A stretch of DNA of 64,000 nt from Monocercomonoides exilis PA203 (Eukaryota; Protista; Preaxostyla), in contig LSRY02000036.1 in assembly GCA_001643675.2 (NCBI GenBank), forward strand, positions 992,001 through 1,056,000, in the 5' to 3' direction. The notes below the pieces were generated by a model. That model was not told the DNA's origin. It saw only the letters and a list, made by a program, of their open reading frames with translations, and ran no database searches. Below, one piece after another: positions 1 to 64,000 of this stretch; within the stretch, counting starts at the first letter, position 1, and each line of letters starts with the position of its first letter. Position numbers and translations under genes: made by a program.

Positions 1-576
1 TAGAGTTAGAACATCTTATTTGTAGTAATTTTGTAACATTTTAAAGCAGATGCTAAATATTAACTTAACGCAAACACACAAACATGGAAATAATATTTAG
101 ATAAACAAAAATATCAAATAATTATTTTCTTACTGATAAAAAAAGAAATCAGAATTCAAAAAATTCAATATTCTTTTAATGTTTTCTTCTTAATAGTTTA
201 AAGATGATCAGTTACATGTTGAAGATGCCTCATTTAAAAAAAAGACAAAACTGTTGAACAAATGTTAGAAACAAGTGTGTCATTAAAACAGAATCTTTCA
301 AACACCAAGTTCCCAATACTCAAGCTAAAACCAACAAATTATTTGAGTTTGTCAGAAAAAGGTTTGATGAAATTTATTTTTAATTTTAATTTTGAAAAAA
401 AAAACATTTCCAACTAAAATAAATAAGCAATACTCAAATTTTTATATTAAAACGGATTTCATCGATTAAATATTAAAATAATTCTATAAATGTACGATAA
501 CAACATGAAAAATACATTTTATTAGTGAAAATAAACACTCAAAAAGCTATATGACACAGAAAATATAAATTGTGAT

Positions 577-3500
577 ATGTTTGATCTGAAAATGATAAAA
601 GTGTTTAATGAGGATATTAGGGTTGGTTGCAACAAGTTTCCTGGTTGTCTAACTTGGGGAATAAATGATTTGGTTTTATATGGTGCAGAAAACAATGTGG
701 CTATTTGTAATATGGCTTTGGTCAAAGTTATTGCACTTCTTTCTGGCCATAATGGACTTGTTACGGGACTTCGATGGATTCCAAATGAATGTTCCGAGAA
801 CAAAAAGTCATTGGGAAAACCTGAATTTGAATTTATTTCGTGCTCTGCTGATCACACGCTTATTTGGTGGAAGTATGATCCTTCAGCAATTTTTGGATGG
901 AAAGCAATGCAAGTTTTGAAAGGCCATGATGATTCAGTTCTAGGATGTGATGTAAGTATGTATTATATATATATTTTTAATTTTAATTTATGCATTTGAT
1001 TTTCGTGAATAATTCTTGATGTGTATCTGTAATTTTTTAATTGTTAAAGTTTCTCTTCAGAATGGCTCCCATATGCTTGCATCATATTCTGCTGATCACA
1101 CTGTTAAGATATGGCTTCGAAAAGACCCAATGCACTGTTGGACTTTGGCACAAACTTTATCTTTTGCACCTCGTGTCATTTGTTCAGTTTCTCTTTTTGC
1201 CTATTCAATCAGTGAACTTGGAGTTCTTCTTGCTTTGGGATCTGTTGATTCTAGAATTCATCTTTTTCATTCGTCCTCGCCAACAGAAGATAACGTAATT
1301 GAGTTTAAGTTTCAATCATTTTTAACAGGACATAAGGATTGGGTAAGATCCGTGAGATTTGCACGAGCTGAAGGTGACCTTGACACTGAAAAAGAAGAAG
1401 ATGAATCTCAAAAGGAAGAAAAAGGTACTATTTAATTTACGTTTTAAATATAATTTATTCATTTATTGTTCATATACAAATGATTGTTGCACAAAACAAT
1501 TTTTTATAATGTATTTTTACACTTCCTTAAATAGATGCTTCACCAAAGACAGATTCGTTGTTATCTTTCAGCGTTTGCTTGGCTTCATGCTCACTTGATT
1601 CAACAGCGCGTGTGTGGAAGATCGGTGTTCCATCGTCTTTGATACCAACAGCACTTGCAAAGCTGTCAGCTTCTCAATCAGCTTCATCTGAGAAACCTCC
1701 TTCAGATTTTCGTCTGCCAACAGGAATTCGTTTTGTTGGTGTGCAACAGGCAACACTCGCTGGACACACAAAGTGGGTGTCTTCTGTTGAATGGGCACAT
1801 CTGTCATCATCATCATCATCTTCTTCTTCTTCTTCTTCTGTTGTTCGTCAGCCGCCTCTTCTGCTCACATCTTCGATGGACTCGATGGTAATGCTCTGGT
1901 CTGCGGATGAGAAAAGCCGCTTGTGGATCAACCAGCGCAACTTTGGATACATTCACGAAAATCTACTGGGATTTGAAGGTTTGCATTAAAAAGATCATTT
2001 ATTTTAACTGTTTATTTGATCAATTATTTGGATGAATGAATTCAATCTTTTCTATTTCAATTTGTAAAACAATATAATTTTCTATTCTTTTATTTCTCTT
2101 TTGTTATCGCAGGGGCTGTGTTCAGTCCGACTAATCGCTCAATTGTTGCACACCGAATGAGTGGGGCACTTTCTCTGTGGACACAACAAGGAGAAATGGA
2201 AGACCCTGTCAAAGCAAAAAGAGAAGGACATTCATCATCATCATCATCATTTTCTTCTTCTTCTTCTTCAGTCAACTCCATCATTTCATCCAGCTGGCAT
2301 CCATTCCCAACACCCACAGGCCATTCTGCTCCTCTGTCTTCCATTGCCTCGTTCCATTCATTTCCCTCTCTCCTCTCGTCAGCCACAGACAAGTCTATTC
2401 GACTCTTTTCATATCGGAAGCTCCTCTATCCAACAGAGCATTGCTCTTTCTATGAGACCAACCGCCCAATGCAGCATGGACACAACGTGGTTGGAGTGTG
2501 TGTCGGAGGAGAAGGGGTGCTTGATGAGGGCATCAGAGAAGGAGAAGAAGGAGGAGAAGAAGGAGGAGAAGGAGAAGGAGAGGAGAGAGAAGAGGACATG
2601 AGACGTGGAAAGGAATGCTGTCTCGATGGGAAGTGTGGATGCTGTTCAAATGAAGGAATATCATCATCACCATCATCGTCTTCATCATCATCTTCTTCTC
2701 AGAGCTATCTTCCTCTTTCATTCGTTGTTGCGTCTGAAGAAAAGCCGCTTAGAATTTTGGAGGCGCCAAAGTTGTTCTATTCCCTCTCGTCTGCTGAATG
2801 CACTTTGCCATCCAATCAGAAAGAAAGCGAAGTGAAGACAGAATCATCTGCAACAGACACAGAAACACCATTGGCCTTTCCCATTTGCAGTTCAATCAAA
2901 CGCTTCTCGACAGCATCACGTGCTGAGGCATCTACACAGAGGCTGTCAAATATACCTGTCTATGACAGTGTGGGAGAAGAAGAGGAAGGAAAGAAAGACG
3001 ATGCAAAAGATAGTGATGGAAAGAATGGAATAAACAGTAGGACAGAAGTATCAGCTCAGATAAAAGCAAAATTGGATCAGATTGGCTTTGAAATGAATGA
3101 AGAAAGCGGAGAAAAGAAAAATAAGCAGAAAGAAGAGAAGAAAGAAGGAGCAAAACAAGCAAAAAATGCCAGTGGCAGCACAGCCAGTCAGAAGGCAGAT
3201 GATGGGAATGATCCAGATGGTGAGGAAGAGCTGGATGGAGAAAGAGAAGACGAAGAAGAGGAAAAGAGGAAAGAAGAAGGAAGGAAGAAATTGCTTGTTC
3301 AGACACTTCAAATGAATGTGCCTGCGCTGATTGAGAGTGAAATTGCATGTGGAATGAGAAGAGGGAAAGAAGAAGACGAGAAAGAAAAAGAAGAGTGTTG
3401 CTCTGACAACAGCAATTGTTCAGTTACTCTTCCACCACTTCCATTGGAAGAGACACTTCTTCATTCAACACTCTGGGTGGAGCAGAATCAGCTCTTTGGA

Positions 3501-5897
3501 CATCCAACAGAAGCATCGTGCGTGTGCTGCTCAGAAAACACAAATGAGACAGAGACAAATGAAACAGCAGGAAGAAGAGAAAGAGAACAGAAAGAATGTT
3601 CAAAAGATGGATGTGCTACAAAGAGAGGGGCGTGTGTGAATGAAGATGGCAGGTGTGTGTGTGGAGGTGTGCACAGCAACAAAGCATTGAATCGTGTCCA
3701 TTCGACTCTGATGATGCAGAGACTGTTCAGCAGCATTCAGCAGAAAATGAATGAAAATGGACATTCTGAAAAGATCTGCACTCGCTCTCTTTTGGCTCCT
3801 GCTATGCGCTTCTTGCCAAATTCTCATCTTTTCTCAAGCAATCCATTCTTTTCTTCATCATTTTCGTCTTCTGCATTCTCTTCTTCTTCCACTTCCTCAT
3901 TCTCCTCTTCTTCTTCTGCCATTCTCCCTCATCTTCCTCTGATTGCGTCGGGTGCAGTGTCCACATGCAGCAAAGGAGGTGTCATCACCATTTGGGCTGC
4001 CATCTCTCCAAAAATGAGTTCTGTTCGGATGCCTTCTGCCTCGTCTCGTCTGTCTTCTCTGGCCTCCTTCAGAAACATGACTGGAATGAATTCTTCTTCT
4101 TCATCTTCACCTTCATCATCCTCCTCATCATCTCCATCATCATCCCATTCAGCAGGTGCTCAGCCCAAAAAGTGGATGCGCATCTTTTGTGGCAGAGTGC
4201 ATGAAGAGTCAGTTGCATCGGTCACATTCAGCCATTGGGGCATTGAGAAGTTGAGCACTTCAGAAGAAGAGGACGAGATGGGAGAGAAGAGAAACGCAGA
4301 AGAAGAAGATGAAGAGGAGAAGCAGAGAGAAAAAGAAAGAAAAGAGATTGAAGAGATTGAAAGAAGAATTCAACAAAAAGAACGAAGTCATCAAAACGAA
4401 GCGAATGTTAATTCATCTGCAACAACAGCACAAACACCACATGTTATTGAACAACCATCCATTCTTCCTCCCACCTCAGTTTCATCTTCTTCCTCTCCTT
4501 CCCCATCATCTGCCTTATCTACTTCTTCTCCTTCCTCTTCTCCCTCTTCCATAACCACTCCGTCTCCTCTGATATGGCTGATCAGCACATCGACCGACGG
4601 CACTGTCTGCTTCTCTCTCTTTTCCTATTCTCTTTCCTCCTCAGGCACTCAACTCCGCCCTTCTCCTTTTGCTTCCTTCTCTTCTTTCTCCGCCTTCTCC
4701 TCCCGCACCTCTTTTGCTCCTCTTTCTTCCCTTCGCATTGGAGTGCCCACTTTGCAGTGTGTCTTTGAGACATCAAACTTCAGCCCTCTTTCGATCAAAC
4801 CGACCGTCCCGTCGCCTCCGACAACTGCGCCCATTCAGTCGAGGCGGTTGGACGAGCATGTGAGAGAGATGAATGAGAAGGCACAGAAGCAGAAAGCAGC
4901 CAGGTGCTGCGTTTGGGTGAGGATGGAGAGAGAAGAAGGAGAAGGAGAAGGAGGAAATGATGATAAATGCACTCAGAAGGGTTCATCTTCACAGAACGAA
5001 AAGAAGACAAGCAGAAAGAAGATTGACTTGGGATTTGCAGTTGTTGGGACAGACGAGGGAGATCTGATTGTGTGGCAGTGTGACATGAATCCAGAGATGG
5101 AGAAGTGTATCGCAAGAGAAGACACAGAAAGTGGAGAAGAGAACAAGAAAACAGATCCATTTTCTCAGAAGAAGATAACAACGTCTGCGAAGACTGAGAC
5201 AGTCCCTGTGGAGTTCAGAGGCATCTTCCACTTCGACAACAGCACTTTGGTTGATGTGTCTTCTTCAAAGGCATCTCGCTCACTTCAAGCTTCTTCCTCT
5301 TCCTCTTCTTCTCTTCAACCATCTCACATTGATCCCATCACTTCGATAGCTTCTCTGCCTGTCTCCTCCACAACTGTGCTACTGGCTGTGGGAACAAAAA
5401 GTGGAAGAGTCCGATTTGTTTCAATGAGTGCAGCAGAATTAGACTCTTCTGTGGAATCAGCAGCTCATTCTTCTCTTTCCCACCCGATGGCCATCCAAAT
5501 GAATGAAGAGCAGACTGAAATGGATTCAAATGCATTGTCTCTTCTGCCTTCTTCATTCCATTCACAAAGCTTCACAGAAAACATCCCCCAAACACAGCAG
5601 AGTGCCATTCAAACAGAAGCACATTCAACATTCTATCCTTCTTCCACAGTCACTTCTTTGTCATTCTTTTTCTTGAACTCTGTCTGCCGATGCCGCAACA
5701 GGAGAGACAGACAACACTGCCCTGTCTGTTTGATGTCTTCCAATGGCAAAGGAGAAGAGATGTGCAAATGCACTTCAGAGAAATGCAATTGCGAGAAGGA
5801 AAAAGATGCAAAAGAATCAGAAAGAAGCGATGTGATGTTGGCTGCTGCTTCGACAGACCATTCTCTCAGAGTTTATTCAGTTAACATTTTGAATTAA
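577..5897 (+). CDS. ELP2: Elongator complex protein 2 (WD40 double beta-propeller), about 4 exons, with large S/E-rich insertions
   Basis: ORFs 577-999, 1016-1435, 1558-1989 and 2118-5897 can be joined by GT..AG introns. WD40 motifs (LTGHKDWVRSV, LASCSLDSTARVW, LAGHTKWVSSVEW) plus ELP2-like motifs YETNRPMQHGHNV, SEEKPLRILEAP and PLEETLLHSTLWVEQNQLFGHPTE. Start may be 577 or 592. Confidence 0.88.
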
Positions 5898-6184
5898 AGC
5901 GAAAGGGACTTTTTTTGAAATGAAAAGAATAAAAAGAATTTATTTTTATTTTATCATTTTTATAAACACTTTTTAATTTTTTTTTTAATTTTTCATTTGA
6001 AAAATGAAACAAAAGTATTCTTTTTGAACCAAACTTTTATTGTTTACTGTTTCAACCTAATTAAACTTAAAATCAGAATATTATCATTTTTATTCATTTT
6101 TAAAATAAACTCAAATAAACACCATTAGCAAACAAAACTTAAACAAAAAATAAAAAAGACAACCACAGAACTCCAACCTCATCC

Positions 6185-9100
6185 TCAGAGCAGCCACATT
6201 CCGTGCTTCTCCTTCATCTTCTGCTTCAGCCCCATCGTCTCCATCTTCTTCAGCCCGCCCGACGCCTCGTTGGCCATAAACATGGTGTATGTGTCCTGCC
6301 CTCTGATAGACCGCATTTCAGTCACAGAGACGAACTTTCTGCTGGCGCGTGGGGGACGAGCGAGGACGACCTCAGTGATGTTTGGATAAAGCATTCGGAG
6401 GGAGTGGATGAAGAGGATGTTGGATGTGAAGGACATCGGAGAGGATGAGGGCGGGTTGATGCTGGATGCGTTGGCAGAGGAAGAGGAAGAGGAAGAAGAG
6501 GAAGAAGAGGATGAAGGAGATGTCTGAGATATGAAAGAGGTGGGTGAGAAGAGGAAAGAAGTGGATGCAGACAGAAGTGGTGAGACCATTGAGCGAAATG
6601 ACGAGGAAGAAGAAGAAGGAAGAGAAGAAGAGGAGGAAGGGGAAGTGGATTGTGAAGGGGCAGAGGAAGAGGATGAGACAGACAATGGAGAAGGAACAAT
6701 CGAAGCAGAAGAAGAGGATGAGGAGGAAGAGGAAGAAGAAGCATTCTCAGAAGAAGAAGAAGACGAGGAAGAGGAAGAGATCTGACCAGAGTCTCCAGTG
6801 AGGAGGGAAGAGAATGGATATCCCTCAGCAAAGCCGTCGAGGTTGTCGTATCTGAACACATCTGCCAGCTGCTCCTTGCAAAGTGTGCCGTCTTCGTCGA
6901 GAGGGGCGTTGTGGAAGATGCAGTTGGGAATGGAGTGCACCATCTGGTTGAGCATGCCGGATGAGTAGATGAGGCTGTTGGTGGCAGCAGGGGCTGTCGG
7001 AATGGTCTCCTGCAGAACACGCGCCTGTTCATACCGCTCGGCCATCTTTGCCAGCTTCTCCTGTCTTCTCTGCTGAATACGCTCTGCCCTCTGCTGTCTG
7101 CTCTCTGCTTTGGATTGGCGTGTTTGTGGAGTTTCGAGTGTGGATGGCTGAAACGATGAAGAAGATGCTTCTTTGTCTTCTTGTTTTGTGTCTATGGCAA
7201 TAGATGCATCTGATTTATGAGAAGAGTCAACTGCATCTTCAGATACAACAATTGAACTACTTACAGAAGAAGAAGAAGAAGAAAGAGAAGCATCGATTGA
7301 AGATGCAGTCTCAGCTGTTGTGTTGTCATTCTCTTTGGATGTCTCAGATGAATCTGTTGAAGTGTCTGCTTCCTCTTTCATTGATGGCGTCAACTCTTTC
7401 GGAACATCCTTTTCAACTTCTTCTGTTTTCGGTTCTGTCTCTTCTTTTTGTTGCTTATCTGCCAAATGCAAATTATCATCTTTCTCTTTCTCTTCTTCTT
7501 CTTCTGTTTTCTCATTCGATGTCTCTTCATTTCCCTCTGCTCCAAGTACAGATGGTTCAACATGTTCATCTTTGTTGCTTTTCTCTTGCTGTTCCTCCTT
7601 TTCACTCGCATTTCCCTCCTTTTGTGTCTCTTCTGCTTCATTCTCCTTGTATTCTGGTGGCGGCTGTTCAGATTCGCCTTCTTCAGACTTCTTTTCATTG
7701 CTTTCTTTTAAGTCAGAAGTTGGCTGTAAGTAAAATGGCAGCTCTTCTTGTTCATCCTTCTTCTTCTTCTTCTCTTCTCCTTCCTCCTCTCCTTCTTTTG
7801 TTTCGTCTCTTTCTCCTTCCTCCTCTTCTTCCTCTTCCTCCTCCTCTTCTTCTTCTTCATTCCACATCGGTACATAAACCGTCTCGGCATCTTCTGGATG
7901 GAGTCTTCGTGCCTCGCAGAAGTCGATCACATCTTCCACCCCTTTCATCTCACACTCAGGAACAGACACAACACCTGCTGTGGCAAAGTCCACAGCAGAC
8001 AGAAGAGAATGGATGCGATGCAGCAGATGCGTCAGAGGTGTGTCCACACTGTCAAACTGCATGTCATATCAAAACATGTCATTTATTAATTAATTTTAAA
8101 AAGAGAGAAATAAAATACAATAAATTGAGCATAACATATAAATAAATGAAAGATAATAAGATATTTCAGAATAAAAATTTAGTTTTAATTGCAAATATGA
8201 AACAGAAATAGAAAACATGTCAGTTTTGAAGCGTCATCATACAATTTGAGTGCAGAGCTCTTCGTTGAACTCGTCTGGTCTGCTGGCAACAACAAAGCAC
8301 AATGTTATGCTGCCAATTGAATGAAACACCATCACACGCGACGATCGTGTCTGTGGAGTATCTTCTTCCTCCTCCTCTTTTTCTTCTTCCTCTTCTTCCT
8401 CTTCTTCTTCCTCTTCTTCCTCATCTTCATCTTCATCTTCTTCATCCTCCTCGTCTTCTTCGTCCTCCTCTTCATAACCACTGTTTGCGATATTACTTCC
8501 CTCCTCTTTAGCTTCATTTTCAGCCAGTTTATTTTCTTGACTGCTTTTATCTTTCTTTCCTGAATGTTGCTCACTTTTTTTACCTGCCTCTTTTTCTCCT
8601 TTGCCTTCCAAAGAGCTGCCATTCTCATCTCTGTCTGCTTCTTCCTCTGCTTCCTCGTCTGTTTCCTGATCATCGTCCTCTTTATCCTCTTCGTCGTCTC
8701 CTTCAAATCTTGCCTTTGCAATCTGTGCAACAAACTTCTTTTTCTCCTTCTCTCTCATTTCCTCGTCGTAACACTGTGTCCAGCTGTGGGCAGACGGCGA
8801 CAGCATGCGCCGAGAGAATTCTTTGACCAGTTCTGTTTCGAGAGAAAGGGGAAGAAAGACTTCTGTGCACTCGTTGTGCTGTGTGGTGGGCAGGCTTGTC
8901 AGTGACACTGGGAAAGAGGAAGAAGAGGAAGAGGAAGAAGATGATAATGGAATAGAAGAAGCAGAAGAAGATGAGAAGGAAGATGGCGATGATGATAAAA
9001 GAGAAGGACGGTCAGTTGAATGAGGACGTGAAGCGTTTGATGGATCTTCTGCAATCTTCTTCTTGTTGCTTTCGTCGTTTGATTCTGAACTTCTCTCATT

Positions 9101-10023
9101 TTCTGCAATGGATGTTTGCATTGCCTGACTTCGCAGCAATGAATAGCACGACGTCACTTTCTCTGTTGCTGCTAAAAACCGTTGTGCAACATCCGAGCCT
9201 TTTGACTGTGCATATGGCAAATAAGTGTTCTGCTGCAAATACAACTTTGCAAGATCAACCTTTTCCTTTTCTCTTCCCATTGACAAATGCATCATTATTA
9301 ATCTTGTCAGTTCAGTTGGGAGATGTGTGCAAACAACGCTAAGACCGTACGCAATCAATCCACCGTAAATCGGCAGATCGCGAGACATTTCCACTTTATC
9401 GAGAATCTGAGATGCATCAATGAAATATCTTTTTCCTTTCTAAAGGAAATTTATTTCAATAATTGAGAATAAAAAGAAAGATTGAAAAATGAAATTAATG
9501 CATATTAAATTGCAAATCAATGACATACCAAAGGAAGAGGACAATATGGAACGGGATGAAGAGTTTGAGTTAATGGATCAGGATAAACAAAAAATAAGAG
9601 AGTCAGTAGCTTTGTACCGATTTCCCTCATATAATATTTGAAAGCATCATTATCATCTCCGCATGCTTCCTTAATGTCGGGAATTGAACAATAAAACATG
9701 TGAAAATAATCAAGCATTAAAGAAAGTGATTCTTTAACAACACAATCAGGAGTAAGCAAATCAGCTCCTAAAATGAAAAAAACTCCATCAATAACACGAA
9801 TTGCTATTTTCATTTTTGTTGTTGTTATGAATGTTGGTTTCCCAGTGTGCAAATATTCTCTAATAGTTGTCATGGTAAAAATAAAATCTACTCGAAGTAA
9901 AGCCTTGTCTTCGTCTTGCATATCAGTGGAGGGATCGCTATAATGAAAAAATAATTCTGTGTGAACACGCTCATTTGCTCCTTTTGGAGGGGGAGTGAAA
10001 ATAGCAAGATACAAAGGCTTCAT
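6185..10023 (-). CDS. HPS4: HPS4-like tri-longin protein (BLOC-3 subunit; CCZ1/HPS4/INTU family), 3 exons
   Basis: N-terminal longin segment KPTFITTTKMKIAIRVIDGVFFILGADLLTPDCVVKESLSLMLDYFHMFY and second-longin segment GGLIAYGLSVVCTHLPTELT resemble HPS4. The C-terminus KQKMKEKHGMWLL resembles the HPS4 end KQKLLKHGVNLL (recalled, not searched). ORFs 9517-10023, 8237-9394 and 6185-8062. Confidence 0.72.
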
Positions 10024-10111
10024 TTGTTTTGTTAAGGTTATAATACCATAATAAAATAAAGAATAATCGTATTTTTGTAATTTAATTGTTTAATTTTTGC
10101 AAACATCTACA

Positions 10112-10671
10112 ATGTCCAGACAAAATTCATATGAAGTTATTTGTAAAGAAATGAGTGGACTTATAACCGAGTATATGAATGAAAAACAGAAAATAGAGTA
10201 CATTCGAAATCCAACATGGAAATCATTTGATTTATTTGAAAATTTGCAAAACCTAACAATTGATCGACTTGAAAATAATATGAAGAAGCTGTGGGAAGAA
10301 ATTATTTCGGAATCCAAAAATCTGGTATTAGTTTTTCTTTTGATTATCGAAATTCAATTCATTATTTTCAGGAGCAAGCATATCAGCGATTACTGGTTCA
10401 ACACAAAAAAGAAGACGGTTTTTCAAAAAAAAAAAAAAAATTAGTTGTTTTTACTGTATTTTATTATTTTGTTTTTCACAACTATTTCACAAGATTGGAG
10501 ACAAAATCTTATAAATGATCATGAAATGAGGAATCTAATTCTATCGGATCTCAAAGAGTGCTCCGATGCGGATGTATGATTCCTATCATCTTTCTTTTCC
10601 ATAAATATTTCTTTCAGATTTTAACGGTATATTTGGCATCATGGACTCTCAGTCCATACTTTCCTTTGTGA
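10112..10671 (+). CDS. Small 4-exon helical protein, CINP (CDK2-interacting protein)-like
   Basis: Phase-consistent splicing by eye (introns about 10325-10371, 10418-10493, 10574-10617) gives a C-terminus LILSDLKECSDADILTVYLASWTLSPYFPL*, resembling the CINP C-terminal YLxxWxxxPY motif. Confidence 0.5.
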
Positions 10672-10753
10672 AAGCATAACGGAACGGGTCAGGCTCATGT
10701 AAATACTTTCAGAGAAACAAAGTTATCAATAAATACTCTACGCATTCCTGATA

Positions 10754-12151
10754 TCATCCTTTGATACCGCGAAGAACTTCACGACATTGGATCCAGTGCC
10801 ATTCTTTTTCTTCAGACTTCATTGAATCTTCTGCCAACTCTATAATCTTAAAAGATAAGAGAAGAGCAGGAGAAGTCGCTGCGCTTATGGACGAAGACGG
10901 AGCATAAGAAGAACTTGAAGAAATTTCAGGCTCTTTTCCGCAAAAGTACATCACAAGACTTTCGCCTTTCTTCTTCTCTCTTATTGGCTTTTGGATTTTT
11001 TCTCTTCTTGCTGGAGTTGCTTGATATTCATGATAAGACAATTCGTGTTCCTCTAAAAACTCATTCTCGCTAACTTCACTTGGCGCTTTGGATTCTTCTT
11101 CGCATTTTTCTTCTCCGTCTTCATTTTTATCTTCTTCGACACTCAATGATGTCTTTGCTAAATGCTTGGCTTTGATTGCATCATTATCATCCAACTTTTT
11201 GATTTGCTTTGCTCTTTCTTTCATTCTGTTGATCATAGCCTTCGTTCCTCCTTTTTCATCAGATTTTTTCTTCCTACTTTCATTCTGCGAGGTTGTGTGC
11301 AATGAGCATAATTCGGGATTGGATTGCTTCGAAAATTGAGTCTGTGACGCTGGATGAACAGCTGGTCGAAGAAGGCACTTTTTATCAAAAAATGTGAAAT
11401 ACTTCACAAAGAAATTTGAAGGTATCTCTCGCTTGGCAGAGCACAGTGCAAGAAGGTACATTTTTGTGACTTCTGAAATTTTTAATAGATATTTATATTT
11501 TTAAATTATTTGCTTCACAAAACAAATTTTCATTCAAACTCGCTGTGGTTGGTAAAGATGTTGTTGCCTGAATCAAAAATAAAAGTGTTCTTCGTATACA
11601 ATCCGAAATCTGCCCTTTTGTTGGTTTTTCTGTTGAATAACTTTGAAAAAAGAAAATTGTGAAGAATCAAAATTATTGATGGCAAACTTTTGTTGAAAAA
11701 TAAATGTAAATCTTTCTCTAATTGTCATAATGCTTGGACCAAAACATAAAGCAACACAAGGAATTTGCTGGGACACATCGTTTTGTTTTGTTTGATCAAC
11801 ACCAAAAAGTGAATCAATCGAAGAAAGCATTGAAGAAATGCTCTCGAGAAACTGCAATTAGAAAAATGTTATTACACAAAAAACAAAAAATAAAATAAAA
11901 CCTTATTGTATTGTCTCAGTTTATGTGAAGTTCTGGAAAATAAATTCTAAAGAAAAATGAGATTTTTCAAAAAGAAAATAATCAATTTTCTTTATTCAAA
12001 CTAATTGTTTCTTCATTTCTTCAACAGGTGAAGGAATTTGTTGTCTAATGAACAATAGATTTAATAAGCATTCTTTTAGAATAGCAGCGCATATATCATG
12101 AGAAAGTGGAATCTTAAAATGAATAGGTAAATCAATTGTAAGATTTTCCAT
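10754..12151 (-). CDS. MAD2L1BP: p31comet / MAD2L1-binding protein (HORMA domain), multi-exon
   Basis: Exon 1, not in the ORF track, reads MENLTIDLPIHFKIPLSHDICAAILKECLLNLLFIRQQIPSPVEEMKKQL (p31comet RQQxPxP motif). An internal VALCFGPSIMTIRERF and the C-terminal WHWIQCREVLRG match the p31comet pattern. Confidence 0.72.
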
Positions 12152-12324
12152 TTGAATTTTTTTTTTCTGTATTCAAGTGTTCGATTTAATTTAATGTATG
12201 AAATGCGGGAATTATTTTATGTAACTTTCAAATTAGCACACAAATTACAAATAATAACACAACGATCCCAATAATCAATAATTTTATTTAAAATATTAGG
12301 GGTACAAAATTTAACAATTTTAAG

Positions 12325-14734
12325 ATGGCTTCTGAGGAGCGAAAAGGAATGGAAAATGTCCGCAAATATTTTGCAGGAATTGAAGACGTATTGGACTCTG
12401 GTACTATGGAAGAAGAAGGTTTTAACTTTCTTGATTTGTGAAGAATTAACGAGTTTTTTAATAGATCGATATATTCTGCTTGAAAACGTTTTTAGTGAAA
12501 TGAAGGAAAAAGAAGTCAGATATATATGTGATCCTTATTGCAGTAGAGTTCTCGAAAAACTCCTTAAGCTTGCTTCAGAGAAGCAATTGAGACGTTTTTT
12601 CCAAAATATAATTCCTTTGTTTGCAAAACATTGACAAATATTTTTGATAATATTTATCTTATCAATATTCAGCACTCATAAAATAATATACAACCATAAC
12701 GCATCGAATGTTGTGGAACTTCTTTTGACACAAGCTTTCAATTATTCTGACAATGTTCAAGAATCAGAAGCTGCTGATGATGAGGAGCCAATACAATCTC
12801 TCCGTGAATTAGTTTCTTCGTTTATTGGAGTTTGAAGCTTCTTCTTCTCTTTCTTTTTTTATAGAATGTTTTTTGCTGATAACTAACTTTTGAAGCATAT
12901 TCGTGATCACATGTGGGACGTGATGTCCGATGTTTATTCAAATCACGTTTTCAGAACTTTTCTTGTATGTCTTGCTGGATGTAAATACGAAAAACCAAAG
13001 GGGAAAGATTCGCATGCTCGTTCTAGTCGAAAGAGCGCTGAAAAGCAGATTGTTGCTGTATGATGTTCTTAGTCAGTTGAGAATATTAAAAACCATCTAA
13101 TTTATTTCTTTCATTTATTTTTTGTTTTTTTATTTGATATTCGCTTCAATAGCATAAACCACTTCCATTTCCAGCTTTGTGGGATCAGATTGTGCAACTT
13201 CTTATTGGATTGCCTCATCTGCAGATGAATACAGTCAGTACATTGTGTCACTATATTGTATCTCTTGTTTATCAAGACTTCTTTCAAATTGTTGCAGCAT
13301 TGAGAAATTATGTGAAGTGCAAGGGAATAATGAAAAGCTCCTCATCAGCTCCGTCTTTGGCATCTAACTTATTTAACAAAGACGGTTTGTGTCTCAATTA
13401 ACTATATTTTTGCCTTTCCTTTTCACTTCTATTTCTTTTATATTGTTACCGTTTCATGTTATTTAAATTTTTGATATTCTTTTTATCATTTTCTTTTTAT
13501 TCCCTTCATTCAGAATGTGTTCCAATGAGTGCTCTTTCATCGGTGAGACAGGCTGCTCTTCGAGAGATCGATTATGAGGATATGCTGAAAAGAGTATTGG
13601 GCAAGGTTTATTCAACATCTCCGATCTGCAATGAAGAGAATGATAATAAAGGGGAAAATGAAATGAAGGATAATGATGATGATGAAGAGGAAGAGGAAGA
13701 AAGGGAGGAGGAAGAAGAGGAAGAGGAAGAAGAGGAAGAGGAAGAGAAGGAAAAAAGAGTTAAAAAACAAAAATTAGAAAAAACAAAGAGTGAAAAGAAA
13801 AAGAAAGATTCCAAAGAAGATGATGAAAATGAATTAAAAGAAAAAAAGAGCAAAGAAGAAGACGAAGATAAGGAAGAGGAGGAGGAAGAGGAAGAGGAAG
13901 AAGAAGAAGAAGAAGAAGAAGAAAGTGAGTCATTTGAGCATATGTCACAGCCTCAGCGCATGTCACTTCCATCTCTTGAAAACATATCCTCTCCGATGTA
14001 TTCTTTGATGCTGGACACAATTGGCTCTCGTGTGGTCGAAGTGATCATTCGAGGGATGGAAGAGCAGACGCTGCGCGGATTCATCTCCACACACAAAATT
14101 GATGAGTATTTGATTCCTCTTTCACTGCATTATTCTGCGAACCATGTTGTGCAGACGATTATGACTGTTGTGAATGATCCGTTTTTGGGCACAGAAATTG
14201 TCGATATGCTTTTGAATGAGCTGGAACTGCTTGTGAAAGGTGCTCCTTTCGAAGAGAAAAGTGCAACAGAAGAAAAACAGGGGAAGGGTGAGAAAAGATT
14301 GAAAGGAGATGGAGAAGAAGAAAAAGAAAGCGAAGGACAGTCTGAGAAGGATTCGAAAGAAAGTGAGCAGAGCGAATATGGAAATGAGAATGAAAGCTAT
14401 GCGAATGATGGGGGGATGAAGACAGGAGTCATATTGGAGTTGTTCAAAATGTGTCAGCGGTTTCATTACAAACAGAAAGAGATTTTGAAGAGCATGAAGA
14501 ACATTTTGTGTCCAAAGGGGCAAAAAGAAATTGAAGACGAGGCAGAAAATGAAAGCAGCGAAAATGATGAAGTGGAAAGTGAAGAAAACGAAAAAAAATT
14601 GAAAAAAGGAACTGAAAAAGAGAATAAAGACAAACAAAAAAAAGAAGAAAAAGATGGAGATGAAGATCTAACTCCAAAGAAAAGACGTCGATCAGAAGCT
14701 GCAGCATCATCTTCCAATTCTTCTTCTTCTTCTT

Positions 14735-14769
<35 letters not shown>

Positions 14770-15914
14770 GTTACTCCAAATTCATCGAATCCTCCTTTGT
14801 ATGCCTTCTTCCTGCAGCTAATCCAACTTGGACTGACACCATCTTCTCTGTTTTCTGAGATGATTCCTCAGTTTGTGCTGTTCAACAACGATCTGATTGA
14901 GGCAGACAGAAAAATGAGTTTAAAAGAGAAAAAGCTTCAGGAATCGAAGAGTGGCTCATCAGCCTCAACTGCACAGAAGTCGAAAAAAGAGAAAAAAAAG
15001 CAAGGAAAAGACTCGAAAGAAGCAAAGCAAAACAGCTCAAAAGAAGAAAAAGAGGAAGATATCGACATTTCTGCAGACATTCCCATTCCGCCACTTGCTG
15101 TGTCATACTACGGATGCCAAATCTGCTCTGTCATCACCCAATTTGAGTCTGCCCCGTCTCAGCTCTTCTTCGCCTCTCTTTTTTCGCTAAACAAATGTGC
15201 TTCTTTGACCCTTTCGTATCATCCAGTGGGATGCCATTTTGTGCAGTCTCTTCTGCGCAGCGAGGCAATCACTCGAAAGAGGAAGGCTGAATGGCTTGTG
15301 TGTGTGTGCTCGAATGCTGAGAATCTTGCACGTGACAAGTATGGCAGCAGAGTCGTTGAAGCAAGCTACGAAATTGGAAGCCAATGGATAAAAGTGTGTG
15401 AATTTGTGTGAGTGAGTTTTACAGTTAGAATTTGCTTCAACAATTTTTCCTTTTTTTTTTCCTTTAACATTTAATATTATCATTTGAATATTTTTATTTT
15501 CTTCTTTTGTTAGGAACAAATCTGCCGTCGGCTGATGGAAAACTCAAAAGATGTGACTGCATCTCCGATTGGCCGCATTGTGTTTAACAAATGCGAAGTG
15601 CATCTTTTCTGGCATCAGGTCTGATTATTAAGTTTTTCAAGTCTTTTATTTTTCATTTTTTGAATGGATTTTTATCTTCATTTTATCCTGTTGAATGTGA
15701 TATGTGAATGCAGAATAATGAGTGGAGAAAGCGCATCATGCAAAGAGAAAAGGCAAAGGAATTGTTTACTTCTGATAAATCTCCTTCCAACAAAGCCACA
15801 AATAAAAAACAGAATTCAGGAAAGAAAACAGAAGGAAAACAGAAAAACATCAGCAATCCAAAGCAAAGATTTCCAAATAAGAAGCAGAATCGTAGAGAGA
15901 ACAAAAAAAGATGA
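12325..15914 (+). CDS. NOP9: Nucleolar protein 9 (Pumilio/Puf-like repeat protein, 18S rRNA maturation), about 8 exons
   Basis: Puf-like repeats YCSRVLEKLL, NASNVVELLL, YSNHVFRT, IGSRVVEVII, YSANHVVQTIM, GCHFVQSLL and DKYGSRVVEA. N-terminus MASEERKGMENVRKYF. Last exon NNEWRKR. Confidence 0.85.
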
Positions 15915-16548
15915 TTCAAAGACACACTTCAATGTTAATATAAGCACTTCACGGTAATGTTGTTACAGTTGGTTTTGGAATGTTAAAAATACACCGCAAT
16001 TTGTTTATTAATCTTCTCTTTTTCCATGATTTTTTTTTCATGACTTTTTCTCGAACATTCTTCACTTCAAAAAAAGTTGTTGGAGAGGTGGGAAAATCGC
16101 GGGAAAAGTGAAGACAGACAAGAAAAATTGAAAACTTTATGTTTTTGATAATTTTCATCATTTTTTATTAAGATTTGTCAAAACTCATTCAGAAAGCCAA
16201 AAGGAATTCTGCAAACAATATACAAATAAATGATAATATAATAGAAGATAAAATATTTGCTAGGAATCGTTAAACACATTTCGTGTTGAAGCAACGAAAT
16301 ATCAAACATAATTTCGGAAAAAAAAATGTGAATATTCAGATTGATGAAATCGAATTAGAAAGCTGAAGACGAAAGCTGAATGGGATTTTTCGTTCAGAAA
16401 ATTGCACAATTTCAAGGAACATAATTTAAGGATGGCAAATGAAGTGCATAATCTCATCTCTCAAATACTACACAAAAACTTATTGAAGAAGAATTTATAA
16501 GAACACAAATTGAATGAATAAGTTGATATGTGCAAAGCATAAGTTCAT

Positions 16549-17664
16549 TCAAGAAATTGATATCAACCCAACAAGCAAAACAATCAACCCCACCCACATT
16601 TTTTTCCATGCGACGCATATAATTCCTGCACTCTTCTGCTCAGCAATAAGAGGAAAAAACCACGCTGTAATGTTTGAGCCTGTGCTCATTCTGTCAACAG
16701 CTCCAACACGAAAGACATGACCGATATCATCGCCAAGCCTTGTTGAAAGCATCTTCTCAGATTTAACGAGCCAGAACTCGTCGCCTGGCTTTTCTTCGCG
16801 CGGAGAGCGCACACCCCAGCCCATAAGAGTCAGCACGTAAGGAACCTTATCTTCTGTTGTTTCTGCTGAGACTAAAACTGATGAGTCCTCGTCGAATTTT
16901 TCAGCAAAATCAAACCAATCCTTGAATGGTATTTCCATTGTTATAATGCAGTGCCCGTATGCAAGCATCAAATCTTTGATAACGTCCGCAGGCTGATTAA
17001 CAACTTTTAACATCGCATATTTGTTTTTAAAAAATAATTCGAATTGATCACTATTTGTGCATTTTGCAGGGCATTCTTCAGTTACACTCAAAGTTGAAGA
17101 ATAACAGGTATCTTCCACAAATCCATTCTTTATTGCTAGTGGAAGAGCTGATGGTGTAATGTGGTCGCATTTATCAGAAGGTCGATGACGAGTCCCTTCG
17201 TCATTGTTATAGAGACCAACACATGATAATGAGTGACTTATTGAAATTGAATGATTACTACGATCATCCAAATACATGTTCAATCCAAGCGCATCATAAA
17301 ATGATCTAACTCCTTCTGAAACATCGTCCCAGTCACAATTCTTGGATGCATCCTCGTAAGATATCTTATACTGTTTTAAATTTGACAGTCTAGCTTCAGG
17401 GATCAAAGTAAAGTTTTGAGAAAGTGGTCTTGGATTATCGTATGATAGACAATAGTTCGATATCATTTCTATTGTCGTATTCTTATAAGACACAAAATTC
17501 GAATCATTGACTGAATAAAAATAGTAGCCCTTTTCCAAAGCAGCTTGAGGCTTCCTTTCTAAATGTGTGTGCAAGCCTTTTGCCGATAAATTCTTAGCTT
17601 CAATGGTATCATTGCTAATTTCGCAAAGCGCCAAATAAATGGAAAGCAAAATATTAAAAATCAT
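16549..17664 (-). CDS. Catalytically dead cathepsin-B/papain-family (C1A) homologue with signal peptide and C-terminal hydrophobic anchor
   Basis: Colinear with the cathepsin B at 31333-32199 (SHSLSC, IKNGFVEDTCY, CPAKCTN, YGHC, MGWG, FWLVK). CGSCW is replaced by CDWDD, HAV by YVL and NSW by SEK. Start MIFNILLSIYLALC; C-terminal WVGLIVLLVGLISIS. Confidence 0.7.
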   Translation of the reverse strand: MIFNILLSIYLALCEISNDTIEAKNLSAKGLHTHLERKPQAALEKGYYFYSVNDSNFVSYKNTTIEMISNYCLSYDNPRPLSQNFTLIPEARLSNLKQYKISYEDASKNCDWDDVSEGVRSFYDALGLNMYLDDRSNHSISISHSLSCVGLYNNDEGTRHRPSDKCDHITPSALPLAIKNGFVEDTCYSSTLSVTEECPAKCTNSDQFELFFKNKYAMLKVVNQPADVIKDLMLAYGHCIITMEIPFKDWFDFAEKFDEDSSVLVSAETTEDKVPYVLTLMGWGVRSPREEKPGDEFWLVKSEKMLSTRLGDDIGHVFRVGAVDRMSTGSNITAWFFPLIAEQKSAGIICVAWKKMWVGLIVLLVGLISIS

Positions 17665-17731
17665 CTCTTTATCATAAGTATTTGCGTTTGGGAGTAATGA
17701 TCTTTTATTTTTTTTTTCAATTAACAGCTGC

Positions 17732-20308
17732 ATGATGACAATTTTATTGTTGCTATTTTGGATTACAATAAATTGTTTATTTTACACGGGGATGGAGGAA
17801 GGAGTTCGACTTCCAACTATTATTGATTGCCCACAAACAAAATGCGCATCTTCTTCACATGTTTTTGATGTTACTAACGCTTCTCTGACAATAACATCGA
17901 TCTCCATGAGCAATATCTATAATTTTCATCTTTTTTCTTTGTCTAATGCTAGTAAACTTTACTTATTTTCATGCTTTCTCAATGGAAATTATTCAGATAA
18001 TTCTATTTTTCTTCAAAAAGATTCGGAGATTATTCTGAATCAAGTATCTGTTAATCATAAAAACAAAAATTTCATAACACATATTGTTGAGTCACCTAGT
18101 AAATTGGGTTCTATTTCTATGGCACATATGATTTTTTCCGACTGTTGTACAATAGGGGATTTACCATTGCTTGGCAATGAATATAATGTTAATGTTTCGA
18201 TAGACAACTGTCAATTTAGTAATATATCGAGTAAGGTTCCTTTTTATTACATGGATCTTAAGCATGATTTATCAAAATGCGTAATTCAGCATTCTTCATT
18301 TTGCAATTGCGAAGATACTCTAAGGTCATCAATTGTTTGCTTTGAAGGCTACAAAGAATTTAAAAGTGTAAATTGCTCATATGAATATATCCGAACAAAG
18401 GATAGCTTTTGGAAACGTAATAAATCTAAAATGAAAAATCAAACATATGTGAGCTCTCAAAATATACGAGAATCAGCTGAATTTTCAAATTGCATGTTTT
18501 TGCGTTGTACGGCACGCAATGGAGGAGCCATTCGCATCATGAGCAGAGATTCTTATCTCACTATTATTAGCTGCAAATTTGATGAATGCTCTGCTGATGA
18601 ACTTTGTGGAGTCATTTGTGCTGTTTCGTCAAGTGGAACGTATACTCCGTTTTGGGTTAAAATTGAAGACACAAGCATGTGCAACTGCTCTGCGCAATCG
18701 TGGGGAGGAATTGGAATTGCAGGAACTTTATTACTGCAGAAAGTGAAAGCGGAGAATATTAGTGCTTATGATACAGGATTCGTACTGTATGATCCAGTCG
18801 TGCAAGATGTCACATGGACAGAAGTGACTGCTTCAAAATGCTCTTCAAATGGGACGAGTCGCTATGAAGGCGATGGCGGCTGCTTTTACATCGAGCAAAT
18901 AGATCACAGTATTTTCCTTAAAAATAGCTCGTTTTCGTTCAACTATGCAGCTAACCGGGGCGGAGCATTTCTCTTTGCTTATTCTGCAAATGCCTCGGTG
19001 CAATTCACATTTTGCCGCTTTGTGTCGAATGCGGCAGATGGGAAGCTGAATTACGGCAGCAGCAAAGCAAATGGTAAGGCGATGGAGATATTCGATGCAA
19101 TGGCTGACAGAAAAAGAGGCGAGCTCGGAAAAATGAGCATGGAAGCTGAGCAGAGTCGGAACATTGTTCTATCAGCAGCCAGCGAAAGTGGAAACGACAT
19201 CTTTTGCACGCAGCAGGTGGCGTCTCTGCTGTCTGCATCGTCTTTCGAGAATTGCTCCTCGAACAGCAGCAGCCCACTTGTGTTTGTCGAGGCAAGAGGC
19301 GCCTTCGACAGCTGGATAACAGACAGCAACAGCAGCAAGAACGGCAGCAAGACAAACGACCCATACAAAAGCTTTGATTTCTTCCTGCAGTTTCTTTCGA
19401 TAATCATATCAGTCTGTATGGTTATGGGTGTTGCGGTCTTTTGCTGCTATGCCTGCAAAAAATTTTCGAAAAGAAAAAGAGCAAACGAGGATGATGAAGA
19501 AGATGGAGCCCAGAGAGAAAGGAACGGAAGACGCACTCAAAGGAATCGCGGCAGAAGAGTGAATTATTCTGAAGAAATGACTTCTGCCAATGAGCATGTG
19601 AATATTCCTTCGATGGCTGTTCTGCCTCCTTATTCTGTAGCCACTCAGATGGATGGCGAAGTGGCTATTCCGGCAGAGCTGCCGGCTGCTGAGCAAAATG
19701 AGAATGCTTCCCAAACAGAAATTCCAGCCATCCTGTTATCTCCTCCGTCATCAACTGCCTCAGCCTCAGCGTCTGTTTCTTCACTTTCTCCTAATCACAC
19801 AGATCACACTTCATTCCAGTCACAATACCCATCAACAACACCCTCGCCATCAGCGATGTCGAGTTCTCAAGCTCAGCATCCACCTTCTTCTCTTCCTTCG
19901 AACGTTCCTGCTTCTTATCCAGCTGTTGCTTCAGACAGCGAGAATGCTTTGTATGAAGTGGTGAACAATGCTCTCCCTTCACCTTCACTTTGTGTGACTT
20001 CTACTTTTCCTTTGTTTCCTTGTCCTCAGAATGCCTCTTCCTCTTCCTCTTCCTCTTCTTCTTCTTCTGATGGATTGTCCAGTTATGGTGCTTCTTCCTC
20101 TCACAGTTTGAGCGAGGCTGGTCATTCAGCTTCTGCAAGCGCATCAACAAGCATGTATGAAATGCCCCTTGCCAGTCAATATTCGTCCTCAGCAGTCGCT
20201 GTTCGCTCAGATTCTTCAGAAGAATATTCTCCAAATGCTGCATCTGCTTCAGATGGACTCAATATTTATTCAGGCATCAAAAATTCGCCAGAAGAGATCA
20301 TCATGTAA
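17732..20308 (+). CDS. Type I membrane surface protein with probable right-handed beta-helix ectodomain and S/P-rich cytoplasmic tail
   Basis: Intronless 858-aa ORF with a signal peptide, repeated FxxC and GGA(I/F) motifs, TM segment FLSIIISVCMVMGVAVFCCYAC followed by KKFSKRKR, and a tail containing LPPY. Confidence 0.8.
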   Translation: MMTILLLLFWITINCLFYTGMEEGVRLPTIIDCPQTKCASSSHVFDVTNASLTITSISMSNIYNFHLFSLSNASKLYLFSCFLNGNYSDNSIFLQKDSEIILNQVSVNHKNKNFITHIVESPSKLGSISMAHMIFSDCCTIGDLPLLGNEYNVNVSIDNCQFSNISSKVPFYYMDLKHDLSKCVIQHSSFCNCEDTLRSSIVCFEGYKEFKSVNCSYEYIRTKDSFWKRNKSKMKNQTYVSSQNIRESAEFSNCMFLRCTARNGGAIRIMSRDSYLTIISCKFDECSADELCGVICAVSSSGTYTPFWVKIEDTSMCNCSAQSWGGIGIAGTLLLQKVKAENISAYDTGFVLYDPVVQDVTWTEVTASKCSSNGTSRYEGDGGCFYIEQIDHSIFLKNSSFSFNYAANRGGAFLFAYSANASVQFTFCRFVSNAADGKLNYGSSKANGKAMEIFDAMADRKRGELGKMSMEAEQSRNIVLSAASESGNDIFCTQQVASLLSASSFENCSSNSSSPLVFVEARGAFDSWITDSNSSKNGSKTNDPYKSFDFFLQFLSIIISVCMVMGVAVFCCYACKKFSKRKRANEDDEEDGAQRERNGRRTQRNRGRRVNYSEEMTSANEHVNIPSMAVLPPYSVATQMDGEVAIPAELPAAEQNENASQTEIPAILLSPPSSTASASASVSSLSPNHTDHTSFQSQYPSTTPSPSAMSSSQAQHPPSSLPSNVPASYPAVASDSENALYEVVNNALPSPSLCVTSTFPLFPCPQNASSSSSSSSSSSDGLSSYGASSSHSLSEAGHSASASASTSMYEMPLASQYSSSAVAVRSDSSEEYSPNAASASDGLNIYSGIKNSPEEIIM

Positions 20309-20855
20309 GGAAGTGAATGCACATTCTAGTGAACATGATTTTTGTTTTTTTCATGAGAATTGCCTTTTGTGGTGATTTGATGGTTGATTTAATGTTTGTT
20401 ATTTTTTTTTTATGAAAAAATGTGTTTTCATCAAGAATCTTTCTTTTTTTATTATATTTTGTGATTCCTTTGTGCAATCTATATTATTTGAATATTTACA
20501 ATGTATTTGTTCGTTTTTTTGTTGAATCTTTTTGGTTTTTCCATTTCAGTAAATCAACATTTCCAATTAGAAATTTAATTCAATGTTTTGATTTGCTTTG
20601 ACAAGTGAAGTTGTTTTATCAGAGTGATGATGTTGAGAACATAGAAATTGACATTTCTTTCGCTCTGAATTTTTGTTCCTTTTCTTTTTGTAAAATTTCA
20701 TCATTTTGATTTGTCACATAATTCTTTTAAGCAATTTATTATTTATCTCAAAATGAAATATTGCAAATCCTAACCCCTTTCCCTATTATGAATTTTAAGT
20801 TATTCGTTTCTTTGCTAATATTTTATTTTATAACTATTTTTGATTTTGAAATATA

Positions 20856-22486
20856 CACCAAAAATAATTCAAATTCGAAAAAAAATAATTCGAATTCGGA
20901 AATTAATAGGGTCAACTTTTCAATGGGACTTTTTCCATTATTGGAACTTTTTTTGTTTTTGCTTGCAAAATTCTGAGAAATGAGAAGTAGTTTTCAGCAT
21001 TTTAAAAATCCTTTTTAACAAGTTTTATTCTATTTATTTGCAATTTGTTTTTATATTTTTACTTGTTACACATTGAGAAATTTCGTTTTTTTGTTAAATT
21101 TAAAAGGACTTTTTCTAGCCAACTGGGAATCGCTCAAGAAATTGGGGACATGTTTTATATAGCATTTGCTTCGAACTATTAATCTTTAAAACCTTTTTTT
21201 TCACAAACATTTTTTTCTTGATTTTTTCGCATTTCAAATTTTCATCAACATGATAACATAAAACTGATTATTTCTTTATTAATATAATGAAATGAAAAAA
21301 ATAAAAATATGATATGAAAAACAAATACTTTAATAATGAAGTGTTGAAAAAATAAAATATTCTCATTTTCTATTTGTCAAGAATTTAACTTTGTTACTAA
21401 AGTTTGATCGAAGATCATTTTAAGTTTGTGCCTTTTTGTCTGTTTGAGACAAACAGAAAATGAGAATACAGATATCGCATAAAATACCGGACATCGCACA
21501 AAATACCGGACAAGATCGATATCTCAATAACCGCAAGAAGAAAAATTCTGATAATTTCCCTCAAAATACATCTCATCAATGCAAACTCATTTGATACACA
21601 AGACTGTTAAACCAGCTTCATTTGTGCTCAGAAAAAATTATCGATTGAAATCTCGTTGAAACTCAAAATCCTATTTCTCCGAGTATTAAATGATAATTTT
21701 TTCTGAGCACAAATGAAGCTGGTTTAACAGTCTTGTGTATCAAATGAGTTTGCATTGATGAGATGTATTTTGAGGGAAATTATCAGAATTTTTCTTCTTG
21801 CGGTTATTGAGATATCGATCTTGTCCGGTATTTTGTGCGATGTCCGGTATTTTATGCGATATCTGTATTCTCATTTTCTGTTTGTCTCAAACAGACAAAA
21901 AGGCACAAACTTAAAATGATCTTCGATCAAACTTTAGTAACAAAGTTAAATTCTTGACAAATAGAAAATGAGAATATTTTATTTTTTCAACACTTCATTA
22001 TTAAAGTATTTGTTTTTCATATCATATTTTTATTTTTTTCATTTCATTATATTAATAAAGAAATAATCAGTTTTATGTTATCATGTTGATGAAAATTTGA
22101 AATGCGAAAAAATCAAGAAAAAAATGTTTGTGAAAAAAAAGGTTTTAAAGATTAATAGTTCGAAGCAAATGCTATATAAAACATGTCCCCAATTTCTTGA
22201 GCGATTCCCAGTTGGCTAGAAAAAGTCCTTTTAAATTTAACAAAAAAACGAAATTTCTCAATGTGTAACAAGTAAAAATATAAAAACAAATTGCAAATAA
22301 ATAGAATAAAACTTGTTAAAAAGGATTTTTAAAATGCTGAAAACTACTTCTCATTTCTCAGAATTTTGCAAGCAAAAACAAAAAAAGTTCCAATAATGGA
22401 AAAAGTCACATTGAAAAGTTGACCCTAATTCAATTTCGTAATTTATAAATTCGATTTCGAAAAAAAACAATTCAATTTCGAAACGA
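20856..22486 (+). repeat. 21-bp tandem array A (consensus AATAATTCAATTTCGAAAAAA, 5 units, preceded by TA-CACCAAA), interrupted in unit 3 by the foldback element
   Basis: Units at 20863-20883, 20884-20904, 20905-20908 plus 22428-22444, 22445-22465 and 22466-22486. Confidence 0.8.
20909..22425. mobile_element. Non-autonomous foldback element: 734-bp inverted arms around a 49-bp spacer, GGGT...ACCC ends, TA on both sides
   Basis: Arm 20909-21642 is the reverse complement of 21692-22425. One mismatch seen near the outer end (caatgggact vs caatgtgact). TA at 20907-20908 and 22426-22427. No substantial ORF. Confidence 0.85.
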
Positions 22487-22929
22487 AAATCTTTTTTGAT
22501 TTGTGGAATGAATAACTTGTGTTAGGTGTTTTGAATTCTTTAAATTGGGTGATTTTTTTTGATATCATAAAAAAAGATCAAAAATCGAAAAAATATAATC
22601 TGTAGTGGTATTTATTGATCAAAAAGTTAAATTGGTATTTCATAAGTATTTAGCTTTTATTTCTGTCATATATATTTGTTTTATTTATTAATATAAAAAA
22701 TCATACCTTTTTGATAATCTTGGTGCAAAAAGAATTTTTTTTGATCAAGTTAAATAAAAATGAACCTAAAACTAATAAAGTTAAACCAACAAAACACATC
22801 AATAAGAAACAAAAGATTCTTAACCTATTGAACAAAGCTAATAAAAGGAAAAAACATTTAAAAAAACTTTAAAGAATAAAATTAATATGAGTATTTAAAT
22901 GTTTTTTAAAAAAAAGCATATGTTTTCCC

Positions 22930-25900
22930 TTAATCCAGCTGAAACCTCATCTAAATGTTTTCTTATCTGCTGATCTGCTCAACAGATTCTGCAAACGAAG
23001 ATTGTGCTATTTTGGAAACTGCAGTTAGTAAGAACACTTTACTCAACATCGAAACTTCTCTTTTAATTCTTCATTAAAAATACAGGTTTTATTTTTTTCT
23101 CGATTCACTACATGGTTTCCTATCATTTCAACTCGACATTTTAAAATTCTCCCTTCGTTAACTTCGTGCTTTTCCTAAGTTCCTGCTTTTGTTGCTTTGT
23201 GAAGAAATTATCATTGAATTCCCCTCATCCATCATTCGTCTTTTGTTTATGCCATTTCTTTCCCTCTTTCATCATCATCTTCCTCTATCTCTTGATCATC
23301 CTTTTCTTTCGTTTTTGCTTCCTCCTCATTTCACTCTCTCCATCATCACTCTCATCTCTCCAGGCGGAAACAATTTCTTTTGCTTCACAAGCAACTCACT
23401 TTGATGATAAAAATTGATGGCCTTCCGCTCTTCTTCCAAACCTTCTATCTTCTCTTTCTCTTCCTTCCGCTCTCGGCATCAGCAGCAATTAAACAATGGC
23501 ATGCCCAGTTCTTCACTCCCTTGAAAGTTTGACTCATTCTGAATTCTTTTCCCTTTCTCTTCAACTTAACTTGATCTTTCCAATGTTTGCTCTCAGAGTA
23601 ATATGTGAGCGCTTCATCGAAGCTTTCTGAGAAGTCTATAAGTTCTATATTATTGGCCGTTCTGTGAGCGTTATCAATCATCAAGAATTCAGATTGTGGA
23701 ATAAGTTGCAGCTTGGGAGAAGAAGAAGAGGAAGGGAATGAAGGAGAAGGAGCAAATAGCTGAGGAATTTATATAACCCTCTTTCAAATACGATTCTGAA
23801 AGAAGAAAATCATTCTTGTTGTTGAAGAGCGCACTCAGTGACTCAGATATGGCAGTTCTTCTCTTCTCATTGGACCATGTTCCCCTGTGGCTGTTTTGCC
23901 CCGCCTTTTACTGATGTGGAGAAGCTGCATGCGTTCTTCCGGCAGTGGGTGGAGCATGAAATGGTGGGATCGGTTTAACATAAAATTAGTACTGAGGCAA
24001 TCAATGAAATCTGCAGCAAAGGTGAGTTCAGGAAAGAACGCAGTCGAGATAAAGTGGGAGAATGACTTTGTGTGCGAAGAGAAGACGGACATAAACACCA
24101 TTCTTCTTCTTCTTCTTCTTCATTTCTTTTGTGATACTCTCCTTTTCTTCATCCTCTTCATCCTCCCCTCCTCCATGTCTTCTCTTGTTCCTCTTTTTCC
24201 CAACAGGTGCATACAGATTAAGCAAAGTGCCAGCAGTTATTATTTTCGCTATGTCAGTCTCCGTTGGTGAAGCCATTATGCCAAAAAGATTTGGCCCAAC
24301 ACACCAGCTCAGCAAACGACGCAGCAGCTCTTCCTTCGTGACCGTTGACTCGCTGTTCGCTTCTTTATCCTTCTCGTTTCTCTTCTCCTTCTCCTTCTTC
24401 ATCCAGCCCTCTTCCTTCAGCAAGCGCCTCGATGATTTCCGACGCGTTGTTCCGCACAATCGCCTGTGGTGAGAACATCAGCTCGACAAGCTCGTTAAAC
24501 AGCGCCTTGTCGAGCGAGCTGGCAAAAAGCTTGAACGACTTGTTGGTCAGCAATAGAAGGATGGAAGAAGCCTTGCCACTGTTTTCAGGGCGTGGTGGGT
24601 GCAGCAGGAAGCGGATGAGCTGGAGAATGCCGTAGCGCAGAAATGCAAAGTGGAACTCGGTGCCGTTGGTGATGAACTTGTTGATTACACGAAGAGAAGA
24701 AGAGACAAGAGGGTGCAAACGGAAAATTGAATGTGAATATTATTGTGTGTTTGTGAATAACGAAAACGAATGAGTGAAAAAGTGGGGGGGAAAAAGGAAG
24801 AAGAAAAAGAATTTGAAAAGAAAGATAGAAAAAAACTTGTGAACGAAATTTCTATTAACAGTTTCTGGTAAACCTCATGTATTTGATCAATTGCTTTGCA
24901 ACAGCATCATTCAGTAAATAAGCTTGATTCACTAAGCAGGATAATTGCATAATCAAAGCTATTAGTCCACCATGATTACTATTCATCATTTGAGAGCGAA
25001 CAAAAAATTTAAATAAAGATAAATATTTGAAAAGCAAAATACAGATTAACAAAAATAAATGAAACAATTAATGAAATATATTTTATTTTATAGAAAAAAT
25101 AACAATTTTCCATACAATTCTGGTTCACTATGTGGATCATTGAGTTTAGTCCCCTCAGCCTGTGGATGTTGTCGAAGCAGCAGACCACTAACTGTTCAAC
25201 AGGAAACGCACAGCGCAGCGAAGGTGGAACATCCATTGACAGAAAAGCGCTGCAAACGACACTGGCACACAGTTCAATCACATTCTGCAACTTCACTTTG
25301 AACTAACGCCCAAAGCTGTGCTTGATGAATGGCAGTGTTGGGGAGGGAGAGGAGAAAGAGGAGAATGAAAAAGAAGAAGAAGTTGATGATGATGATGATG
25401 TGGGAAATGAAGAAGAAGTGAATGAAGTTGATGTGCTTGCAGACGCAAATGTTGAGAAAGTGAATGGTGTTTCTATAATCTGTTGATGAATCCTTCTTCG
25501 ATTTTTGATTTCAGGAAGAAAATCTGAGCAAAAAGTGGTTAGAATCTTCACAGGCTTATTTTTCGTCTCAGCTTCTTTCTTCTTCTTTTATGAGAAACCT
25601 TTTTTCTGTGCCTTTTTTATGCATCTGCCAAATCCTTCTTTTCCTTTTTCTCTTCCTTCTCAATATCCGCACGAATTCCCTAGCTTGCTGTACATGTTGC
25701 GTGGTTCAGAAGGATGCTTTGTGGCTCAAATATATCCCCCGTAGCTTTCATGTTGCTGCTTGCAAATACACCTGCATTGCTCAACTGTCCTTCACAAGAA
25801 TCGCTCGAGGTGTCGGTATAGTCACAAGAGGTGGGAGCGAGAAGGAAGAAACAGAAAAAGAAGGAGAGGAAGAAGACATTTTTGATAAAGAGGTAGTGCT

Positions 25901-27415
25901 TGGGATAGATATGTCGAGTGTCTTCTTTGCGACCGAAAAGAAGTCAGTGAAGGGAGATGAAGGATTGAGTGGCTTCGGTGGAGTGTCAACAAGAACAGAA
26001 GGAGTTGACAATTGGATGTGAAAAAAGGGAGAGAAAGAGGGGAATGTAATTATCAAGGGGAATACATTGTTTTCGGTGTGCAGCTTCGCAGAAGAGTGTG
26101 CTGTTGCACGGGCAGAATGTCTCTGCTGTTCACTTCTCTTCTCCTTCGCCCTTTTTCTGTTGCTTCCTGCAGGTGCTTTGTATCGAAAGTATCAATTTGC
26201 GATACGGAAAACTCATCGGTCTAATTTGTCTTCATCTTTGTCTTTTGTTCTTCCAGCTGATTTCCTTTTTTATGAGTTGCATTCAACTTGCATTTGTATA
26301 TCTCTTTTTTTGCCTCTTCCATTTGAACATGCAATCATCTCTCTTCGCTCCTTGGAAGTGTAATAAACCGAGAAAATAATTGCGATGTGCTTAAAAGATC
26401 ATATCCCCTTCTCAAACACATTCACACATTCAGCACAGCCGGAGTGTGGAAGCCGTACGAAGTGCTTAAGGATAGCGGAATGTGCTGCTGCAAAAGAGGA
26501 AAGCAGTTCAAATGCGCGTCCAGCAATCCAACAGAAGGCATTTGAAGCGATAATGTCGATGTTAAGAGAAAGAAAACTGAATGAAATAACGATTGGTGTG
26601 TGCAATCAAGCTGCCGATTGAACAGTTAACGCAAATTTGAATATCGATGACTTAATCCAATGCGAAATGTGAAGAAATATCAAAGAGAAAGGAGAAGAAG
26701 GCGAAGAAGAGGCAAAGACGAAGTTCAAGTCGAAAAATGTGAATATATGTGGTGATAGAGAAATGCGCAATCCGTCAACTGGCGTTTCTGAAGAAGATAG
26801 AGAGGATACTTTGCGTGAAGTCGTTGATAAACCAAATCGTCTAGCTTGTTGGATAAACTTCAGATTGGTAAGAAAAAATTCAATCACAAAATTTTTGACA
26901 AACAGATTGTGGAAATCAATCTTGCTGTATTTCTTTGTAGTCTATTAACTTTCTTAATGCGATGTCCTCTTCTTCCTCTTCAAAAATAAAATATGTTGAT
27001 GTCTCATAATTTCTTTTCTTTTCTATTTTTCCTCTTCCATTCATCTCTTCTTTTACTCTGAAAAGTATCAAACTCTTCCTTTTCTTCACATTTCGCAATT
27101 TCTTCCAAAAAATCTTCTCCTCTCATAAAAAATACCCCTCTCCCATTTGAAAGCTTCACAATAGTCCTCTTCTTTCCCGCTTTTGCCCTCTTTTCTTTCT
27201 TTTCAAAATCCATTTCTCCAATCAACAATAAGTCCCCTTCATCATCTTCATCCACTTCTCTACATATTTTCAACATTATCTTCTCCAAATCTTCATATGC
27301 TCTTTCCCCATCTCTTTGTCTCCAAATTTTCTTTCATTCAAAAACCCTTTTTGTAATATTCACTTTCAAAAATACACTCAACTCTCTCCCTCTCCCACAA
27401 ATAATCATCTTCCAT
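22930..27415 (-). pseudogene. Fragmented large gene with helical/ARM-like segment
   Basis: Chain of same-strand ORF fragments (27004-27288, 26606-26887, 26399-26605, 25781-26056, 25303-25551, 24365-24718, 24028-24459, 23445-23684) broken by stops and frameshifts. ARM-like GILQLIRFLL..ALFNELVELMFSPQAIVRNNASEIIEAL. Limits approximate. Confidence 0.55.
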
Positions 27416-27429
27416 CTATTCTCTGCCCC

Positions 27430-27990
27430 ATGTCCCTCCTGTATCTTGCGTTGATGAGATAAACATCAAATACGACTTTTGGTGGTTGAGGATATTATTA
27501 AAGGAGATGATCATGCCAAAAACAGAAAAAACACCTCTGGACATCCACCACAATGTGTACGGGCTGAGAAGACTCTCCAGTGAGATACACGATGTATTTT
27601 GTGGAGATGCATTCAGTGCTGTATTCAACCATTCTGAGGCTGAAATGGAGAGATTGATTTATTTTTGGAATGATGATGGCTGTAGAAATGAAGCTGTTTG
27701 GCAAAAAACAGTCGAAGGGCAGTTTGGTCTTTATTTATTTTCTTTATATGAATATTTGCCTGTTGACTGTTTTTGTGTTGTTTTCAGGGCAGGAGGCGGA
27801 AAGGAATGAAAATGAATGAAAGCGGGATATCTCGTTGTGCATGGTGGCTATCGAGTTGAGCCAGCAAATTCATATGGAAAGTGCTCGGGATGAAGGGATT
27901 GGGAAGGGAATTGGAGATGATATTTTCATATGCAAAAACAAGGATATTTTTCAATGATGAAAATGGAATTTGAGCAGAAAACATGAATTT
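27430..27990 (+). pseudogene. Relic of a beta-helix surface-protein family gene
   Basis: Broken frames containing GIGKGIGDDIFIC, similar to GNDIFC in the 17732-20308 protein. Confidence 0.3.
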
Positions 27991-28936
27991 CACATTTTTC
28001 TGAAGGAAAGGAAATCAACGCAATTGAAGGAACTTAGACTTCCGGAAATGAAGGTTGCTGAATTTTCTGTTGAAACATCAAAATTTGATTGGTTTCATTT
28101 AATATTAATCGATTTCAACTTTTCTTATTCTATTCTTTTTCAATAACATTATTTAACAAATATTTGGAAATGAGATTATTTTATAACGTTATTGTAATTA
28201 TTGTTATCATGTTTTTAAACCCAGAAAACTTATGTTTTGTTCTGTTCATTTAAGTTTCGATTTTTTTTTGAATAATTTTTTTAAGTTTTTTTCAAAATTT
28301 GTAATTAAAACAATTGGAAACAAATTAAAATTAACAAATAAATAATAATAATAATAATTAGAGCAATATATTTGTGAGATCATCACTTTTGTTTTTCTTT
28401 TCAAAGCAACCCTTAAGGAAAATAATTTTTGATCAAACGTCGGAATTTTTTATGATATCAAAAAAAATCACCCAATTTTTATCTCATCTGCAAATTTTGT
28501 TTATCAATATTTGAAAAATGGCGCATTTTCATTTTAAAATTTTCTTTCATTTTGAATGAAAATTTATTGATTGAAATTAATTTGAAATGGAAATAAATAC
28601 ATTTTCATGGTTAAAACCGATATTATCCAAAAATTTTCCTATGAAACAATCACATTATTGTGAAGAGATAATTCAATAATCGTGATTGAATTTTTTCTAT
28701 TTTTATTTGGTTATTCAACAGAATGAATTTTTATAAAATTATTATTATTTGAGTGATGAATTACAAAAATGAAAAAATAATTTTAAAAAATTGATTTATT
28801 GATTGTTGCAATAAAAAAAACAGTTTTCCATGAGTAATAAAATTTGATTGGTAAAAAAACAACGTGAACTTTTCTGAAATCCATTCTCGAGATAAATTAA
28901 AATTTTCGGTTTTAAATGAATTTCGAAATTGAAGTA

Positions 28937-30938
28937 GGGTTATAATTTTATCTTGACCTTTTTTTTATCAAGACCTTTTTTATAATTAATCATTAACTTT
29001 TCCCACAATTTCATATTTTTAAAGATTTTTAAGTTTATATATGAATTCAATAGATAAAAATAAATACATTTTGAAACAAACCCAATTTCGCATGGGGGGA
29101 GATGGGGGGGTTTAGCCCCTTCGTTGAACTTCTGTGTGGAATTGGAGGGTTACATGGGGAATAAAACCTTTTGTTTGTGAAAAATGTAATTTTTTGATTT
29201 TTTTTAAATTCATTTCAATTAAAAAAATAAAAAATTATTGTGATCTTAAAAATATTAATAAAAAAATGTAAATGGCAACAGAAATAAAATTAAAAGAAGG
29301 TCAGAAAAAATTACAGAGAGCAATGTCTTCACGCAAGTTCAGGAAATACCACAGTCGGTTGGAGTGAATTGCTCACATCGTTGTTGATGGAGTTGTTCGC
29401 ATTACGGATGCTATTAATTCCAAGGAATTCAGCCGAACAGGAATAAAGAACGCAGTTGGAGCTCTGAGAAAAGGAAGGCTGGTTGGTGAAGTTAGCAGAC
29501 CTGCAGCAGTAGTGGGTGAATAGGAACAAAGAGTTTTAGACATTATTCACATTGAAGCAAAGTCTGGAACATGTCTCACTTAAAAAAAACTAAAGAATTG
29601 GTTTGTTCAATTTTTATTAATATGTTTTAATCATTTGTTTTTCAGATAGAAAATGTTATAAACGACAACGATGATGAAGACGCAACATTTTCCGAAGTTT
29701 CAATGTCAGCCACGTATGGCTTTGCCAAGCGTCATCCTGAGATGATGACTGGAACGCCGAAGAATTTGGACATTAACAGACTGGCTGTTTCGTGCAGAAG
29801 TGTTTTTTAACCCTGGTATAAAACACTCGACGAGCTGCATGAAAAGTTCCATTGCAATTCAGCTTTGATTGTAAATGTCGATGAATCTTCAACGCGCGTT
29901 CCCACAGACTCAAAACGGCTTGTAGTTCATACAGCAGATTCAAAAGCAGGTTTTACGAAAGAACCACAGAGGATGATCAATTCAACATTCGTAGCAGCTG
30001 TTGCAGCGGACGGATATTCCTTTCCTTCTGTCATTTTGTGGCCAAGCGTAAACCTGCCAGATGAGCTGAAATGCCTGTTATCTCCAACGCTTGAGATATG
30101 GGCAAATGGAAGCGACTGGATGGATAACGAGTGCTTTAAAAGGCATGCTCTCACCGTTCTTCTACCTTCTGTCATCGAAAGAAGAAAGCGCATGTCACTT
30201 GAAAACGAACACATTCTTCTCCTTCTTGGTTCTCACACTTCTCGCGCAGATCCATCGATCTGGCGAGAATTCCAAAAGCAACAAGTCGACGTTTTAACCT
30301 TTGTGCCACACAGCACACACCTCTGTCAACCACTGGACAGAGGTGTGTTTGCTGTGTTCAAATCTGAACTGACAGACAAATTTGAGGCTCCATCTTCTTC
30401 TTCATCTTCCTCCAAACGAGCAGCAATTTCCGACGTTCTGCCTCAAGCCATCCACACTGCATTATCACCTTCTGTAATTCAGAAAGATTTCGTCTGCAGT
30501 GGTGTTCTGCACAATTCTTCTGGGCCAGTTCTTTTGAAACTTCCCGAATCTTCAATTTACACTCTTCCATCCCTAAGAAACAGATTCAACTTTTATGGAA
30601 AAGTGATAGCCGACGAAAATCTTTTAGAGAAATGGGAAAATCATTTGAAAATGAATATTGAAAGGGAAAATGAAATGGATGAAAAGGAGAAAGATGAAGT
30701 GAAGACTGTTGTGGATGAAAAGAAAAAAATAAAAAGAAAATTTCTTCATTTGAAAAACGATGATTCTGAAGATGAAAAGAAAGATAATTCATTAAATCGA
30801 GGTGAAGGAAAAAGGAAAGTTATTAGAAGAATTAATTCTGATTTTGTTTTCTTTTAATCATGTTGTTTTTTTTAATTTTTTTCACTTCATTTTTTTGGGT
30901 CAGAATAAAGAAAAAGGGCCAGGATAAAATAATAACCC
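28937..30938 (+). mobile_element. pogo/Tigger-like (DDE_1, Tc1/mariner superfamily) DNA transposon, about 2.0 kb, degenerate
   Basis: Imperfect TIRs GGGTTATAATTTTATCTTGACC... and ...GGCCAGGATAAAATAATAACCC. TA at 28935-28936 and 30939-30940. Encloses a transposase pseudogene. Confidence 0.82.
29272..30857 (+). pseudogene. pogo-type DDE_1 transposase pseudogene with one intron
   Basis: Motifs IVNVDES, LLLLGSHTSR (second catalytic D replaced by G) and PHSTHLCQPLDRGVF. The 5' part from ATG 29272 has in-frame stops, a frameshift near 29581 and a GT..AG intron at about 29601-29645. Confidence 0.85.
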
Positions 30939-31332
30939 TATTCATTTTCGAAATTGAATTATTCTTTTTCGAATTTGAATTATTTTTGGTGTATTATCTG
31001 AATCGAATAAGCTTTAAACAATTGTTTTCCAGGAATCAGTTCCATTTATTTGTTGTTTTGCCTTGCTTTTATTCAAAAGATATTTGAATTCTTGAGCACT
31101 TTATAAAGGATAAATAAAACAACTTTTTGCATAAAGATAATTTCAAAGCAGCTTCTGTTCTGCTCTGTAAACGAAATAAGACAGTAATAATAAAAGAACA
31201 AACTTTTGATTATCACTAAAAACTAAAATATTTGGAATTATAAAATAACCTGAAGAAATGAAATGTCTTAACATAATTTTTTTAAAACAATAATTTTTTT
31301 CAAATTTAAATTCATTTTCTTCTTTCTTAATT

Positions 31333-32199
31333 CTATTTTTCACAGCTCACATCACCTTCGAATGCGTTTCCTTCAACACTGCATTCATTTTTGCCGCGAA
31401 GCAACTTGAAGAATCCTCGATCACCCCATCCCTTCCCCCAAGAGTTAGCACAAAGCCAATAAGGCTTATTGTTCTCAACACCCCATCCAATGCATTTCAC
31501 AGCGTGATATCCCATCTTCAATGGAACTACATGATGATAAACCCCGCTTCGATAAAACATGAAATCAATGTACACGGCCATTCCAAATTCTACTGGACCT
31601 TTTGTGAAAATAGCCTCTTGAATCTCCGAACCATGGAGCTGCCGATAAGAATCGGCTTTATGACGAATGACAACAGAGCCATTTTTGCACTTTGACGAGC
31701 ATGATCCAGTTAAACCACATCCGCTCGTATATGGCATGCATTCTTCCGTTGTAATGCCCTTTTCTATTGCCCATTTCCAAGAAGTTTCAAACCGCCCACC
31801 ATTGCATCCCATATCTAATTCGTCGCACGATACAAGATCTTGAGGCGAAAGAACACCTTTAGAACATCCAACAATGTCGAATCTATCCGAAAGAACTTCT
31901 GTTAGCGCAAAAGCCCAACAAGATCCGCATTTCTTTTGGTCACGTATTGGATGAATTTTGTGGGGCCATTTTTCTCTTGAGTCAAATGTTGATGGTAGGT
32001 GATATGCTTCTTCATAAGGTTGGAAAACTTCATTAATTGGTTCTTGCATAAGCATTTCCCTTATTTGATTTATGCTCATCTTAGAAAACATGTTATCTTG
32101 AGCAACCCAACTGATAGATGGATTTGAATTAATAAATCGAACAATATCATCATCGCAAAAGCATCTGGTCAAAAAGCTTGCAAATAAAACAAAAAACAT
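31333..32199 (-). CDS. Cathepsin B-like cysteine protease (papain family C1A), intronless
   Basis: Signal peptide MFFVLFASFLTRCFC; LPSTFDSREKWP; intact QKKCGSCWAF, GCNGG, YHAVKCIGWG and YWLCANSWG. No His-His occluding loop. Confidence 0.95.
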   Translation of the reverse strand: MFFVLFASFLTRCFCDDDIVRFINSNPSISWVAQDNMFSKMSINQIREMLMQEPINEVFQPYEEAYHLPSTFDSREKWPHKIHPIRDQKKCGSCWAFALTEVLSDRFDIVGCSKGVLSPQDLVSCDELDMGCNGGRFETSWKWAIEKGITTEECMPYTSGCGLTGSCSSKCKNGSVVIRHKADSYRQLHGSEIQEAIFTKGPVEFGMAVYIDFMFYRSGVYHHVVPLKMGYHAVKCIGWGVENNKPYWLCANSWGKGWGDRGFFKLLRGKNECSVEGNAFEGDVSCEK

Positions 32200-32964
32200 T
32201 ATTAAATATATAGTCAGATAAATGCAACGGTTTTTTGAGCAACAATAGAAATTCACACTACAGTTTTCTGCGAATTTTTCGAAACTTCTCAAAATCTTCA
32301 ATTGAATTTTCAACCACTTTCTTTTTCTTCAAAGTTTGAATATTGATATTAAAAGTTTTTCAAAAAATAAAGAAATGAAAAGAAAATTTTCATTTTCTCA
32401 ATTTATCATTCTTTCTTTTCCATTCGCAAATCTAAGTTATATATCGTTAATGATCAATTCAAGAAAATGATTTTGAGTGTCAAGTTATTTTTATTGTTCA
32501 TTTATGAATTTGTAAAAATTAAACCAGAATAAAAAATAATACTAGGATAATAACTCATCATTGTTTGAATTTTTAAAATACTTTTCACAGACATCAACAT
32601 ACGCAGTTCTCAAAACAATTAGCAAAAAAAATTGCTCAAACAAACTTGAATAATTGAATGACTTAAAGTTACAGCACTTAATAAAGAAACCTTTTCTGCA
32701 TTTTTTCCTCACATTATGTTATGTCTTTAAAGAAAAAGCAACGAAAAATCCAACAAATTATTAAACAGAGAGAGGGAAATACAATCTCAATTAAAAATAA
32801 AAATAAAATTCTCATAAAAAATATATGTTAAAATACATCACAAAAGTTAAAAATAAATGTATTACAGAGTCAAATCATCTTCACAGACATTTCTCATATT
32901 CAACAACATAGAAATTCTAATGCTTTTCCTCCTTCGTTTGAAAAAAAGAAAGGAAAGAAAGAAA

Positions 32965-33048
32965 AGAATAAGAATAAGAATAAGAATAAGAAAAAGAAAA
33001 AGAAAAAGAAAAAGAAAAAGAAAAAGAAAAAGAAAAAGAAAAAGAAAA
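32965..33048 (+). repeat. Compound hexanucleotide microsatellite (AGAATA)4(AGAAAA)~10
   Basis: Read directly from the sequence. Confidence 0.9.
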
Positions 33049-33343
33049 CTGTCAAAACTCATTTGAAAAATCAAAACATAAAATAATCAAAAGTGAATGG
33101 ATAACTCTTTGTAAAATGCAAAGCAAATTTATATTCAATCATTACAGAACAAGGCAAGTCAACAGATCATTCTTAGTGGTGAGCATAAATTCGTTCAGGG
33201 GAGAACAATTATAAAAATATCTCAGGTTTATTGAATTGCTTTCAATAATCCCCTATCCACTCTCAATCATTTCTTGTGCAGTTGAAGGTATCACTTGTTA
33301 TGAGAAAGAGCAGATTTCTTGCCTCATCTATCAGCACATTGAC

Positions 33344-36300
33344 TTAGAAATGAAAGTTGTCATCTGCATACCATTTATTCCAGAAATCTGATGTCAGTTC
33401 CCTGCTAAATCCAACAGAATAAAGATCTTTGGATAGTTGCGGTGTTTGCTCAGATTTACAAAGGAAAGCTATCAAGGTTTGTGAAGCTATCACTTGATAT
33501 CTGCACCCATCTTCATATTTGTATGGATAATCAATTTGTCGATCGTTCTTGTTTGCATGCACCCAGAGACAGTCACTTATCTGTGGAGGCAGTGAGCAAG
33601 CAGATGGCGAATCGAAGGAAGTCAACGGGACATAAAGGAGAGGAGAGTGAATCTCGTTTGAAATAAAACATCTTGCAAAATCAGATCGGCCGAAGAGAAT
33701 TTCGAAACAGGCTCGGAAGATTGTCTTATCTGGCAAAAAGGAGTCGTCTCTTGCTTCACTGCTCACAATGTGAATTAGCAAACGAAATGCTGCATAAAGG
33801 ATCTCGTTTTCGCATCCTGCAAATGCATAGCAGGAAGGGAAAATCGAGCAAGAGGGAACTGAAGAAGGCATTGCATCATCCGCTTTTAAATAATAAGTAC
33901 CTCCTTCGAAAACTGTGGACGCCTTCTTCATTTTCTGCTGGTAATTGTAAATTTCTGTGATGATGTTAGATGCTCGCTTAGCAGCTGAATGCAAGTTATC
34001 CATTCCGGCTGCACGAAAGCCAAAAGCTGAAACTGTAAAGCCGTCCATCGCATACAATGCACACAGCACGATTCGTGGGTGTGGGAACGAAGAAAGCTCA
34101 AGTGCTCTGGAAAATGTAGCACGCGAATAAAGTGGCCGCATTCTGAAATCGATTTCATATTTCTCTCCAAAAATTGACATGGCAGTTAATCCACTTTCAA
34201 CTTTGACCAAAGGATCAACAGGAATTGACAGCTCAACTGAGTTTATAATATTATCCATATAAGCTTTTTCTTCGTCTTCTTCTTCACATTCAGAAGAAGC
34301 ACAGACTTCTTTGAACAAAGTACTTCCTTGTTTAATCTTCTGATCCCCATTTGAACTGCTGCCTGCCTGTACACTTGAGAATTGATCTCTTTGAAGATAA
34401 CTTTGATTAGCAGATGTTTGCGGAATGTTGAAGCCAGCTTCTCTTTTAAGGTCTTCCATACGTCTCATTTCATTCTTAAGTTCTTCAAAAATAACACTGC
34501 TATTTTCTTTCACGTCGAATTTGCTCCAGTCTTCTTCTGAGTCAGTAGCTGATGCAGATGATGATGATGATGCCTCTATGTTGCTTACTGTGTCTTGCTT
34601 CTTCAGCTCTTCCAGCTTTTGTTCGAATGCTATCTTCCACACATCTGCATCTCCGTCAAATAGCATTGAAATGCATGACTGAACAATTGGATGTGTTTCA
34701 GAGGGATAAATCGCCACAGATGGTTCAGAGTGCATTGAATCTGGATTGTTGGAACAACTCCTATATGTGTAAATATATTGGTAATAAAAATATTTTTCGT
34801 CACACATGCAACACTCCTTCATTCTGGCTTTCCGTTTCTCGCCCCTCTCCTGCTCTGTCCATTCAAATGGGTATCTTCCGCACAGAAGTAAAGACAGCAC
34901 TCCAGCCACATCAGCAACACTATCATCCACAGCAGAAGCTGCCAACTTGCACAAAAATGAGCTAAATGTTTTCAGAGGGCTGTCGAATTTCTGCAGAATT
35001 CGAAAAGTCTTTTTATCTTCAAATGTTCTGAAATAAGGATTATTAAACATTTCGCAAAACTTAATTGGTTCAGAAGCATAACGCATCAGGAGATAAATGG
35101 AAGGCATAAGATATGGTTCCATCTTTGTAATTTCTTTGGTTGTTGCGGGCGACGACGAAGACAACGAGTGGGAATGCAAAGTACTAAGATTTATCAGCGT
35201 CTCAACAAACGGTGTTGTCAGCTGCACAATCCAGAATGCTTCTCTCCAACGGACACACTCAGCAACCACAGCCAAGCAAGGCATAATCAACTCCTCTGGC
35301 ACTTGTGGAATGGCAAGCACCAGGTCAGAAGCAATCCCCATCCGCGCCACTTTCAGCGCTGCCTCCTTTCGCCCTCTCACAAACCACCAGAGCACTCTCA
35401 GCAGATCTTTCAAGAAGCAGCTGCTGGGCAGCAATGCTTTCGAGGGCTTTGACAAACGCTGCTTGGCGATGCGGAAAATGATGGAGAGAAAAGGCGAATG
35501 GAAGAGAAAAGAGCAGATGGCCTGGTGGGCATACATGCTGCGTGAGTGGCGGAACAGCCACAGAAGAAGATTCAGACCTGACTGCGCTGTTTGTGGTTCA
35601 CTGAATATCAAAGAAAGTTGAAAGAAAAGTGAACAAAAAATGAATAGAATTTAAAATATTCAACAAAGAGAAGAAGAAAATAGAAAGAGTATTAAAATGA
35701 AGACAAGGCAAGCCTCAACAACAAAACAGCATTTGTCACTTCTTCTGAAAGTGACCAACTTTCTTTCAACGATTTTGGCAAAGGCTTTTTAACTTCTCCT
35801 TCTTTTTCTTTTTCTTTTGTTTCCTTTTCTTTGCCTGCTTTTTTGTTCATTTCATTATTCTGACTATAAACAGTGATCCAATCTATTATCTTTTGTGCTT
35901 TTCTTCTTATCTCTGCATTCTTCATTGTCAAAGCAAATCCTAAAAATGACTGCAGACATTTAAACACATTGACATCTATTTCTTTCTTATATTTTTGGTT
36001 TTCTTTGAAATTTTCTTTTTCTTTTTCTTTTTCTTTTTCTTCTGTCTGATCATTCAACGTTTCATCTGTTTGATCCTTTTTCTCTTTTGTCTCTTCTTCC
36101 TTTAACTCAGTTTCTTCTTTTGCTTCACTTTCTTTCGCTTCTTTTTCATCCTTTTCGTCTCTTTCATCCAATCCAACATCGTCTTCAGGGAGAAATCTTT
36201 CAATTGTATTCAAACAAGTCTCACAAAACAAATAAAACTGAGCATAGTTCTTTTTCCATTCTTCTTCCTTTTCTTCTTCTTCTTTCATTGTGTCTTGTAT

Positions 36301-36496
36301 TAAGGCTTCTATCCTTTTCTTTGAGCCATCACGATCGTTGTCTATCTTTTCCTTGTTTCTCCTTCTTTTCGTTTTCCTTTTCGTTTTCGTTTTCAATGCA
36401 ACTGCATCATTAGACTCAAACGTATCAGCTCGAACGGCTTTTGCTATCTGTGGATTATCTTCATAAATGTCATTATCATCCATAACATCGCTTTCT

Positions 36497-36528
<32 letters not shown>

Positions 36529-38159
36529 GTCTTCGTCTTCGTCTTTATCTTCTTCTTCATAATAATCGTCTTCTTCTTCTTCTTTTCTCTTTTTCCTTTC
36601 AATTTTCTTATAACTGGAAGAAGAAGAAGATGATGAGGAGGACTCAAACAAAGAAAATGCTTTTGATTCACCTTTTTGCTTATTTGAATTTTGTGATGAA
36701 GTCTTTGGTAAATCTTTTTTATTGTTTGAAGACGAGACAGACGAGGCTGAGGCAGAAGCAGAAGCAGAAGCAGAAGCAGAAGCAGTGCATTTCGGAGGAG
36801 GTGATTTGGATGCTGCTTTTCTGACTGAAGAAAAAGAAGAAGACGACGAAGACGAAGTCTTTGCAGAAGTAGGCGGAGACAAGCTGACTCCTCTTTTATT
36901 CGATGCAACAGGCGGAGGTGATTGAGATTTTGATGTTTTGTCATCTTTTCCTTTGCCTTTGCCATTCTCTTTGTTTTGCTTTTGCTTTTGCTGTGCTGGT
37001 GGAGGTGAGACAGAATGCTCCTTCTTTTCGTCTTTGATTGCATTTGCAGTGTTCTCTTGACTTTTCCCTTTCTGTCCAGTTTCTTCTGGCTTTTTCTGGT
37101 TGATGCTTGGTAAATCCACTTTTTGTGCTTTCTGCTGTTTTGAAGGCATTTCTTGTGGATTTCCTGACAAAACCATAACAGACGCTGAGGCAGAGGCAGA
37201 CGGAGAAACCTGAGGAGACGTAAGAAGAGATGCATGCGGTGATGTTGCAGATGCAATTAGAGATACTTTTGGAGGTGGAGAGCGAGATTTTGAAGAGCTT
37301 TTGAATGAACGTGAGGCAAATGAGCTTTGATCTGGTGGCGGAGATCTTCCCCTCCTTCTCTGCTGCGTCCTTATTTCTTCTTCAAAATAATGCGTTCGCT
37401 TCATCTCTTTCTCTATGCGTCTTGCAAGTCTTTCGAAAAACCCAATTTGAATCACTCCTGGAATAAATCTTGGGATTGATTCAATTAACACACTTAATTA
37501 ACAAAGAAATTTGTAAGTCTTAATTTTATTTCCAATGCAAAAGAATCATACCCAATCCCACGTATTCCCTCAATTGCACAAATGGGATTGTCAAACTGCA
37601 GTTAATACCAAAAAAATGCAAAAAGGACTTTCATTTCATGAATAATTAAATAAAACAAAACAAACATCAATAAGAGCATTGAAAATGAATGCAACTGCTT
37701 TTGGCTTAAGAGGCAATGAGTTTGGACAAAAGAGTCGAATAAGGTCCACTAAAATTTTAATTGATGCATTCTTGAAATAAATAATAACAAAAAACATCTA
37801 AAGGAAAAAAGTTGGAAAAATTACCGAAAGTTCTTTGTTCTCTCGTGAAAACGTTGAATCAACAAGAAATCGAATAAATGAGCTGTTTAAAAGATCTGGA
37901 AGCCGCCATAACGGATCTGAAATTTCAAAACGAAGTTTTCAATCAAAATCCATTTTATCGTTACCAAGATAATAAAAAAAGATCGAACCTTCTGAAACAA
38001 TTTTATGAATCGTTTGAAGATATTCCCAATATGGATATAATTCTTCTCTTGAAATATCATCCAATCTGCAAATTTCTTTCGGCAACTTTAAAATAATAAT
38101 AATAATAAACACCATATTGATGAATATAACTCTTTAGCACATACCCATGATAGCGACAT
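33344..38159 (-). CDS. Large multi-exon hypothetical protein: helical/ARM-like segments around a K/S/E-rich disordered region
   Basis: Long ORFs 35692-37491 and 33344-35611, plus short 5' exons traced by GT..AG sites up to ATG TCG CTA TCA TGG|gtatgt at 38159. Confidence 0.65.
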
Positions 38160-38651
38160 CTATTTTTAAATGTGGCAATCGAAATAAATAAATATTTATT
38201 TATTTAATAATTTTTTTCTGAAAATGAATACCCATATTATTCTTTTCAAAAACAGTTTTTCGTTTCGGATTTAAAGTTGTCTCAGGCCGTATAAATTTTG
38301 TGAAATCAATAAACTGATACTATTTTCGGTAAAAGGCAACATACAATGTTAACGAAATGACTTGCAGTTTTTGTGCATGAGATATTTTGGTTTCGTTTTT
38401 GGTGTTGCGGCTATTGAATTGCGATGCGAAATAAGCTCATTTGAACGAAATGGCTTCAGCCTGTTGCTTAAGGAAAAAGTTTTAGCCTCTTGTTTCTGTG
38501 TGTGAGCTGCACTTCATACTTGCAATTGCAAAATTTAAATTTTTTTTAATAAAAAACACAAATAAAATTTATAAATAATGAACAGATAATAAATTCGTGT
38601 TCATCAAAACAAAAATAAAATTCGATCAAATACATAATAAACAAAAATTTG

Positions 38652-40226
38652 ATGGGATTGGATATTTCTGTTCCAGTTTCCGAAGACGAAAAAAAAATAA
38701 CTCTAACAGATGCAGAAATATTGAAGTTATATGGAATTGAAGATTTGTCGCTTTCGTTGGCAAAACAAAAATTTATTGTGGATTATTTGAGACATTCTGC
38801 AAAATCTCTTATTCATCTTGTTTCTACAAAATCAACCGATACCATTTCTGAAGCTGTAAGCAAATATTTTGAGTCATCGTTGGAGCAGGCGGATGATTAT
38901 GCTCGAGGGCTTGACGATAAGTTGCGTATGAAAATGAAGAATTGTTTTATGCGTCATTAAAAATGTTTACAAAAAATATATTATTTATCTTTATTGTTCA
39001 ATTGTTAATTCATACAAGGCGGAATCCAACAGGAAACAAATTTTGCTTCACTTGCCAAAAGATCAGATTTGAAAAACATGGAACAAAGATTAAAAAAATA
39101 TTCAATCAAGGTCTTTACTCGAAAGGGATTTATCCATTTTTATTTTTAGTAACACTTTTCTTTCCTTTTTTTGTAAACAAGAAAATTGAAGAAGTCCAAG
39201 AACAATTGAGCCAACTTACAATCGCTGTGAACGAACCATGGGATTTCAAGGAAACAGTTTGACATCCGCAACAAACTTATGTTGAAACATTTAACATTTT
39301 GAATTATTTACATCCTTTTTAAAATGTTTCTTTTTCTTTTTCCTTTCTTTCTTTCTTTTTTTTTTAAATCACGTCTTATCAAGGAAAGCGAAAATGAAGA
39401 TGATAACGAAGAAAGTGAAAAAGATGTAGATGGAAAAATAAAGGATAAAGAAGAATTAAAAGCTAAAGCAGATAAAAAAACTGACAGCTACAGCGAAGAA
39501 GAAACGACTTCATTGAGAATAAAGGAAAAGACTGAGAAGAAAGAACAGAGCAGTAAAGATGATACGAACTCAGAATCCTCAACCGATTCAAGTGACGCTG
39601 AGAAGTTCAGTGACGAAGATTCCTCTTCTTCAATACATTCTACGGATTCATCATCAGACGTAAAGCCAACTTCAAAGAAGAAGAAAGGAAAAAATGGAAC
39701 ATTTTTCCTTCCAAGCCCTTTGCCAAACATACAATTGGTTAAAAACACGGCTAGGTGGAATTCTGCTTCGCCTGCAACAATTCCTATTAACCCTCTTATT
39801 AAGTCTGGTATTTGGAAGTGCAAAGTTAAACTCGAAAACACATCATGTTGCACTTTTATCACAGGGATATGCTTGATGAAGTATCCATTGACATACAGCC
39901 TAACTGTTGTGCCAGGAGATGACAATCAAATAGCAATTTTCGAAACATTGGGAAAGTTGCGCCTGAATGGAAAAAATTTGCAATCACTTCCAATCACACC
40001 AGACAACACTTCAATTTCAACAATAGTGGACATGAAGAAAAAGCGAGCATATTTCTACGCAAACGGTGTTCTTTCGCCAGCGTATCTGGACAAACTTCCG
40101 AAAGAGTTGTACATCGGAGTTCGAGGATATGCATCAAATGGAATACAAACGGTCAAAACTATGAAGAAAATATCGAAAGTTGGTATTAACTCGAAAAAAC
40201 TTAAGGAAAAGATTAGTTGGTGTTAA
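38652..40226 (+). CDS. 4-exon protein with coiled-coil/acidic middle and C-terminal SPRY/B30.2-like domain
   Basis: Three phase-consistent introns. C-terminal IKSGIWKCKVKL..ITGIC..ISTIVDMKKKRAYFYANG..LPKELYIGV pattern. N-terminus MGLDIS. Confidence 0.7.
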
Positions 40227-40676
40227 AAAACTATGATATTTCATGTTAAATGCAACATTTAAATAGCTTTGAAAAGATTTTCTCAATGGAAAATTGTACA
40301 TAATCACAAAAGCATCTACAGGTCTTTTTGCAGAATTATGCATTTGCTGTTTATTTTCTGTTTATCTCTTTATCAATGATATCTTGCAGTTCAGAATTAA
40401 AGTAATTAAGTTTAAGATTTTGAGATGAATTTTGTTGGATTTTGAAGAGCGCTTCGGACGTGAAATGCTGGAGTGATGAGACATTTTCTTTAAAAATTTA
40501 TTTTTCTGCTCATTGCGTTTTGCTTTTCAATTCTTTTATATTTTAGTAATTCGAATTTTTTGGATAAATAAACTTTGAATATCTTCCTTCCTTCTTTTTT
40601 CCATTGAAATTAACAGATACCCTTTTATGAGCGTGCTATTCTGTTTTGAAAACTTTCGAATGCAGAAAAATGGGGT

Positions 40677-40910
40677 AAAATTTTTGCTATTGTGAAAAAA
40701 AACTGAGATTTATTTCAAACTTTTTCAGTCATCATATCATTTTAAATCAACCGTAACAATGCATAAAATTACAAAAAAATTCAAAAATTGAGAAATTTAT
40801 TTAGAAAATATTGAATGGAATAAAATTCATAAAGCAAAATCCATTTCCCCAAATTAAAGAAGCAACTATTTTTTCAAATAATGGACTTTTATGAACGTAC
40901 TTTCAAAATG
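40677..40910 (+). promoter_or_regulatory. Orphan copy of the upstream (putative promoter/5'UTR) region of the 55691-58186 surface-protein gene
   Basis: Colinear similarity to the reverse complement of 58184-58427 (AAAATTTTTGC..GAAAAAAACTGAGATTT..ATCAACnGTAACAAT..AATATTGnnTGGAAnAAAATTCA), ending at the equivalent ATG. Confidence 0.6.
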
Positions 40911-41270
40911 TTATGCACAGGAAATTTCGTATGAAGAAAGCACCTCTTACAAATGTGAGGTTAACAACAACAACAACATAAAAAGAAAGAAAGAAAGAAA
41001 AAGAAAAGAAACAAAATCCTTTCAAAAAAATAAAATAAAATAAAATAAAAATAAAAGAGTAATATGTTAGTTTGCAATTTCTTTTTCTTTTTGATATCCA
41101 TAACAAACCATTCGTAAAACACCAACAAAGACTCAACTTATAATATCACAATGGTAATATTACAGAAAATCAAATGCTTCATTTTAACAAAATTGCTAGA
41201 AATATAATCCATAATTATATTATAAGTCTTAGATAAAAGCAGCTGACCAAACTACCAATTGATAATGAAT

Positions 41271-43148
41271 TCAACCGTTTTGACTTTCCATGCTCAGCAA
41301 AACGACAGCATCCTTCAACACAAACACAAGTGAAGAGCAAAGAACAACTGAAGCAATGGATAAAATTATAATTTCTGCCATCTTTCGAAGCCAGAAAATG
41401 TTGCGCCATCCAAGACGTAGATGCATTAAAAGAGGAAGAACAAGTAAAATAAAACCCCTAACGCTGCATCCAGCTATCGATATAAAATAACAAAAATGAC
41501 GTCGAAATGGAGTAAGAGAAGGAATGGCAGCAGCGGATACAAGAGAAACGCGAAGAAGTAAAATAACAATCCAGTATGCAGCTTTAGATTTTTTGTGCAC
41601 ATATCTAACACATTTATACTCTTCAATTGCTTCACTAACAGCGAAAAGCTTAAGATAAAGCTCAACAAATCCAATAACAGCCACAAGACAGCAAACGGAA
41701 AGTCGTAAATAGGATGTTCCGGATCCAGAGTTGACAAAAACAAATTCATCAATTGGGATTTCAAGGAATAAAGAAGTTAGAAGGCCAAAGCAACAGAAAA
41801 GAAGAAAAGACAAAAATAAAACAAAGCATAAAACTGACATAAAAAACGATGGTCTGGCCATGCTGTTCTGAATAGGAAGAACCTGAGGAGGAATTTTGAT
41901 AAGAAAATTTGAGTTTAAACAAAAATAAAATCCAAAATTTAGATTATATTATCGAAGCAAAAAAGACCAGCGAACCAATCCGGCTCCTTCAAAAGAAAAA
42001 AGTGATACTCCTAATAGGAATGGTAAATTATTCCACAAAAAAGGGTTGTGGTTGCTTGCGGGTGAACCAACAAGAAGAATGTTTCTGATTGAAAATTCGA
42101 AATATGAAATAATTAAAAAAAGTTATCAATTAAGCCTAAAAGGAGTGAATAATAATTAATACAAACGCAATGATTAAAACGATAACACATATGATTAAAA
42201 TATTTGAAAAGACAGTCATGAAAGATATTAACCTTATGGATCTAAATATTTTGTGTTTGAAATAAAATAGAATTGTTTGAAATAATCACAAATTGCATTT
42301 CACATGTAATGAATAGAATTTCAAGCAAAGAATTATTATAAAACTTCAGAAAAATAAATGCAAATGTTTATTTTTTTTTTTCAATTTGATTTCAAAAAAT
42401 CTATTGTAATTGTGAATCAATCACTCATACCTGATAAATAATACAAGGAACAACATAATAAACACAATAAGAACAAAAATTTGTTGTATTACAGTTGGTG
42501 CCATTGATTCCAATGTGCAAGTTGATATCATAAAACATGCAACACAATTGCATAATTCAGATAGAACCATTAAGCATTCAATAAGAACACTAAAATAACG
42601 GCCGAAGCATTCTTTGCTAATGCCAACAAGAGTCTTCATGTTTTGAGGTCTGCAATAATTCTTAAAAATATTTTAAGCAAAAATTTAGCATTAAATTTTT
42701 TTTATAAAATGATAATTGTATTTATATTTTCCACACTTTACATTCTATAAGAACGAACATCGAAAATGTCGTAAAAGCACCTATTGCTAGTAATATGATC
42801 AATGACAGTGCCCATCCACAAGTTGTAAAAGCGAAAGGAAGAGCAAAAACGCTTGGTCCAACAAATGAATTGAAAGTTGTCATAATTGCTTCGGGAATAC
42901 TTGATAATTTAGAAATTTCTACATCCAACAAGCTGCTCAATGATGCAATTGAATGAAATTTAACTATGCTACTTTGAAATGAAATTGGTGAATGAGTATG
43001 GCGCAAAAGAGATTGGACTTCTTCTGACGATGTCCCTCCAACTTCATGAGTCAAATTGTTATCCGCGTCATCCTAAAATAGTTTTATTTTCAATTATTGA
43101 ATTTTTTCAAGTGCATTTAAATCGAAAACGAATTAACCATTTATCCAT
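41271..43148 (-). CDS. Amino acid transporter (Aa_trans/AAAP; SLC36/AVT-like), multi-exon
   Basis: TM1-2 motif FNSFVGPSVFALPFAFTTCGW, later FSFEGAG on the minus strand near 41980, and multiple TM segments in ORFs 42722-43054, 42421-42639 and 41271-41861. Confidence 0.85.
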
Positions 43149-43649
43149 ATTATCTTAAGGGAATAATTATATTATACATAATAATATTATCAAAACAAGG
43201 AGAATTTATCAAAAGTTAAAATATATTACAAAGATATTGCTGTTAATTTTTTATTCTATTTGAAAATGTATTTCATATTTTTGTCGAACAAAAGAATAAT
43301 TAACCAAAATAATTTCATTAAAAAAAATAGAATAATTATTTGCATATCAAATTCATTATTAACATAATTTAATGAAATACACACAATATGCTTGAGCTTG
43401 TGAATTTCTGATTTGCTTTCAGGAATATTCATTTCTCGATTTTTTCCTCTTTTAACAATCAGGCTGATTGCATCAAAAGTCGAGAAATTCAAGCTTTTCA
43501 ATTTCTTTCGCTTGAAAAAATGAAAATCAAAACAAGAAATAAAAAAAAAATGAATATTTAAAAGTTTAAAATGGATTTAAAAAATTTGCAAATCTAATCG
43601 GTATTTTCATCATCAAGAGTTGTGTTGTTTGAAAAATCATTATTTTAAC

Positions 43650-43652
43650 AAA

Positions 43653-43698
<46 letters not shown>
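43650..43698 (+). repeat. (AAAT)~12 microsatellite followed by a poly-A tract
   Basis: Read directly from the sequence. Confidence 0.9.
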
Positions 43699-43702
<4 letters not shown>

Positions 43703-44551
43703 GAAATAAAAAAAAAAAAAAAAAAAAAACAGTTTTGAGGCTGGAACAAACACCATGAGACAATATATGATGCAAATATTCTGGTACAAATGCAAACTTT
43801 AATTGTTCTATTTCAGTTTATTGCGAATAGTTCTATCCATATTTTTGAATGTCAATGGAATTTGAGTCATTCATTTGTTAATCAGCTGAAAGAGTTTCAT
43901 TGTGTTTGGCATCTCATTCATTACGTCACTTCATAGCAGATGCATATTATCTCAACACCCTCAGGTTTTGAGACGATTTTTCAATTATCAGTTTTTCAGC
44001 AACCTTCTTTTCATGAACAGAACATCACACGATAAATGCTATTCTTCATTCGCATAATTGGATGGATACAAACCACTTTGAAAATAACTCGATTAAACAT
44101 CATTTCATCATCATCATCTTCTTCTTCTTCTTCTTCCGTTTCTCTTTCTTTTTCTTTTTCTTTAGTCATCATCATATTCTTCTTCTTCTTTCTCTTCATT
44201 TTTTTGCTTTGCTCCGTTTCAAAATTAGAAAAAACTAGCTTTTGAAATGAGATTCAAAAAATGCTTGTTTTCGATTTTGTGAAACGATAAAAATAAAGAT
44301 ATGACACTCATTTGAGGTTTGTCGAATTGTGATATGAAGCTAAAAAAAAATAAATAAAATTTTTGATTTTCAGATTAAATTACATCTCATTTCCTCAAAC
44401 ATTTACAGAACAATCTGAAAAATTATCAAATAATCTTGGAAAAAAAAACCTCATTAATAAAAAAAACATATCCAAAGTTTGTTAAAAATCATTAACCTAT
44501 GAAAAAAAATATTTCATTTTTGAATTACAAAATATATACCATTTCTCTCTG

Positions 44552-45950
44552 TCAGACACTCCAAATATAATCGGAAATATTCAATGACAATACACAAAAA
44601 TATTTTTCTTTGAAAAAATAAACAGTTTCATTGAAAGTTGTGATGGTATCTTCGTATCCTTCTTCTTCCATTTTTTCAAATATCTTCCTTTTGGTTGCCT
44701 TTCTTTTTGCTTCTTCCATTTCATCTTTCTCCTCGTCTTTTAGTCTTTCTGAAATATTCAGAAAGAGTCGCAAGCATTCAATTGTTATTTCGTCATCTAG
44801 TGTTGTTCGCTGAATCTCCTTCAAAACAGCATCAATAGTTCCGCTCTTCAGCAATGCATCAATTTTCACATTTCTTTTATCCGTTATCTTTTCCAATACA
44901 TCAATACTCTGATAGCAAATATCTCTGTAATAATCTTTAGATGCTCGAAATACTCTCACAACGCAGTCAATTAGCTTTGCAAGTTCTTCATTCCACAATT
45001 TGCATGAGGAAAAGTAATCATCAATAACAGTAAGCCATCTATCGATAATATGCACTTCTTTCCCTTCTTTTCCCTCTTCTTTTTTCTCTCTCTTCCAATC
45101 CACGCTTTTTATTAGATCTTCCAATTCGCTTGCTGCTTCTCTCGAAAAATGCAACTCATTCACAATAGTATCTTCCAATCTTTTATAATTGAGTAATCTA
45201 TTCATCATAAATTTCCAAGATGATTGATATGCAAGTGTCGTCAGATTGTGATGCTCCTGATGATATTTGATGATTTCTATGATTTCCTCCAAATACATGT
45301 CTTTTTTGATTATCTAATCAGAAAAAAAAATTGTCAAAATGGAAATAGTTATGCTCATACAGTATATTTATCAATGCAACTTAATGCAAGTAAAGCCATT
45401 TCTACTTCTTTTTGAGTCTTCTCGCCTTCCTCATTCTTTGAGGCAGCTTTAAGAAGAAAAGACACACAAATTGGTATCAGCTCTTCAGAATACTGGATGT
45501 AAAGCAAAAGATAGCATTCGCAAAGATCAGTCAGAAGCTTTTCGTTCTTTTCATCCTTTTTTTTCTCATTCTCATCAACAATCATCTTCTCAAATCTTTT
45601 GCAGAATGATGATTCATCAAAAAAATATATTAAAAATATTTTCGACACGTTGATGAATCCAATATGCTTCAGCAACAAAAGAACATTTCCCCAATGCAAT
45701 TTATTTTCTTCAATCATTTGGTATATTTTATCGAACAGTTCTTCTGTCAAAGCAGAGGTGAATTCATCTTTATCCATCTCTTCCATCGCTTCATTCATTT
45801 CAAGGATTTTCTTTCTCTGATCATCTTCATCGCAATGCTCCAGCTCAGAAAACAATTCTTCAAAAAAAAAGAAAGAAATCCAATCAAAAAGAATTCACGT
45901 GCAATTGCAATTGCAAACCATTGAACTTTTTTGTGCTGTCTGTCTCCTAT
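44552..45950 (-). pseudogene. Lineage-specific helical multigene family, copy 1 (exons 2-3 open; exon 1 appears to carry a TAG)
   Basis: ORFs 45355-45855 and 44552-45298 joined by an intron at about 45316-45360. Family motif EIIKYHQEHHNLTTLAYQS. Could still be expressed from an internal Met. Confidence 0.6.
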
Positions 45951-46099
45951 ATACAGATTTTTCAATTAAAATTGTTCAAGAAAACAATACCATTTTGATA
46001 TTCATATTGAATTTGAATATCATTGGATAGAAGAAGTGAATGAAAAATTAAAACCACAAAAAGATAAATAATATGTGCATTCAAACCGATATTTCTTTT

Positions 46100-49000
46100 G
46101 CTGACATTTTTAACAAAATATTATGAAGAGAAACAACGCTTTTTCTGTTTTTCTGTTCGTTGTTATGGATATCATGATCAAAATGCATCATTTTCTTTGA
46201 ATATGATTGTCCATTGTTGGAATGAGAGATCAGCAAACGAATATTTTCTGCAGGATAGGAGATATTATTTTGCGTGGTGGAACGAAACAACGACAGCGGG
46301 GAATTGGTGATGGAATTAAGCAAGATGATTTTTTTGAAAATCATCTTTGAAGGAAATTTATTTTCCAAAATAACATATGAAAATTATGATGTTTGCATTT
46401 TTTATTATTCTTGTTCATTTTAAAGATGTTTCCATCTGTGGCCTTCTCAGAGTGCAAGAATCTGATAAATTATATAAATGGCCATTTCTTTGCTTTTCTG
46501 AAGAGAATATCAGAAGAGAGGCGAATTCCGAGATATAATCAGCAAATGAGAATTGAAGATTTTAAGTGTTCAGTTGGGAGAGGATGAAAGCAAATCCGAT
46601 GGAAAAGCATTTTGATGAGAATGAAAAGAAGAATGCCAACAATTGGACAGCACTTGGAAAGAAAATATGAAGAATATTATTTTGTCTGAAAAAAATGTGG
46701 ATGATAATATCGAAAGCAGGATATTTACGTGGGAAAAAAGGATGACAGAGAAAGGAGCACTGGGAAACAATGGGAAAGGAGATTGACAACATCGGTGATT
46801 GAACAATCTTCAGCTTTTGTGATTGGAAAGTCAGGTGTGTTCTTTTGAGGAATTTTTATCATCAATGCTTTTCTAATTATTATTTTTATTTCAAATCTTT
46901 TTTCTCATTCCAACCAACAACATTTTTTATGTTGAGCGTCATTCTCAGGGGAAATCTATTTCAAGTTGCATTTTTGCGGATTATATGGTTTCTTCTTCTC
47001 CTCCTCCAATCTCTTCATTGACGAGATTTTTTAAATTTTACTGATGGAAAGAACGCCTTCTTCGTGTTTGAGAATTTGTTGTTTGAATAGCCATTAAATC
47101 CTCATGATGCAACATTAAAAATATTTTCCTTCTCTTGCTGCTGTTGTCTGATATGCAATTCGAATCTGTTCTTAATGTCTGCATTTTCTTCAGATGAGTT
47201 TTGTTCGCCTTTGTCGCCCAGCTCGTCAAAAGGGTATCATCAAACTCATTTCATTCCATTTCTCTTTCAGATGCTTTTTCTTATTTTTCTTCTGTTTCTC
47301 CCTCCTCTCCTTACTCTTCATATTAATCATTATTATCATTCCTCCTCCTCCTCTTCTTCAACTTCCTCAAAATCAAATTCAAAAATTTCTCAATAGGAAA
47401 ATAATTTTATTATATTGAGCCCCGATTGCAGAAAAATCATTGTCATTTCTATAATCGATATTTTTGTTTAGAAGTGAACGAAACGTTGTTCAGAAAGCAT
47501 CATCAAAGAAAGAAAAGTTTCTTAATCCGAGTTTTTTGCCAGAGGTGCAAAATACATGTGCTTATTTGGATTAAATTAAAAGAAAAATGCACCAGAAGAG
47601 AGAGGAATTTTTTTCACAATATTTGCTCTTCTTCTTCTTCCTCTTTTGTTGCCAACAACTATCTTTGGGTAATTTTCTTCTTCATCTTCTTCCTTTTTTG
47701 GGATGCAGAATAGAAAAAATTGAGCGAATCTGATTCAAATCCATTCTTTTTGAGCATTGCTCGAAAAGATATTGCTTTTGGAGATTCTTTTTTGGAAAAT
47801 GTTAACAACCTTTCACTAAACACAGATGAATGAAACAAAGAGAAGATTGCTAAAGAATAAAAAAGTTACACAGAGAAGACTAGGAAATCAGCCCAATCGA
47901 AAAGAGAGACAAGTCTCTTTCACAGAAATGGATTTGGCACTTTCTTTTAAATGAGTGTATTTTTGGAGAATTATTATCATGTTCTGACAGAACAACTATT
48001 TTATTCACAATTCAATTTGTGGGACATTTGAAGCAGAAGGCAGACATTGAATATCAGAAGACATTTCCATCTTCATGATTTTCTTCATCTTCATTGGTAA
48101 TTCAATCAACTTTCCCACTCACTGATTTATTTTTCAACATTTCATCCTTCTGTCAACGTTGCTGCTGATTTCTCGTTCATTGTTCATCTCTCTTGAAGCT
48201 CATCTCTTTCGACAAAAATCATCATTGTTCATCTTCTTCATCACCATTTTCCAAAAACACATTTTGTTTCAAATTCTTCTTGAATAGCCATCAACAAACA
48301 TGAAACGCTCAACATTTGATATTTCTTCGTTCTTCTTATTCTTCTATCATCATCAAAGACAGCATAAGAATGTTTAACAGAATTTCTTCTTCTTCTGCTG
48401 CTGCACTTTGAATGTTTATGAAAACAGAAAAATTGGAGAATGGAAGAGAAAAGGCAAATGAAGACTTTTCCATCGAACACATCAATCATTTGCATCAAAG
48501 CTGTGAATTCATTTACTTCGTCTTTTCAATTTATCCTCAGCAAGCAAAAATGAAAGGTTTTATATTTTCATGAATTCATTGCTTTTGTATTGAGCTTGAG
48601 ATAAAAGCGGATTTGGAAGAATGGATTTTTGGAACATTTCATGAATTGAAGAAAAATGGAGAGGAAAAGAAGAGAGAAAGGAAAAGAATAATTTTGAGCG
48701 AAGATTAAGGGATATCAGTTAAGGAAAGAGAATAAGGACGGAAAATGTTTGATGAACAAAGAAATATTTATTTATGAGATAACAAAGCAACTGAAGAGGA
48801 AATTCAATTGAAGAATAACTTTTGGATGATATTGTGAGAAAAGAATGTGAGTGAGGTGTCTTCTCTTTCTCCATCAATTGGAAAAGGCAGAAGAAAACAG
48901 AATGATGAAAGAAAAAGGAAGAAAAAGAGAAAGAAATTAAATTTGAATGAAATTATGAAGAATTGCATTTTGAGACGAAATGAATGAAACGAGTGTCCTT

Positions 49001-49700
49001 ATTCAAGAAGAAGAGATGAAAGGAATGAAGAGAAAAGCGAAGGAAGACAAATTGAAAAGAAAGAAAAAGGAAAAAGAGATATGAAAAACTGAACAAAAAA
49101 TGAAAAGAATGCGAAGAGCAATAAATTCTGATTGGTTTGTTTTGTCATTCCCATTCTGAATTGGAGCAATTGATTAGTTTCTTCTTCAGCCATGTTTTCT
49201 ATTGTTGTCTTTGGTGCTCATAAAGCTGATCACTGGATTCTTCATTAAAGTTTTCATCACAATTGCTGCAAAATCCTTTTCAAGAAATTTCATTTCGTTC
49301 TTCTTCTTCATCTTCATCATTGTCTTCCTCTTCTCATGCATTGGCGCCAAATTATATTTAGGAATTAAAAAGCAGACAGAATTTGTGAATGAAGAAGCTA
49401 ACAAACAAACAAAGGCAGAAATGGACCAGTGATGAACGGGAAAGTGTGAAAAATGTCATTTGACTGAATATTGCTGGAAGGGAAGCCAGTTGTTTCTTGG
49501 GTGTTTTGAATCTCTCGAAATAGATGAAATGACTCTGTGAAAACGATGGAGAACAAAGAAACAGTTTTTGGAGAGAAATATTTGCTTGTAGAGAAAAACA
49601 ATTGAAACCACATTAAGTGGGAAATTCGAAGAGAAAATTAAGAGAAATCGTAAATGAACAAAAGAACGAAGAATTCAACTGTCACTTAAAAGAAAATGAT
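46100..49700. pseudogene. Mosaic of heavily decayed gene-family relics
   Basis: Coding-like composition without long ORFs. KCSVG/EDESK near 46565-46590 echoes RCTAGEDESK of the 55691-58186 protein. Segments near 47080 and 48275 resemble each other (TGAATAGCCAT). Confidence 0.35.
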
Positions 49701-49911
49701 GAATCCAACTTGTTATTTGATAAAGATTTTCGTTGAAATGATTGGAATTTGAGAGATATCTAAACTGTTCATCTTTTTATGTATCTTTTCTTCATTAAAA
49801 AGAAATGAAAAATTATTTAAAAAATCTCAACATATTGCTCCTTTTTGATATGGTGAATTAATGGGAAAAGAAAAGAAAAATACAATACTGAAGTGAATTT
49901 ATTGCATTTCG

Positions 49912-51349
49912 TTAAACACATATAAAATGTTCTTCTAAATCAACCGAAAATCTTGAATAAAACTTTCTGTTCAGAAAAGCAAATGTTTGAAGAAAGCTTG
50001 TGATGCTGTCTTCGTGTCCTTCCTCTTCCATCTTTTCAAATACCTCCATTTTTATAATCTTTCTTTTCGATTCGACAAAGTCATATTCCACATTTCTTTT
50101 CAATCTCCATAAAATCAATTCAAAAAATATCAAGCTTTCAAATGCCACCTTGTCATCCAACGTTGGTTGCTGAATCTCCTTCAAAACAATATTAACTGCT
50201 CCGCTTTTAAGCAAGCCATAGACTTCTACAGATCTGTTTCTCACTGCTCCATAAAATAAAGTGATGCATCTATTGCAAATTTCACAATAATTATCGTTTG
50301 CTGCTTGAAATACCCCAGCAATGCAGCCAAAAAGCTTTGAAAATGATTCACTCCACAATTTGCATGAATCAAAGAAATTATACAAAGTTCTGAGCCAATT
50401 CATCAAAAGCAAAACTTCTTCCGTTTCTTTTCATCTTTTTCCTTTCTCTCTCTTCCAATCCACTCGTTTTTTCAATTCATCCAGTTCTCTTTTTGTCTCT
50501 CTCACGAAATGCAGCTCGTTTATTATTGTCTCATCCAAACGATCATCGAAGAATAATCTACAGATCAAAAACTGCCAAGCAGACTGATACGCAAGCTGTG
50601 TGAGGTTATGATGTTCCTGATGATATTGGATAATTTCTGTAATCTCATTCAAAAAAAGTTCTTTTTTCATTTCCTGTTCAAAAAAAGAGAGAAACAATTC
50701 AACAAGGTTAAAAATATGATAGAAATTCTCACACAGAATATTCATCAATGCAACTCAGCGCAATCAAAGCCATTTCCACTTCTTTCTGAGCCTCTTCGTT
50801 TTCCTCTTTTTTCAACGCAACTGTGAAAAGACATGGAACACAAATCGTTATCAATTTTGGTGGAAAGAAGCGGACCAGAGAAACGTAGCATTCACAAAGT
50901 TCAACCAGAAGCTTTTCGTTCTTAACTTTCTTCTTCTTTTTTTCTTCAAAAATCATCCTTTTAAATCTTTCGCTTAAGGAAGATCTTTCAAAACTTAAGA
51001 TATTCAGGCGATTCAATGCTTTGCAACGCCCAATGCGTTTCAATAACACAATAGAATTCCCAATCGAGAGTTTCTCTTCGTCAATCATTTCATGGATTTA
51101 TTGAACAGTTCTTTTGAGAAAATGGAATCAAATTCTTTTTCACTCATCCAATCCATTATTCCATTCATCTCTTCGATTTTCTGTCTCTGCATATCTTTAT
51201 TGCAGAGTTGAAGCGTCGAACACAGTTCTAATAAAACAATAATCATCACAATCAGAAATTCAAATGAACGTTCACAAGCCAGAAAACTTCTCTGTTCTGG
51301 ACATCTCCAGAATCACATCTTCATGCTCTCTATTATCGTGGGAAATCAT
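49912..51349 (-). pseudogene. Helical multigene family, copy 2 (frameshifted)
   Basis: EIIQYHQEHHNLTQLAYQSAWQF and KMEEEGHED motifs. Frameshifts near 51090 and 50430. The first intron donor reads GC. Confidence 0.8.
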
Positions 51350-51830
51350 GCTTCTTACAGAAAATAAGTTAATTTATGTGATAAGTTTAGCAATTAACGA
51401 AATAAAAGACAAATTCAAGCATAGTTGATGATCTCACAAAATGAAAGGGATACAAACGCAAAACAATTTGTTTTTCTTATCAAAATAGTATGAAAAGAAT
51501 ATTCAGCAAAATCAACGATTTTGGCTGCAAAAGGCCAGAAAAGCAGATGTTTTGATTGTTTGATCAAGCCAACAAAAAATAGAAGTGTGGAAATTGATCA
51601 GTTTATTATTAAAATTGTTAATTGAGTTTGATTTTTATTGTTGTGAAATTGGATATGCCAATTACACATAAACTGAGATTTACAGAAAAAAGAAAAAGTT
51701 ACAAAACAATCTAATTCATAAAAGAAAAGTCTTTTTCGAAGATAAACGAAGTAGATTCAGATTAAAAAAAAGGAAAACAAATGCTTGCAAACTCAATGAA
51801 TTTCATTTGATTATTTATTCTTGTTTTTTC

Positions 51831-52311
51831 GGCAAAGGGCTACTTTAAGGGTACCTAAAAAAGTTTTAATAAGCTTCATGAAAAGGCTAAATGTTTCCAA
51901 TTGAACTTTCATCAACACTCTTTGGTGTTGACAATATGTTTTATTAATCATCGAACTTTTTTAGGGTTTTCGTTCTCAAAAACAACTGACCCCTAATTGA
52001 AATTTTGAACAACTTTTTTGAAAAGTTAATTAAATAACAATAAAAAGACATTTTTAGGTTTATAAATTTGAATATTTGTGCTATTTGCAATTGTTTGAGT
52101 TGAAAATAACTCAATTTAAGTATTTTAATGAAGTTTGAAAAAAGTCTCGTAAAACTTAAGATTTGAATAAAAAAACATTCAATCATTTTCAGTTTTGATC
52201 AATTGGTTATTATAAACCTAATGAATTTATAATATCTTAACATTGCATTTTTAAGCTATTTATTCATGGATTTAACGAAAAAATCGGGTACCCTTAAAGT
52301 AGCATCTTGCC
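51831..52311. mobile_element. 481-bp MITE with 25-bp TIRs and 8-bp target-site duplication (Merlin-like)
   Basis: Left end GGCAAAGGGCTACTTTAAGGGTACC; right end reverse complement GGCAAGATGCTACTTTAAGGGTACC (22/25). GTTTTTTC at both 51823-51830 and 52312-52319. Confidence 0.88.
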
Positions 52312-53199
52312 GTTTTTTCAATTTTCAGTTTTCATTCAAGATGACTCATCGGATTATTGAAAGGAAAAAAAACCAAAAACCAAAAATCAAAAATGAATTG
52401 TCGATTCTATTCTAAAATCAGTCAAACAGCAGAATGAAATGTTAAAATGGTTTAACAGCGAAATGAACAAAAAATGAAAATTCTTGAAGGTCATCTCCAA
52501 CATCAAGGATGGCAGGACAAATGATTGGCAGAATAGCTTCAATGTTTGAAAAACACCTTTCTCTTTTGTTTTCATCAAATGCTTTGAACACCAAATATCC
52601 ATTTTTCTTCGATTGAATGGAGATCAGATGAGAAATGTCGCAAATGCAGCTGTTTCATGAGAAGCATCCAGGAAGCACAACAATTCAACAACACCTTCAA
52701 TTGTTCATCAAAAACCCAGAAGAAATGATTTAGAGAATTCAGCTGCAATCCCAAATGAATAAAGAGAGTAGAAGGGTATTCTGATTAATTGTCAGAATGC
52801 TTCCTTTTGCACACACTTTTCTCTTTTTTGAATTAATCAGAAATACTTCTATGGAATTCAATGGCTACCGCATCTTATCTCCATGGCTGATGAAAATGAT
52901 GGACATCCTTTTTTGAATGTCTCTTCAATCCTTCCTTTTTTTCTTTTCCCTCTGCAAATAGCACACTCTGCAGAAGAAATTTCTTCCATTTCAATCCTGT
53001 CTCATCCAAAACTCTCAAAATGCTTAATCTGCTAAATCATATTATTTTCCAAGTAATTATCTGTCTCTTGTATTTTTGAACTTGTGATTCTCGATACAAT
53101 TGAATCTCCATCATTCACAACCACAACCATTCGCATCGACATCTTCTTGTTGAATCTTTGCTATTCTATTGGAAACACCAAAAGAAAGAAACTTTATTG

Positions 53200-55200
53200 T
53201 ATCTTCATTGATTCCATATGTTTTTGAAATGGTTACATGAAGGATTCATTCGTAACTTATTATTGTTTCACTTCTTCTTTCAACTCCTTTCATTTTTCGT
53301 TTGCTATTAAATTCTTTCAGCCTATTATCATCTTCCCATGAATTCCCAAATAAGCTAATAAGATCATTCTCATTCGGTGAAATGCAATTTGAAAGAATCT
53401 ATTTCTCAGACAGACATATTCTGCACACAACGCTCCTTCTCCAATACATTTTTCATATTCTTCTTCTTTTTCATAAATTTTTTTCATCGCCTCTTCTTCG
53501 CCTTTTTTGTATTTTTCGTCTTCTCTGCCTTTTCCTTATCCTTCCTTCTCCTCTCCTCCTCCTCCACCACCTTCTTCTTCTTCTTCAATTTCTTTAACAT
53601 CATCATCTTCTTCTTCTTCTTTATTGAGAGAAGCACTCCTGCTTGCTTTGCCATTCCGGAGGCTGCGAAGCTTTGAGAAGAAGGCGACAGGAGATGATAA
53701 GTCATCTTCGTCTTCATCATCATCATAAGCTCCTAAGATTGACCCTTCTGAGATATTATGGAAGTATCAAACAAGTCCGCAGCTGGGATTGACGATATAA
53801 ATATACGACTGTGGATTGTGGCGCCTGAGGCGGCTGGAATTTATACAAATCAAAGAAGTGGTTGCTGAGAGCGCTGCAGACGCTATGGGGTTGTGTTGTG
53901 TGTTCCCGCTATGCAGATCTTTCTGCGATGATTTCGGTTCCGTTGGTAGCGCCGCTTCCGTCGCTTGCAGCGTCTATGGGCACGAAGTCGGGGAGCAAGC
54001 GGATCTTTGCAGCGGCATATGTGAACGCGTTCCCGTAGATCTGCGATCTGCTAAACCCATCGCTGCAGATATGGTGATCGTCTCAGTTGAAATATTTGGT
54101 GGTGAAGCTGGACGAGGAAGTGATGGAATGAGGGATTGGAGTGTGTGAAGTGTGGGAGATTGTGGAGAAAGGGCTGTTGGTGGAGGGGCTGAGGATGGAG
54201 GATGTGGTTCTGTCAAAAGCAGCGATTGCACTGGCGGTGCTGGAGGAGCGAGAAAAGGAGGAATGAAGAGGAATGAAGAAGAAGAAGAAGAAGAAGAAGA
54301 TGCTGTTGAAAGTGTACAATAATATTGCTATCTCAAATCATCAACATATGGTTGTCACACAAAGGCACTAAGATTTCTGTCTGCTCATTTTGCAATTCCT
54401 TTAAAGGCATATGATGGAATGTGATTGAAGCAATCCTCTCAACTTTTGTAATCCTTTCAAAAGCGTGGGCTGAAATTGAAGTTGTTGATCTTCATTTCTC
54501 ATGTTTCAATTGCATAATAACAAATAACGATGCTTCCATTAATAATAAACCATAAATTATGGGCACGAATTTTGAACGCAAAAGAAGATCATTCAAACCA
54601 AAATCTCACCATTCTCCAATCGCACTGCTTTGCATTGTTTTCTAAGTTTTTGTTCGCAAGAAATATCCTTCCCCTGATATTGCCAGCCACTTTCCTTGCC
54701 CAAAAAATACCACAAACTGCTCCACTGCCTTATGCTCCAAAATTCTATATAATTTTGTGCAGATTTTGTCTTTCACAGAATTCCTTCCATAAATCTTCAT
54801 TCAATGAAACATCAGTTGAATTTGTTTTCATCTCTTGTTCCAAATAAAAATCATGTATCTTGCGTGACTTCTTTTATATCCAAATTTCTATATAACAATC
54901 AGCTCCGTTTTCATCGTATTGCTCCACAAAGCGGGGATTGGCCATTTCAACAATAACTCATATTCCTGCACTTTGGAAATGATACAGACGGAAACATCTT
55001 CACAATCAATAGAAAAATAAAAATCACATCTATTATGTCTTTTTGTGTTATTGGTAAAATTGTTGTATTTCTTCTATCTTCCAATTAACAAAAATCATCA
55101 GACAGAATTTCAGCATAATTGCATCTCCACCATTGTCTGTTGTAATCACATGAAATAATATTTTTAGTTCTACAGGCAATGTTCACTTACAAAATTCTCA
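53200..55200 (-). pseudogene. Decayed gene relics: an S/P-rich plus acidic segment (53.2-54.3 kb) and a beta-helix-like relic (54.4-55.2 kb)
   Basis: One minus-strand frame runs through 53974-54231 and beyond with scattered stops. DNGGDA- and GSGAV-like fragments occur further right. Confidence 0.4.
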
Positions 55201-55690
55201 TTCTGTGAATGGAATATTCCGTTTTTTCTAATCTGATGATCATTGAATCTATAACAAAAACTTGAAGTTATTCAAATAAAATACAAAAAAAATTTAATTG
55301 TGACTTTCAATAAAGAAGAATGTATATTGAATTGAATGTTTAATTATTTGTTTAAAATTTACTCAAAAAGAAAAAAAAGAATTCTATAAAAAAAATATTT
55401 TTTATGTTATTAGATGTTGGTTTTGATAGGGAATTGAAACAAACCAAAAAAGTCAAAATGGCATGTTGATATAAAAAATCAACTGAATTGAACGAAAAAA
55501 TGCTGATGGTGAATAACAATTGGTGTGTGAAATGAAACAAATCTTCGAATTACATTTCAACAAATAATCACACTTTCAATGCGATTAATGAGGAAGAAAA
55601 GATTAGAAAAATACTATGATACTCACAAATATATGTTTTTTAAAATAAAAACTTAGTTAAATTGCTCTGAAAGAATTGGAAATCTCAATT

Positions 55691-58186
55691 CTACTCCTGG
55701 CTGCTCATTTCTTGTTCTTTGCTTTCATCTTTGTTCTCATCTTTGCTTCCCTCGTTGTCTCCATCTTTGTTGCTTTTGACCTTCCTTTTCTTGACAACAA
55801 TAACAATAACAACCACAACCACTGCAACAACAACAACAACTATCGGAACGACAATTGCAACAACAGTTCCAGCATTTGATTTCTTATCTTCTGGAGAAAG
55901 ATCTTCTGTCTTCTTCAAATATTTCTCATACACATCAGTTGGTTCTGATTCTTCATCTTTTGCTCCCACAATCCATCCAACTGTCGAATCATCGTAATCA
56001 TTCGCAAATTCGAATGCACCTTCCTGTTTGCAGAACTCATCAAAATCTGGGGCAACAATGAATATTGATCTTGCTGTTGAATTCGCTGTGTTTGAGCTAT
56101 CAATCTCAAGATTGTTTGCAGAAGGAAGTTGAAGATTCGATATCGTCTTTGGCATTTCAATTATTATTGCCCCTGCTTTCCCCTCTGGTGCTGTGCATGA
56201 CTTGAATGTGCATTTGTTGTTTCTTCCAATTGCCACTGTTGATTCTTCTGAGAACAAAACGATCTGCAGTCCAGCTGTATCTCCTATCTTTGAATTGACT
56301 TCACGAATATTCAATCCCTCAATAGAAATTTTCACAGCTTCGTCTAATGGTTCCGTAATATAAATTGCTGCATTGTTTGAAATTTTCACATTGCTGATCT
56401 CCACTCCATTCAAAGACACTTCTTTTGGTCCGCTGAAATAAAACGTTGATGAAGAAAACGAGACGGTGTCACCGTTATCTGTGCATGTGACGGTGTTCAT
56501 TGCAACTTTCCCCCTCAAAACGCACACAAGAATGCCTACAACGAAATCATCTTCATTATCATTTGCAGTCGTTTCATCGGATAATGATTGCGAACTTACT
56601 CTGACAAATCGGCAATTGCTGATGGAAAGTGATGCTGACATTTCATTTCCGAAGATTAAAGAATTCCATTTGTTCTCTAACGTGGGAAAGTTAAATGCTA
56701 AATACTTGAATTCCACCTCCTTTTCGCACGTCAATAAATAAAATGAATCTCTGGCACCACAATTGACAGTCGCTTCTCCATTTCCATTTCCGTCGCTGTT
56801 CACTCCTTCAATGATTATTCCACGACTCTTGCTAAATGTAATTTCTTCGGCTTGGATAGGATCATCCGACTTTAATATTGAAATGCCAAATATGTCTTCT
56901 CTCGTGATCATTCCCAACAATTCATTGGCCTCCTTCAAACTGTAAATTGGTCTTTCTGAGCTTTCACCATTCCCAGTGCCTCCAGACTTCACATAAATCT
57001 TTGAAGCATCTTGCGATGGAGGCAGCAAAGGATCTAAATACTTGGATATAAAATCAATTTCTTCGTAATTATATTTTTCAATTCCAGCGACATTCCACAT
57101 GTTTCTGCTTCGTGTGTAATTCGCTGCAAAACTCTTCTTCATTGCATTTGCAATGTCTTCGAATAATGAATCATCAGTCATCTTCAAATATATTCCAATA
57201 TTCCTTTTTGATTCGTCTTCTCCAGCTGTGCATCTGTCAAATATCAGATTCGTTCCGTCTTCGGGCCATTTAACCTGATTTGCTGATTTAATTGCAAGCA
57301 TTTGTAGATATATTCCTCCAGAACCATTATAATGATTGCAACTGCAAGATGAAAAAGTAGTAACTCCTCCATCTCCAACAGTAAAAATGCTTTGGACATT
57401 GGAAGTATAAAAATACAATGTTCCGTAAGTACTCGAATAACATTCCGAAAACGTACTTCCATTCAATGTTACATCACATTTATTGTTACATGAGAACTGA
57501 ATTACACTTTCCGCATTTGTCTCAACTTTCTTCAAAGTTAAATTTGACAATATCACTGTTTCACATTCACTGACATAAAACAATTCTCTTTTCGATGTTA
57601 ATGTATTTTCTTCATCCGCGCACTCAACTGAGTCCAATGTCAATGATCCTCTAGATACAAACACAAGATAAATATCAGTGTGACATCCTTCACTTTCAGG
57701 TCGAATAAATCTGCAGTTGCTAATTGACAAGGATGCCATGAAACTGTATATCAAATTAAACGATCCATCCTTTTGACTTTCATTTCTCAACGTTGTTGGG
57801 AAGTGAAACGCCAAGTATTTGAATTCCACAGTGCCTTCACACTTGAATAGATTATTTCCTGGATGAACGTTACAGTCTATTGCCACTTCGGTATTTCCAT
57901 TTCCATTGCTATTCACTCCTTCAATCGTAATTCCTTTGTTCTTGCCGAAGGTTATCGCTTCTGCAGTCAATGGGCTATCGTCATAAACAATTTTCATGTT
58001 GCACGCGATGTCATTCCCCAACTTTTTATATGCACCGTTCAATGATGGCTTTTCCTGATCGATTGCCAATCCGCTATTTTCATCTTTCCCGCTTTGCTTT
58101 ACAAACACTGTTGTAATTGATTCAGATGGTTCCTCTTGCGAGTAAATCAATGTCAAAATTTGAAAAAGAATTAATCCAAAAAACAT
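55691..58186 (-). CDS. Type I membrane surface protein with two tandem ~370-aa beta-helix-like modules
   Basis: Signal MFFGLILFQILTLIYS. Duplicated motifs: VFVKQSG/IYVKSGG, GITIEGVNSNGNGN/GIIIEGVNSDGNGN, VEFKYLAFHFPT/VEFKYLAFNFPT and ASLSISNCRF twice. Poly-Val TM followed by KKRK. Confidence 0.85.
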   Translation of the reverse strand: MFFGLILFQILTLIYSQEEPSESITTVFVKQSGKDENSGLAIDQEKPSLNGAYKKLGNDIACNMKIVYDDSPLTAEAITFGKNKGITIEGVNSNGNGNTEVAIDCNVHPGNNLFKCEGTVEFKYLAFHFPTTLRNESQKDGSFNLIYSFMASLSISNCRFIRPESEGCHTDIYLVFVSRGSLTLDSVECADEENTLTSKRELFYVSECETVILSNLTLKKVETNAESVIQFSCNNKCDVTLNGSTFSECYSSTYGTLYFYTSNVQSIFTVGDGGVTTFSSCSCNHYNGSGGIYLQMLAIKSANQVKWPEDGTNLIFDRCTAGEDESKRNIGIYLKMTDDSLFEDIANAMKKSFAANYTRSRNMWNVAGIEKYNYEEIDFISKYLDPLLPPSQDASKIYVKSGGTGNGESSERPIYSLKEANELLGMITREDIFGISILKSDDPIQAEEITFSKSRGIIIEGVNSDGNGNGEATVNCGARDSFYLLTCEKEVEFKYLAFNFPTLENKWNSLIFGNEMSASLSISNCRFVRVSSQSLSDETTANDNEDDFVVGILVCVLRGKVAMNTVTCTDNGDTVSFSSSTFYFSGPKEVSLNGVEISNVKISNNAAIYITEPLDEAVKISIEGLNIREVNSKIGDTAGLQIVLFSEESTVAIGRNNKCTFKSCTAPEGKAGAIIIEMPKTISNLQLPSANNLEIDSSNTANSTARSIFIVAPDFDEFCKQEGAFEFANDYDDSTVGWIVGAKDEESEPTDVYEKYLKKTEDLSPEDKKSNAGTVVAIVVPIVVVVVAVVVVVIVIVVKKRKVKSNKDGDNEGSKDENKDESKEQEMSSQE

Positions 58187-59491
58187 CTTTAAAGCACTCT
58201 TCAAAATACAATTCTGATCAAAACTTATATAACCATAAAATTGTTCAAATCGATATGAGACAAAATCATTCACTTTTTGAATTTTGTTCCACACAATATT
58301 TACGATATTTTTCTCGATTATTGAATATTTCTGTAATTATTTGTATTGTTACTGTTGATTAATAATGAAATGATTGTAGAAAAAGTCTGGAACAAATCTC
58401 AGTTTTTTTCAAAAATGCAAAAATTTTGCACAAACGACAACATTTTTGTTGTTAAGAGCTGATGAATTTCTTGGATAAAAATGCAATCATCCATCTGTTG
58501 TTATTGCTTCACACGAAAATAACAGGAAGCTTCTCATATTGATTACAGAATGTACATAATCGCAGCACATCACTCAGCCAGATGTTTCATTTGTCTCGCA
58601 TGAAGCGAGCATTATTTGAAACGCATACACTCTTCCTTTTATAATTTTCTCTTCCAAAATTGATTGGAAAATCCTATATATTCCAAGAAGAAAACTTTTC
58701 TAGGTGAACTGCTTTCAACAATGAACAAATGGAAAGTATTCGTGTGACATATATTTTCAATTCATTTTATCATTTTTGCATTTTTTTGCTTATAAGGAGT
58801 CAGAATAATATGGGTAATTATTTTCGAAATTATATTTTATCTTTCAATAATCTCGGTCCGATAATTTCCCTTGGATATCAACAAAAAACATTAAAAAGTG
58901 AAAAAGCTGAATAAAGACATCTTCTTCTTTGTTTTTGACAATTCATTAATTCTAACAACAGTTGTAATAAATTTAACATTTGAATACAAAATCTCATCCC
59001 AATAATCAATAACCTTTGAAAAAATAGCACCTGAAATAAGTTATGAATTCAAAATAATCACCCGTGTCAAAAATTAATCACATATATGTTTTTTGTCTGC
59101 GCCTCATATCCACTGAGCAAAAACAGAAATATAATATTTCAAAAAGCAACACAATAACTGGTTCGCTTTAAAATATTGTGCAAATCGGATATAATCATAT
59201 CGGTTTTCGCACGACTTTTCATAACTGTATCCAATTTTGATTATTTACGACGTGACTTAACATTAAAAAAACAATTATTTTATTATTCATAAACAAATTT
59301 TGGGTCAATTTTTTTCATTTTTGGAAATTCTTCACAAAAACATATTTTTCAATAGAAATCACTATTTTTTATGATTTATTAGGTTGCTCAAACTTATTTG
59401 AACAAGTTTTGAAAAATCAAAAAATAGAGATTTCGGAATAATTAATTGATTTTTCAATGAAAAAACAACCCATAATGAAATTAAATGTGAT

Positions 59492-59741
59492 TATATGGGT
59501 GATTATTTTTCAAAAGTCGCAAATGTTTAATACTCTAATGAATCAAAATTTTCACATTTAGCTCATATTTTTGTTTCCACTCACCAAACTTCACTTATAT
59601 GGAATATATTTCTGGATAATGTTGTTTCATTCATTCTGAAGAAATTTCGTGAGTGAAAATAGAAATTTGAATAAAATGTGGAATTTTTAATTCATAAGAA
59701 AATTAAACATTTGCAGCATTTCAAAAAGAATTATCCATATA
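59492..59741. repeat. Degenerate ~100-bp inverted repeat pair (old MITE/foldback)
   Basis: 59492-59593 aligns imperfectly with the reverse complement of 59637-59741 (TATATGG..GCAAATGTTTAAT..ATGAAT..CACATTT..CACTCAC). Confidence 0.65.
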
Positions 59742-61199
59742 TATTTGGCCCTGTGATTATATGCGATCGAAAATGAATGAAAAATAGGCGAAATATGTTG
59801 ATGCATCGAAAAATGAGACTAAACGAATGTGATTATATTCGACGTGATTATATTTTGTGAAGACAGTACATATGTCTAAATTTTTTTGAAAAGTGACAAC
59901 AGATCAAAAATATAACCCATCGTCATTAAATAATTTTCATTCCGTTTCCATTATTCAAATGATAATAAGGCATAGGTTCAAACGCGTTCCTTTTGCAATT
60001 CGCGTTTTTAAACCCTCAAATTATAACGAATTAATAGATAATAATTATTTAAAAACTTTTTATGGACCGATTTTTCGAAAAAAATTTTTCTTGTTGAAAA
60101 AAATGATTTTTGAAAAATGACCCATAAAAACATGAATTTCATAAATAATTATTCAAATTTTAAAGAAAACGTGATTTTTTCGCATCAGAAGTGTTTGCAT
60201 TGTTATGTAAACTTATTTTATTTGTTAATTTTCATCATTAACAATATAAATCATAAATAAAAAATTAAATTAAATATCTTTGATCTAACCCACAATAAAA
60301 TTTTTTATGTCTGGAAAAGTTGAATATGCTGTTTTAGATGAAATCGAACTCAATAGTTTGCCATCATTTCATTTTTATATATAAAATTTAACATATTATA
60401 ATATGCGCACTTGCTTTATATTGAAAACAGCTTTTAATCACAGTCACATTAAGGTGTTCCTTTTTGCTTGAATATTTGAAACCACCTAATATTAGTTCAT
60501 TTACGTACGTAAAGGAACGAAAAAAGTTATAAGTGAGTCTTTAAATAACAATATTATTTATTATGCTTTTATATTTCATATATTTTATTGTTCTTTATTA
60601 TTTCTGTGTTTTTTTGTATTAGATACGATTATAACATAGTTAAATGAATCGCTTTCGCACATACATACTTCAACTGCCCAAAAAATTTCAACGTTGATTT
60701 ATAAAAACAATGAATTGAATACAAGTTTGGGCGAGATATTATCTGATTGACAGACGAGTTGAGTAAAAATTCAAAGAGGACATGAAAAGCACTCTTTTTT
60801 TAATTATTTTAAAATTATTGTTATTTAGCGAAACTTCGTCTGTCATGTTCAGTTTTGAAAATGTTAAAAATAAAAAAATAATGGGTGCGATCATGAGCTG
60901 ATATTGTTCCGGTGAGATATTTATTTATAGAGTTCGCAAATGCTGATGAACCCTGTTGTTTGCATATTTAACTTTTATATTTTCTTTAATAAATTATGCG
61001 AAAACACAAAATTCTTCTTTTTAGTGGATGAATCGCAAATCCTTTCAAAAAAGTTTTCGCTTGGGTTCTGCGCTGGAGAAGAAATCAGTTTGCATGAAGT
61101 GGATTTTCGAATAATCATAAAATTGATGGTTTGTACTGAGCGGATTATTTAAATGTTTGTTATTATCATTTTTTATTGTATCAACAATACTTTTGAAAC

Positions 61200-62011
61200 A
61201 AAGCATTGCACTTTGATGAATGGAAATAGAAAATCGAAGTACTGAACAAATTGACAGAAACAATATATGAATATGGATTTGTTTTTTTTTTTCCACAGAA
61301 GAATTGTTCGGTAAAATACATAAAATGATTGAAGAAGAGAAAATGACGTTGGGAAATGCTATTCTGCTACTGAAGCGTATTGGGCTTTGCAAAGTGTTGA
61401 AAGGATTTTTTTTATTTCTTTTTTTGATAATTCATTGATGCCAAAAGATTTGAGAAGATAATTACTGACGAAAATGAGAAGAAAGAAGAAAAGAATGAAA
61501 AACTTTTAGCTGATCTTTCGAATTCCTCGTTTTTCTATTCATTGGATTACCATCTAAATTATTTTCAATTGACAAGATCTTCCTTATGAAAGCTGCATCG
61601 AACAAAGAGGAAAGCTATAAAGTTCAGAAAGACGTGGAAGTTGCATTAACAGAATTGAAATGAATGGAGCTTATGTATGAGCATTTCTGTTTCATTTTTA
61701 TTATGTTTGCTTTTTTTTTCCTTATTTCTGATTAGGAAGTGAAACAAGAAGAATATTTGAAGGAAATAACAGAAATCATCAAACATCAGCAGAAACACAG
61801 AAATCTCACAAAACTTGCCTATCAGTCTGCTTGGCAATTTTTTATATGCAGATTTTACAACAATGGATTGTTGGAAGATACAATTGCTAATGAGATGCAT
61901 TTTGGAAGAGAAGCATCAAGAAAATTGGAAGAGCCGAAAAGAAATGCGGATTGGAAGAGATGATAATAAGAAATGGAAAGAGCAAAATGAAATAATCATC
62001 AGTAGTGGCTG
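61200..62011 (+). pseudogene. Helical multigene family, copy 3 (strongly decayed, 3'-truncated)
   Basis: EIIKHQQKHRNLTKLAYQSAWQF motif with the same intron position (gtatgagc..ctgattag). Homology stops at about 62011. Confidence 0.8.
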
Positions 62012-62050
62012 ATAAAAAGAAGGAAGCAGCGGAAGCAGCAGAAATTAGGT

Positions 62051-62462
62051 ATGAAGCAAGAGAAATGGCAGACAAAGAGAATGAAGCAAGAGAAATGGCA
62101 GACAAAGAGAATGAAGCAAGAGAAATGGCAGACAAAGAGAATGAAGCAAGAGAAATGGCAGACAAAGAGAATGAAGCAAGAGAAATGGCAGACAAAGAGA
62201 ATGAAGCAAGAGAAATGGCAGACAAAGAGAATGAAGCAAGAGAAATGGCAGACAAAGAGAATGAAGCAAGAGAAATGGCAGACAAAGAGAATGAAGCAAG
62301 AGAAATGGCAGACAAAGAGAATGAAGCAAGAGAAATGGCAGACAAAGAGAATGAAGCAAGAGAAATGGCAGACAAAGAGAATGAAGCAAGAGAAATGGCA
62401 GACAAAGAGAATGAAGCAAGAGAAATGGCAGACAAAGAGAATGAAGCAAGAGAAATGGCAGA
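62051..62462 (+). repeat. Perfect 30-bp tandem array, about 13.7 copies of ATGAAGCAAGAGAAATGGCAGACAAAGAGA
   Basis: Identical units; one frame translates as (MADKENEARE)13. Confidence 0.97.
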
Positions 62463-62814
62463 AATTGACTAAAAGCATGTATATGATCATTTTTTTTTTA
62501 TATTTTATTTTTTTAGTGATATTAATTGTTATATCAATTCTTTAACTGTTAATTTAAGTTTAATACCACTTTGATGACATTGAAATTATATTTTAAAATT
62601 TCTTATTTATCGATTATATTTTTTTTGTGCATTTTTTAATGACATCGACTTTGTTGATTATTGTTGTGTGGAACAATTTGTTTATTTTTTATTTTTTTAT
62701 GCTAAGATTGCAGTACTCGCATGTTAATGGATCTCTCTTTTTGTATTTTTATCAATTTCTATTTTTATAAAATGAAACATTTATTTCTTAACAAATATGA
62801 AACTTTATTTGTTC

Positions 62815-63702
62815 TTAAAAATCTGTGTTGACAAAGATATGCAAAAATTTAATAAACGAATTGCAAGGGCTTCTTTTAAATGTGAAAACATTTAAGTAAT
62901 CTTGCATATATTTTTGTCGAACTCCATACGGAGGAAGATACTTTCTGAGAAGGCTCCAAGTGCTTTCAATTCTTTGAGTGTGCGCTTTTGTAATAGGATC
63001 CACAAATCTTTTTTTGTGGTTGACAGTAAAATGAATGTAGCCTGCTCCATTCAAATTGTTGTAGCCTCTCCAACAATCAGTGAATATTTTTGTTTTTTCC
63101 ATGACATGATTTTTTATTGTTTGATGTAAAACTTCTCTAGATCTTTTGATAACAGGCAACAAAAAAAGTTTGGATTTTTGACCTTTCTGTTTGGGCCTTT
63201 CAATTCCTCCTATTATCCAATTTTGCCTTTTTGTCCTTCCTTTGTTGTACTTTCTTTTTGGAAATATTGCTTCGTCTATTTCAACTTCAGTTCCTTTTCC
63301 TCCAATTATTCGTGGATTTTCCTGATAAAATTTCGAAATGCATTTCCGAAAAGAATTATACACGTGCATCACAGAGGTGCTTGATTTTCCGCATATAAAA
63401 CTGCAATGTGTTTGAGAAATCCCAACCCAAAAACAAAGAGCCATTAAACATATGTCACGAATTTTATATCTAAATCTTTCAAAATTTGTGTTGTTTGAAA
63501 TTTTGACTTGTTTGTGCTTGCAACGAAAGCGGCTTGTTTCATTTTCGTAAATGTACATTTTCATGTTTTTTTGACATTTCCAGCAATAACGATCTTTATC
63601 CAGCACGTTGCACTCAATCAACCACTGAACAGTTTCTTTTTCAGATCTGAATATTTTAAACAATTTTTTGAATTGCTTTTGGCTTTCTGTTTTCGTTGGC
63701 AT
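62815..63702 (-). CDS. Merlin / IS1595 (ISXO2-like) DDE transposase, intact ORF
   Basis: N-terminal Zn-ribbon CWKC..C.H; VEIDEA, KRKYNKGR, WIIGGIER, IFTDCWRGY and HFTVNHKKRFVDPITKAHTQRIESTW. No TIRs found within the window. Confidence 0.93.
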   Translation of the reverse strand: MPTKTESQKQFKKLFKIFRSEKETVQWLIECNVLDKDRYCWKCQKNMKMYIYENETSRFRCKHKQVKISNNTNFERFRYKIRDICLMALCFWVGISQTHCSFICGKSSTSVMHVYNSFRKCISKFYQENPRIIGGKGTEVEIDEAIFPKRKYNKGRTKRQNWIIGGIERPKQKGQKSKLFLLPVIKRSREVLHQTIKNHVMEKTKIFTDCWRGYNNLNGAGYIHFTVNHKKRFVDPITKAHTQRIESTWSLLRKYLPPYGVRQKYMQDYLNVFTFKRSPCNSFIKFLHIFVNTDF

Positions 63703-64000
63703 TTTATTTTCAAAAATTGTTTAAAAATTTGTTCAATAATTATTTTTTTTGATCGATCAGAATAAACTTAAATGTTAATCATTTGTATAGATATAAATTG
63801 CAAATTTCGATGAATTGTCAAAAAATTCACCACAATACGAAAAAACAGATCAAACAAATTTCAACATTATTCGATGTGTTACAAATCAAAAATTTGTTTA
63901 TTCAAACAAGGAGTATGAAAAATTAAAACATTCATTAATATGTAAAAAACATAATATAAAATAATAATACATTCATAAATAAAAAAAATTATAAAAATCA

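Follow-up and report, generated by a model that had tools for sequence, protein, structure and literature searches.

A single copy of a CACC-family MITE, carrying three nested inserts, occupies positions 20856-30991 of the analyzed window (64,000 nucleotides of Monocercomonoides exilis PA203, contig LSRY02000036.1). The foldback, pogo-like and 5.9-kb elements found there are three unrelated cut-and-paste insertions into one host MITE, which measures approximately 0.7 kb without and 10.1 kb with its inserts. We assign a probability of about 0.5 to the reading that this locus is an ordinary transposon nest together with a possible weak positional hot spot located 52-56 nt inside the CACC ends. 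The target-specific (homing) system that the initial annotation of this DNA had suggested is not accepted for the locus. The nest consists of the following features:

20854-20855: TA beside the left host CACC end, presumed TA duplication with the partner TA at 30992-30993
20856-20908, plus strand: outer part of the left end of the host MITE, running from the terminus CACCAAA through units 1 and 2 to the TA within unit 3
20909-22425: non-autonomous foldback element with GGGTCAAC ends, TA duplication at 20907-20908 and 22426-22427
22428-22546, plus strand: left inner part of the host MITE, with the remainder of unit 3, units 4-5, non-array DNA, and the AATT target at its end
22547-28473: 5.9-kb element, a decayed member of the GGGTGAT-ended family; its 28-nt terminal inverted repeats are perfect, and AATT is duplicated at 22543-22546 and 28474-28477
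28478-28936, minus strand: right inner part of the host MITE, up to the TA of unit 3 as numbered from the right end
28937-30938, plus strand: pogo-like element with GGGTTAT...ACCC ends and a decayed transposase gene, TA duplication at 28935-28936 and 30939-30940
30941-30991, minus strand: outer part of the right end of the host MITE, with the terminus and units 1 and 2

The coordinates of the two TA-flanked inserts given by the initial annotation (foldback, 20909-22425; pogo, 28937-30938) are confirmed; it had overlooked that the two arrays of the window are opposite ends of one CACC element and that a third nested element lies between them. The outer flanks of the nest form a 60-nt inverted repeat that is 92% complementary, with the TA and GGGT included (the 20856-20908 part versus 30935-30994). 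Both insertion TAs occupy positions 52-53, numbering from the first C of CACC at each host end, and both inserts are therefore found, as had been noticed, at the TA of unit 3, in mirror-image positions. Excision of either insert together with one TA brings back an in-register array behind TACACCAAA; the complete five-unit array that had been described for both sides is recovered on the left, whereas three units followed by degenerate sequence are recovered on the right. The left termini of the foldback and pogo elements match at 16 of 26 positions, the same count as obtained before, and the reported lack of internal similarity also holds, with the foldback region matching foldback loci only and the pogo region pogo loci only. 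The two inserts belong to different families and represent separate events.

The 5.9-kb element between the arrays is bounded by perfect terminal inverted repeats of 28 nt and by a 4-bp duplication (AATT), and its excision with one AATT restores the host sequence as in locus L005. It belongs to a family with at least 1863 GGGTGAT termini, which are always flanked by A-N-N-T and pair 5.3-6.9 kb apart. The element has no open frame above 170 aa, and ten of its frames gave no Pfam match above the cut-off. We considered its interior as unique cargo and rejected this, because the interior is itself a repeat family, present genome-wide at 65-88% identity.

A different reading of the same anatomy is a composite cargo transposon of 10.1 kb, in which the CACC ends mobilize the captured interior as one unit. 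Intact CACC ends with a flanking TA do enclose the whole 10.1 kb and could in principle be recognized; however, the interior resolves into three nested transposons with their own ends and duplications, and the remaining 0.7 kb or so is host sequence typical of the family. There is also no second copy, the junction censuses described below placing array-insert junctions only here and on C36, and we regard this reading as very improbable. A composite built from the outer ends of the foldback and pogo elements was rejected as well, since the double hit would still have had to happen beforehand, and a second copy is not seen.

The host family is abundant and MITE-like, with a terminal inverted repeat made up of TACACCAAA and the 21-bp array. 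Genome searches, whose counts are lower bounds, gave at least 443 matches to the 27-mer CACC terminus at up to 3 mismatches, which bears out the earlier suggestion that the array belongs to another transposon as its subterminal repeats. The CACC termini pair 0.3-1.4 kb apart; a TA or its one-base variant precedes all 57 sampled termini, and we infer that this TA is a target duplication and does not belong to the end. Uninterrupted ends account for 55 of the 57 sampled, and empty arrays, the existence of which had been expected, are plentiful, both exact empty-site sequences of the window copy being found uninterrupted elsewhere in the genome. The left inner host part (22428-22546) aligns at 88% with a complete 974-bp family member (L023); the right inner part (28478-28936) aligns at 89% with the same member and shares 79-91.6% identity with 25 further copies of the family.

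Stowaway-like elements, and Emigrant with Lemi1, are MITEs or foldback-type non-autonomous derivatives of Tc1/mariner/pogo transposons. The CACC and foldback families resemble them in being short, non-coding and high-copy, with inverted ends and TA flanks. The CACC ends carry subterminal direct repeats, a type of repeat to which transposase binds in many DNA transposons. In contrast to typical MITEs, the CACC body is almost wholly made of the 21-bp array, the unit of which also forms a long satellite-like run on C21 (spanning about 13 kb), and the foldback arms are near-identical within copies while the copies diverge.

The foldback element of the window is 1.5 kb long, with arms of 736 nt that are 100% complementary and with no ORF above 71 aa. 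Its family has at least 176 termini in the genome and a typical length of 1008 bp. The centre of the window copy (approximately 21400-21935) is a further palindromic repeat, which is also present at L023:57-458. On C9, a foldback element sits between two CACC MITEs. The arm of the window copy is 80-92% identical to other copies, and across the family the arms are 97-100% identical within copies versus 80-92% between copies, in agreement with the gene conversion that keeps palindrome arms identical in this genome. Such conversion might also have copied one insertion from one host arm to the other, with one of the two copies replaced later. However, the inserts come from different families without internal similarity, there are 5 differences between the host arms over 53 positions, each arm having variants common to other family members, and the inner flanks of the host are two distinct family-typical end types. 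The host arms have not been homogenized, because each bears family-shared variants (the right arm is identical to the L002 end over its first 49 nt). Given these independent variants and the unrelated inserts, we rejected arm-to-arm conversion, which we rate even lower than the composite transposon.

The pogo superfamily of IS630-Tc1-mariner transposons includes Tigger, pogoR, Fot and others, with lengths of 1.2-5.2 kb (Gao et al., 2020, PMC7386202). The 2-kb insert at 28937-30938 resembles these elements in its length, its TA duplication, its short imperfect terminal inverted repeats (ends GGGTTATAATTTTATC and, inverted, GGGTTATTATTTTATC) and a DDE_1 domain (PF03184, E = 7e-11) on 29865-30854; in the readable parts, Pfam detected no N-terminal HTH domain (CENP-B_N, HTH_Tnp_Tc5, HTH_psq or similar). 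In-frame stops are present upstream of the DDE_1 region, and the window copy is a pseudogene, a decayed pogo-superfamily element. Its identity to 27 other copies is 86-93%, and tblastn with the pogo transposase matches no part of the window other than this element. Among the other copies, L080 gives DDE_1 at E = 6.5e-15 across nearly the full profile, and open frames of at least 482 aa occur; for the 482- and 498-aa frames, which leave the locus edge and have an incomplete N-terminus, Pfam reports DDE_1 alone. Copies with an open frame include those in L074, L075 and L080. The genome contains at least 39 right-end and at least 114 left-end-like pogo termini. On C33, as read from short matched strings of the pattern searches, a CACC MITE carries a pogo element at a different TA, which lies 76 nt from the end.

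Pogo-like elements are usually seen as nearly random TA inserters. The initial annotation had proposed that a GGGT-ended family homes to the minisatellite, with the TTTCGAAA cores as a possible recognition site for its transposase. None of 33 other foldback and none of 27 other pogo right termini, read from their loci, is flanked by the array. A TA precedes the element at 27 of 29 other right ends of the pogo family and in most of about 100 additional flanks, which are diverse TA sites; this is the outcome that the annotation had itself named as speaking against homing. About 100 flanks of a fourth family (GGGT-ended and TA-duplicating) are likewise unrelated to the array. The foldback and pogo flanks have just a mild preference for A immediately before the TA, and the TTTCGAAA cores are not required. 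Judged by their flanking sequences, both families are ordinary TA inserters with almost no specificity beyond (A)TA.

A homing transposon should have most of its copies in its target and occupy a substantial part of that target. The array holds 1 foldback copy among about 88, 1 pogo copy among about 40-75 and 2 fourth-family copies among about 62; in each family, unrelated TA sites without the array motif account for over 95% of the copies. From the side of the target, at least 1081 strict unit junctions are uninterrupted versus 3-4 occupied, among about 443 ends, and over 99% of array junctions have no insert, those of the C21 run included. What homing would account for is the single use of the same array TA by each of three GGGT-ended families. 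Family-wide homing is refuted because the other copies lie at unrelated TA sites, and a transposase that recognizes and homes to the array is the least probable of all the readings considered here.

The recurrence at one array position was followed up by two genome-wide censuses of the 82-Mb assembly. The search for the array core followed by TAGGGY gave exactly three hits, all at the unit-3 TA as counted from the CACC end, and the terminus-anchored census (gaps of 5-97 nt) gave the same three hits and no other array TA carrying a GGGT-ended element, both censuses being blind to insertions in non-array host parts and missing ends with a mutated anchor or core. The third hit, on C36, is a different GGGT-ended TA-duplicating family at the unit-3 TA of a diverged CACC end, and is independent of the two window inserts; the same family also occurs at a unit-2 TA on C5 (contexts again read from short matched strings). 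Because a third family uses the unit-3 TA on C36 and no other array TA with such an element was found in these censuses, a weak positional hot spot is plausible, whereas a dedicated target-specific system is not. The mirror-image TAs of the window copy most likely reflect such a hot spot at the third-repeat TA inside the CACC ends.

In 25 sampled host loci, unit 3 accounts for 12% of strict unit junctions and for 15% of those with the same spacer type. Against this background, three of four array hits at unit 3 correspond to a post-hoc p of about 0.006 if the unit is named in advance, or about 0.02 if any unit may count; the idea itself was generated from two of its three events, and the independent data, consisting of a hit at unit 3 on C36 and a miss at unit 2 on C5, are alone not significant. 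The recurrence at unit 3 may be a real preference, but occupancy is tiny: of about 443 ends, 3 are occupied, in each family about 1% of copies are involved, and hundreds of units with the same local sequence were never hit. A hot spot alone would leave the presence of two of the three hits in one copy unexplained.

A serious alternative, though a somewhat doubtful one, is that the second insert reached the mirror TA, one of 48 TA sites in the host, by pure chance, and that the C36 insertion did likewise. Transposons do cluster in this genome: in the vicinity of CACC and foldback copies there is roughly one GGGTGAT-type terminus every 8 kb, and the C9 arrangement and the C33 insertion at a different TA of its host are further associations of the same families. 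Under a weak flank matrix the mirror site holds approximately 4-5% of the insertion weight of the host, and the independent test amounts to one of two. Look-elsewhere effects are large, since the genome that was screened is 46% repeats (PMC8767320). However, uniform TA use (about 225 foldback, pogo and fourth-family copies, 443 sites and about 4.2 million TA sites) predicts about 0.02 copies at unit-3 TAs versus the three observed. Even with 20-fold clustering, the hits expected at other units would be several times above those at unit 3, and one such hit was found.

Tc1 and Sleeping Beauty have insertion hot spots at bendable TA sites, and targeted insertion is known from Tn7 at attTn7, P-element homing and Ty1/Ty3 at Pol III genes. 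The unit-3 insertions resemble these hot-spot and tethered systems in the reuse of the same TA at a fixed position relative to a defined feature, here the end of another transposon. They differ in being rare (about 1% of copies), common to three families and limited to three events. If the preference is real, it might come from the DNA shape at the edge of a phased A-tract array or from proteins bound to the host CACC ends.

A stronger version of the hot spot, an unlikely one, would make the third subterminal repeat of another transposon family (52-56 nt inside its ends) a fixed destination for pogo-type transposases of several families. The transposase would be guided by the shape of the array edge or by contact with end-bound proteins, and both ends of one engaged CACC copy would become targets together. 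Directed insertion of this kind would represent position-specific integration in the eukaryotic Tc1/mariner group beside a heterologous transposon end. The weak hot spot, if true, would be a natural case of position-specific target choice by pogo-like elements, with a 60-bp transposon end as a simple substrate for its study. If the locus is only a nest, the analysis amounts to routine annotation of repeats that are almost uncharacterised, 35% of the sequence of this assembly being 'unclassified' repeat (PMC8767320); the CACC MITE, foldback, TA pogo and GGGTGAT families (the last with TA or ANNT duplications) are now defined.

In unitigs of public reads (short, one sample), 'skipping' joints derive from paralogous uninterrupted arrays and represent neither junction support nor an empty allele. 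Among the sites of a loose census, three C91 sites and C91:415396 were rejected, as they are not arrays; the same census also lists array-like candidates at C7:958278, C10:1268571, C61:42148, C48:283690 and C91:387493.

The 10.1 kb between 20856 and 30991 consist of about 0.7 kb of host sequence and three nested transposons, an anatomy that is that of an ordinary transposon nest. The nested elements are listed below.

20909-22425: foldback element, GGGT start, ACCC end, TA on both sides
22547-28473: third element, GGGTGATTTTTTTTGATATCA start, AATT flanks on both sides
28937-30938: pogo element, GGGT start, ACCC end, TA on both sides

The host belongs to an abundant MITE-like family, here named CACC. 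In the assembly searched (82.3 Mb, 101 contigs; the window is G000:C32:992001-1056000), the 27-mer TACACCAAAAATAATTC... has 443 matches at ≤3 mismatches, and its reversed control has none. These matches form facing pairs, with 0.3-1.4 kb between partners. The 57 ends in 30 extracted loci all follow TA or a single-base variant of it, and 55 of them continue unbroken into 21-bp units. This identifies the repeat array as the family's terminal inverted repeat together with its subterminal repeats; the initial annotation had rightly guessed that the array belongs to another transposon. The CACC family has two distinct inner end types; the window holds one of each, correctly oriented, and the host sequence without its inserts aligns at 88-89% with a complete 974-bp member. 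Thus, the region is a single CACC copy, TA-flanked at 20854-55 and 30992-93. The sequences on the outer sides of the foldback and pogo inserts pair as an inverted repeat of 60 nt, 92% complementary. The published ONT assembly is 46% repetitive, with 35% unclassified repeat (PMC8767320). Elsewhere, the 21-bp unit has grown into a satellite-like array (G000:C21:1073085-1086484; about 13 kb among the matches listed), in which like units lie about 61 to 82 nt apart in a higher-order pattern.

The third element was located from a break in the host alignment at 22546/28474, where a perfect inverted repeat lies; taking it out with one AATT leaves the exact host sequence of another CACC copy. Its family, with GGGTGAT ends, has at least 1863 termini genome-wide, all behind A-N-N-T; where two ends pair at a distance of 5.3-6.9 kb, the 4-bp duplications beside them match and are non-palindromic, e.g., ATTT and AAAT. 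If the GGGTGATTTTTTTTGATATCA-ended family is pogo-related, such a 4-bp A-N-N-T duplication would be unusual. No open frame in the window copy exceeds 170 aa, and no Pfam match passes the cut-off. Its interior recurs as genome-wide repeats at 65-88% identity; the element is a repeat-family member and not cargo. A short GGGTGAT-like MITE that entered another CACC array at an AATT 82 nt in from the terminus (L024:1583-1840) is a further example of an invaded CACC end.

The pogo superfamily is marked by DDE_1, a TA duplication and short inverted ends (PMC7386202). The pogo element of the window encodes a DDE_1 domain (Pfam, E = 7e-11), with several in-frame stops upstream, and shares 86-93% identity with 27 other copies. 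In some of the latter, frames of at least 482 aa run without a stop to the edge of the locus, and DDE_1 scores E = 6.5e-15 in the L080 copy:

L069:3-1496
L074:1584-3029
L075:1584-3029
L080:1-1446

These four frames span the place of an apparent intron in the window copy without a break, and functional transposase genes may survive in the pogo family. Members of the foldback family, for which 176 termini were counted, are usually 1008 bp long, and no ORF longer than 71 aa was found in them. The window copy, with 736-nt arms that are 100% complementary and a 49-nt loop, exceeds this length because a second palindromic repeat occupies its centre (about 21400-21935); one palindrome is thus nested exactly at the centre of another. 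The same inner repeat recurs beside a CACC MITE at L023:57-458.

Removal of the foldback or the pogo insert with one TA restores, on both sides, an in-register 21-bp array behind TACACCAAA. Five units are present on the left; on the right there are three, followed by degenerate sequence. Each insertion uses the TA at positions 52-53 of its own host end, numbered from the initial C of the terminus, and the foldback and pogo left termini agree at 16 of 26 positions. Both exact empty-site sequences exist elsewhere in the genome. The initial annotation had read this coincidence of sites as homing of the family to the minisatellite. Family-wide homing is refuted by the kind of evidence which that annotation had itself named: in the extracted loci, an array-like flank is absent from all 33 other TA-flanked foldback termini and all 27 other pogo right termini, and about 100 further pogo-family flanks (pattern matches) are diverse. 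On the target side, at least 862 array junctions that share the spacer type are uninterrupted, as are at least 1081 strict unit junctions, the satellite-like run included. The only visible flank bias of foldback and pogo termini is an A directly before the TA (55-70% vs. 35% background).

What we favour instead, at a probability of about one half, is that the TA of the third repeat inside CACC ends acts as a weak positional hot spot. A genome-wide census of the array core followed by 2-16 nt and TAGGGY gave three matches, namely the two window junctions and C36:1354888, where short context strings place a diverged CACC terminus, units 1 and 2, and an insertion at the unit-3 TA. A terminus-anchored census that allowed 5-35, 36-66 or 67-97 nt ahead of TAGGGT returned the same three sites only. 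The insert on C36 (G000:C36:1354909) starts GGGTGATTATTTTATCCGGAC and represents a fourth GGGT-ended family, with about 124 TA-flanked termini (TA followed by GGGTG[GA]TTTTTTTATCCGGA), diverse flanks and sizes of about 1 kb and about 2 kb. Another copy of this family interrupts a CACC end at its unit-2 TA (C5:754353), and contig C33 has a pogo copy inserted in a CACC MITE outside the array, at a TA 76 nt from the end. Across the 25 host loci sampled, unit 3 accounts for 28/235 strict junctions (12%) and for 17/112 of those that share the spacer type; with three of the four array hits falling at unit 3, p is ~0.006 for a pre-named unit and ~0.02 for any unit.

Plain coincidence is a possible but lesser explanation. 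Uniform use of about 4.2 million TA sites (50.6 per kb) predicts about 0.02 unit-3 hits against the three observed; however, transposons cluster strongly in this genome, the initial annotation could choose from the whole of a repeat-rich genome, and, once an insertion into this host is taken as given, about 4-5% of the insertion weight falls on the mirror TA. Moreover, the hot-spot idea was drawn from two of its three events, and the independent data comprise one hit and one miss. A composite-transposon origin was rejected, as it would require the same double hit beforehand.

Arm-to-arm conversion is a real process in this genome: the two arms of one foldback copy share 97-100% identity, against 8-20% difference (80-92% identity) between copies, the window copy included (L032-L059 and window 20909-22425). 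It cannot explain the mirror inserts, which are unrelated and sit in host arms that each carry independent family variants. The arm comparison suggests that the two arms of each foldback copy evolve in concert; in the L043 copy the arms are just 82% identical. In certain foldback and CACC copies, the flanks on the two sides are mutual inverted copies (L055, L026, L018/L019, C91:383153, 385015 and 386052), e.g., 83 nt at 98.8% in L055 (1301-1500 and 2512-2711); the palindrome therefore reaches past the element's own ends, through either insertion into a palindrome centre or arm extension by copying. GGGT-ended elements are also closely stacked: a foldback copy sits 17 nt inside the end of another such element (L037, about 1470-1500), and 3 bp separate two element ends at L085 (about 1530-1545).
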